Source: Chlorokybus atmophyticus (lineage: Eukaryota > Plantae > Mesostigma and Chlorokybus algae). Taken from it: a stretch of 64,000 bases of DNA. The stretch covers positions 1,047,842 through 1,111,841 of the forward strand of contig RHPI01002533.1 in NCBI GenBank assembly GCA_009103225.1, given 5' to 3'. The number at the start of each line of letters is the position of its first letter. Position 1 is the first letter of the stretch. Of this stretch, positions 1-64,000 are shown one piece after another. A program made the position numbers and the translations under genes. The notes beneath the pieces are model-generated. The model saw only the letters and a list, made by a program, of their open reading frames with translations, was not told the origin of the DNA and ran no database searches.

Positions 1-1
1 C

Positions 2-51
<50 letters not shown>

Positions 52-56
52 ACACA

Positions 57-112
<56 letters not shown>

Positions 113-140
113 TACATATATACATATATACATATATATG
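1..140. repeat. Compound microsatellite (TA)n-(TG)n-(CA)n-(TACA)n
   Basis: Dinucleotide runs are directly visible. They generate the CVCV/HTHT pseudo-ORFs. Confidence 0.95.
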
Positions 141-583
141 TATACATTTCAGGTGGTTGGGTGCTGCCATCTGCTTGTTTGCTGCTTTACACGACCACCT
201 GCTACTGCTTGAGGGTTTGATATTTGGCTAGTTGTGTTGAGTTGGAGTAGGCTGTGCATAGCTCTGCCTTGGCCCCCATGTAATCGTATGACTGCTTGCT
301 TGTCTTTGCTATATTGCCAACTACTTCGGGGTTTGTAACGTGCAACCTTCATATGTATTGTAACGCACTATGATACAACTTTACGGCACATAATGTTGCA
401 CGCAACTACGTGTCCACTTAAGAGTATGAAATCCATTAAACGTGGCGGTCCTATCAAATTGTAATGCCCATAGTTATTATTCTCATTAAGTGCGCATCAA
501 CGCGCACACCGCTTGCTAGTAGCAGTGTAACTTGACGTCGAGGTTAAACGACCCAATAAGACGTTATTCACAAAAGCAAGGTG

Positions 584-1109
584 TGTAACGGGAGCAATAA
601 TAATAGGGGTATTATTGCTACCTGAATAACACATTTTGTATGAATAAGTATTTAAATATGCTTATTTATACCTCTTTTCTACGGTTCCTCGCTTATTAAA
701 GGCTATGATGCTTTATCATAGCTTAAATAAGTCCCAATGGGTGTAGAACCGCTTATTCAAGCCTATTTAGTGTCACATTCGATATAATGTGATCACTATC
801 TCGTTAGGTACCTTACGATAGGTATCTTTGGATAGGTACCTTATCGATAGGTACCTTATCTGAGCTGTGATTGGCTCACGCTAGATTTCCTAACTACCCT
901 ATCTGTAGGGTCGATATCTAGTTGTGAGTTAATTATCGAGAGTTATATAGTTGATATACTCTTGATATAAAAGGTCACATCAATCTGATGTGGGGACTTT
1001 CAGTTCTCTGCTCAGTGGCGGCCACGCCGCTGAAAGGCTTGTCATAGGCGGTGTGGGTATTGGGGTAGAGGATTGAAGGGGCATCACCGGCGACGGTGGT
1101 GCTGTTACA
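584..1109 (+). repeat. 5' LTR of A1
   Basis: TG...CA ends; about 5 substitutions versus 7102-7627, counted by eye. Confidence 0.97.
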
Positions 1110-1124
1110 TTGGTATCCAGGAGC
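1110..1124 (+). other. Primer binding site (iMet-like variant TGGTATCCAGGAGC)
   Basis: Directly follows the 5' LTR. Resembles the canonical tRNA-iMet PBS TGGTATCAGAGC with two extra bases; same in A2. Confidence 0.75.
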
Positions 1125-2046
1125 TGGGGGGTGACGTGGGTACTTATAGGGGGCGGCGACCTGCTTTCGGCCAATCAGAAGCGTCGGCGGCGGCCTCCTA
1201 TTCGTCCACGCAGCCCAAGCTTCAAGTTCGCTTCCCTGCGCTACCTCCACGTTGAAGCCACCTATCAAAGAGGCGGCCTCTCCACGTGTGAGGTACCATC
1301 ACACGTCGGTGACTTGCCTGCTTGCCTGCTTGTCAGCTGCTTGCCAGGTGCTTGCCAAGTGCACGTGTGTACTTTCATGCACATCACACAGTGGCTTGCC
1401 AGTGCACTATCATTGCTTGCAGTAATTGCCTGTCATTGCATGCGGTGATTGCGGCTTGCTAGTGTGCCATCACTGTTTGTCACACTTAGTGCACTGTCAT
1501 TGCTTGCAGTGATTGCCTGTCATTGCATGCGGTGATTGCTTGTCATTGTGCTTGCCAGTGCATGTCACAGTTAGTCACCGTGCGGCTTGCCTGTTGCATG
1601 CCTGTGGCTTGCCTGTTGCATGCCTGTGACGTACCTGTGACCTGCCAGCGGCTTTGCCGGGTCGTTTGACCCGGGTCCGTAAGTTCCAAACCAAACTGTT
1701 CCCAAACCCTCCCCCTCTGGCTTCGGCCTGGAGATCGGGACTTGGTTAGGACAGTTGTGGGGAGGTTCTAGGACAATCTGTTCCCAAACCCTGTTAGTCT
1801 GAAACCCTCCCCCTCTGGCTTCGGCCTGGAGATTGGGACTTGGTTGAGGACAACACAGGGTTAGGACATTCTGGTCCCACTCAGACTTGTTCTGTTTGGT
1901 GACACTCCAGATCCAACCTTTCCTATTTTGGGACTGGTTTGGACTCTGTTTGGGACTTTTACAACTTGGGGTCATTTTGATCCTCTCGTTAAACCTGGTC
2001 CATTGGTGAGGTTCTCACCATCCCATTCTGCCTGTTTTGCAGGCAA

Positions 2047-3222
2047 ATGGAAGAAAACTCGGTGCCCACCTCAAAAGGGGAGAGCTCAGAAAAAGAGCAA
2101 CTTTCCCGTGAGGAGGAATTTCCATCCATGGAAGATATTCCGAATCCGGATGATGCACCTGATGAGTCTCAAGCTGCTAAAGCTGCGGAAGCTTCAGTGG
2201 ATGATAGATCACCTTCTATATTCCCTGAGTTTTCTATTCGCATGACACAGCAGGACTTGATGGAGCATTTCCTTAGCACCTATGATCAGGACCCTCGTGA
2301 GGCAATTGTCTCATTCGTGAACTTTCTCTTCCTATTGGCAGAAAAAGTTTCAAAGCTCACCACCTTTATGGGGCGAGATTGGGAGGGGCAGATGGGTGAA
2401 GGCAAACGTGTTCTGAATATGATCGAGCGTCTGCAGCGTGCTGACGGTGGTCCACCTGTTCAAGCACTTGCTCGTCCTGCCGAGTTTGTTCCCAACAAGC
2501 AAGCGGCCATCTTCGACTGGCTTGTGAAGTTGCGACACTATGTCAACTCCCTTCACATTTCTGAGGAGGGGAAATTGCGTGTAGCTGAGTTGCTGATCCC
2601 AAACGATGCTTTGGCAGAGTGGTACCGCCGTAAGCAACGGGATACCAACCTCGGGCGGGAAGTAAATCAGTTGTGCTTTTTCATGGAGCAGCGCTATGGT
2701 GGCGCAGATCCTGCCCAGGTTGCTCGCAACCAGCTGCACAACCTGCGTCAGAACGGGCGTCCGGTTCAGCAGTATATCCAGGATTTTCAGTCGTTTGTCA
2801 GCAAGATCAATGCTGGCAAACTACCTATCAGTGATGCTGATCAGCTGGATATGTTCAGGCGTGGCTTGGACACAGATCTCGTGCAGCATGTGGCCGTCAA
2901 CCCCGCGAGTTTGCAAGAGTGGGCCTCGACGGATTTACCAATGCTGATGCAGATGGTTGCTGCTGTGGACAGTGTAAAACGCTCTCACGCCAACATGCAA
3001 ACCACGGCAAAAGAGGCAGCCCCGGTTTCAGCTGCAAAGCGCCCGGCCACTGGCAACAAACCTTTTGTGAAAAAGGCGAAACCATCTCATCCTGCTGGCC
3101 CCTACAATGCGGCCAAATCCATCATCACTTGCAGTTTCTGCAAGAAGACAGGTCATGGGGAGGCTACGTGCTATGCAAAACAGAATGCACAGAAGGCCAA
3201 GCAGCAGAGAGAAAAGAAATAG
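2047..3222 (+). CDS. gag: Gag of A1 (capsid-like region plus CCHC knuckle CSFCKKTGHGEATC)
   Basis: 391-aa ORF with LRQNGRPVQQYIQDFQ retrotrans-gag-like segment and a zinc knuckle; ends in TAG. Confidence 0.9.
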   Translation: MEENSVPTSKGESSEKEQLSREEEFPSMEDIPNPDDAPDESQAAKAAEASVDDRSPSIFPEFSIRMTQQDLMEHFLSTYDQDPREAIVSFVNFLFLLAEKVSKLTTFMGRDWEGQMGEGKRVLNMIERLQRADGGPPVQALARPAEFVPNKQAAIFDWLVKLRHYVNSLHISEEGKLRVAELLIPNDALAEWYRRKQRDTNLGREVNQLCFFMEQRYGGADPAQVARNQLHNLRQNGRPVQQYIQDFQSFVSKINAGKLPISDADQLDMFRRGLDTDLVQHVAVNPASLQEWASTDLPMLMQMVAAVDSVKRSHANMQTTAKEAAPVSAAKRPATGNKPFVKKAKPSHPAGPYNAAKSIITCSFCKKTGHGEATCYAKQNAQKAKQQREKK

Positions 3223-6200
3223 GAATTGTCCGTGGTTGGTAGCTTAGTCGAGCAGAACGACTTTAAAAACTCTGTACTTCTTGATAAAGTTTCCTCTCTT
3301 TGCGATGTATCAGATGTATGGACTGATATGAGCACACCACCTGTGTTGAGAAATGCAAACGGTTGTGTTTTAATCAATGTTCCATTCTCTGAATTAGTAA
3401 CTGCTGTTAAGCACTTACACGAGTTGCAATTACAACATGCTATCACTGCATGTGTAGTTATCCCTCGATATCATGGCCCGTGGTCGCGATTGTTGAAAGG
3501 GGGAGAAGTAATCATGCAACTCTCACGCAAAGATACAGGAGCTTCACCATTGCAAGTGATCTTTATCAAGTCTGCTACCAATCACGGCACTCCGATATTA
3601 GCTACATTTGATGGTCACTCAGTGCCACTCAAATGGAGATTTGAGAGTCAACTTATGGGTACACCATGTACAGCATTGATTGATACTGGTGCAAACCATA
3701 ACTTTGTTGAACATGCTTGGGTGAAACGTAATAACATTCCTTTCACACCAGTCACGTCATATGTACGTGCTGCTGGTTCCACTCTCAATGCAATGGGAGA
3801 GGTAAAAGGGCGTTTTGTTATTAATGGCCATATAACCCGACCAGCCTTCATCGTGGTGGATATTGGTATCCCCGGGGTGGATGTTGTTTTAGGGGAACAA
3901 TGGCACACTGAAGCAGGTTTACAATTAGACTCTCGAGCCAATACGTGCACCCTTCGTAAAGGGAAACGTAGGATGACTTTAACAGCATCTGTACTCGCAC
4001 GTATACCACGCGATAATGTTCCGCTCCTCTCTGCTATGCAATTGAAACGTTGCATGCGTAAACGTGAGGAAGTATACTTACTGCACTTACGACAGGTGGA
4101 AACACCTGCTGAACAGGCTATCAGTGACCCTGTGGTGCAGTCACTTACGGAACAATACGCAGATGTATTTCAGGATGAACTCCCAGAGTTGCCTCCCGAT
4201 CGAAACATACATCATACCATTCCGTTAGAGGAGGGGGCAAAGCCACCTTGGCGGCCTATATACAGGCTAAGTCCCTTAGAACACGCGGAGATGGAAAAAC
4301 AGCTCAAAGAGTTATTGGACAAAGGTTTAATAACAAAGAGCATATCTCCTTTTGGTGCACCAATTTTGTTTGTGCCCAAAAAGAATGGCAAGCTACGCAT
4401 GTGTATTGATTACCGTGCGTTGAACAAGGTCACTGTGAAAAACAGATACCCTTTGCCTCGGATTGATGATTTGTTTGATAAGCTGTCAGGTGCAACAGTG
4501 TTCAGCACGCTGGATTTGACCAGTGGTTATCATCAAATCAAAATCCACCCGTCGGATATACAAAAAACTGCATTTCGCACCCCACTAGGACACTTTGAGT
4601 ATAAAGTGTTACCATTTGGGTTAACAAATGCACCGGCTACATTTCAGACAGCAATGAACGCGGTATTTGCTGATGAATTGTACAAGTTTGTACTGGTATA
4701 TCTAGACGACATTATTGTGTTCAGCAAAACCCGGGAGGACCACCACAAACATGTGGAATTGGTTCTAGCTAGATTACGTGAACACAAATTCTATGCCAAC
4801 CTGTCCAAATGCAACTTTGCAAAGGATGAACTACCCTTTTTAGGGCATGTGATTGGCAAAGAAGGATTGAAACCAGATCCTCAGAAGGTGTGTGCGGTAA
4901 AGGATTGGCCACCACCCAAGGATGTACATCAGTTACGTGCTTTCTTGGGGCTAGCCAATTATTTCCGCAAGTTCATGCGAGCATATTCTGGCATGGCAAA
5001 CCCTTTAACATCTTTACTAAGAAAAGATGTTAAATTTGTGTGGACGGAGGCACACGAGGTTGCTTTTACACGCATTAAAGATGCATTAACACAAGCCCCT
5101 GTGTTAGCCTTCCCCGACCACACCAAGCCTTTTGTGGTGATCAGTGATGCTTCCACCATTGGGTGTGGGGCAGTCCTTCTACAAGATGACAGACCATGTG
5201 CATATGAAAGCAGAAAGTTCATTCCTGCTGAACGTAATTACACAACCACTGAGCAGGAATTGCTCGGGGTGGTGCACGCGCTGCGCACATGGCGTTGCTA
5301 CTTGGAAGGGGTGGAGTTTTCAGTGATTACTGATCACAACCCGCTCACATTCTTTCATACGCAACAAAATCTGTCGAGGCGGCAAGCTAGGTGGAATGAA
5401 TTCATTTCTCGTTTCACTTTCACTTGGCAATACCGTCCGGGTCGCACCAATGTGGCGGATCCACTAAGTCGCAGCCCTGCTCTTTTGGCACTTACGCGCT
5501 CTCGAAGTACGCGTAATGTACAACAGCCTGAAGATCCTTTCTTAAAAGAAGTGTCCACAGGTTATAACTCAGATGATTGGTTTAGCAGTCAAACCAACTT
5601 GCAACAGCTTACTGCTGTTAGCAATCTGTGGTATAAAGGGGAGCAGTTGGCAATTCCCAACTCGGGCGACTTGCGTAAGCAATGCTTACATTCAGTGCAT
5701 GACCCGCCGTATGCTGGGCATTTGGGGAAACACAAAACACTCAAATCTGCGCAACAGTTATACTGGTGGCCGTCAATGTCAGCTGACGTGGATCAATATG
5801 TTCGCACATGTGACGTGTGTCAACGTAATAAGCCACTACGACAAAAACAAGCGGGATTGCTTAAACCATTGGCAATTCCAGAACAAAAGTGGGATAGTGT
5901 CAGTATGGATTTGATTACTGACCTACCTGAAACAGCAGCTAAATACACTGCTATTGTGGTTTTTGTCGACCGTTTGACTAAAATGGTGCATTTTGCCCCG
6001 TGTTGCACAACTGTAAGTGCACGGGACTTGGCACACTTATTTGTGTCCACGGTCTTTCGCGTTCACGGTATACCGCGTGAACTTGTCACAGATCGTGATC
6101 CTCGTTTTGTCTCCAAGTTTTGGCGAGAAGTCTGTGAATTGTTGGGGGTAAAACAAAGCATGTCGACTGCTTTCCACCCGCAAACGGACGGTCAAACTGA

Positions 6201-6954
6201 GCGAGCAAATCAAATACTGGAAGAAATGCTTCGCCACTATGTGGCTCCTAATCATGCTGATTGGGACAGGTACTTGCCAATGGCAGAGTTCGCTGTGAAC
6301 AACGCGTGGCAAGAAAGTGTAAAGGAAACCCCATTTTTCTTGAATTATGGGATTCGCCCAAACACACCAGCGTCATTGCGTGTACCTCGCAATGCCCTGA
6401 CTGTAACAGCGGCAAAGGAATTTGCCACTAATATGCAAGAAAATTTGGCTCGAGCCAAGCTGTGTCTGTCAGAAGCACAGGACAGGCAAAAAGCTTATGC
6501 TGATACACATCGAAAAATGGCCACTTTCGATGTCGGCGATAAAGTTTTGCTTAATGCAAAAAACATAACCATCAAAGGTACGGGTGCTCGCAAGTTGCTG
6601 CCCCGATGGTTAGGTCCTTTCTCTATCACTGATAGAGTTGGTACGCACGCTTATCGACTGCAATTGCCCCCAAGTGTGCGTATACACAACGTGTTTCATG
6701 TAAACTTGTTGAAACCTTACCGCTCAGACGGTAGAACACAGCCTCCACCACCGCCAATTGAGGTGGACAGCGAGCTCGAATACGAGGTGGAAGCTATATT
6801 GAACCATAAGCTAAATGGTCGAGGACGCGCAACTCGCTATTTGGTGAAATGGAAAGGGTATGGCCCGGAACATAACAGTTGGGAGCCCGACAGGCATCTT
6901 ACGCACTGCCGCGAGTTGCTTCGAGCTTATTGGGATTCATGTCCTGTCCCATAA
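3223..6954 (+). CDS. pol: Pol of A1: extra N-terminal domain, aspartic protease, RT, RNase H, integrase, chromodomain
   Basis: LIDTGA protease; YLDD RT; DAS...ELL RNase H; H2C2 zinc finger, D(LITD)/D(RD)/E integrase and GPF motif; EYEVEAIL...YLVKWKGY...NSWEP chromodomain. Same frame as gag. Confidence 0.97.
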   Translation, partial: ELSVVGSLVEQNDFKNSVLLDKVSSLCDVSDVWTDMSTPPVLRNANGCVLINVPFSELVTAVKHLHELQLQHAITACVVIPRYHGPWSRLLKGGEVIMQLSRKDTGASPLQVIFIKSATNHGTPILATFDGHSVPLKWRFESQLMGTPCTALIDTGANHNFVEHAWVKRNNIPFTPVTSYVRAAGSTLNAMGEVKGRFVINGHITRPAFIVVDIGIPGVDVVLGEQWHTEAGLQLDSRANTCTLRKGKRRMTLTASVLARIPRDNVPLLSAMQLKRCMRKREEVYLLHLRQVETPAEQAISDPVVQSLTEQYADVFQDELPELPPDRNIHHTIPLEEGAKPPWRPIYRLSPLEHAEMEKQLKELLDKGLITKSISPFGAPILFVPKKNGKLRMCIDYRALNKVTVKNRYPLPRIDDLFDKLSGATVFSTLDLTSGYHQIKIHPSDIQKTAFRTPLGHFEYKVLPFGLTNAPATFQTAMNAVFADELYKFVLVYLDDIIVFSKTREDHHKHVELVLARLREHKFYANLSKCNFAKDELPFLGHVIGKEGLKPDPQKVCAVKDWPPPKDVHQLRAFLGLANYFRKFMRAYSGMANPLTSLLRKDVKFVWTEAHEVAFTRIKDALTQAPVLAFPDHTKPFVVISDASTIGCGAVLLQDDRPCAYESRKFIPAERNYTTTEQELLGVVHALRTWRCYLEGVEFSVITDHNPLTFFHTQQNLSRRQARWNEFISRFTFTWQYRPGRTNVADPLSRSPALLALTRSRSTRNVQQPEDPFLKEVSTGYNSDDWFSSQTNLQQLTAVSNLWYKGEQLAIPNSGDLRKQCLHSVHDPPYAGHLGKHKTLKSAQQLYWWPSMSADVDQYVRTCDVCQRNKPLRQKQAGLLKPLAIPEQKWDSVSMDLITDLPETAAKYTAIVVFVDRLTKMVHFAPCCTTVSARDLAHLFVSTVFRVHGIPRELVTDRDPRFVSKFWREVCELLGVKQSMSTAFHPQTDGQTERANQILEEMLRHYVAPNHADWDRYLPMAEFAVNNAWQESVKETPFFLNYGIRPNTPASLRVPRNALTVTAAKEFATNMQENLARAKLCLSEAQDRQKAYADTHRKMATFDVGDKVLLNAKNITIKGTGARKLLPRWLGPFSITDRVGTHAYRLQLPPSVRIHNVFHVNLLKPYRSDGRTQPPPPPIEVDSELEYEVEAILNHKLNGRGRATRYLVKWKGYGPEHNSWEPDRHLTHCRELLRAYWDSCPVP

Positions 6955-7088
6955 ACTGTGGGCTTGGTTTTATGACAGACTGGCAGTGCAGTTTCATTAC
7001 CACCCTGTCATTTCCTGCTATCTCACTGGTTACAATTACTCGAAATCAAGCCTGATCAACTTGAGTTCAACGAGGACGTTGAAAACCT

Positions 7089-7101
7089 AAGTGGGGGGGA
7101 A
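7089..7101 (+). other. Polypurine tract of A1
   Basis: AAGTGGGGGGGAA immediately before the 3' LTR. Confidence 0.9.
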
Positions 7102-7627
7102 TGTAACGGGAGCAATAATAATAGGGGTATTATTGCTACCTGAATAACACATTTTGTATGAATAAGTATTTAAATATGCTTATTTATACCTCTTTTTTAC
7201 GGTTCCTCGCTTATTAAAGGGTATGATGCTTTATCATAGCTTAAATAAGTCCCAATGGGTGTAGAACCGCTTATTCAAGCCTGTTTAGTGTCACATTCGA
7301 TATAATGTGATCACTATCTCGTTAGGTACCTTACGATAGGTATCTTTGGATAGGTACCTTATCGATAGGTACCTTATCTGAGCTGTGATTGGCTCACGCT
7401 AGATTTCCTAACTACCCTATCTGTAGGGTCGATATCTAGTTGTGAGTTAATTATCGAGAGTTATATAGTTGATATACTCTTAATATAAAAGGTCACATCA
7501 ATCTGATGTGGGGACTTTCAGTTCTCTGCTCAGTGGCGGCCACGCCGCTGAAAGGCTTGGCATAGGCGGTGTGGGTATTGGGGTAGAGGATTGAAGGGGC
7601 ATCACCGGCGACGGTGGTGCTGTTACA
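7102..7627 (+). repeat. 3' LTR of A1
   Basis: Direct repeat of 584-1109, followed by TSD AGGTG. Confidence 0.97.
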
Positions 7628-9472
7628 AGGTGTGTCAAAAAGAGCGTATATGTTTTTTTCATATATCCCAAAGTATGCATAGTGCCTCATTACTTGCCGG
7701 TAACAGCAAGCAAGCTACACTGAATCAGTGCTTGTTATTTTCTTATATAAACGGTAGGGAGGGAGGGGGGGGGGGGGGGGGGGGGGNNNNNNNNNNGGGG
7801 GGGCGCCTCCCTACTCTCTTGTGTAGACTATTCACACAATCATTATTTGCATTGTGCATTTTGCAATTGCCAGCGCTTAATGGCTCATGGCGTCGCCTCT
7901 TTGTCCGTGCACGTTATTGACCACGGTATCCACTGAAGATGTTGCTGTGGTGGTGACCTCACAGCATGAGGACATGGGTTGGGCACCATATGCAACTGCA
8001 ATGTGCTACCCACAATGTTGCACGCACACACCTGCGCATACCCACGCGCACATTCCCACCCCAACTGGCACACCTATATGCGCATACCGTCCGTGTGGCA
8101 CACGCACTCGCACACACGCTTACTCGCGTACGCGCATTTATGCGCGCGTCCACGCGTAGTCGCGCGCGCGCAACCACACACACACACTTGCGCACGCGTG
8201 CGTGCGTGCGCGTGTTGCGCAGGTGAGTCCTTTGGCCTCATGCTATTATTCCACCCTCTTCCGCGTTGGAGCATACAACATGCCCTCAAGAAGCTTCCGT
8301 TGTCACACTTGACAAACAACATTAGTGTGGCCTTGTAAACACGCCCACTTTCGCTCTTTTCTCGGCCGTTGTCAACCCTTGCCTTAGCCTTGAAGTGTTG
8401 CAAATGAAGGACTCATAACGATACACGCACTTAATTGTAAACCAATATCAATCTAGTAGAGCCAGCCCTCCATGTGTGATGCCCAACAAGTTGTAGACAT
8501 CGGAAAGAAACGCATCATGCGCATTGTGTGTGCAGGAAGTGTTTCGTTACATGCATGTACCTATGTGTACTTGGGTTGGTTGGTGTTTGCATCTGCCTGC
8601 TCCACCAACGGCATTGCATTGCACATAGGTCATTTAGCATAGAGTAGTGTGATGGCCCCGGTGTAATTGAAATGTGTTTACTTGTTCGCTTGAGTGTTGC
8701 TATGGTTGGTGTGTGCACAGACTGCATGTGTACAATATGACTCATACCCTATGCATGGGCATCACTCTGGTTGACAAGGAGGGGTGTGTGAAGGATAAAA
8801 CGCCTGCTGGTGAAAGCAGCTGATGGTGCATCATCATTACTACTGTACTAATAGCGCATGCCTTGCAGCACAGGCGTCCACATCAGCGCTCGAGACGTGG
8901 TAGCGGCGGCAACAGCGGCGGCGGCGGCGGCGGCGGCGGCAGGTGCGTGGCGCTGCTACGTAGCGTTGACCGCTGATCAAGTTCATCACGCTTGACCATG
9001 ATAGATGATGGTGACCAAGTTCAACAAGTCACCCTGCATGATGAGTCTTGGTTTAGTTGCGAGGGGTTGAACAGTGGTGGAAGTTAAGTTTGGCTGTATG
9101 TGATGATGTCTTCCTCTCTGCACACACACCGAAATCAACTCCACTCCTGGTAGCATTGCGATTGCTAGGCAACAAACAAACAGTTACAGCTGTTGCATGC
9201 CGTGGCAGCAGCTGAGCTGTATAGCATAGGCAATCAAGGGTAGCGTAAAGGTGGTCTGATGTGCACACAGAGCACATTACACACACAGAGCCCTACATGT
9301 GTCTACTCTATTCTTGGCGGAGTTTTCTATCTTGGTTTACTTCATAGACACCTTGCACGCATGCGTGCGTGCTTGCGCTTGGTCGAACACCAAGACACCA
9401 CACTACATACATGCACAGACTCGAAGCACCAACTTGTTTGATAATTCAACTACTCCGCCGTGCTCATCAGCT

Positions 9473-10170
9473 ATGGCGTCTCTCTTGACCGACGACGACA
9501 ACACTGATGCCGCGGCCGCCGCCAACAATGACGATGATGCCGACGACATCAACGACGCGGGCATGACGGGTCTGATCGTTGCGATGTGGCGCGAGCGGGA
9601 GAATCACCGCGCCGACCCGCTCGTCATCGACCCCTACGCCGCGGTGAGGAGAGAAGCTGTTGTTGTGTATGTGGGTTTGTTGTCCTCATCGTGGTCATCA
9701 GCTGTTCAGGAGCGCGCGTGCCGCGAAGCATGAAGCGCGTCTCAGAGAGATCACGCCTGGGTGCGGGGCGCTCCTGCCTCTAAGGTACGCGTGCATGCGT
9801 GCATGTGTGCACAAGTGTATATGTGCATGTTGGTCTACTTGTGTGCACACACATGCATGTGCCTGTGTACGTGTGTATGTGCACATGCGCGCGTACCCGT
9901 TATGCTTGTTCAGCAAAGCTGCATGTGCGCGTGACCGTGCAGGACCAAGTACATCGATGACGTTGTGATGAAGGAGGTGTGGTGTGAAGGTACGCGCCAG
10001 GTGAGAGCCAGTATTCTCTCGAATCCCGACTGCACCTTTGTGGCGTGCATGGATGACCAAGCATGCTTCCTCCATGTGCTTAGGTAATCATCCTTGGCTC
10101 GGGCCTCGACTGCCGGCCCCTGCGCCTATACACCCACGGCGTCAAGTACTTTGAAGCCGACTATGAAGCA
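9473..10170 (+). CDS. Spliced SAM-dependent methyltransferase, TIGR00027/LCM (O-methyltransferase-like) family; N-terminal exons 9473-9643, 9702-9784, 9943-10000, 10084-10170; probably continues at about 15260-15370
   Basis: GT-AG exons join in frame to give TGLIVAMWRERE...DPLVIDPYAA / LRTKYIDD / RQVIILGSGLDCRPLRL...YFEAD, the family signature. A candidate downstream exon (VQSARACML...RVSLAADL) follows the poly-C. Confidence 0.8.
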
Positions 10171-10322
10171 GTAAGAATTACTGTTTGTACCCTTCCAACA
10201 TCAAACTGTTTGTTGCGCACACGCATACCACCTATTCACACCAACCACTCGCACAACCACGCACGCAGTTACGGGCGCGCACACAGACACGCACGCGCAC
10301 GCATGCGCGCGCATGCATCTCA

Positions 10323-15015
<4,693 letters not shown>

Positions 15016-17506
15016 NGGGGGGGTAACACAAATGTGCCATGCATCTCACGCACAATGGTCCTGCACAAGGTTGCAGGCCTACCTGCGTGTCTGGTTCGGA
15101 GAAGGCGCACACTCGGAATTTGTGGTCTGCAATGTCAGTAACATGGTCAGCTTCAATTCAGCAAGTTAGAGCACAGAGACAATACCACCCCCACAGCCTT
15201 AATTTTGCGGTAATTGGAAATGTAATCTGTTGCCAGACGCCAATACTCCCTACTTGCAGGTGCAAAGTGCACGTGCCTGCATGCTGACGCTTCTGGGAGT
15301 GCGTAAGCGGCCGCTGGGCAACCTTAGTGTGTGTGACAGCACGCATGCCGGGGACCACCGAGTCAGCCTTGCTGCAGACCTTCATGCACGACGCCACGGC
15401 CACCGTCATAGAGGAGGCCGGTGAGGAGCAGCAGGCACTCGCCGCAGGGGCAGCCGCCTGGCACAGCGCCATGCTGCTGCTGCTGCTGATGATGATGATG
15501 ATTAAGCTGCTGCTGGTTCAGCTGCGCTTCACCACCACCCACGCAGCTTCCACGCCTCAACAGCAGCAGCCAATTACTCACGACACAACTTGTCCGCGAA
15601 GCCTGATATGCAAGAACGAGCCTTCCTCGCCGCCCACAACACGAACACCGCCAGCAACACTTGCGCCACGCACAAAAATATCAAAGATAGCATGCAAGCT
15701 GTTTTCCCACGCGCACACGTCGACACAGCACCTTAATGGCGCTAAGCCTTCAGAGATTGTAGTTAACCTGGTTAGAGATGTTGCTCGTTGCTGCACGCGC
15801 GTGGTTGACTTCGCCATCGCAATTGACTCCGACAAAGCTTCATGCGGGCATAACGCCCGGTTTGCTTTTAATCACAGGTCAAATGTTAGGCTAATCGGAC
15901 CTGTAAGTTAGCTAACTTTTGTCAGTTGATGTATAACCAAGAAATCTGTTAAGCAGCGGAGTTAAGCACCCGAAGCGTGCGCGCATCGCCGCGTGCGTGG
16001 CGGGCTCGATCGTGTGGTGCGCAGGGGGTCTGGTGCGCAGGGAAGCGAAGTGCGTTGACACAAGGAAGGCACAGCTAGTGCGTCGCTGTCATGATGGCTC
16101 TCACGGTTCACTATACTGGTGATTAGATGTTACATGACATGTTTACATTATGTCATTTGGTAGTTACAAGCATGTCAATGCAAATTTCAGATATGTGTAT
16201 ATATGCTGAAATCATTTGCGATAATGCATTATTTGTCATCATGTTTGCACTTTCATGGTATTCACTATTGCATTGATATTTGTAAAATTTGTAAATTGAT
16301 GAATGCATGGTGTTGGCAAATGCATTTTGCTATTGCATGCATGCAGCATTGACAGCATTGCAATGTACATTTGTCGAGTGACATGTAGTACACGATGTAA
16401 TTTGCAACTCTGTGTTGAAAGTTTATGACGGGGGCCCTTCTTCTTACCTGCTTCTGGTTCATCCGGCGGCAAAGGGTCCATTAACTCATATATACACTTT
16501 TTAGCGACTTCGCTCACACGCCGAATGACTCCACTCGACGACTTTTGCATTTTGAAGATGAAGGCGACGTCGTCAAAATCCGAATTAGGGGTTTACGATA
16601 TTGCAATTCTTTTCGGGGCCTACCTCGGTCCAACCCCCAATCCCGATAGTTCACGTGACGACTTTATTAAGAACTAATCTTGCCGCGGTGAACTGTTCAT
16701 GCCGGCTAAGGATCGCGCCGCAAGGCACCTCGTAGGGTGACTTGCTATACTTTGGACATTTGAATAAGGATAGCATGGGGCTAGCGGGGTATGTGTCCGC
16801 TTGCCAACAATCAGTGATAGCTGGTTGGATATATCCTGAAGAGAGGGTTGAGATGGGCTTTCAACCCAATCAATCGGATAACTATAGCAGTGACAGCAGC
16901 GCGTCAAGTGGGAGGATGTGCGGAATGGCTGCGGAAAATGGCTTTGCTTAACTTTGGACAGCCTAGAATGCATGTGTACAGGCATTCTTAACCGTCCGAA
17001 CCGGTAGCCGTCTGTGGCGGTGATGTGGCGGTTGTCAGCGATTAGGCTGTGTGAGCAAGCTGGGCTGACATGTGGCAGCCCGTAACGCACTGTCAATTTC
17101 AATCGCCTATGGTTGGGAGGTTGCGGGCGGCAATTTTGTTTCCTGGTGTTGAGCGCTGCAAGCTTGCGGCGCTAATGCGGTAGTGGAGGCAGCAGGAGGT
17201 CGGGAGTAGGCGGCGCAACAGCCTCGATAAGCTTCTCATGGGCGTGTGCGTGCGCATGCTGTGCTTGTGCATGCACCGCCGATCGGCTTGTTCGCTAGCA
17301 TGCATGCATGTGTCTGCTTGTGAGCGTTGCAGTGTGCGTCCCTTTACCGTGACAGCTTGCGTGTATTTGAACTTGTGTAATTGTGTGAGGTTGGCCTTTT
17401 CATGCATGTTAGGCTACATACAGCGCAGCAACTCACCCATGTGCATGCCATTGCACAGGCAATGGTTGACGACATCAGCAATGGCGTCCAGTACCCCCCT
17501 GCGCGC

Positions 17507-18006
17507 TGTAACAAGTGGGCTCCGACCACTAGGCTATTGTAACAAAAGACGCTACCATGAGTGAGGTCTGTCACAATTTATCCCCCCAATTCGTAACATT
17601 CCTCCCCCTTTTAACTCACGGGTTCCTCATTATCCAATGAAGCACTTACTAGCCCATGTCGCCGTGATCACGGCTGTATTACGACCGGTTTGCCCGTGGC
17701 CTGTTGAATCTGGCTTACAAATGGTATAACCGACCGAACTGCAGCGGCCACCCTCACCGCGCGACCCGCCATCGCGGCCATAGGTCCAACTAGCTCGGCG
17801 CGCAGGTTGCGAACTTGCGCCCAGCCTAGGGCAAGCCGCCCCTAGTGTTTTGTTGCCATTGGATCTGCCTCAGTCCCCTACGGGAATTAAACCTGAGAGG
17901 TCAAGCTCCATTGCCATTGTAACAAGTGGGCTCCGACCACTAGGCTGTGGTAGCAAAAGACGCTACTATGAGTGAGGTCTGTCACAATTTATCCCAAATC
18001 GTGACA
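17507..18006 (-). mobile_element. TRIM-like non-autonomous mini LTR element (TRIM-1, 500 bp)
   Basis: LTRs 17918-18006 (89 bp) and 17507-17598 (92 bp), about 90% identical, TG...CA ends; PBS-like TGGCAATGGAGC (17905-17916); PPT AAAAGGGGGAGGAA (17599-17612); TSD CGCGC at 17502-17506 and 18007-18011. Confidence 0.9.
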
Positions 18007-18962
18007 CGCGCAAGCGCAGGCAGAGCACCCCCGCAACCGCTGCCTGAGATGGACCACGACTTCACGGACGCCTTGTGGCAGCTTGAGCAAGTGGGTGAAA
18101 GGAACAAACGCTGGAGGGCAAGGTGTCATGCGGGGACCCTAGGTGAGCAAGTTTGCCTCAGCGAGTGGGCGGTGCGCACCCACGGCGTACAGAACTTCTC
18201 GGTTGAATCGCCGCCCTTATACCATTCGTGCTGTGGTGAGGGGTGGGTTGTCTGTAAATCTGATCCAGCATGAGGACAAGATCTGTGAGCGCAAAGAGCT
18301 GGTGCCCCGCCTTGCCTCCGACCCTACTCCACCTCCACTCCGCACTTGCTTGGACCTTAGCGTCCCTGGTGGCCCCGCGGTGCGCTTCACAGCAGAATTT
18401 GTCTTAGGCGTGCCCACAACTTGGCGCGTGGCCCATGCTGATGTGGTGGATACTTTCCTGCGTGGTGGGCCTGTGGTACATTTGTATGAGGGACCCTGGC
18501 CTTAGGAGCTGTGACATGGAGGCCTGTGAGTGTGGGTGTGCTGTGTACTTCTGTGTCAATTCGTGTGAGTGCTTGTTGAGTTGATGTCTGTGTGCTGTGT
18601 TTTTAAGACGGGGGGGGGGGGGGGGGGGGGGNNNNNNNNNNNNNNNNNNNNGGGGGGGGGGGTATGCATGTGTTTGCCACTTGTGAACTTGACCATGTGC
18701 ACGCACTTTCGGTGTGGCTTTGGCATTTCGTACACATGCTGCGGTTGCATAGCACACTGCATTGCACACATGCGCAGTCTGTGCACACTAACAGTGGCTG
18801 CTGAGCGTCAAGGCTTGCATCAATGCTATGTACAGTGTTTGCTCTGCTATGCTATGCTATATTGGAAGTCAACGTAGATCTGCTCTGGCTGCTGCCTTGA
18901 GGTTAAGCAGAGTGAGAGCGGGTCTTGCTCCAGCCACAGTTGCATCATGCTCAGCGCTGCAG

Positions 18963-21900
18963 TTAGCAGGACGTGCAGTTGATGATCGCGCATGTCTTGC
19001 CAACTGCAGCTCTGAGTTGGTGGGAGACATTGAAAAGATGCGGACTGCCACAGAACTCCTTCCAGGGCTCGCTATGGATGTGTTCGCTAGCGGGGGGGTG
19101 TGCATCAATCATCCTCTTGCTGAGTCTCTTAGTTAATGGAGATTGCACTAGGCCCAGCAGGTGTGTTGATGTGGGCACGGCTCTTGCCACATCCCTCACT
19201 TGATGCAACAGCTTCTTTGGCTTTGCAGCCACTTTGGAGTCATTCAACATCTGCTTCTGAGGTGCCTCCTTCTGCAATGCTGCCACCTCCTTGTTCTTCG
19301 CTGCCATCACCTTCTTGCGGGCAGTCTCCTTGTTGCGGGCAGTGATGGCCTCTTTCTTCCTGTTGGCCTCATCTTGGTTGGCTTGCAGCATGTTGATGTA
19401 CCCTTGGAATTTTAACACCAAGTAGCCTAGCAGCTAAGGAGCCTTCTTGGTCGGCCAAGCCCCTGGTCCTACTGGCTGCTGCTGCTGCTACGTGATGTGA
19501 TGTTAATGTTGATGTTGCCAGCAGTTGTGTTGGCGCCATTTTTGTTACCAATGTTAATGTGGCTGGGTGGTGGCACCACAATAGCCACTGGCACTTGGTT
19601 CCCCTTGTCGCAAATGCTTTCTTCGTCCTCAGTGGCGTTTGAGTCCTCACCTTTTGACTGATTAGGGACCCCCTCACCATTAAGGGCAGGTCCCCAACAC
19701 TCATGCTGCAGCTGAGCATGAGCGAGATCAGGTGTAATGTCCTCGCCCTGAGGCTTCTCTAGCCCAGGTACATGGTCGTCCATAGCGCGTCCACAGGCCA
19801 AACCCCTGGCAAGTACACTTGCATGTGTTGCATGTCATCATGCTGGCACACATTCCAATTTTGGCACGCAACATCAACACCGTCATGCACACATATCTAT
19901 GTTTGCACAGCCTGCTAAGCGCTAACATACAATGCCCCATGCATCCGTTAATAGCAACAGCATCCTCACTAACCTGTCTACCTGATGCCATTGATGATGT
20001 TGGTGGGGGTCATGGCTTTATGGAATGGCTCGCATGTAAGCTTTACAAACTGCATCTTGCTGATCGGTCTATTGGGCTCCTCAACTCTTCAAAGGAGGAA
20101 GTCCTGTCTATAGCACTCCTGGAGCGCCCAAAAACAGCTAACGTCCAACACATGTTGCAATATACCACACAACCAGCACAGTAAGCAAAGACATGTGCAC
20201 ACACAAGCAACTTGGCCTGCATGCACGCGTGCACAGTGTTTTTCACATCAGCACTGTGCAATCAAACACTAACAAACTACTTGCATGCATCAGGTGTGTC
20301 ATGTGGGGCGGGAATGTGAGCATGAGAACTCCAGAGTTCCTGCTCTTGCAGTTCAAGGTTTACACGGGAGGAGTGCCCGTCCAGCATTGATAGTACTGGC
20401 CTACCCAATGCAAACCCTCCAGGTACAAAACCTGGAGGGTTTGCATTGGCCCTTGACAATCTCCTTGAACCGGTCAGCAAATATGTCATTGATCATGTAC
20501 GCATTCTCTTGCATGCGCAAGAAGCTGCGAAGCGGGGCATGTTTCATGTAGTTCTTCGTGTAACGGCTCCCTTCAAGATGTACATTGGTGGCATCCACAT
20601 CCCTGCAGCACTGACACATGCCATTACACTCATATGCTCACGACTCCCGCATTGATCGTAATAAGGGTTTTAACCCCTTTTGCAGATAACCTTCACAATT
20701 CCTGAGGAGTGCGAGACTGTTAGCCATTTATTTACGCTTACACACTTAACAGTTGTGTTTTACACGGTGACTAACAAGGGACTGAGGGACTGACAGGTGC
20801 CTGACCCTGCCTGACCTTCAATAACGTAACGGATTGGTCCATAAATGGACTTCTTAAGACGGCTGTTACTATCAAGCAACATATACCGACGGCAAGCGGT
20901 CGACCGCTAAGTACAATCGACGGCGACCTGCCTGTGACGGCAACACTGCACTTTAATGAGACGGCGATTGTCGATCATCCCATTTGCGCGATGGCGACCT
21001 ATTTGTATAGCAAATAAGTCACGTTTTGGTCATATACAGTGACGGCCGACCGTCGGTCGTACCATGACCGTCGAAAAGTATGCACGACGGCCTGCCTACT
21101 TTGGCAAGCCAATCACCGTTAGTCCCTATCAGGTGACCTTATCGTGTTTATTAAGTGACGGCCGATCGCCGGTTGCGCATTTAACGTGGCGGCGACCTAC
21201 TTATTGTGTGTCAAGTATGATAAGCAAGTGACCGCCGGTCCCTGAAGGTCGGCAAGTCGGGACGGTGGTACCGGCCGGCAAGTCGAGACGCTGGTACAAT
21301 GCAGCCGTCGTACTATATCAATGGTACTTTGAAAGTACCATTATTATAATACGATAATGCCGTTGCGAGTCACGTTTCGACAACGCGTTTGAATAACTTG
21401 GGCTGCCCAAGTTATTCAAACGCTCAACGGCTTCAAGTTGAACAGAGCGTTGTGGGCGGCGGCGGCGGCGGCTAACAATAGGTGAGCTTGGTTGCTGTGT
21501 GACGTTGTACTACGCGAAACACCGCATGCCATCTAACCACCCTCCTTGCCTTAGGGCGGCCAGGTCAGGCCAGGCTAGGCCAGACCAGACCAGGCGGCGG
21601 CAGCGGCGGCGGAGAAGGAACGGCGGCGGCGGAGCGGGAGCGGGCGGTGCAGGAGCCGCAGCTCAGTACAAGGGTAGTACTAGCAGTAGTACCTAAGGTA
21701 GTAGTAGCAGTAGTGGTAGTGGTAGCAGTAGTGGTAGTCTAGTCGTACTAGCAGTAGTAGTAGTAGCTCAGTATATTACATTGTAATTTATTTGTATTTT
21801 TTGTTTTGTGTTATTTGTCACGCATTCTTGCACAGCTGATGATGACAATCACGTGTGACACCTAATCATGACTGAGCGGTACCAGCAGGTACCTTTGAAG

Positions 21901-22974
21901 GTACACAACATTAACGGTAGGTACCTTACGATACCTGACAGTTTTGCTCAGATAGCGTACAGTCGCCGGTACCCAACTGATAGGTACTAGTCAGTTACCT
22001 GTTAGTTAGTTCAAGTCCCCTTTGCTTAACTGTTGAGTACCTAACAGGTACCTATTAATTAGGGTCAGTCCCTTTATGCAGACGGCCGCCAACTAATGGT
22101 GACGGCCGTTATGCTCAGGTCCCTGTATCGAGATCGCTGGTAGACTGAAGGTCGACAGTCTAGATAAGTATCCTCAGGTGCACGGCCGTTGCCAACATTC
22201 AATCGGCCGGCAGGGGAAACATTTTGCGACGCATGCAAGCTCATCCAAATTATCTGGCTTAAAGCCGGTCTCGTCCGCATTGAAGATCGTTATTGAATCA
22301 TCAAAGCCCAGCTCCGCCAAGGTACGTGTGTACAAGTCATACAAAGCATTAAAGTTCTTTAAAGTGCAGGCCTGCCACCTTCTCTGGTTCAAGCTTTCTG
22401 CAACTCTGAGGCCAAGTTGTGCCGGCTTATGAACAAGCGGAGCCACTTGTAACCAGGTAGGCCACAACGTCTAAAGCACTGCATTCGTCCATCAGCGTCA
22501 TTGCGCAGCATCTTCACCACCTGCAAGGCATCCATACCGGTGCGTATGACCCCTCCCCATGCATTCAACAAATGCATTTATAATAACCCACATAGGACAA
22601 TGCACGCATCTACACACACAGCTGAACACATGCAAGCCACGAGGCTGCCACACATGTGCATTGCATGCATAGTGCATTGTCACAGTTCTCACCTTTTGGA
22701 ACACTGCACATCTGATCACAGCATAGCTGTAGTCTGCACACCAATTAATTCAGGTGACCAGTTCTTCTTCCTCCGCAGGAGTAATGATAGGTTGACGGCC
22801 AGTACTGCGAGGGAGCTGCAGCTTAGAAGGGGTTGCACAGTAGTCAGAGAGTGTAGACTTGGGCATTCCATGTCTTGCAGCAGCATGTCTCAAGGGGGTT
22901 CCAGCCTTCACCTCTTCCACAGCAGCTCTTAGCTTCAAAGGGATCCCCTGTCCAGCCCAGTTGATGTAGCGCAT
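18963..22974 (-). pseudogene. Decayed pogo/Fot1-like (Tc1/mariner superfamily, DDE_1) transposase, split by an insertion
   Basis: In order on the minus strand: psq-like HTH (KLRAAVEEVKAG...HGMPKSTL, GRQPIITPAEEEELV), FNADETGF (about 22261-22285), VMACVSAAG..PPMYILKG (about 20570-20627), RPVLSMLDGHSS (about 20370-20400), Lys/Glu-rich C-terminus. Many frameshifts and stops. Confidence 0.85.
20778..22074. mobile_element. Non-coding insertion (MITE-like?) inside the pogo transposase
   Basis: Separates the DETG and MACVSAAG motifs. Short inverted ends GGGACTGAC (20786-20794) / GTCAGTCCC (22064-22072); clustered GACGGC and GGTACC motifs. No TSD identified. Confidence 0.4.
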
Positions 22975-24842
22975 GCGAAGTTTTTGCTGTTGCCAGCAAC
23001 AAAACGGAGGGCAGCCTTGCTGCAACCTTTGTGGCGCTTGAAGAGGCCAGAAGCATGGGGAGTGCTGGCACTTCACTTGCTGCAGCCAGCAGGCGTGCTG
23101 TCCTGCTGCAAACCACCACACCCTCAGACAAGCACAACCACAACATAGAGATGGGGGCTATGATGAGCGGTAAAAACACAGCTGAAACGCTGCAACACAC
23201 GGCTGCTGTCGTGCCTTCCCTCATCGTGGCTCGAACTCGTCGTAAACCACCTTGTCATGCATGTCCGCATGCTATTGTACACCATGAGACCATGTCATGC
23301 TATCTCATGCACTGCCTCTCATCACATGGTAGACACACATAATGAAAAATGCGTGTCCCCTTGCAAAAGGTAGGCAAGATGACCACAACTTGACTTGCAA
23401 TCAGCCGTTCACTCGTCTAGAGCAGTCCAAACTCAATCCTCACTGAATGCACATGCTAAGGCAGCCCATACGGTGCATCGAAGTCGCAACAGTGTGACAC
23501 ACACCCCTTCATGCACAGCAACGAACACGTGCACACACACCATACATGCAAGCATGTGCACAAGCATCCGCTCAGCCAAGAACCTCTTCCCAAAGGTGTT
23601 GCTTGCACTCCAGTAGGCCAACTTGCATCCAACCAAACTAGGAAACAAGCTAGCAAAGCCTTGTATACCACCGTTGAGCCCAAGCCCAACCAACTCTCCA
23701 ACTACCCTAACTGTCAGTCTGCACCAGCATAGTAACAGTCATGATGGCGTTGATAAGTAACGGTAGACGGTTAGGAAAGGCTTATCCAAGCCTATCCTCT
23801 TCAAGTACACTTCAAGACGCATCTTTTGACGCCAACCCACGGCCAAAACGCCACTCCAACTGTAAGTTATGGCTTCTCAAAGTCACAACTCCAAAACAGC
23901 TGCGCGGGATACTATAATGACTCAAATATGCTGTCAGCTTGGTATCTGACTGTAGATACGCCTTGAACACACCTCCCTCACGTCCATGAGGACCCAAACA
24001 TGAGTTCCCAACAAAAACCCAACACATAAACCCTATAAAATGGCTACGAGAGCCGAAATCCCAAGGTCCATCCGTGCCGCCAGCCCCAAGGGCACCATGC
24101 ACATGACACTACATGCTCGCGCATGACACTGCTGAGACCCCCCGCACCCCTAACCCCCCACCACACAAACACATGTGGGTAGCACACTGCATTAGGCACA
24201 AATTGTATAGAGTTGCGGACAATAGAGGAGATGCTCACCTCGTTCACAGTGTCATCTTGCATGCCTTGGGATTCTTGTGTTGCGCGTGTCTCCACCATGC
24301 CACATAGCACTTTACCGCCGCCCCCCCCCCTTCTTGCGGGCAGTCTCCTTGTTGCGGGCAGTGATGGCCTCTTTCTTCCTGTTGGCCTCATCTTGGTTGG
24401 CTTGCAGCATGTTGATGTANCCTGCCATTCTTGCCTCCATACCAAACCGCAACATACTCACAACCGCTCTCCTGCACTGCCATTTGTACCCCTTATACCC
24501 CATTATGTACTTTGCCCGCCACAGATTTCAAACCACTTGGGTTTAATCAAACCATTTTGTGGGTGTTACATAGACTTTAAGGGTTTTTACATAGAATCTA
24601 TAAGCTTCTAGATTGGTTAACCACACGCTTATCCTTGTAGGTTCAAAGTCAAACCGATTATGCGGACTAACTGCTATCTACTTGGTTAGACAGCTGCATT
24701 GGCGCCATAACTTGAGCATTTGACTTGACAGTTTACCTTTACAGATAAGGTCGGACATGATAGTAGCCACTGCAAAAGCAACCGCGCCATCTGGGCGCCA
24801 AACACTCCAGCAGCTGCCTAACAAGCTTGTATAGGCCGCATA

Positions 24843-25368
24843 TGTAACAGCACCACCGTCGCCGGTGATGCCCCTTCAATCCTCTACCCCAATACCCACA
24901 CCGCCTATGACAAGCCTTTCAGCGGCGTGGCCGCCACTGAGCAGAGAACTGAAAGTCCCCACATCAGATTGATGTGACCTTTTATATCAAGAGTATATCA
25001 ACTATATAACTCTCGATAATTAACTCACAACTAGATATCGACCCTACAGATAGGGTAGATAGGAAATCTAGCGTGAGCCAATCACAGCTCAGATAAGGTA
25101 CCTATCGATAAGGTACCTATCCAAAGATACCTATCGTAAGGTACCTAACGAGATAGTGATCACATTATATCGAATGTGACACTAAATAGGCTTGAATAAG
25201 CGGTTCTACACCCATTGGGACTTATTTAAGCTATGATAAAGCATCATAGCCTTTAATAAGCGAGGAACCGTAGAAAAGAGGTATAAATAAGCATATTTAA
25301 ATACTTATTCATACAAAATGTGTTATTCAGGTAGCAATAATACCCCTATTATTATTGCTCCCGTTACA
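24843..25368 (-). repeat. 3' LTR of A2
   Basis: Reverse complement of the family A LTR, preceded on the minus strand by the PPT. Confidence 0.97.
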
Positions 25369-25515
25369 TTCCCCCCCACTTAGGTTTTCAACGTCCTCGT
25401 TGAACTCAAGTTGATCAGGCTTGATTTCGAGTAATTGTAACCAGTGAGATAGCAGGAAATGACAGGGTGGTAATGAAACTGCACTGCCAGTCTGTCATAA
25501 AACCAAGCCCACAGT

Positions 25516-28500
25516 TTATGGGACAGGACATGAATCCCAATAAGCTCGAAGCAACTCGCGGCAGTGCGTAAGATGCCTGTCGGGCTCCCAACTGTTATGT
25601 TCCGGGCCATACCCTTTCCATTTCACCAAATAGCGAGTTGCGCGTCCTCGACCATTTAGCTTATGGTTCAATATAGCTTCCACCTCGTATTCGAGCTCGC
25701 TGTCCACCTCAACTGGCGGTGGTGGAGGCTGTGTTCTACCGTCTGAGCGGTAAGGTTTCAACAAGTTTACATGAAACACGTTGTGTATACGCACACTTGG
25801 GGGCAATTGCAGTCGATAAGCGTGCGTACCAACTCTATCAGTGATAGAGAAAGGACCTAACCATCGGGGCAGCAACTTGCGAGCACCCGTACCTTTGATG
25901 GTTATGTTTTTTGCATTAAGCAAAACTTTATCGCTGACATCGAAAGTGGCCATTTTTCGATGTGTATCAGCATAAGCTTTTTGCCTGTCCTGTGCTTCTG
26001 ACAGACACAGCTTGGCTCGAGCCAAATTTTCTTGCATATTAGTGGCAAATTCCTTTGCCGCTGGCACAGTCAGGGCATTGCGAGGTACACGCAATGACGC
26101 TGGTGTGTTTGGGCGAATCCCATAATTTAAGAAAAATGGGGTTTCCTTTACACTTTCTTGCCACGCGTTGTTCACAGCGAACTCTGCCATTGGCAAGTAC
26201 CTGTCCCAATCAGCATGATTAGGAGCCACATAGTGGCGAAGCATTTCTTCCAGTATTTGATTTGCTCGCTCAGTTTGACCGTCCGTTTGCGGGTGGAAAG
26301 CAGTCGACATGCTTTGTTTTACCCCCAACAATTCACAGACTTCTCGCCAAAACTTGGAGACAAAACGAGGATCACGATCTGTGACAAGTTCACGCGGTAT
26401 ACCGTGAACGCGAAAGACCGTGGACACAAATAAGTGTGCCAAGTCCCGTGCACTTACAGTTGTGCAACACGGGGCAAAATGCACCATTTTAGTCAAACGG
26501 TCGACAAAAACCACAATAGCAGTGTATTTAGCTGCTGTTTCAGGTAGGTCAGTAATCAAATCCATACTGACACTATCCCACTTTTGTTCTGGAATTGCCA
26601 ATGGTTTAAGCAATCCCGCTTGTTTTTGTCGTAGTGGCTTATTACGTTGACACACGTCACATGTGCGAACATATTGATCCACGTCAGCTGACATTGACGG
26701 CCACCAGTATAACTGTTGCGCAGATTTGAGTGTTTTGTGTTTCCCCAAATGCCCAGCATACGGCGGGTCATGCACTGAATGTAAGCATTGCTTACGTAAG
26801 TCGCCCGAGTTGGGAATTGCCAACTGCTCCCCTTTATACCACAAATTGCTAACAGCAGTAAGCTGTTGCAAGTTGGTTTGACTGCTAAACCAAAGATCTG
26901 AGTTATAACCTGCGGACACTTCCTTTAAGAAAGGATCTTCAGGCTGTTGTACATTACGCGTACTTCGAGAGCGCGTAAGTGCCAAAAGAGCAGGGCTGCG
27001 ACTTAGTGGATCCGCCACATTGGTGCGACCCGGACGGTATTGCCAAGTGAAAGTGAAACGAGAAATGAATTCATTCCACCTAGCTTGCCGCCTCGACAGA
27101 TTTTGTTGCGTATGAAAGAATGTGAGCGGGTTGTGATCAGTAATCACTGAAAACTCCACCCCTTCCAAGTAGCAACGCCATGTGCGCAGCGCGTGCACCA
27201 CCCCGAGCAATTCCTGCTCAGTGGTTGTGTAATTACGTTCAGCAGGAATGAACTTTCTGCTTTCATATGCACATGGTCTGTCATCTTGTAGAAGGACTGC
27301 CCCACACCCAATGGTGGAAGCATCACTGATCACCACAAAAGGCTTGGTGTGGTCGGGGAAGGCTAACACAGGGGCTTGTGTTAATGCATCTTTAATGCGT
27401 GTAAAAGCAACCTCGTGTGCCTCCGTCCACACAAATTTAACATCTTTTCTTAGTAAAGATGTTAAAGGGTTTGCCATGCCAGAATATGCTCGCATGAACT
27501 TGCGGAAATAATTGGCTAGCCCCAAGAAAGCACGTAACTGATGTACATCCTTGGGTGGTGGCCAATCCTTTACCGCACACACCTTCTGAGGATCTGGTTT
27601 CAATCCTTCTTTGCCAATCACATGCCCTAAAAAGGGTAGTTCATCCTTTGCAAAGTTGCATTTGGACAGGTTGGCATAGAATTTGTGTTCACGTAATCTA
27701 GCTAGAACCAATTCCACATGTTTGTGGTGGTCCTCCCGGGTTTTGCTGAACACAATAATGTCGTCTAGATATACCAGTACAAACTTGTACAATTCATCAG
27801 CAAATACCGCATTCATTGCTGTCTGAAATGTAGCCGGTGCATTTGTTAACCCAAATGGTAACACTTTATACTCAAAGTGTCCTAGTGGGGTGCGAAATGC
27901 AGTTTTTTGTATATCCGACGGGTGGATTTTGATTTGATGATAACCACTGGTCAAATCCAGCGTGCTGAACACTGTTGCACCTGACAGCTTATCAAACAAA
28001 TCATCAATCCGAGGCAAAGGGTATCTGTTTTTCACAGTGACCTTGTTCAACGCACGGTAATCAATACACATGCGTAGCTTGCCATTCTTTTTGGGCACAA
28101 ACAAAATTGGTGCACCAAAAGGAGATATGCTCTTTGTTATTAAACCTTTGTCCAATAACTCTTTGAGCTGTTTTTCCATCTCCGCGTGTTCTAAGGGACT
28201 TAGCCTGTATATAGGCCGCCAAGGTGGCTTTGCCCCCTCTTCTAACGGAATGGTATGATGTATGTTTCGATCGGGAGGCAACTCTGGGAGTTCATCCTGA
28301 AATACATCTGCGTATTGTTCCGTAAGTGACTGCACCACAGGGTCACTGATAGCCTGTTCAGCGGGTGTTTCCACCTGTCGTAAGTGCAGTAAGTATACGT
28401 CCTCACGTTTACGCATGCAACGTTTCAATTGCATAGCAGAGAGGAGCGGAACATTATCGCGTGGTATACGTGCGGGTACAGATGCTGTTAAAGTCATCCT

Positions 28501-29247
28501 ACGTTTCCCTTTACGAAGGGTGCACGTATTGGCTCGAGAGTCTAATTGTAAACCTGCTTCAGTGTGCCATTGTTCCCCTAAAACAACATCCACCCCGGGG
28601 ATACCAATATCCACCACGATGAAGGCTGGTCGGGTTATATGGCCATTAATAACAAAACGCCCTTTTACCTCTCCCATTGCATTGAGAGTGGAACCAGCAG
28701 CACGTACATATGACGTGACTGGTGTGAAAGGAATGTTATTACGTTTCACCCAAGCATGTTCAACAAAGTTATGGTTTGCACCAGTATCAATCAATGCTGT
28801 ACATGGTGTACCCATAAGTTGACTCTCAAATCTCCATTTGAGTGGCACTGAGTGACCATCAAATGTAGCTAATATCGGAGTGCCGTGATTGGTAGCAGAC
28901 TTGATAAAGATCACTTGCAATGGTGAAGCTCCTGTATCTTTGCGTGAGAGTTGCATGATTACTTCTCCCCCTTTCAACAATCGCGACCACGGGCCATGAT
29001 ATCGAGGGATAACTACACATGCAGTGATAGCATGTTGTAATTGCAACTCGTGTAAGTGCTTAACAGCAGTTACTAATTCAGAGAATGGAACATTGATTAA
29101 AACACAACCGTTTGCATTTCTCAACACAGGTGGTGTGCTCATATCAGTCCATACATCTGATACATCGCAAAGAGAGGAAACTTTATCAAGAAGTACAGAG
29201 TTTTTAAAGTCGTTCTGCTCGACTAAGCTACCAACCACGGACAATTC
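25516..29247 (-). CDS. pol: Pol of A2 (intact, about 99% identical to A1)
   Basis: 1242-aa ORF with the same domain set as A1. Confidence 0.97.
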   Translation of the reverse strand, partial: ELSVVGSLVEQNDFKNSVLLDKVSSLCDVSDVWTDMSTPPVLRNANGCVLINVPFSELVTAVKHLHELQLQHAITACVVIPRYHGPWSRLLKGGEVIMQLSRKDTGASPLQVIFIKSATNHGTPILATFDGHSVPLKWRFESQLMGTPCTALIDTGANHNFVEHAWVKRNNIPFTPVTSYVRAAGSTLNAMGEVKGRFVINGHITRPAFIVVDIGIPGVDVVLGEQWHTEAGLQLDSRANTCTLRKGKRRMTLTASVPARIPRDNVPLLSAMQLKRCMRKREDVYLLHLRQVETPAEQAISDPVVQSLTEQYADVFQDELPELPPDRNIHHTIPLEEGAKPPWRPIYRLSPLEHAEMEKQLKELLDKGLITKSISPFGAPILFVPKKNGKLRMCIDYRALNKVTVKNRYPLPRIDDLFDKLSGATVFSTLDLTSGYHQIKIHPSDIQKTAFRTPLGHFEYKVLPFGLTNAPATFQTAMNAVFADELYKFVLVYLDDIIVFSKTREDHHKHVELVLARLREHKFYANLSKCNFAKDELPFLGHVIGKEGLKPDPQKVCAVKDWPPPKDVHQLRAFLGLANYFRKFMRAYSGMANPLTSLLRKDVKFVWTEAHEVAFTRIKDALTQAPVLAFPDHTKPFVVISDASTIGCGAVLLQDDRPCAYESRKFIPAERNYTTTEQELLGVVHALRTWRCYLEGVEFSVITDHNPLTFFHTQQNLSRRQARWNEFISRFTFTWQYRPGRTNVADPLSRSPALLALTRSRSTRNVQQPEDPFLKEVSAGYNSDLWFSSQTNLQQLTAVSNLWYKGEQLAIPNSGDLRKQCLHSVHDPPYAGHLGKHKTLKSAQQLYWWPSMSADVDQYVRTCDVCQRNKPLRQKQAGLLKPLAIPEQKWDSVSMDLITDLPETAAKYTAIVVFVDRLTKMVHFAPCCTTVSARDLAHLFVSTVFRVHGIPRELVTDRDPRFVSKFWREVCELLGVKQSMSTAFHPQTDGQTERANQILEEMLRHYVAPNHADWDRYLPMAEFAVNNAWQESVKETPFFLNYGIRPNTPASLRVPRNALTVPAAKEFATNMQENLARAKLCLSEAQDRQKAYADTHRKMATFDVSDKVLLNAKNITIKGTGARKLLPRWLGPFSITDRVGTHAYRLQLPPSVRIHNVFHVNLLKPYRSDGRTQPPPPPVEVDSELEYEVEAILNHKLNGRGRATRYLVKWKGYGPEHNSWEPDRHLTHCRELLRAYWDSCPVP

Positions 29248-30430
29248 CTATTTCTTTTCTCTCTGCTGCTTGGCCTTCTGTGCATTCTGTTTTGCATAGC
29301 ACGTAGCCTCCCCATGACCTGTCTTCTTGCAGAAACTGCAAGTGATGATGGATTTGGCCGCATTGTAGGGGCCAGCAGGATGAGATGGTTTCGCCTTTTT
29401 CACAAAAGGTTTGTTGCCAGTGGCCGGGCGCTTTGCAGCTGAAACCGGGGCTGCCTCTTTTGCCGTGGTTTGCATGTTGGCGTGAGAGCGTTTTACACTG
29501 TCCACAGCAGCAACCATCTGCATCAGCATTGGTAAATCCGTCGAGGCCCACTCTTGCAAACTCGCGGGGTTGACGGCCACATGCTGCACGAGATCTGTGT
29601 CCAAGCCACGCCTGAACATATCCAGCTGATCAGCATCACTGATAGGTAGTTTGCCAGCATTGATCTTGCTGACAAACGACTGAAAATCCTGGATATACTG
29701 CTGAACCGGACGCCCGTTCTGACGCAGGTTGTGCAGCTGGTTGCGAGCAACCTGGGCAGGATCTGCGCCACCATAGCGCTGCTCCATGAAAAAGCACAAC
29801 TGATTCATTTCCCGCCCGAGGTTGGTATCCCGTTGCTTACGGCGGTACCACTCTGCCAAAGCATCGTTTGGGATCAGCAACTTAGCTACACGCAATTTCC
29901 CCTCCTCAAAAATGTGAAGGGAGTTGACATAGTGTCGCAACTTCACAAGCCAGTCGAAGATGGCCGCTTGCTTGTTGGGAACAAACTCGGCAGGACGAGC
30001 AAGTGCTTGAACATGTGGACCACCGTCAGCACGCTGCAGACGCTCGATCATATTCAGAACACGTTTGCCTTCACCCATCTGCCCCTCCCAATCTCGCCCC
30101 ATAAAGGTGGTGAGCTTTGAAACTTTTTCTGCCAATAGGAAGAGAAAGTTCACGAATGAGACAATTGCCTCACGAGGGTCCTGATCATAGGTGCTAAGGA
30201 AATGCTCCATCAAGTCCTGCTGTGTCATGCGAATAGAAAACTCAGGGAATATAGAAGGTGATCTATCATCCACTGAAGCTTCCGCAGCTTTAGCAGCTTG
30301 AGACTCATCAGGTCTGATGTGCATCATCCGGATTCGGAATATCTTCCGTGGATGGAAATACCTCCTCACGGGAAAGTTGCTCTTTTTCTGAGCTCTCCCC
30401 TTTTGAGGTGGGCACCGAGTTTTCTTCCAT
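29248..30430 (-). CDS. gag: Gag of A2; a 7-bp insertion puts the A1-equivalent ATG out of frame
   Basis: ATG-to-stop length is 1183 nt versus 1176 in A1; insertion near 30312-30319. Confidence 0.85.
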
Positions 30431-31389
30431 TTGCCTGCAAAACAGGCAGAATGGGATAGTGAGAACCTCACCAATGGACCAGGTTTAACGAGAGGATCAA
30501 AATGACCCCAAGTTGTAAAAGTCCCAAACAGAGTCCAAACCAGTCCCAAAATAGGAAATGTTGGATCTGGAGTGTCACCAAACAGAACAAGTCTGAGTGG
30601 GACCAGAATGTCCTAACCCTGTGTTGTCTTCAACCAAGTCCCAATCTCCAGGCCGAAGCCAGAGGGGGAGGGTTTCAGACTAACAGGGTTTGGGAACAGA
30701 TTGTCCTAGAACCTCCCCACAACTGTCCTAACCAAGTCCCGATCTCCAGGCCGAAGCCAGAGGGGGAGGGTTTGGGAACAGTTTGGTTTGAAACTTACGG
30801 ACCCGGGTCAAACGACCCGGCAAAGCTGCTGGCAGGTCACAGGTACGTCACAGGCATGCAACAGGCAAGCCACAGGCATGCAACAGGCAAGCCACAGGCA
30901 TGCAACAGGCAAGCCGCACGGTGACTAACTGTGACATGCACTGGCAAGCACAATGACAAGCAATCACCGCATGCAATGACAGGCAATCACTGCAAGCAAT
31001 GACAGTGCACTAAGTGTGATAAACAGTGATGGCACACTAGCAAGCCGCAATCACCGCATGCAATGACAGGCAATTACTGCAAGCAATGATAGTGCACTGG
31101 CAAGCCACTGTGTGATGTGCATGAAAGTACACACGTGCACTTGGCAAGCACCTGGCAAGCAGCTGACAAGCAGGCAAGCAGGCAAGTCACCGACGTGTGA
31201 TGGTACCTCAACGTGGAGAGGCCGCCTCTTTGATAGGTGGCTTCAACGTGGAGGTAGCGCAGGGAAGCGAACTTGAAGCTTGGGCTGCGTGGACGAATAG
31301 GAGGCCGCCGCCGACGCCTTCTGATTGGCCGAAAGCAGGTCGCCGCCCCCTATAAGTACCCACGTCACCCCTCAGCTCCTGGATACCAA

Positions 31390-31915
31390 TGTAACAGCAC
31401 CACCGTCGCCGGTGATGCCCCTTCAATCCTCTACCCCAATACCCACACCGCCTATGACAAGCCTTTCAGCGGCGTGGCCGCCACTGAGCAGAGAACTGAA
31501 AGTCCCCACATCAGATTGATGTGACCTTTTATATCAAGAGTATATCAACTATATAACTCTCGATAATTAACTCACAACTAGATATCGACCCTACAGATAG
31601 GGTAGTTAGGAAATCTAGCGTGAGCCAATCACAGCTCAGGTAAGGTACCTATCGATAAGGTACCTATCCAAAGATACCTATCGTAAGGTACCTAACGAGA
31701 TAGTGATCACATTATATCGAATGTGACACTAAATAGGCTTGAATAAGCGGTTCTACACCCATTGGGACTTATTTAAGCTATGATAAAGCATCATAGCCTT
31801 TAATAAGCGAGGAACCGTAGAAAAGAGGTATAAATAAGCATATTTAAATACTTATTCATACAAAATGTGTTATTCAGGTAGCAATAATACCCCTATTATT
31901 ATTGCTCCCGTTACA
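31390..31915 (-). repeat. 5' LTR of A2
   Basis: Followed on the minus strand by PBS TTGGTATCCAGGAGC. Confidence 0.97.
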
Positions 31916-34537
31916 GCATACGTCCAAAGTTGGGCTAAAGTCCGAAATATGGACCAAACACCCTGATAGGAGGGAAAAGGAGAACCTTTAGCCAACTCAG
32001 CTTCGGTTCCCCTCTAACCTCACAACAGCAGAATTTACTCGACCTAGCCAAGCGAGATGGCGTGTTTAAAGCTAGCTGCCAAACCCGCATGACTTTTCCA
32101 TTTTCTTATCTTTACTTGCAGTCGTAGGAGTGGCGGCTACAAGGCCTACATGCAAGAGGTATTCAAATAGCCATTCACTTGCGCATTCTTACAACCTTGT
32201 AACAAAGCACTTCTCACATGCGTACAAGTGGTAGCTAAAGGACTTCGCGGGTCTTTTGCAACTTCGCAAAATTAGCCCTACTTACACGATTTTTCTAAAT
32301 GGCCGGATTCCCATGGCCGCAAGGGAACTAGTTAATTCTAACTACTTGACCCTCAAACAATAATTATCAGTTAACTCACTTCAATTAAACATATGATGCC
32401 ATAAAACTTGCGCCCATAGATTTATTGTTAGTTGTAATTCCTTGAAAGGATTCTTGCTGGCTCGTTTTAGTAATTCCGCACTATGAAAGCTTGCAACGAC
32501 CGTAATGGCCGGGTTGCACATGTAAGCTATGCTTGGAGAAGCGTGTCCGTATAAATGTGCTCCGTGAGTTCCACCCGACCATGTCATAATGCAGCATCTT
32601 AACACCTTGAAAACCGTGCATGATAATTAATAATTTATCAACTAGTTGAATCGCAATGTTACCATTTTGAGTTGAAACCAATTCACGATTGTAATTGCTT
32701 CAGTTATTCCAACGAAGTATTGTTGAGGAGAGCTCATAACCAATTTGTCCGCGAGGCTTAGCTTGAATAAAACACCTCACTTCTCTTTCTCCCAAATGCT
32801 TATCCCATAGTAAGTACTTAGGTTCAAACCATCGATTCATAAATGACAATCATAGCAGGTTGGTCTCACATTGCAAGCCACATTTTTGCCAATATGTTCG
32901 CCTTTATGCGTCATGTCATTGTGGGCAATTACGGGTGCTTTAAAATCACTCACAACTTAAACGACCGGCAGTAAATTTATCAGCACATCATTACATAATT
33001 ATTAATTTAATAAGTATCAACCATCAGTTAACCTATTACTTCACTAACTATATTATGCATACAGCTCAGAACTACCATAGTGCTCTAAAATGTTCGTAAA
33101 AAGCTCCGCCAAAATATATAGTTCATTATTCTTAAAATCCCACCAACATATTCCAGTCTAAGTCTTAATTTTTACTAGCATGCATAAGTTGAGCCGTCGG
33201 AAAGTTAATAACAATTTTGTATACTGCCTTCTCGGAGTTATTTACTTACAAAGATTTTATGGCACTACAGTGTAGCTAGCTTTGTGCAAAATTGAAAATA
33301 ACTCAGACTGCTACATGCCTTATGCAGATATGCTGCCCTTGTTACGCGTGCAACGTGCTTTCAATCATACGATCGTGTTACATTAACGATGACTCCGCAT
33401 CAACAATGTGCATCCTTGATGGCCACGGTCAAGACAACCCGAATGTTCGATGCATCCGTAGTCATTGATTGATAAACCATACTTATGACGATGAACGCAT
33501 TGCATCGTAGGGCTTTGGTGTTCTTGCCTACACCAAGCTCTACACCTACAGCACCTTACCTACAGATATATGTTTAAGAGGGTGCGGTAAAATGTTTGAT
33601 GCATCCATTAGACTGACAATTGTTTATCGTGTAATCATGCCCATAATGAACGTGTTGCATCGTAAGGCTCAGGGTTAATTGTCCTTGCCATAGTTGTACT
33701 GCAGGTAGGATTATTGTTTATGACAAAAGGAATGCAAATCGCTCATCGTGTGCGAACAATTACACACTTGGAAGTGGTAATTTTAGGTGCCGAACCTAGG
33801 ACAAACAGAACTGAAGAGGATGTGCGCTTAGGCCTACCTAGGCCTACCTAAGCCTAACTCGAGCGCACATGCAAGCGGCTTAGGAACGTGTGAAATAAAA
33901 GAAACGTGTACACGTGGAGTTGGCCATTGACGGGCTCTTGATGTTCATGCCGCAATGATGAGTGTATAGTACACTGTGTACACTGCAGACTCTATCAATG
34001 ATGAGTCCAGGCAGGGCGGACTCCACTGGAGTCACTCCAGGGAGAAAAAGTTGAAGTATTCGAGGTAACGCGGCCCGGCCGCCCAAACAGCGAACCGTAA
34101 AGTAGCAGTAATGCAATACGGTCAGTGACTGCCAGGATACACCTATCTTAAAGTTCCATCGCGGAACCGTGCGACCTGCCATGATGTGCACTTGACACAC
34201 TCAATGCTTTTAAAGCAATGCTTCGATATGCTGCCTCAAAGCTGCTGGCCCCAAAACCCTAGCCGCGTGACACGTGGGCACCGCCGCTGCCGCCGCCGCC
34301 GCGGCCCGCGGAGTTGGAGGGAGGAGTAGCCTGGGGCAAGCTGTGGCCATGCTGCTCTGAGGAGATTGCCGCAGGCCTCGGGACGCACCGCGCAGAGCGA
34401 AGCGTTGGTAAGGGAGGGAGAGGTATGGCTCCTAGGAGATGGTGATCCTGGCTGGGGCTTGCTCTTGCTCCTGCTGCTGCTGCCGCCGCCTGGTTGGCAC
34501 TTCTACGATTGGCTTGTTGCAGTGACCGCTGCAACTT

Positions 34538-36144
34538 ATGGGGTGTATAAGCTCAAAGAGCGGCAAACGCGCCACAGTCGGTGAGTGTACTACCCGTATA
34601 GTACGCCACTGGTTACTGCTTGTGCATTGCTGCATGCTTGTCATCTAGCTCCTCGGGATGAAGGCATAGGGAAACGTGTGCGTTGCTGCATGTCATGTTG
34701 TTAGCTCCTCGGCAGGAAGCCTGTTGTCATGGGGAAACAATTGTACAAGGCAATCGTGCTGCTTGTGGCAGCTGGTTGTGTACGTTCCGCCATGGCAGGT
34801 CTCTGGGGTAGCCACCGTCGGCTGCATGGCACTGTAGCGTATTGTGGACTGCCTTGTTGCATGGCTTCACAGCCATGCAACAAGGCAATTCGCTTTGGTG
34901 TGCCCAGACCACCTGCAAACTTTACAGCACAGCATAGGGTACACGGCTTTCACTGCAAAGTTATCTCTGTGGCTGTTAGTAACGCTCCTGGCCAGAAGTG
35001 TTGTACAGTGTTGTTGTTACGTGCTATACCTGTTTTGTTACTGAGAGCACGCAACAAAGACATGGTGAAACACAGTAAATCCCGTTAGAGCATGTATCAA
35101 AGTCATAACCCAAACTGTAACTGTTACTGTTGATGCGCATTTGATTGCACCCTTCTTGTTTTGTGCATTGCAGGCATGCATACTCTCATATATACGTGAG
35201 AACATGGTATTGTCGATATTTATCCTTGTAAAATGTTTGTGATAACAACACACGTGAGGCACACTTGTTATTACAACCACACACAGTGTACATGGTAGGT
35301 GTACTTGCAGCCCGTAAGTTGCATGAGCGCGCACACACATGCATGCGACCTGCTTCATCTATGCAGACTACTGTACAGCAGTCTGTGAAACGTTTGTTTG
35401 CATATTTGCAGAAGTAAATGGTAAGCCTACAAAGCTGCGTCGAGCAAGGTCGTGGCGGAATCCTGGCCCAATAACCAAGAGCCAGTTGGTGCGCATGCGT
35501 GAGGAATTCTGGGACACATCGCCGCATTATGGTGGTCAAAAAGGTACAAGTGGTTAGGAATTTGCAGCCTAGGAATTTGCAGCATGCGTATTCAATATCT
35601 AACTTGATGTTGTTTGCTGCGGCAGAAATATGGGACGCACTTCATGCTGCGATTGACGCGAAAGATCTCAACCTGGCGGTTGTGATACTAGAGAGTGCGG
35701 GCGTTATTGTGTCCGAGCCAGACCTGTCTGTGTGCTATGACGAACGAGGTACAGTGATCTACATTGCACACCACCACGTCAGCGCCTGCAGTCTTGGCTA
35801 ATTACTTTGCAAGTAGTCCTATCTCATGCACATGGAGGGCATGACACGGCGTGGCCATTGCAACTGCTGGCTCGTTTGCCAGCAGCAGCAATGGCAAAAG
35901 TTACGGCGTGATGCCGGGTTGTCAGCATGACGCCTGGCTTTTAGCACATATCACCTGGTACCTGTTGTGAGCATTTTCACTGAGTTTCAAAGCAGTTTGG
36001 GGTAACAGCTTATTTTCACAAGGGAGGTATTGCCAGTGCATGAGCTGTGCGTTCTGTGCAGGCTCCAAGTACGAACTGCCTAACTACATACTGCGTGACC
36101 CGGCCAACCTACTTGAGGACGACTCTGCTGCTGCTGCTTCATAG
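34538..36144 (+). CDS. Plant-type ubiquitin-binding-domain (UBTD/DC-UbP N-terminal UBD) protein with N-myristoylation motif; exons 34538-34580, 35412-35543, 35626-35748, 36062-36144
   Basis: Phase-compatible GT-AG exons give MGCISSK...[26 protein letters not shown]...SAGVIV...CYDERGSKYELPNYIL*. No C-terminal UBL domain. Confidence 0.92.
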
Positions 36145-36849
36145 TATTACGCGTATGATAGAGAAGCTGTTGCAGCCTGTACATTTTTTGGGTGAGTAGC
36201 GGGCTCCAGCATGTTGGGTTCACGCAGTGCTGCTGGGATTCGCTGTCATCGGCGCAAACTATTCTTGTACATGTGAATACACCTACAACCCTGTACCCGT
36301 ATGTGATCGGTGTTTCTTTATTTCGTTTTGTAGCTGTGATCACCATTGTTCCGTTGTGCTCAGCACGCGCACTCTGCATGCATTGCGAGTGTCACCCTAC
36401 AGCAGTATGCTCTTGTCTTACGGTCTGTACAGTAAGTTTGCGATGAGGGCAGCAACGACACTGCAGCCGGGGCAGTGTTACAGCTTGAATCCATGTCGCA
36501 GGGCTCAGATGAATGTCATTGGCAAATTGCTCGGCCAGTGTACACTCTCAGCATGCTGACTGTTTGTGTGCTGAGAACAGCACCCGACACCATTGTCTTG
36601 CTTGTCTACCTTTGTTGAACTCTTCAACCACAGCACTGCACTCATCCAAGCCGAGATGGCCACTCATAAGAGGCTGCACGTGCAACGAGTAGGACTTCTG
36701 AGCACGTCTGCCAACCATGCCAACCGTCGGATAGCTACTACCATCTCATCCTAAGCTGACTCCACACTGCATCAGTCGCTTTCTGACCCTCAAATCAGCT
36801 ACCACCTACCTGCATAGCATCTGCCATATACTCCAGTATCAGTCCAGTG

Positions 36850-39800
36850 TTATCTCAACGACGCTCCCGCTCGAGGACTAACTAAGCCGGCCACGTCCCC
36901 GCCACCACCAACAGCAGAAGCAGACGAAGCTCCTCCTAAGTCCAGTCTAGACTGCCGGAAGGACGGCCGCCTCTTCACCCCTCCTCCGCCCGCAAGCAAC
37001 GCGCTAGCCAACGACGGCGACCGCGACGATGACAAGCCCAATGTTGTTGTCGTTGTCACCCGCACGTCCTCTTCGCTCACTGCACCGTCATCATCGAATG
37101 CGGTGTTGTAGTAGGTTGTGACGCCCGCCGGGAGGGAGCCGTCGTCCACGCCCTCGACTGTGTGAGTGTTAAGGTTGGCATGCAAAAGGTAGATGTGATG
37201 GTGAACAGATGTGAACAGATGTTGTTGGCGTGGTACCTTCGGAGCCGAGCTGGCCCTGGCTTTCGTCAACGAGACCCGCGGTGGAAATCAGACTGTCGCA
37301 CAGACGGATGGCTTCCTCAATCTTCGCCTTTGTACTGAGCAAACCTGTAAAGGAAACACGCATACGTCATTTGTGAAATACCACCACCGTGCGCCTCATA
37401 ATATGCTTGGATGGGTGTATTGTGACGGGTGTATTGTTACTGCCGGTTGTTTCAGTGTTGAACATTGCTGAACACGCTGCATTTTGCACACGGACACTTG
37501 AGTACACACAGATACGCGTGCACACACAGGTACGTGTGCACACACGCACGCACACACACGCACGCACGCAAGCACACGCACTCATGTACCCACACCCACA
37601 CCCACGCATGCACTCACATACGTGCACACACGCACACATGTGCACGCACCCACGCACCCCCAAGCACGTACACGCACCTTCATCTCCCGGTTTCTCCTCA
37701 AGCTTCCCTTCCACCTCCTCCATTGCCGCCACATACGCCTCCCTCTTCTGCCTCAGCTCCTCCACTTCGCTCCTCGTCCTCTCTCCACCCTTCCCACTCC
37801 TCCCCTCCGCCTCAAGTCGCTCGCGGTCGCGCGCCCCACGCTTGCGAATGTGTATAGCCACATAACCCGCAGCGACGAGGAGGAGACAGGCGCAAGGGGC
37901 GGCGATGATGAGGGGGAGGAAGGTGCGGGCGGGGGAGCGAGTAGGGGGGGATGAGGGTGGCGGGAGAGGAGGGAGGATGGAAACAACAGGACAAGCTGTG
38001 TGCACACGCATGGAAGATGAGGGTGAAAGATCATACAGATACAGATACAGATACAGATACAGATCAAGATCAATTGATGTGCATCTGTATCTGTATCTGT
38101 ATCTGTACCACAGCAGCGGACATGAGGAGGTAGTGTGTGAGCATGCAAAAACAACACTGCGTGCTTGTGCTTACATGCTGTGGTTGTCCCGCAGGCTGTC
38201 TGTCCCTCTTTGCCTGTGGTTGCAAGCCAACGTGAGTGACTTCAGCAATCAATGTACTTGAGTACCTGTGCATTTGCGCTACAATCCGTGATGTGTGTAC
38301 ACATTCATGCGCTTGGGCAAAAGCAAGAAGACTGCTTCCTTTAGACTACCTCTTCCTCACCGTAAGCAGGTGTTGAGAAGCCCAGCAGGGCGCCCGCATC
38401 CGCCACGACTGCCACACTCCCAACAAGTACAACATTCGTTGGCCTTGCACCTGCATGCGTGTTAGAGGTAGAAAACAACTTCGTTATCGCTGTTCAAGCA
38501 GTGTCCTGTCGTTACCAAAGCCGAGTCAGTCGCAAACTGCCAATCCAAGTGTACCGTTTGGTGTTGAGTTGTAGGCAAACTCGGCGAGGAGCGGGAGGGC
38601 ACCTTGCATGGTGTCGCCTGACAGGAGAGACACTCGCACCTCGTTGCCGGGCATGCCGCCCATGGACACCGTCGATGACACCCACACCGCGGCAGGCTGG
38701 AGAGCAGGGACACTTGTGTGTGCGGGTGTATGTATTGTTGCGTGCGAATACGTGCGTGCGCGTGCGCATGCCTATGTGCGTTTGCACGCGTAGGCACGCG
38801 CTTCTGTTTGTCAGTGCACGTGCTTGCGTTTGGGTACAAGAGCCCTCACTTGGCAAGCCACGAAAGGTTGCATGCCAACGGACACGCTAGCCGACGCTGC
38901 TGGCACCGCCGTGACGTTGCCGGCAGGAGACACAAAGTACACGCTGCCGTCCGTCGAACCTATCACCAGCGTTCCTGATTGCACAACACGTCAGAATCAA
39001 CCAAAGCACAGTACGTCCATGCACAGTGCGTTGCAAGACACAATGTGCTACCACATGTTAGTATCAGACCGTGCTACAGTTGCCTACACAACCGTTTGTT
39101 AGTGTGCTTGAAGCATGGTAATAGCATCAACAGTTGTATCCATTGGTGATGTACCGTCCAACCTGTCCAAACTATTCTGCAATCCACAGTAGATTATCAC
39201 ACTCGACAACACCCTGCTAGGTTGCGCTGTGCATGGGTTCACCGTACATCTCTATGCTCCAACCAGAAACCCAAGCAACACAGACTCACGCCAACAACCC
39301 ACCGTCGTTGGTTATGTGCGGCGTTGGGTTGGTCAGGTCCACACCCGCCCCCCTTGGCATCCCCGCGCTCGCGACGACGGTGCCGTTGGCGGTCTCGAGC
39401 AAGTAGATGTACACGTCGTCGTCGTCGTCAGCGGCGGCGGTAACGGAGCAGACGGCGTACGCCCGGCCGTTGTGACCGGAGGCGACGGCGCAGGAGGAGG
39501 GGGAGGAGGGGAGAGGGAGGGACGTCTTCCAACGCAAGGCTGGTCTCTGAGATGCACGAGTGTGGGGTTGCGTGCGCACACATGCAAATGAACATGCATA
39601 CGCATGGACATACACTCACCCATACGTACCCACACACGCACACGGACACACGGGGCATGCACATGCACACACACGAGTGCGCAGACACGCACGCACTTAT
39701 ACCACTTATACCACTTATACCAACACACGCACGCACGCGCGCACATACGCGCGCACGCACGCATGCACGCATGCACATAAACATCAGCGCACAAACGCAA

Positions 39801-42503
39801 GTGTGCTGCTTTGTGATTCCAACCCCCCCTCTATGCCATCCCCCTCTCACCTGCGCCCACACCGCGTACACCGTCCCGTCGTTCCTCACCACATACAAGT
39901 CCCCGCTGCACCGGTCCAGCGCGGCGCCGTACAGGAAGCTGGAAGCGGTCGCGGAGGTTGACGAAGAGGAGGACTGGGAGGAGCGCCACGGGGCGAAGGG
40001 GGAGTAGGAGCCGTTGGAAGAGGACCAGAGGGGGGAGAGGGGGGAGAGGGAAACGGCGTAGAGACCGGCCTGGGGGGCTCTTGATGTTCATGCCGCAATG
40101 ATGAGTGTATAGTACACTGTGTACACTGCAGACTCTATCAATGNNNNNNNNNNNNNNNNNNNNNNNNNNNNNNNNNNNNNNNNNNNNNNNNNNNNNNNNN
40201 NNNNNNNNNNNNNNNNNNNNNNNNNNNNNNNNNNNNNNNNNNNNNNNNNNNNNNNNNNNNNNNNNNNNNNNNNNNNNNNNNNNNNNNNNNNNNNNNNNNN
40301 NNNNNNNNNNNNNNNNNNNNNNNNNNNNNNNNNNNNNNNNNNNNNNNNNNNNNNNNNNNNNNNNNNNNNNNNNNNNNNNNNNNNNNNNNNNNNNNNNNNN
40401 NNNNNNNNNNNNNNNNNNNNNNNNNNNNNNNNNNNNNNNNNNNNNNNNNNNNNNNNNNNNNNNNNNNNNNNNNNNNNNNNNNNNNNNNNNNNNNNNNNNN
40501 NNNNNNNNNNNNNNNNNNNNNNNNNNNNNNNNNNNNNNNNNNNNNNNNNNNNNNNNNNNNNNNNNNNNNNNNNNNNNNNNNNNNNNNNNNNNNNNNNNNN
40601 NNNNNNNNNNNNNNNNNNNNNNNNNNNNNNNNNNNNNNNNNNNNNNNNNNNNNNNNNNNNNNNNNNNNNNNNNNNNNNNNNNNNNNNNNNNNNNNNNNNN
40701 NNNNNNNNNNNNNNNNNNNNNNNNNNNNNNNNNNNNNNNNNNNNNNNNNNNNNNNNNGGGAGTGAGTGTGTGCTCTCATGGCATGCGGGGGAGGGAGTGC
40801 GTGTGCGCATGCGTGTCTTTTTTACATTCATGCGCGTGTGCAACTGTCAGTGTGCGAGCGTGTCCGAGCATTCCTGCAAGAGCGTGTGTGCGCGCACGCC
40901 TGAGTGTGTGCGGGCGTGCGTGCACACACCTGCACACTGACTGACATGCACACGCGCACGAGTGCAAAAGGGTACACGTGCGCGCACGCTCTCATGCTTT
41001 CACGCTCTGACGCGCACTATTGCACACAGGCACACCCACACACGCGCACACATGCACATACATACAGTGCAGTGATACGCTTCCTGCATTCTACTCACGT
41101 TGCCCAGGTTGATAAATATGGCGGACTCGTCAAAGTGCAGCGTGAAGCCGGAGATGCGAAGGGAGGAGGAAGAGGGCACGTCGGTGACATCGGTCGTTGC
41201 GTCGAACAGCGTCCGGAGCGTCGAGGAAGGCGGAGAGACTGCCGCGATGGTGGTGTACGTCGCAAAGTACACCTGTGTTGATATGTGCATCAGGTGAGGG
41301 AGTACGTACGGGTGTAGGGTGCATGCGGGTGCGTGTACCCGCATGAGCCCTACACCCGCACAAGCAGGCGCACGGATACACACGCGCACACAGCCCAACT
41401 TCTCTGCGCATACACACGTGCCCGCGCGCGCGTAGGCACACATCCACATGTTCGTGTCCCAGCCACGTACCGTTCCCGACTCCCCGACCGCCGGCGCGAT
41501 GAACGGCTGGCAGTTTCCCTTCCCCGCCGGTATCACGACGCTCCAGGCCAGGGAGGAGTTGGTGTTGGATGATACGGCGTAGGCGCGGAGGGTGGATCCC
41601 GCGCAGGCGAAGACGTGAGTGGAGGAGGAGGCGATGGAGGTGAAGTAGGGGGAGAGGGAGGGGTCCGTGATGCGCCAGAGGGGAGGTGAAGGGGGTGCGG
41701 TTACAGCGCATACTGCCAGTGGAGGCAGGGGTTGGAGGTGGACAATCAGTGGCATGTATGGGTTGAGAAAAGTGACGTGCAGAGTGCCATATGCATGTAC
41801 GCGCGCACACATGCACACACTAGTACACATGCGTTCCCACACTTATGCTGATACACATGCAGGCACACGCACACCCTTTGAGTACCACACACTCCCTTGC
41901 ACGCACATGCATACACGCACGCGCGTAAACGCACGCACACGCACATACGCGCGCATGCAAGACGAAACGCCATACGAGTGATACATGGGAACGCACAGAC
42001 TGTGCGCATACAGTCAAAGTGATGACCAGCTTTCCGTCATGACATGCACAATGTGTATGTGCGTGTGTTGTAATCAAGTGGCCTTCACACTGTTGTAAGC
42101 TTATGCTCGTACGATCCTTGCAGGTGCAGGGGAAAGGTTGTTCACCAGCATAAGTTGTAACATAGTTGATCACTCTATTATATGTTACAGGTTGTAACTG
42201 ACATATCTCAGACGTTGTCGTCTGTGTCTTTACGATCTGTCCTCACCGTTCTCTGAAAGCCGATCCAGCTTCGAGTGTTGATGTGATGTTGTTTTGTTAA
42301 TGGGTCAAGCATAGCGCAACATGTATGGATGCTCAGAACTGCTGTGATTTCTTGCTTGCTTGTTTGGTCCTGTCAATGAGCTTAATGAGAGACTTAGCTC
42401 ATGCACCAACGCATGCAGGCGCACCTGCCACAAGTGCCTGTTGGCACCCCACAAGCAGGAGCACAACCAGCACCACCTTCGTCGCCATCCCGTACGCGAC
42501 CAT
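36850..42503 (-). CDS. Multi-exon type-I membrane protein: signal peptide, PQQ/BamB-like beta-propeller repeats, Cys-rich segment, TM helix, cytosolic tail
   Basis: Exons 42425-42503 (MVAYGMATKVVLVVLLLVGCQQALVA), 42247-42268 and 42113-42174 splice in frame. Later GC-rich exons give STLRAYAVS..LAWSV, LYAVSL..LWS, DLYVVRNDGTVYAV, LRWKTSL, VIGSTDGSVYF, then TM FLPLIIAAPCACLLLVAAGYVAIHIRKR. Internal exon boundaries are approximate; one gap lies inside. Confidence 0.6.
40144..40757. other. Assembly gap
   Basis: N run. Confidence 1.
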
Positions 42504-43052
42504 CATACCATCATATCATCAAACCGTCCTGACCATACCATCCATACCGACAACACCCTCACCCACATCGCCGCCGCCATGCCAAAGGCAGTACAGTCTC
42601 CGTCGTCATCACATCACGTGAGCAAAATGAAAGGAGATCTGAACGAGCGCTTACGATCCGGATGCATACACATCGGGTTCGGTGAACTCCACACGTCCGA
42701 TCGGGGCCGAGAGGTCTAGGTCGGCAGATCTGGTTGCCCACGTGGCAATGCCTTCTCGACGAGATCTCCCCTGGGCGGTGCTGTCGTCGTCGTCGTCGCT
42801 GTTGCCGTCGTCATCGGGTCAGGGGTGCCGGCATTGCGAGTAAGGGGGAGCAGAGGGGAGGCGCTGTTGCAGGCTGCCCAGAGCGCAGGCGCAGCTTGAC
42901 GACTGTGACAAGCTTCCGCTTGGGATAGACAGCTGCGTTGTTGTCGTCGTCGTCGTCGTCGTCGTGGTCGTGGTCGCTGTCGTCATCGTCGTTGTGATTG
43001 TAGCTGCTAGCCCGTGTGGGCGGAACCCAGTGCCCCAAGCCACATGTCAGTC

Positions 43053-44627
43053 ATGGCGGGTCGTGTGCGCGGCGCGGAGCAGCCTCCCGCCGGCAACGCC
43101 GACGCGTACGAGGTGGTTCGACTCCTGGAGAGCATACGCATCAAGGACTACCTCGAGGAGAGACGGATGAAGGAGGTGAGGGAGGAGGGAGGTGGCTGGA
43201 ACGCATTGAGTGAATGCCAGGCAGCGAGTGGCATTTACTCGATGAGTGGGCTATGCAGACATGCATGCAGGCACGTTCATTCGCTCAATGGGTCATAGCG
43301 TCACCAGTACAGTCGGTCAGTCATCGGTGCATGCATGCCTACGACAACGTCTACATTGAATCATGTGGTGTTCATACGTACATATACACTGTGTGGTAAT
43401 GTAGTGATGTCACACAGTGTACAAACTAACAGAATAGTTTGCGTTTGCGTTTGCGTTTGCGTTTACTCACGCATTCATGCATGTGTTCGTTCATTCCGAC
43501 GCATGCGCTTATGCTGTTTGCTTGTGCTTGTAGGCAGCTGTCAGCAGTCCAGTATAGCTGATTGCCGTGTTAGAGTCTTAGTCGTTGCTCACCGGCGGTT
43601 ATGGACCAACGTAACTTCACTACGACGGTTGCTCATGTCACATCTTCTTTGCATGAGATGCTTGGAGCAAGTGTCTGCGACCCAACGGGTGATGCTCAAC
43701 GCATGTTGAGCTGGAGCATCTTCTCAATGCCATGCTGTTAATCCTCATGACAAAGACCTGCTAAAGACTTGCTTGGTCTTACTGCTCTGTGCTCCAACTG
43801 TTGCTTGTTACACGGTCGTGTCAATGTCTTGCGGTTGACATTGGTTCAAGTGCGACTGTTAACGAACTTTGTGACCCCCACCAGGCCGAGAAGTCCCGTG
43901 ACTCCCTGCCCTCCCCCCGCCCCGTCGTCACCCTCCAGCCCTCCGACTCCATCGCCCGCGCCCTCGCCGAGCTCGCCGCGGCCGACATCCTGTCCGCGCC
44001 GGTGGAGGACCCCACCAAGCCGGAGGAAGTGGCGTGCTACGGATTCATAGACGTCATGGTGGGTGGGGGCAGGTGTGGTGGGTGGGTGGTATGGTGGTAC
44101 ATACTACCACTACACTACTACAATTAGTAGGGGTAGAAGTGGTACTACCACTACGAGTCGTAGTATAGTAGTGGTCGTACTACACACTATCACAACTATC
44201 AGTAGTGTGTAGTACTACCACATACTATTACTAGTACTAATATTATCAGTAGTAGTGTGTAGTACTACCACACACTATTACTAGTACTACTATTATCAGT
44301 AGTATGTAGTAGTACCACACACTACTGATACTATTACTAGTGGTGTGTAGTTCTACTACTACTATTAGCAGTGTGTAGTAGTAGTACTACCAACGCACCC
44401 AAAAACATTGACACTTGTTTGCAGGATATCTTATCGTATGTTTTGGAGTACACTTGGGAGGCGCACTCATCGCAGCGGCTGGCGTATGAGGAGGTGGAGG
44501 AGTTTGAACTGGACTCGGCGGTGCTGGATGAGCTGGGGAGGAAGTGCCTAGCAGAGACGCAGATCAGACAACTCATAGGTAAAAAGGAGAACTTATAGTC
44601 AGCCACGTCCTTTTGTTGTTTTTTGTG

Positions 44628-44660
<33 letters not shown>

Positions 44661-44672
44661 GCGTGTGCATGG

Positions 44673-44708
<36 letters not shown>

Positions 44709-46296
44709 NNNNNNNNNNNNNNNNNNNNNNNNNNNNNNNNNNNNNNNNNNNNNNNNNNNNNNNNNNNNNNNNNNNNNNNNNNNNNNNNNNNNNNNNNNNN
44801 NNNNNNNNNNNNNNNNNNNNNNNNNNNNNNNNNNNNNNNNNNNNNNNNNNNNNNNNNNNNNNNNNNNNNNNNNNNNNNNNNNNNNNNNNNNNNNNNNNNN
44901 NNNNNNNNNNNNNNNNNNNNNNNNNNNNNNNNNNNNNNNNNNNNNNNNNNNNNNNNNNNNNNNNNNNNNNNNNNNNNNNNNNNNNNNNNNNNNNNNNNNN
45001 NNNNNNNNNNNNNNNNNNNNNNNNNNNNNNNNNNNNNNNNNNNNNNNNNNNNNNNNNNNNNNNNNNNNNNNNNNNNNNNNNNNNNNNNNNNNNNNNNNNN
45101 NNNNNNNNNNNNNNNNNNNNNNNNNNNNNNNNNGGGGGGGAGATTTGCATTAGTTCATGTGTGCACGTGCATGCATGCGCATATGCGTGTGAGCGGGGAA
45201 GGGCCGGGGGAATGTGTACATGTATGTGATCTGGGTTTGCTGCGTTGAACTGCAGCAAACCCAAACGCACACGCTTACATGCAAGCGTGCACATTCATGC
45301 TTGCCATGTACACTCACTTAATTGCTCTTCTGGTTTCTGCAGATAAGTCAAAGGTGAACCCCTTTCTTCCCGTTAGCGACCGCGGCAACATCTATCAGCT
45401 TGTGGAGGAGGTGTTCCAGAAGGGCGTCCACAGAGCGCCCGTCGTGAGCGACGACGGCAAGCTCGTCGGCATCGTATCACAATCGGACGTCATCCGCATC
45501 CTCAGCCAACACATGCGCAAGATCGGTACGCTCTTTTTGTGACAACATACACCTTAAGCGTCGGACTGGTATGCTCATGGAGGGTGAGGTTGTAATGTGC
45601 CCACAGTTGTGCTCTTGTGTGAACCAGAGACGACGGCGACAAAGACTCTTGGAGAGATGGGCTTGGCGGTTGGTGATTTTGCCAGCGAAGCCTTGCAGAT
45701 GAGTGTGGATGCGCCCGCCATCCAAGGCTTCCTGCTCATGCTCAAGAACAAGGTCAGCTACATTGCACGTGTCTGCGTGGCTGTGTCCATGTGCGTGCAT
45801 GCGTGTGTACGTATAATAGCGTGTGCGCGTGCAGCCGCATGCGTCTGTGTGGGCGTGTTGTCATGTGTGCATGTATGTGAGAGGGCCCATCACGCACGTG
45901 CATGCACAACACCAGACGTCCATAGCAAGACAGCTGGTCGATGTGCTTTCAACAGTATCCTAAAGGTGTTATATGATGCAGGCGAGTGCCGTGGCCGTGG
46001 TGACGAAGGACGGCCGTCTTCTCACGAGCATCTCCGCATCATCTCTTCGCGGCATCACCGAGTCTGGTCTCGGCGTGCTGCTTCTGCCCGCGCTTGAGTT
46101 CATGCGCCGCGAGAACACGCTGCACCCGGCGCGCTTCCGCAGCCCCCTCACCTGCACGCCGCACGCCACGACCTTCTGCAACCTCGTGCTGAAACTGGCG
46201 CTATTCCACGGACATCGCGCGTGGATTGTTGATGAAGATGATCGCCCTGTTGGTGTCGTGCTGCTATCAGACATCATGCGGATGATCTCGTCGTAG
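43053..46296 (+). CDS. Four-CBS-domain protein (SDS23/SNF4/AMPK-gamma-like); exons 43053-43175, 43885-44058, 44425-44578, 45343-45525, 45628-45752, 45982-46296
   Basis: In-frame GT-AG exons with ILSAPV...GFIDVMDIL, GVHRAPVVSDDGKLVGIVSQSDVI, ASAVAVV..DGRLLTSISASSLR and HRAWIVDEDDRPVGVVLLSDIM. Confidence 0.88.
44085..44395. repeat. TAG/CTA-rich minisatellite (about 50-bp imperfect units) in CBS-gene intron 2
   Basis: Recurring TATCAGTAGT(AGT)GTGTAGTACTACCACAYACTATTACTAG units. Confidence 0.75.
44709..45133. other. Assembly gap after a (GT)n run
   Basis: N run. Confidence 1.
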
Positions 46297-47686
46297 CCGC
46301 GCCCCACCCGCGTGTGTGCGTGGTGTGGTGTGCTTGGATGGTCTCTTAACTGTAACGTATGTGCCCTAGACCCTGCTAATAGGTGTAGTGCTGTGAAATT
46401 GCCGTCATTGTTACCGACAGAATGGAGCTGATTGATGTAGTTATTCATGTTGTCCTGCCCGGTCTTGATGCTTGCTAGCAAATGCAAGTCATGGACATCC
46501 CGCAGTTGCTTCAAGTTGCTACTTTAACAGTACAACACTTCGCGCCATTAACAGCACCTGGCCCTCTTTCCACCTACTATAGGATTTGTCACAGTGTCAT
46601 GACATCTCGCAGTTGTACATGATTAGAATAGCTATTGGTATCACTTCAGATGAGCCTGCATTGTTCGATTTGGACAGCACTTGGAAGCAGCTAGTCTTGC
46701 TTATATGGGGCACTATATGTACACATGTATGTGTACATGGGTGCGTGTAGCGCAGTTGCTAAATGCCACACCATCAACATCATTTCTGCAGCTGACCATG
46801 GTGCGCAAACAGCTAGCCCGACCATGTACACTTGTAAATATTAAGCATGTTGCAATGTTCATCAACACTATGTCATGCCTATCGCCCAAGCATGCCAGTC
46901 GTCATCGGGCATGCCTACAGCGAGACCCTCGCCCGGCTTACCAGCATGGCAACCCGCGCGCGTCTCTGACCAGTAGCTAGGTCATGTCTCTAGAGTAGCT
47001 CATGACCATAGCCTACATAGGCACCGCGCGTAGCTGTTCGGTTGTGAGTTCAGTTATAAGTCGGGTTCTATATCGAGTGGGGATTTCCTGTGGAAATAGC
47101 CTCGATATGACCGTTAGCTTAAGTTCTGGACAGTCACGAGTTGACTTGTATAAGTAGGCACAGTGTTCACCGGATCAGCTGGTGACACTGTAAGTGAGAA
47201 AGCTAAGAGCTTGTGAAGCGACTTGAACTACGAAACACACCGTCCCGGTTCTCAAGAATCCCCTCACCGTGTGAGAGCCTTTGCATGTTCTTGTGCACTG
47301 TGCTCGTCCTTGCTGTGAGCTTTGTGTACTTGGTTGCGGTGTGCTTGTTGGCATCAGTAAGGGCATAGCATCCACGTGTTGCTTGCTCATTCACCTCACT
47401 TAACAGTGTATTTTCTCTTCCACTCATGCAAAGAACTGTGTAAACAGCACGACCTATAGTAGTGGCTTGTTGACTTACAGTGTCACCCTCTTTGCTCAAG
47501 TGAGTGTAGTTGCAGGCTGTACATCAGCATCGCAATCTGTAGTTGTACACATCACAGTGCAATGTTGTCACCGTCATCGCATAGCGCGCACAAGCGCTAG
47601 TGTGTTGGGTGATAACAGCACGGGAGATCCCATTGTAGAGCACAAACATCCTACCCTTCATCCACTTTCACCATCCCATCAGCTGT

Positions 47687-49079
47687 ATGAGCAGGCCCAC
47701 CCCTTTTTCACCAATAGAAAAAGGGGACCTCAACAGCTGGAGCCCAACCTCCAACCTTACCTACGAGCGCGCAAGTGAAGGGAGCGATTACCGCAGCAGA
47801 GGCTCACGCCCCGTCTCCGGTTTCACCTCCTCTCACTCCACTCCTCGCCAACGAGCATCTCCACCACCGTCGGACAGTGACAACGAAGAGATGGAGCCTT
47901 CCAGCTCAACCAACCCTACGCTTCTCCGGACGCCCTGGCACCACCTCACTTGACGAGTTCATCATCAAGTTCCACTCCAAGACGCGGCAGTAAGCCCTCA
48001 AGAGCAAGGACTGGACAGATGAGGTATCGTTTCATGTGTCCGCTCAATACCTTGATCACGAAGCACATGATGTGTGGAAGTCCGTCGCGGAGTTGCACAA
48101 GATTGATGGCTATGGCGAGTTGGCCAGCACAATAGCCGCCACGTCACTGCACAGCCCATCGGTTACTGTCCCTGTAGCAGCGGCCCCGCCCGCCTCAGTC
48201 ACGGGTCTCACTCTAGCTGCAGCCATGGAGAAGGCAGAGAATGAAGAAGTTGAGGTGGTAGTGGCCTCATTGACTCCTGCAGAGATCGAAATCAAGAAGG
48301 CCGAGCGCCGGATCAGGATACTAAACCGCACCGCTGCCATCATCAGGGAGCAACAAGAGGAGCAGCAAGCTGCAGCGTTGGAGATGGGTACGCCCTTGCT
48401 ACCAACACCGGACTCGCGTGCTCCAGCGGGAGGCAGTGTTTTCACCCTCGGTTTAGTGGCATTGCGTGCACCCGCGCTTACGGTGGGCGCGGCCATGTCG
48501 GACTCCCCGTTAAAGGACCTCTACGCCGCACTCCGGCGCACCTTCCCACCGCAAACCAACAGCAAGGTGGAGGAGTTGAGGCGTTTTCGACGGAAGCCCC
48601 ACGAGGACCCTCTCCAATTGTATTCACGGTTGGAAGGGTTGCTCAAAGATACTGACTACAAGATCGTCAGTAAGGAGGCGGCAGCAGTGGTGTATGTGGC
48701 CGAGTTGGATCCCACCCTGAGTGAGTCAATGCGCCTGACGCTGAACTACAGCAGGCCCCTCGGCTACACCCTCAAGGAAGCTTTCGAGACTGCACAAGCC
48801 ATCCATAAGCGTGCAGTGTATGAGAAAGCGGTGCTGGACACCAACCGCAGTGCCTCACGGCCTATGGCAGGCACAAGTGCAGAGCCTCTTCGGCGAGACC
48901 GCAGCCGAGAGCCGCAAGGCATCCACCACAAGGATAAACGGTCAGCTCATGCTGCCCTTGTAGCTCCAGTGCTGTGCCACCGGTGTGGTCGACATGGCCA
49001 CTACCAAAAGGAGTGCACCGAAGATTATGGCAACCTTGTGTGCGATTACTGCCACAAGACGGGACACTTGGAGACAGTA
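47687..49079 (+). pseudogene. gag: Degenerate Ty3/Gypsy-type gag (element D), truncated by the Copia LTR
   Basis: LDEFIIKF..DWTDE..YLDHEAHDVW and LRRFRRKPHEDPLQLYSRL capsid-like motifs; knuckles CHRCGRHGHYQKEC and CDYCHKTGHLETV, cut at 49079; frameshift and stop near 47950-47993. Confidence 0.7.
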
Positions 49080-49661
49080 TGTTGAGGATATTCTTGTGTC
49101 CGGTCAGCTTGCCATGTGGATAAGAATAGCCGCGAGAAGATTCAGGCGCGAGAAGGTTCCAGTCGAGAAAGGTCCAGGCGAGGACTTCAGTCGAGAAGGT
49201 TTCAGGCGCGGAGTCGAGTCCGGAGTCTGGAGACCGCCAGGCGCTGTAGAAGAAACGTTGTAGCTCGGTGGTTACGTCATTTTATGGTGCGTGTCATAGC
49301 TTGTTGGAAAGCTCTTGAAAGTACCTAAGTGGTGCAATTTAGAGCGCAGGAATCAGTTGAGTGTAAAAGTCGTGGTGGCTTTTAGAGTAGACAGGTGCAG
49401 AACTGGCGGGTATAAAAGCCCGCGGTGTGACTTTGTTGTAATCCTTAGAAAGCCCTTTGGATCAGCCTTGTGTGTATGCTCTGGTAGAGTGTGTGTACTT
49501 GTGCCTGCACCAACTCCATGCATGGTCAGTAGTGTCCGAATCTCCAAAGGTTATGGGCCCACACTACGCTGGTCTAGCAAGTGTCTAGAGGCGTGATAAC
49601 GGCAGTAGGCTAGGCAAGGAGTTCTAGCTAAGTCTTGTGAGGTTGGGTTGAGTCCTGGAAG

Positions 49662-50744
49662 ATGGCAACCAACTATGACAAGGTGACCGTGGAGCCTTTG
49701 GACGTGGACAACTACAACACATGGAGCGTGCGCATGAAGATGTTGCTAGTACACAAAGACTTGTGGGAATGGGTGGACCCGGAGGAGGCAGACCCTATGT
49801 CTACAAGGCAGAGTTCGGTGTTTAAGCAGCAGAGTGGGAGAGCGCTTGCCATGATCGGTCTCAACGTGAAGGATCATCACTTGGTGTTGGTGGATGGCTG
49901 CAAGACTGCACGAGAGGCTTGGGAGAAATTGGCATCGCACTTCAAGGCGAAGAATAGCGCGAGGAAGGTGCAGCTGAAGAGAGAGCTCGCTGGGTTGAAG
50001 AAGCAAGGCGCAGCGGAGCCTCTTACCAAGTATGTGTCGCGTGCACGAGAGTTGCAAAAGGATCTTCAAGGCGTTGGCTATGAGGTGAAAGAGTCCGAGT
50101 TGGTGTGGCAAGTATTGTCCGGGTTGCCTGAAGACTATGACACGGTGATCACGGTCTTGGAGGGCTTGGAGGCAGAACCCACGGTGGACGAGATGGTTCC
50201 AAGATTGCTGCAGGTGGAGTCGAGGCTGGCGAAGAAGCATGAGGAAGGCCCAGAGGCGTTGGCTTTCTCAGCGATTTCAGGAAGAAGTACTGATCGTTTT
50301 CAGCATGGGTCTGGGCGTTTCAGTGGTGATGGTGGCGGTTCTAGTGGTGGTGGTAGAGGAGCGTCAAGAAGTGACAGGGTCTGCTACTATTGCGGGAAGA
50401 AGGGCCACATCAGGGTGCATTGCTCGATGAGGAAGCAGCACGAAGAGGAGCGTGGTGGAGAGAAGCATCATGCCATGACGGGACGTGTTCGAGAAACGCC
50501 TATTGCCTTTCATGCAACAACGGATGGTGAGGCAGCTGGGTTGGGTGCTGGACTCGGGTTGCACGAGGCATATGACGGGTGATCGTGAGAAGTTGGCGAA
50601 GTACAAGGCCTTGGAGAAACCTATGAAGGTGAAGTTCGGCAAGACGGAGGTGTTCGCGATTGGTGTAGGAGAAGTCAAAATCCTGTTCCAGGTTGGAGGA
50701 AGGACGAGGCAAGTGTTGTTGAGAGAGGTTTTGTATGTCCCAGG
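49662..50744 (+). CDS. gag: Copia Gag (DUF4219/UBN2-like, CCHC CYYCGKKGHIRVHC) and protease (WVLDSGCTRHMT), one +1 frameshift near 50540
   Basis: LDVDNYNTWSVRM, LSGLPEDYDTVIT and EVLYVPG motifs. Confidence 0.88.
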
Positions 50745-51350
50745 TGTAACGGGAAGGTACATTAAATAACCACAAATCGACCATAAAAGCACCAAGTCTT
50801 TTGTGGTCGAGTGGGCTGTGACATTGGTCATCGGAGCTTGAGACCCGGGTTCGATTCCTGCCTCGCACACGAATTCCGCGGTCGTTGTTTCTCGATCCAA
50901 TAATCGTAAATGGTCACTTTATGAGTGCCATCATCGATGGGTCGCGACTTGCCTAATGGCAGTCGCGCCGAACTGACCAGTTCAGTCGGCGCGGCAGGGC
51001 GCGACCTGCCTATCGCGGCGACGCGACCTGTGGGGCCGGCAGCGGCGCGCTATGCGCGCGTTGACCGGTTTGGGCCTAAATTGGCCGGTCCTTGGATGGT
51101 GGGGCCGGTGACCGACCCTAAATCAGACCCCTGGGAAGATTCCCCAGCTGATGGCCGCCAGCTGCCGAGGACGTCAGCGTTCTTAAGTGGGGGGCAATGT
51201 AACGGGAAGGTACATTAAATAACCACAAATCGACCATAAAAGCACCAAGTCTTTTGTGGTCGAGTGGGCTGTGACATTGGTCATCGGAGCTTGAGACCCG
51301 GGTTCGATTCCTGCCTTGCACACGAATTCCGCGGTCGTTGTTTCTCGATC
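50745..51350 (+). mobile_element. Tandem-array TRIM-like element (TRIM-2): 79-bp LTRs, 453-bp unit
   Basis: LTR 50745-50823, PBS-like TTGGTCATCGGAGC, internal region, PPT AAGTGGGGGGCAA, identical LTR 51198-51276, then a second PBS and internal region running into the gap. Confidence 0.85.
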
Positions 51351-51850
51351 NNNNNNNNNNNNNNNNNNNNNNNNNNNNNNNNNNNNNNNNNNNNNNNNNN
51401 NNNNNNNNNNNNNNNNNNNNNNNNNNNNNNNNNNNNNNNNNNNNNNNNNNNNNNNNNNNNNNNNNNNNNNNNNNNNNNNNNNNNNNNNNNNNNNNNNNNN
51501 NNNNNNNNNNNNNNNNNNNNNNNNNNNNNNNNNNNNNNNNNNNNNNNNNNNNNNNNNNNNNNNNNNNNNNNNNNNNNNNNNNNNNNNNNNNNNNNNNNNN
51601 NNNNNNNNNNNNNNNNNNNNNNNNNNNNNNNNNNNNNNNNNNNNNNNNNNNNNNNNNNNNNNNNNNNNNNNNNNNNNNNNNNNNNNNNNNNNNNNNNNNN
51701 NNNNNNNNNNNNNNNNNNNNNNNNNNNNNNNNNNNNNNNNNNNNNNNNNNNNNNNNNNNNNNNNNNNNNNNNNNNNNNNNNNNNNNNNNNNNNNNNNNNN
51801 NNNNNNNNNNNNNNNNNNNNNNNNNNNNNNNNNNNNNNNNNNNNNNNNNN
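51351..51850. other. Assembly gap (500 N, probably placeholder size)
   Basis: N run. Confidence 1.
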
Positions 51851-54800
51851 GGGGAAATTGCGTGTAGCTGAGTTGCTGATCCCAAACGATGCTTTGGCAG
51901 AGTGGTACCGCCGTAAGCAACGGGATACCAACCTCGGGCGGGAAGTAAATCAGTTGTGCTTTTTCATGGAGCAGCGCTATGGTGGCGCAGATCCTGCCCA
52001 GGTTGCTCGCAACCAGCTGCACAACCTGCGTCAGAACGGGCGTCCGGTTCAGCAGTATATCCAGGATTTTCAGTCGTTTGTCAGCAAGATCAATGCTGGC
52101 AAACTACCTATCAGTGATGCTGATCAGCTGGATATGTTCAGGCGTGGCTTGGACACAGATCTCGTGCAGCATGTGGCCGTCAACCCCGCGAGTTTGCAAG
52201 AGTGGGCCTCGACGGATTTACCAATGCTGATGCAGATGGTTGCTGCTGTGGACAGTGTAAAACGCTCTCACGCCAACATGCAAACCACGGCAAAAGAGGC
52301 AGCCCCGGTTTCAGCTGCAAAGCGCCCGGCCACTGGCAACAAACCTTTTGTGAAAAAGGCGAAACCATCTCATCCTGCTGGCCCCTACAATGCGGCCAAA
52401 TCCATCATCACTTGCAGTTTCTGCAAGAAGATAGGTCATGGGGAGGCTACGTGCTATGCAAAACAGAATGCACAGAAGGCCAAGCAGCAGAGAGACAAGA
52501 AATAGGAATTGTCCGTGGTTGGTAGCTTAGTCGAGCAGAACGACTTTAAAAACTCTGTACTTCTTGATAAAGTTTCCTCTCTTTGTGATGTATCAGATGT
52601 ATGGACTGATATGAGCACACCACCTGTGTTGATAATCAATGTTCCAAACGATTGTGTTTTAATCAATGTTCCATTCTCTGACTTAGTAACTGCTGTTACG
52701 CACTTACACAAGTTGCAATTACAACATGCTGTCACTGCATGTGTAGTTATCCCTCGATATCATGGCCCGTGGTCACGATTGTTGAAAGGGGGAGAAGTAA
52801 TCATGCAACTCTCACGCAAAGATACAGGAGCTTCACCATTGCAAGTGATCTTGATCAAGTCTGCTACCAATCACGGCACTCCAACATTAGCTACATTTGA
52901 TGGTCACTCAGTGCCACTCAAATGGAGATTTGAGAGTCAACTTATGAATACACCATGTACAGCATTGATTGATACTGGTGCAAACCATAACTTTGTTGAA
53001 TATGCTTGGGTGAAACGTAATAACATTCCTTTCACACCCGTCACGTCATATGTACGTGCTGCTGGTTCCACTCTCAATGCAATGGGAGAGGTAAAAGAGC
53101 GTTTTGTTATTAATGGCCATATAACCCGACCAGCCTTCATCGTGGTGGATATGAATATCCCCGGGGTGGATGTTGTTTTAGGGGAACAATGGCACACTGA
53201 AGCAGGTTTACAATTAGACTCTCGAGCCAATACGTGCACCCTTCGTAAAGGGAAACGTAGGATGACTTTAACAGCATCTGTACTCGCACGTATACCACGC
53301 GATAATGTTCCGCTCCTCTCTGCTATGCAATTGAAACGTTGCATGCGTAAACGTGAGGACGTATACTTACTGCACTTACGACAGGTGGAAACACCTGCTG
53401 AACAGGCTATCAGTGACCCTGTGGTGCAGTCACTTACGGAACAATACGCAGATGTATTTCAGGATGAACTCCCAGAGTTGCCTCCCGATCGAAACATACA
53501 TCATACCATTCCGTTAGAGGAGGGGGCAAAGCCACCTTGGCGGCCTATATACAGGCTAAGTCCCTTAGAACACGCGGAGATGGAAAAACAGCTCAAAGAG
53601 TTATTGGACAAAGGTTTAATAACAAAGAGCATATCTCCTTTTGGTGCACCAATTTTGTTTGTGCCCAAAAAGAATGGCAAGCTACGCATGTGTATTGATT
53701 ACCGTGCGTTGAACAAGGTCACTGTGAAAAACAGATACCCTTTGCCTCGGATTGATGATTTGTTTGATAAGCTGTCAGGTGCAACAGTGTTCAGCACGCT
53801 GGATTTGACCAGTGGTTATCATCAAATCAAAATCCACCCGTCGGATATACAAAAAACTGCATTTCGCACCCCACTAGGACACTTTGAGTATAAAGTGTTA
53901 CCATTTGGGTTAACAAATGCACCGGCTACATTTCAGACAGCAATGAACGCGGTATTTGCTGATGAATTGTACAAGTTTGTACTGGTATATCTAGACGACA
54001 TTATTGTGTTCAGCAAAACCCGGGAGGACCACCACAAACATGTGGAATTGGTTCTAGCTAGATTACGCGAACACAAATTCTATGCCAACCTGTCCAAATG
54101 CAACTTTGCAAAGGATGAACTACCCTTGTTAGGGCATGTGATTGGCAAAGAAGGATTGAAATCAGATCCTCAAAAGGTGTGTGCGGTAAAGGATTGGCCA
54201 CCACCCAAGGATGTACATCAGTTACGTGCTTTCTTGGGGCTAGCCAATTATTTCCGCAAGTTCATGCGAGCATATTCTGGCATGGCAAATCCTTTAACAT
54301 CTTTACTAAGAAAAGATGTTAAATTTGTGTGGACGGAGGCACACGAGGTTGCTTTTACACGCATTAAAGATGCATTAACACAAGCCCCTGTGTTAGCCTT
54401 CCCCGACCACACCAAGCCTTTTGTGGTGATCAATGATGCTTCCACCATTGGGTGTGGGGCAGTCCTTCTACAAGATGACAGACCATGTGCATATGAAAGC
54501 AGAAAGTTCATTCCTGCTGAACGTAATTACATAACCACTGAGCAGGAATTGCTCGGGGTGGTGCACGCGCTGCGCACATGGCGTTGCTACTTGGAAGGGG
54601 TGGAGTTTTCAGTGATTACTGATCACAACCCGCTCACATTCTTTCATACGCAACAAAATCTGTCGAGGCGGCAAGCTAGGTGGAATGAATTCATTTCTTG
54701 TTTCACTTTCACTTGGCAATACCGTCCGGGTCGCACCAATGTGGCGGATCCACTAAGTCGCAGCCCCGCTCTTTTGGCACTTACGCGCTCTTGAAGTACG

Positions 54801-56916
54801 CGTAATGTACAACAGCCTGAAGATCCTTTCTTAAAAGAAGTGTCCACAGGTTATAACTCAAATGATTGGTTTAGCAGTCAAACCAACTTGCAACAGCTTA
54901 CTGCTGTTAGCAATCTGTGGTATAAAGGGGAGCAGTTGGCAATTCCCAACTCGGGCGACTTGCGTAAGCAATGCTTACATTCAGTGCATGACCCGCCGTA
55001 TGCTGGGCATTTGGGGAAACACAAAACACTCAAATCTGCGCAACAGTTATACTGGTGGCCGTCAATGTCAGCTGACGTGGATCAATATGTTCGCACATGT
55101 GACGTGTGTCAGCGTAATAAGCCACTACGACAAAAACAAGCGGGATTGCTTAAACCATTGGCAATTCCAGCACAAAAGTGGGATAGTGTCAGTATGGATT
55201 TGATTACTGACCTACCTGAAACAGCAGCTAAATACACTGCTATTGTGGTTTTTGTCGACCGTTTGACTAAAATGGTGCATTTTGCCCCGTGTTGCACAAC
55301 TGTAAGTGCACGGGACTTGGCACACTTATTTGTGTCCACGGTCTTTCGCGTTCACGGTATACCGCGTGAACTTGTTACAGATTGTGATCCTCGTTTTGTC
55401 TCAAAGGTTTGGCGAGAAGTCTGTGAATTGTTGTGGGTAAAACAAAGCATGTCGACTGCTTTCCACCCGCAAACGGACGGTCAAACTGAGCGAGCAAATC
55501 AAATACTGGAAGAAATGCTTCGCCACTATGTGGCTCCTAATCATGCTGATTGGGACAGGTACTTGCCAATGGCAGAGTTCGCTGTGAACAACGCGTGGCA
55601 AGAAAGTGTAAAGGAAACCCCATTTTTCTTAAATTATGGGATTCGCCCAAACACACCAGCGTCATTGCGTGTACCTCGCAATGCCCTGACTGTGCCAGCG
55701 GCAAAGGAATTTGCCACTAATATGCAAGAAAATTTGGCTCGAGCCAAGCTGTGTCTGTCAGAAGCACAGGACAGGCAAAAAGCTTATGCTGATACACATC
55801 GAAAAATGGCCACTTTCGATGTCAGCGATAAAGTTTTGCTTAATGCAAAAAACATAACCATCAAAGGTACGGGTGCTCGCAAGTTGCTGCCCCGATGGTT
55901 AGGTCCTTTCTCTATCACTGATAGAGTTGGTACGCACGCTTATCGACTGCAATTGCCCCCAAGTGTGCGTATACACAACGTGTTCCATGTGAACTTGTTG
56001 AAACCTTACCGCTCAGACGGTAGAACACAGCCTCCACCACCGCCAGTTGAGGTGGACAGCGAGCTCGAATACGAGGTGGAAGCTATATTGAACCATAAGC
56101 TAAATGGTCGAGGACGCGCAACTCGCTATTTGGTGAAATGGAAAGGGTATGGCCCGGAACATAACAGTTGGGAGCCCGACAGGCATCTTACGCACTGCCG
56201 CGAGTTGCTTCGAGCTTATTGGGATTCATCTCCCGTCCCATAAACTGTGGGCTTGGTTTTATGACAGACTGGCAGTGCAGTTTCATTACCACCCTGTCAT
56301 TTCCTGCTATCTCACTGGTTATAATTACTCGAAATCAAGCCTGATCAACTTGAGTTCAACGAGGACGTTGAAAACCTAAGTGGGGGGGAATGTAACGGGA
56401 GCAATAATAATAGGGGTATTATTGCTACCTAAATAACACATTTTGTATGAATAAGTATTTAAGTATGCTTATTTATACCTCTTTTCTACGGTTCCTCGCT
56501 TATCAAAGGCTATGATGCTTTATCATAGCTTAAATAAGTCCCAATGGGTGTAGAACCGCTTATTCAAGCCTATTTAGTGTCACATTTGATATAATGTGAT
56601 AACTATCTCGTTAGGTACCTTACGATAGGTATTTTTGGATAGGTACCTTATCGATAGGTACCTTATCTGAGCTGTGATTGGCTCACGCTAGATTTCCTAA
56701 CTACCCTATCTGTAGGGTCGATGTCTAGTTGTGAGTTAATTATCGAGAGGTATATAGTTGATATACTCTTGATATAAAAGGTCACATCAATCTGATGTGG
56801 GGACTTTCAGTTCTCTGCTCAGTGGCGGCCACGCCGTTGAAAGGCTTGTCATAGGCGGTGTGGGTGTTGGGGTAGAGGATTGAAGGGGCATCACCGGCGA
56901 CGGTGGTGCTGTTACA
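51851..56916 (+). mobile_element. Family A chromovirus copy A3 (5' part in gap; pol nonsense mutation)
   Basis: gag 3' half to TAG 52503-52505; pol 52506-56243 with TGA at 54792-54794; PPT; 3' LTR 56391-56916 followed by CCAGG. Confidence 0.95.
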
Positions 56917-57525
56917 CCAGGGCTAGAGGTTAGCCTATTCTCTGTGCGCATCGCGGCGAGAGTTGGTGCTGTGACAGTGTTTAGTGGGGACATAGGAAGG
57001 GTAGTGCTGCGTGGTGTCTCAGAGTTGGTTGGCATCAACGTTGGAGGGCTCCACATCATTAAGGAGGTCAAGGGTGCGGAGATGCACAAGAAGACCAAGG
57101 TGGAGGTGTCCAAGTCAGCACCGGTTGTGAAGAAGATGACGAAGAAGGCCAAGGTCGAGCCCGTTACTCATAAGGGAGCGGGAGCTCAAGAGAAGGTGAC
57201 GAAGAGCGTGTCACATGCGAGTGGTGGAGTGATTCCATGTGTGGAGGTTGCTGGTGGTGTCAAGAAGGCTGAAGGTGCAGTTCCGGAGCCCGTGGGAGCC
57301 AAAGGAGGCGTTGGCATTAGCAAGGACAAGAAGGAGAAGCATGGTGGTGGTGGTGTGCAGGACGTTGCCGAGAGTGAGCACGTGGGAGCACATGCAAATG
57401 ACCATGAGAGTTGCAATAAGGGTGTGCAAGTGAAGAGCTTCAAGGAGGCGCTCATGAGAGGTGCGGGAAGTGTTTTCAAGATGGTTGGAAGAGCAAAGGA
57501 TGGCGTGGGAGTTCATCGCGCATAA
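56917..57525 (+). CDS. Continuation of the Copia ORF after the insertion: end of protease region plus Lys/Val/Gly-rich tail
   Basis: Removing the insertion and one CCAGG gives EVLYVPG|LEVSLFSV, the Copia consensus; in frame to TAA at 57523-57525. Confidence 0.8.
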   Translation, partial: PGLEVSLFSVRIAARVGAVTVFSGDIGRVVLRGVSELVGINVGGLHIIKEVKGAEMHKKTKVEVSKSAPVVKKMTKKAKVEPVTHKGAGAQEKVTKSVSHASGGVIPCVEVAGGVKKAEGAVPEPVGAKGGVGISKDKKEKHGGGGVQDVAESEHVGAHANDHESCNKGVQVKSFKEALMRGAGSVFKMVGRAKDGVGVHRA

Positions 57526-58048
57526 GTACGCAAGGAGTTGGCATCGAAGGTGTTAAAGGCCAAGCTGCCCGCGTGGGAGTGTTGAGGATATTCTTGTGTC
57601 CGGTCAGCTTGCCATGTGGATAAGAATAGCCGCGAGAAGATTCAGGCGCGAGAAGGTTCCAGTCAAGAAAGGTCCAGGCGAGGACTTCAGTCGAGAAGGT
57701 TTCAGGCGCGGAGTCAAGTCCGGAGTCTGGAGACCTCCAGGCGCTGTAGAAGAAACGTTGTAGCTCGGTGGTTACGTTATTGTATGGCGCGTGTCATAGC
57801 TTGTTGGTTAGCTCTTGAAAGTACCTACGTGGTGCAACTTAGAGCGCAGGAACCGGTTGAGTGTAGAAGTCGTGGTGGCTTCTAGAGTAGACAGGTGCAG
57901 AACTGGCGGGTATAAAAGCCCGCGGTATGACTTTGTTGTAATCCTTAAAAAGCCTTTTGGATCAGCCTTGTGTGTATGCTCTGGTAGAGTGTGTGTACTT
58001 GTGCTTGTACCAACTCCATGCATGGTCAGTAGTGTCCGAATCTCAACA

Positions 58049-61000
58049 CCCCGGTGATGGAGAGCACCCACGCCGCAACAACCATGGTCGTTGGGTTCGT
58101 AAGTGGTGAATCCACCACTCCTGCCTCCATCGAAGCGACCACATCGGCCGCAACTGCTGCCACCCTCACAGCCGCCACCTCAGTAACGACGACTGCTGCC
58201 GGTGCCACCACCATCGCCTCCGGTATTGCTGCCATACCCACTGCACCACTTCCTGAGGTTCGAACGGCACCGCCACCAGCGCTGGACGTCACACAGCAAG
58301 TGCCACGCGGGCCACAAGCAGAACGCGCCTGGGCGTCGTTTTTACGCAACGTGGAGCCCACCACCATTGCGTACGGACCAGGGGGGCAACGCACCACGCG
58401 CGTGGCACGCGATGATCGCATCTTGCCCCTACCACCTCCAGAGTACCACACGCTGCCGGAACCCACACAACAGCAGCTGGAGGATGAAATCCTCGCCGGC
58501 ACTGCACCAGAGATGAGGGAGCGTCTCTTCAGGTTCACCTACCGGCGACCTGCAGTATTGGAGCTGGCCATCCAGTTGTTCCTGGCATTACACGCACGAT
58601 TGCAGGGCGCACCCAGTTAAACGCGGCAACCCATGCCCGCTCAACAGATCGACTTCGAGCCCTCGCCACTGGACCCACTCGACCTCCAGCGCCACAAAAT
58701 ACAAGACCTCGCGGTCACCATGTCTGACATCGCGTTGGGCGCTGATCCCGCTCTCCGGGGGCTCACTCCAGGCAGTCGTCAAGAGCGTTTCTCTGCCCTC
58801 AAACAGGCCCATCGTTATCGAGTGGACCAAGCTGCTCAAGTGGACGCGCGCCAACAGGCGTACGAAGCAGCACACGCCGTTATCGTACCAACCGTAGCGC
58901 CGGCAAATGTTGCCAGCGGCTCCACGGCGCTGACCACAACGTACTCCACAGCAGTCGCCGTCGAACAGCCAAGGCAAGCAATTGTTGCAGACCAAGCGAG
59001 GGCGTTGGCGCAACAATTGAGGGGGGTAATCGCCCCGCTGCTGCCTCCTTTGGTCGAAGACATGCCTGAGGATCAACGCGATGCAGGGCGAGGGTACCTC
59101 ACCCCGCAAGGGGACACCACACAACGAGGAGGAGCTGGTATGGTGGGGGAGCAACAACTCCGTACCGCACTCATCCGGCAAGCAGTCATGTTGCACAGGC
59201 CTGAGGGCAACACGTTAAGACAAATGATGGGGATGCAAGAGGGCAGCGCCGCACGAGCTCGTCTCGTGGCATGGCTCGTTGCCAATCACCCTGCTGTCCC
59301 CCTGTTCGCCTTTGGCAACCGAGCATTATGGTTGGGGGCATTCGTTCGTTCGCTGCGACAAGCATATGACGAGGCTGCCACCACAGCCCCGGACACGCTG
59401 GAGGGAGTGCAAGAGGCAATGCTGCGGCTGCCAGGGATGGAAGCCGCACGGCAACGGCGGCGCATTGTCATTGCGTATGAGCTACACGCATAGCAGACTG
59501 ACCTCCAGCGCACCCTACGCGCGCGCGCGCCATGACCGTGCTCGATGTGGGAGTGGTACAAGGAAGGTGGGATGCCTACATGGCAGGGATCTTGCGAGTC
59601 CCCACCATCACTCACGACATGCGGCGACAGCTACTACGCGCCGTATACCTGCAGCCCATGCCTCATTATTATCATTGGACCGACACGGACATCGAGCCCA
59701 CGGCCACGTGGGAAGGGACATTGGTCAGAGAAGCGGCTCATGCTGTCCGATGGACGTACGCCGCGGAGCAAGCTGAACACGAGGCAGGCCCACAAACACC
59801 GGGTCCGCCAGGGTTTCCTCCACAGCCATTGGGTACACCCGCGGGCATGATTCCAGCTTCGCAGAGGCGGCATCCACCTGCGCCGCCACCACAACCAGCG
59901 CCGGAACCTCCAGCACCGAGGCCCCCCCGTGTCTACCAACCACCACGACAAGGTCGGTTCGGCAAAGGGAGAGGGCAAGGCCGGGGTTCTCCGGACCCAG
60001 CAGGCAGAGGAGTTCTGGCTGCCATGCGCTCAGCACCCCCAGCTGAGAGAACTGAGTCAGAGGTGCAGACAACTCGTATGAAGAGGCTGCGTATTGACGC
60101 CAATGCTGCCATGGTGGCCAACCAAGGCAAGCACGTTACCATCAACGGCCTGGCACCCAAGCGAGTAATGTTGGACACCGGAGCACAGCCTGTAATCATC
60201 GGGCGCTTCCTCGCGCGGTCCCTCGGCATAACCAGCTCGGACTTGGTGCCTTGCCCGTACGTGTTAGACACTGCCACAGGTAGCCGAGATAAGGTGATGG
60301 GAGTCACCAGGGAGGCCTTTTGCATTCGGTTGACAGGGCTGGACCCAACCCACACGACCGAGATCGTCCAGCAATGTGTGGTCACCAATGCCGGCTCCTT
60401 CGACTTTCTGCTTGGGCAGGACTTCAACTTCCCTGTGGGCATGGGCCTCGACTGCTGGACAGAGCGAGCATGGTTTCGGCCACATTGGGATGAGGATGAC
60501 GGAGAGGTGCAGGGTTTCCTGCCTTCCGAGTTGGTCTCGCGCACGCGCGCCCAACGCAAAATGGCTGCCATGGCCACACGCAGCCACGCCCGCACCCGGA
60601 AGGCTGCAATGGCTACATACGACGGCGCTCGGACGCAAGTCACTGCTGGTGCCACGGCCCCATGTCGAACCGTCGACTTGTCTCCCACCCCGTACAACGA
60701 AGAGCAGGAGGATGCCACCGTGGAAGTAGCATTACAAGACCCAGCTGAACGGCGCTGGCGCGCACAGGTGGATGCGCACGTCTTGCTCAGCCATCCACTG
60801 ATCACCATGCGCTTCCCCAACTACCGAAGCCACATCAAGGTGCAGGACCACCATATGGTGGCCACCGGAGTGGTGGAGTTCCACACCTTTCGCAGGCAAC
60901 AAGGCATCACAGTGTTGGAGCTGTTTGTAGGCATTGGCAGCGGTCTTGCTGCGGTCCTTAACACGGGCGTGAAGGTTGTCAAATACTATTACTGCGACCT

Positions 61001-64000
61001 AGACTCACACGCGCAAACGGTCCTCAAACACCACTTACGCCAACTACACGCCAGGTATCCACGTCAACTACCCCCCTCGGCGCTGCAAGGCAGCTCCAAA
61101 GCATTGCCACAAGACATCCGGCTGATCACTGAAGATCACCTACTGTCCCTCGGCAACGTCGACCTGTTAGTAGCTGGATGGGAATGCCAAGGGCACTCCA
61201 GGGCAGGCAAGGGGCAAGGCCTCGAAAACCCTCGCTCTGGGCTGTTTCGGGAGCTGATGAGAATCATCCACCTCCTTCAACACCACCAGATCTCCAGACC
61301 CCTGGGGTACGTCATCAAAAATGTGCATTCAGAGGACAACAAGCGTCCGCACGTGGCCTCCAGCTACCGACAAGTTTGCTCCATTCTGGGGCACCCACTC
61401 AAGGTGAACGCGGCACGACATGGCTCGCGCGCACATCGTGTACGTGCCAAATGGACAAACTTGGCCACCGTGGAGGAACTCATGATCGCCGAATACACAC
61501 GCAGCGCTCGGCCGCGCAACCTGCTGGTCGATGACATCCTTGACCCCGGCCGCACAGCCCAACCTGTCCTGCATCATGACCACAACCACTTCTACCCGTG
61601 CAATCAGCCCGGTCAGCCCCGTCGCGCACTCCCTACATTGGTGTCCTACCCGGGCTCCTATGCATTTCGGAACGGTGGTGACGGGATGGTGTTCGATGCG
61701 ACCACCAACAGGCTGGAAGAACCCAACGCACGCGAACGTGAACGCGCCATGGGATTCTTCCCCAACAGCATCACGGGCTCATCGCTGACAGATAGTCAGC
61801 AATGCCAGCTGCTTGGTCGTGCCATGGACCAGAACAGCATGGTATGGCTGCTGGAGCTGAGCTTCGCATTGCAGGACCGCCACGTGTCCTTCGAGGATCT
61901 CGAGCACTTGGCTGGGGGGTGGGCTGATCGCGTAGCCGACATCAAGGCAGCTCACACAGCCCTCGAGGTGATCCACATGGAGGAGCAAGCAGCAGTGACA
62001 GTGGAGGACATTCCTGTGGTTGCCAATGCCACCTCCAGGGACCATGCCATTGGCCCGTTGGCCACAGAAGACACTCGAAAGAAGCTGGGGGCTCTCCTCA
62101 AAAAATGGAGGAGCCAATTCAGCTTCAATGTGAAGGAATTGGGTACATGCTCAGTGTACCAGATGGACATCGAGCTGGTGGACACTGAGCCGATGTTCCG
62201 ACGGCAATACAGGCTCTCCAAGTTGGAAGAAGACTTGGTGGAACAGAGATGTAAGGCGCTGCTTGATGATGCAGACCTTATCGAAGAGTCCACATCGGAC
62301 TTCGCAGCAGCAACCGTCATCCCAGAAGGATTCTGAAGAAGGATTCAGCAGGCAACTGGACAGAGGGACGCATGTGTGGCGACAATCGCCCCCTCAACAA
62401 CAAGACCAAGCAAGACCGGTACCCCATGCCCACAGCAGAGGGTATTTTTGATGATGTGGGAGACTGCACAGTCTTCAACATCCTGGACATGCGTCAGGGG
62501 TACAACCAAATCGCCATCAAGGACGAGGACAAGCACAAGACCTCCTTCTTGGGCAACCGACAGTTGTACCAATGGAAGGTAATGCCGTTCGGGCTGAAGA
62601 ATGCCCTCGCCAAGTTTCAACGCGTCATGGACAAAGCCTTGAAGGGGCTGGACTGCGCGCGGTGCTACATCGATGACATCCTCATCTTCAGCCGCAGCAA
62701 CGAGGAGCATCTTCAGCACATCGAAGCAGTGCTTGAACGACTCAATGGAGTGGGGATGACCGTACACCCCGACAAGTGTACCTTCTTCACCCACAAGGTG
62801 CCGTACTTAGGGCACATGATTGTGCCCAATGGTGTGTATGTGCAGCAGGCAAAAGTAGAGGCTCTGGCAGCTATCCCTGCCCGACAGACCTCACACGTCT
62901 GCGCGCTTTTTTGGGACTTGCCAACTACTATCGCCGGTTTGTGAAGGACTTCGCGAAGATCGCAAGGCCCCCCAACGAGCTACTGAAGAAGGAGGTGGAG
63001 TTCGCGTGGAATGAGCCGCAACAGCAGGCCTTCGAGGAGCTGAAGAGCAGGCTCACTAGCGCTCCCATCCTTCAATGTCCGGACTACGCCAAGCCTTTCA
63101 TCCTTCACACCGACTGGAGCAAGCTGGGGATGGGAGCGGTGCTGGTGCAGCACGATGAGAACAAGAAGGAGCGGGGGGTGTCATACGCAAGCCCAAGCAA
63201 CAACAGCGCCGAGGCCAACTACAGCAGCTACGAAAGGGAGTGCCTCGCTGCAGTGTGGGCCATCTCTTTCTTCCGACCTTTCCTCTTTGGTCGACAGTTC
63301 CAACCGATCACCGATCATTAGCCCCTCAAGTGGCTGATGACCAACCAACATCTGACAGGGAAACTTGCTCGATGGGCCCTGTTGTTGCAGGAATACGACT
63401 TCGAGATCGACCACCGCGCTGGCCTCACCAACCAAGACGCCGATGACCTCAGTCGCAACCCTCACCTCAGCACCAACGACGCAACTGGAGCTCGGCATGA
63501 GCTCGTCCCTGCAGCAACAGCCCCCACCATGGCAGCGATGTTTGCTGCTGCCGCGTTGCGCTCAGGGCGCAAGACCAACACCACGGCCTCAGCAGTGGTA
63601 GAGGAGATTCCTGCCCTTGAGTCTACCGACCCTGCGGCAACCACACCCTTGGGAGACGCCCACGCAGCCGATATTGACGTCGATGACACAGAGCTGGCGC
63701 CCACTGACACCAGGCAGGACATATGGTAGGAAAAGCCATCACTCTCCTTTCTTCAAAGTGGCCAGCTTCCCTCCGGCATGAGCGCTCGAGAGAAGGACCG
63801 GGTCAACCAACGCACCCGTCACTATCGATGGGCAGGTGACAAGCTGTATCGCCGCTTCCACGACGAAGACAAGGAAGTGCCGACACCAGTCACGCGCGAG
63901 GGCATCATCACTTCCCTCCACACTGAGCTTGGACACTTCGGTGTCAAGCGTACAGTCAGCCTAGTGAGGGCACAATATTGGTGGTATGGATCAACAAACA
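58049..64000 (+). mobile_element. Degenerate Ty3/Gypsy element E with order Gag-like, PR, C5-DNMT, RT, RH, INT (runs off the window)
   Basis: LDTGAQ protease (about 60170), DNMT motifs 60906-61830, RT with YIDD (62666), RNase H LHTDWS...YERECLAAVW, integrase zinc finger LGHFGVKRT...YWW (about 63925-63990); several frameshifts and stops. Confidence 0.92.
60906..61830 (+). CDS. C5-cytosine DNA methyltransferase domain (DNMT3-like) within the Pol ORF 59532-62336
   Basis: Motif I ELFVGIG; QDI; motif IV DLLVAGWECQGHS; RSGLF; motif VI as KNV; motif VIII HRVRAKWTN; motif IX ERERAMGF; motif X LLGRAMD. Confidence 0.9.

Follow-up and report, generated by a model that had tools for sequence, protein, structure and literature searches.

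This study demonstrates that TRIM-2, a 453-bp unit found in a 64-kb stretch of Chlorokybus DNA (referred to below as the window), is a genuine multi-copy, non-coding TRIM. Judged by sequence comparison, its A-box and B-box motifs are what remains of a plant-type tRNA-Gly(GCC), a decayed copy of which appears to sit astride the LTR end, the PBS and the leader. We suggest that this tRNA-like module may be a type-2 Pol III promoter from which TRIM-2 would be transcribed, and we put the probability of this reading at roughly 0.45, a little short of even odds.

Results

The 453-bp unit consists of a 79-bp LTR and a 374-bp, GC-rich, non-coding interior (coordinates are window positions, and features lie on the plus strand unless stated otherwise). 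The first LTR copy (50745..50823, TGTAAC...GTGACA) is identical at 79 of 79 positions to the second (51198..51276), which is shared by head-to-tail neighbours in the array. The LTR ends are backed by other genomic copies, whose contigs split into unrelated flanks precisely before 50745/51198 and after 51276. A putative PBS (TGGTCATCGGAGCTTGAG, 50825..50842) begins with TGG 1 nt past the LTR and is similar to the PBS TGGTATCCAGGAGC of an autonomous chromovirus in the window, family A, while a polypurine tract (AAGTGGGGGG, 51185..51194) lies 3 nt ahead of the next LTR. With identical short LTRs that have TG..CA ends, a length below 1 kb, a PBS-like TGG and a PPT, the unit has defining features of a TRIM; it has no protein-coding capacity, its longest ORF being 97 aa and without a Pfam family. 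The internal region (50824..51197, 374 nt) contains stacked hairpins at 50943-50967, 50965-50992 and 50994-51011, among others; these core hairpins, reported in an initial annotation of this DNA, are real, but two of them are bulged.

The same annotation described a tandem TRIM, and the identical LTRs and the repeat period of 453 bp bear this out, with a single mismatch (50864 C/T) between 50745-50897 and 51198-51350. The second internal region is represented by its start, including the PBS and the B-box (51277..51350), before a 500-N assembly gap (51351-51850) interrupts the second TRIM-2 copy at 51351 and cuts off the remainder. Further evidence comes from sequencing runs X1, X2, X3 and X5, in the form of contigs, where the library type of run X1 is RNA by guess. 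An internal-LTR-internal contig (joint 51317->50865) is present in the independent run X1, numerous variant TRIM-2 copies are present in runs X2 and X3, and the contig depth of 150-900 in the DNA runs, against 15-20 for the flanks, reveals a high copy number.

The A-box-like motif TGGTCGAGTGG (50804..50814, tRNA positions 8-19) recurs at 51257-51267, and the B-box GGTTCGATTCC (50848..50858, tRNA positions 52-62), which lies beyond the LTR, recurs at 51301-51311. Both boxes, their start-to-start spacing of 44 nt and the TTTT are as the initial annotation claimed, and the pattern occurs again 453 nt further on. The description of the boxes as perfect is correct for the B-box, which scores 10/10 against the consensus GGTTCGANTCC, but not for the A-box, which scores 8/9 against TRGCNNAGTGG. 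The T4 (50799..50802), a candidate Pol III terminator or R end, falls within the 8-mer GTCTTTTG (50796-50803). That T4 is confined to the LTRs is true for the unit, where TTTT occurs at 50799 only, but for an interior of 374 nt this absence does not reach significance, as 34% of dinucleotide shuffles are likewise TTTT-free. Among the variants listed for copies of runs X1-X3, none at a frequency of at least 10% falls in the A-box; the stretch 50786-50863 likewise shows no common variant among those listed in the three runs, while the interior has about 15 among those listed.

We searched the 64-kb window for box pairs with an A-box of at least 8/9, a B-box of at least 8/10 and a spacing of 30-60 nt. 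Pairs within these thresholds occur only in TRIM-2 (twice) and in one further element, TRIM-1, and simulated windows yield 0.17 on average; the box pairs are therefore not due to chance. The same search found no such pair in the autonomous family A. A highly improbable explanation is that the box pair is a chance likeness, or that misassembly at the end of a contig produced the tandem repeat. It is true that the second copy stops at the 500-N gap and that a lone B-box-like 11-mer is common enough, 0.64 being expected in 64 kb with at most one mismatch. However, the confinement of in-register pairs to the TRIMs of the window, the contig evidence from the three runs and an 18/18 match to tRNA-Gly described below all speak against this explanation.

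TRIM-1 (17507..18006, minus strand) is a second family in which the boxes are split in the same way; it has 89-bp LTRs, the TSD GCGCG and an A-B distance of 54. As the initial annotation held, TRIM-2 otherwise differs from TRIM-1, with no overall alignment between them, and the two have GTCTTTTG and GGAGCTTGA in common. These motifs occupy equivalent places; GTCTTTTG occurs in both TRIM-1 LTRs, and GGAGCTTGA is absent from the remainder of the 64-kb window outside the two TRIMs. Despite being unalignable overall, the families are collinear in the order GTCTTTTG, A-box, LTR end, TGG, GGAGCTTGA and B-box. The argument that the same architecture in two families speaks against chance holds, but the collinear motif blocks suggest that this architecture may be one inherited module instead of two independent inventions. 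The 3' LTR of TRIM-1 is adjoined by flanking sequence that has no B-box.

The tRNA-Gly(GCC)-like module of TRIM-2 (50789..50869) was recognized by eye, by comparison with a plant pre-tRNA-Gly (PMC6037947) and human Gly tRNAs (PMC4928997). Positions 50841-50858, which correspond to tRNA positions 44-62, match plant tRNA-Gly(GCC) at 18 of 18 nucleotides, and the A-box matches at 10 of 11 (both by eye, PMC6037947); GACCCGGGTTCGATTCC is common to human Gly isoacceptors too (PMC4928997). Of the acceptor portions, the 5' strand GCACCAA agrees at 6/7 positions and the 3' acceptor at 4/7 (by eye). The LTR terminus at 50823 corresponds to tRNA position 26, and the 5' acceptor strand and the D-arm with the A-box fall on the LTR side. 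Spacer and PBS, 17 nt together, stand in for an anticodon arm of equal length, and the variable loop and the T-arm with the B-box are placed in the leader. The decayed tRNA positions are 20-43 and 63-72, that is, those overwritten by retroelement functions or dispensable for a promoter.

A functional tRNA gene at this site is rejected. ARAGORN detected no tRNA gene at TRIM-2, and an Rfam search of 1.35 kb at E<=10 returned no tRNA; for a 101-nt stretch the best Rfam match was to the tRNA clan, which at 12.7 bits and E 3.4 is far under the gathering score of 47 and not significant, and the equivalent stretch of TRIM-1 gave no Rfam match. Nor was a cloverleaf seen in the fold of the tRNA-like stretch, whose stability is no better than that of shuffles (z +0.23). 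We also rejected a tRNA read-through origin of the PBS flank, because the T-loop is sense-oriented and lies 8 nt away from the register that an extended primer complement would have. A tRNA-Arg origin was dropped as an artefact of the search pattern, since tRNA-Gly accounts for the A-box and the acceptor strand as well. The pattern in question, GGAGCTTGA-N(5-8)-GGTTNNATTCCYG, hit 92 metagenome loci, mostly tRNA genes whose anticodon is NCG (arginine); these look like prokaryotic tRNA-Arg and the remainder look like chance matches, with no TRIM among the 92. An exact 29-mer across the A-box, LTR end and PBS had no metagenome match. Other known RNA modules in TRIM-2 were rejected on Rfam results, as 5S rRNA gave no match at E<=10 in 50000-51351 and the hammerhead ribozyme none on either strand at E<=10.

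The LTR folds into a hairpin (50770..50814) with a 5' arm CCAC..TCGACCATAAAAG, a loop CACCAAG and a 3' arm CTTTTGTGGTCGAGTGG that includes the T4 and the A-box; at -22.9 kcal/mol (z -4.3), it was equalled or bettered by 0/200 shuffles. The initial annotation makes no mention of this hairpin. In the fold of the unit-length RNA, its 3' arm, at the 5' RNA end, is base-paired to the 5' arm located close to the 3' end. The initial annotation had extended a structured core, taken as a packaging signal, to the whole class. The core fold of TRIM-2 reaches z -4.6 whereas the TRIM-1 interior is at z -0.5, so that the structured core is a TRIM-2-specific and not a class-wide feature, and a packaging role for it is at most putative.

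Family A is a full-length Ty3/Gypsy chromovirus (584..7627, TSD AGGTG) with an LTR TGTAACGGGAG...GCTGTTACA, a PBS TTGGTATCCAGGAGC and a PPT AAGTGGGGGGG. Its gag and pol ORFs are intact, and the Pfam order is gag followed by PR-RT-RNaseH-INT-SH3_Tf2-1-Chromo. TRIM-2 shares with it the termini TGTAACGGGA / GCTGTNACA, the PBS start TTGGT and the PPT, and the TRIM-2 sequence TAAGTGGGGGGCAA matches the family A sequence TAAGTGGGGGGGAA that precedes the 3' LTR (z 3.2). Except for the PPT, comparing the TRIM-2 interior with the family A leader and with TRIM-1 revealed no significant similarity. From these shared sequences, family A is likely the autonomous helper of TRIM-2. The Tf2-type integrase SH3 and the chromodomain of family A led us to weigh Tf1-like self-priming, which was rejected, as no complementarity of at least 7 nt links the LTR to the first 37 interior nt in TRIM-2, TRIM-1 or family A.

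To the right of the gap lie 5.1 kb from the 3' end of a family A chromovirus (51851..56916, 98.6% identity with 2568-7627), whose terminal LTR (TGTTACA) adjoins the right copy of a CCAGG duplication (56917..56921). The left copy (50740..50744) lies in a host Copia element, the reading frame of which resumes at 56922 (..VLYVPG | LEVSLFSV), and an empty site is present in runs X2 and X3, where DNA contigs go from 50744 directly to 56922 and onward. TRIM-2 on the left and the family A LTR on the right share one insertion, around which CCAGG is duplicated just once; the right end of the TRIM-2 array falls in the gap, and CCAGG brackets the composite of TRIM-2 and family A.

Discussion

If the tRNA-like module acts as a type-2 promoter, the promoter would be whole only at a junction of LTR and interior, that is, at the 5' LTR or an array-internal LTR, whereas 3' LTRs and solo LTRs would hold just part of it. 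The start site would fall in the tRNA leader, a few nucleotides upstream of 50789, and the polymerase would read through the early T4 and terminate at the T4 in the following LTR. This would yield an RNA of about 465 nt with a terminal redundancy (R) of at most 20 nt, and a 17-bp pairing of the RNA ends, formed by the LTR hairpin arms, may aid first strand transfer. TRIM-2 is probably copied in trans by the family A chromovirus, with the LTR ends common to both as the probable sites of integrase action.

One fragment from an RNA library touches on the transcript. It is a single adapter-bounded insert in run X5, spanning about 50791-50923 and ambiguous in strand. The read-1 adapter on the plus-strand side indicates an origin from antisense RNA if the library is dUTP-stranded, and DNA contamination is possible.

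Some features of these elements sit uneasily with a Pol III model. The T4 lies only about 10-15 nt past the predicted start, so that the polymerase would have to read through it at the 5' LTR yet stop at the next one. In TRIM-1, the T4 is directly upstream of the tRNA-like +1, which would reduce R to just 6-10 nt or so. The T4 and the A-box of TRIM-2 are also part of a strong hairpin arm, and this structure could account for their conservation within TRIM-2. The missing cloverleaf, the low Rfam score and the absence of any Rfam match in TRIM-1 count against the model as well, as does the fact that the LTR is legible as a Pol II LTR.

That last feature is the core of a competing explanation, which we regard as a serious possibility though not the expected one, namely that TRIM-2 is an ordinary Pol II TRIM whose tRNA-Gly remnant is a relic of a tRNA or SINE insertion. 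The LTR would then have a TATA-like TAAATAA (50763-69), a start at about 50790, an A-rich poly(A) signal ahead of that start (ATAAAAG, 50783-89) and U-rich cleavage at GTCTTTTG, and the relic would persist through the youth of the copies or through its overlap with the LTR end and the PBS. Every component of a compact Pol II LTR is indeed legible in the 79 bp, a similar TATAAAAG occurs in the family A LTR, and the X5 fragment starts 25-30 nt past TAAATAA. The tRNA-like stretch lacks the acceptor and anticodon stems and goes undetected as a tRNA, and the array is young, given its identical LTR copies. However, retention of a relic is not expected in two families that have diverged past alignment. 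Furthermore, the B-box, which serves no purpose for Pol II, is located beyond the LTR and the PBS and still agrees fully with its consensus, and tRNA positions 44-62 are intact while the adjacent positions 63-72 are decayed.

It has also been considered that the D-arm and T-arm form an RNA-level tRNA mimic beside the PBS, which would serve factor recruitment, primer placement or packaging and would be compatible with either polymerase. In HIV-1, a tRNA-like element adjoining the PBS is thought to act in a comparable way. The PBS takes the place of the anticodon arm with exact geometry, 17 nt being exchanged for 17 and the A-box to B-box distance being 44 nt, and the sequence allows a D-stem and a T-stem of 4 bp each, the latter with a canonical 7-nt T-loop. 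We nevertheless consider such mimicry unlikely, as the MFE structure lacks a cloverleaf and does not exceed shuffles in stability, and within the LTR hairpin the partner of the A-box is LTR sequence upstream of it. TRIM-1 retains the boxes but neither the geometry nor the arms, suggesting that the sequence of the motifs, rather than a structure, is conserved.

Returning to the Pol III reading, we tentatively propose that the Chlorokybus TRIMs could represent a distinct Pol III-driven LTR architecture, in which the anticodon arm of a glycine-tRNA gene has been swapped, nucleotide for nucleotide, for the LTR terminus and the PBS and in which 3' and solo LTRs would be silent; we hold this broader proposal with less confidence than transcription by Pol III itself. 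If it is true, TRIM-2 would be the first algal TRIMp3 and would have a chromovirus helper, and the 17-bp pairing of the RNA ends would compensate for a short R in strand transfer. A working split promoter would give LTR elements a second route to exploit Pol III. With the B-box past the LTR, initiation would be confined to where the 5' LTR meets the interior, and the duplication of an LTR promoter, which Cassandra and Helenus still have, would be avoided. TRIMp3 elements would gain the earliest-diverging streptophyte algae as hosts and chromoviruses as helpers, and tRNA-like sequences, possible TFIIIC sites, would be scattered genome-wide. The composite insertion with one TSD, if confirmed, would be rare direct evidence of recombination between a TRIM and its helper before integration. 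For annotation, caution is needed, since LTR-interior junctions of this kind are parts of LTR elements despite their resemblance to SINEs or to fragments of tRNAs.

Similarities to several known systems are apparent. Retrozymes, which are TRIM-like and bear a hammerhead ribozyme, resemble TRIM-2 as small non-coding LTR elements whose terminal repeats contain an unusual RNA module and whose interior is structured; they differ in the hammerhead, for which TRIM-2 gave no match at E<=10. SINE2 elements likewise keep a decayed tRNA head for the A and B boxes and are short non-coding retroelement parasites, but they lack LTRs, a PBS and a PPT and depend on target-primed reverse transcription by LINEs, whereas TRIM-2 has all these parts of an LTR element, and the composite insertion that contains it is bracketed by a 5-bp TSD.

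Cassandra TRIMs, reportedly the subject of Kalendar et al. 2008, have LTRs of 240-350 bp. They resemble TRIM-2 in being TRIMs with a short RNA redundancy (proposed in the case of TRIM-2), tandem arrays and streptophyte hosts. Their Pol III promoter and T-run terminator lie in the LTR, and TRIM-2 has a putative counterpart of both. Unlike in TRIM-2, the promoter is 5S rRNA-derived, of type 1 and entirely within the LTR, and transcription of Cassandra has been demonstrated experimentally while that of TRIM-2 is predicted. Cassandra RNA has 18-bp terminal duplications according to the summary in PMC10886601, and LTR-internal-LTR tandem arrays are frequent in Cassandra (PMC7215508).

The initial annotation had inferred a class of Pol III-transcribed LTR parasites; this class is not new, as Cassandra (5S) and the Helenus/Ajax TRIMp3 elements, tandem arrays included, already define it (PMC10886601). 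Helenus elements are TRIMs with a tRNA-derived promoter, both boxes of which are in the LTR; Pol III use is presumed and has no experimental validation (Kojima 2024, Biology 13:119, PMC10886601). Their helpers are Copia elements in fungi and Gypsy elements in animals, and in the plant lineage Helenus has been reported from Selaginella only, with no algal element reported (PMC10886601). Like TRIM-2, Helenus is a non-autonomous TRIM with a PBS and a PPT (its TSD is 5 bp), retains boxes A and B in a tRNA-derived stretch that is no functional tRNA, forms tandem arrays, and has as its mobiliser (a likely one in the case of TRIM-2) an autonomous LTR element with similarity in the PBS region. It differs in LTR length, given as 120 bp for Helenus-1_SMo against 79 bp in TRIM-2, and the putative partner of TRIM-2 is a Ty3/Gypsy chromovirus with a 5-bp TSD. 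TRIMs with tRNA-derived promoters have thus been published already, and what is an undescribed variant is the box layout split across the LTR/PBS junction: in TRIM-2, unlike in Helenus, the A-box half alone is in the LTR, the PBS takes the place of the anticodon arm, and the B-box is in the internal region.

Structure and copy number of TRIM-2

TRIM-2, a head-to-tail mini LTR retrotransposon at 50745-51350 on the forward strand, spans 1.34 copies of a 453-bp unit. The overlapping parts, 50745-50897 and 51198-51350, differ by one base, and the second copy ends at a 500-N assembly gap. The LTR is 79 bp long (50745-50823, TGTAAC...GTGACA), and its ends are set by other genomic copies as well as by the present locus: contigs from public sequencing runs turn into unrelated sequence immediately before 50745/51198 and immediately after 51276. 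TGG stands one base after the LTR and AAGTGGGGGG three bases ahead of the next LTR, while a search of the interior for coding capacity revealed none. In two DNA runs the TRIM-2 contigs reach a depth of 150-900, compared with 15-20 in the flank, and many variant contigs exist, indicating that TRIM-2 is a multi-copy family. An internal-LTR-internal contig from a further run (joint 51317->50865) shows the head-to-tail arrangement in data outside assembly GCA_009103225.1 as well. The tandem proposed in the initial annotation is confirmed. That TRIM-2 belongs to the TRIMs is near certain.

A split module probably derived from tRNA-Gly

Our analysis confirms the motif positions described previously for TRIM-2, with the A-box TGGTCGAGTGG at 50804 and 51257, the B-box GGTTCGATTCC 44 nt downstream at 50848 and 51301, and TTTT (T4, a candidate Pol III terminator) confined, within the unit, to 50799 and 51252. 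The whole window was scanned for same-strand pairs, 30-60 nt apart, of an A-box matching TRGCNNAGTGG at no fewer than 8/9 and a B-box matching GGTTCGANTCC at no fewer than 8/10 positions. The only matches are the two TRIM-2 repeats and TRIM-1, the second mini LTR family of the window, against 0.17 pairs expected from simulated windows of equal composition, so the box pattern is real and beyond chance. Two supporting details do not hold: the A-box, formerly called perfect, scores 8/9 to the consensus, and the TTTT-free interior does not serve as evidence, since 34% of shuffles likewise lack TTTT there.

Neither ARAGORN nor Rfam calls a tRNA at the TRIM-2 module; the top Rfam match of the 101-nt stretch alone is to the tRNA clan on the + strand, at a weak 12.7 bits. 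When tRNA numbering is anchored with T8 at 50804, the module displays a D-stem (GTCG/TGAC), a variable loop (AGAC) and a T-arm (CCGGG-TTCGATT-CCTGC); the LTR ends at position 26, and the place of the anticodon arm is taken by the 17 nt TTGGTCATCGGAGCTTG. A literature search with the 17-mer GACCCGGGTTCGATTCC leads to the plant pre-tRNA-Gly(GCC) of tRNA-gRNA vectors and to human Gly isoacceptors. Compared by eye with plant tRNA-Gly(GCC), TRIM-2 agrees at 18/18 over positions 44-62, 10/11 in the A-box, 6/7 in the 5' acceptor strand GCACCAA (50789-95) and 4/7 in the 3' acceptor strand, and at a random level (5/17) in the anticodon arm. The 8-mer GTCTTTTG is an insertion that separates the acceptor strand from position 8. 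Because of this part-by-part match, we read the module as a decayed tRNA-Gly copy, and put the probability that the boxes derive from tRNA-Gly at about 0.85. Judging from sequence, the anticodon arm of this copy is swapped, length for length, for spacer and PBS.

Another donor, tRNA-Arg, was first hinted at by a search of metagenomes with the pattern GGAGCTTGA-N(5-8)-GGTTNNATTCCYG, in which most of the loci obtained (L001-L092) are tRNA genes whose anticodon, NCG, is that of arginine. The anticodon-loop-to-T-arm half of these genes shares a 9-mer with the TRIM PBS region by chance, and this donor was rejected as an artefact of the pattern. The result is a caution that a pattern search alone is unsafe for naming a donor tRNA.

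Comparison of TRIM-1 with TRIM-2

TRIM-1 (17507-18006, - strand) is present as one complete copy, with LTRs of 89 bp ending in TGTTACA and a clean 5-bp TSD, GCGCG at 18011-18007 and 17506-17502. An overall alignment of TRIM-1 with TRIM-2 is not possible. The block order is the same in both: TGTNACG start, GTCTTTTG, A-box (CAGCCTAGTGG in TRIM-1), LTR end, TGG, GGAGCTTGA and B-box (GGTTTAATTCC in TRIM-1). The two families thus agree in block order, but they may have inherited a single module instead of inventing it twice. TRIM-1 has an A-B distance of 54 and has lost the tRNA arms, showing that the sequence motifs are conserved and the RNA structure is not; such conservation is more in line with a promoter acting at the DNA level than with a mimic of tRNA. 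The structured core, a third detail that does not hold as supporting evidence, is found in TRIM-2 (z -4.6), whereas the TRIM-1 interior shows no unusual degree of structure (z -0.5). The T4 of TRIM-1 belongs to the loop of a small hairpin, GTAGC-GTCTTTT-GCTAC, and is followed at once by an acceptor-like GCTACCA.

Proposed transcription of TRIM-2

The best-supported mechanism, we infer, is a type-2 Pol III promoter at the LTR-interior junctions, where alone it would be complete. Transcription would begin a few bases ahead of 50789 and end at the T4 of the following LTR, giving an RNA with a terminal redundancy (R) of at most 20 nt. A strong hairpin occupies 50770-50814 of the LTR (-22.9 kcal/mol, z -4.3), its 3' arm made up of T4 and the A-box, and the inverted repeat is present at both 50770-50814 and 51223-51267. 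In the predicted fold of the unit-length RNA (whole-RNA z -5.0), two hairpin arms at opposite ends are paired over 17 bp, which could bring the RNA ends together and aid strand transfer despite the short R, in analogy to the 5'-3' interaction of Ty1. The main rival reading is a conventional TRIM transcribed by Pol II, in which the tRNA sequence is a relic. The TRIM-2 LTR is also readable as a compact Pol II LTR, with TAAATAA, ATAAAAG and a U-rich site, and T4 lies very near the predicted start in TRIM-2 and immediately upstream of the tRNA-like +1 in TRIM-1, all of which argue against Pol III. We give a functional Pol III promoter in TRIM-2 slightly less than an even chance.

Sequencing runs were examined as contigs. 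In X5, a plant-associated metatranscriptome, one TRIM-2 contig holds an insert of ~133 nt (about 50791 to 50923) with Illumina adapters on both sides, which starts 13 nt upstream of the A-box, reads through T4 and may derive from a single molecule read from either end. With the read-1 adapter on the side of the + strand, the insert would be antisense RNA if the library is dUTP-stranded. It is not counted as support for TRIM-2 transcription. The insert shows variants common in the family (T at 50864, an AC insertion after 50902), which indicates that a Chlorokybus-like alga, or nucleic acid from one, is present in the sample.

A probable chromovirus helper and a composite insertion

Family A, the proposed helper, has three copies in the window (584-7627; 31915-24843, - strand; 51851-56916), and its domain order, PR-RT-RNaseH-INT-SH3_Tf2-1-Chromo, identifies it as a Ty3/Gypsy chromovirus, not Copia. 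It has open reading frames for gag and pol, LTRs 98-99% identical to each other and the TSD AGGTG, and with three copies in 64 kb it was probably active recently. The LTRs of TRIM-2 and family A agree in their first ten bases (TGTAACGGGA) and at their ends (GCTGTTACA vs GCTGTGACA), and the two elements also share the PBS start TTGGT and the PPT (TAAGTGGGGGGGAA vs TAAGTGGGGGGCAA); beyond these, nothing aligns between them. We consider the chromovirus a likely helper of TRIM-2.

Both elements meet within X, a decayed Copia element (LTRs 49080-49544 and 57580-58044) with stops and a frameshift in gag-PR. A single insertion in X comprises the TRIM-2 array, the 500-N gap that covers the junction, and then 5.1 kb from the 3' part of a family A copy. 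One 5-bp duplication, CCAGG, stands ahead of the TRIM-2 LTR and after the family A LTR (window 50740-56921), the reading frame of X runs on across the insertion (..VLYVPG to LEVSLFSV), and contigs from two other runs contain the empty site. The insertion may have arisen through integration of a TRIM-2/family A recombinant as a single unit, or else through a nested TRIM-2 insertion and a later deletion at the shared TGTAACGGGA. A few bases past the 5' LTR of X (window 49545-49570) lies GGTTATGGGCCCA, which we take to be the complement of the initiator tRNA-Met anticodon stem-loop, presumably reflecting copia/Ty5-type priming by a 3'-truncated tRNA.

Comparison with known elements

TRIMs with Pol III promoters derived from small RNAs have been published already, and TRIMp3 is the collective name for Helenus (tRNA) and Ajax (5S) (PMC10886601). 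Cassandra carries 5S sequence and its transcription has been demonstrated, while Helenus is defined by tRNA-like sequence in its LTRs and is reported from no alga and, among plants, from Selaginella alone (PMC10886601). Like TRIM-2, Cassandra and a fish Helenus are known in head-to-tail arrays. However, the tRNA-like sequence of Helenus lies within the LTR, whereas the B-box half of TRIM-2 and TRIM-1 lies outside it, which places both elements outside the Helenus definition. A description of this split layout, with the A-box in the LTR and the B-box in the interior, was not found in the literature. TRIMs with tRNA-derived promoters are already known, and we rate the split layout as the new feature of TRIM-2 and TRIM-1.
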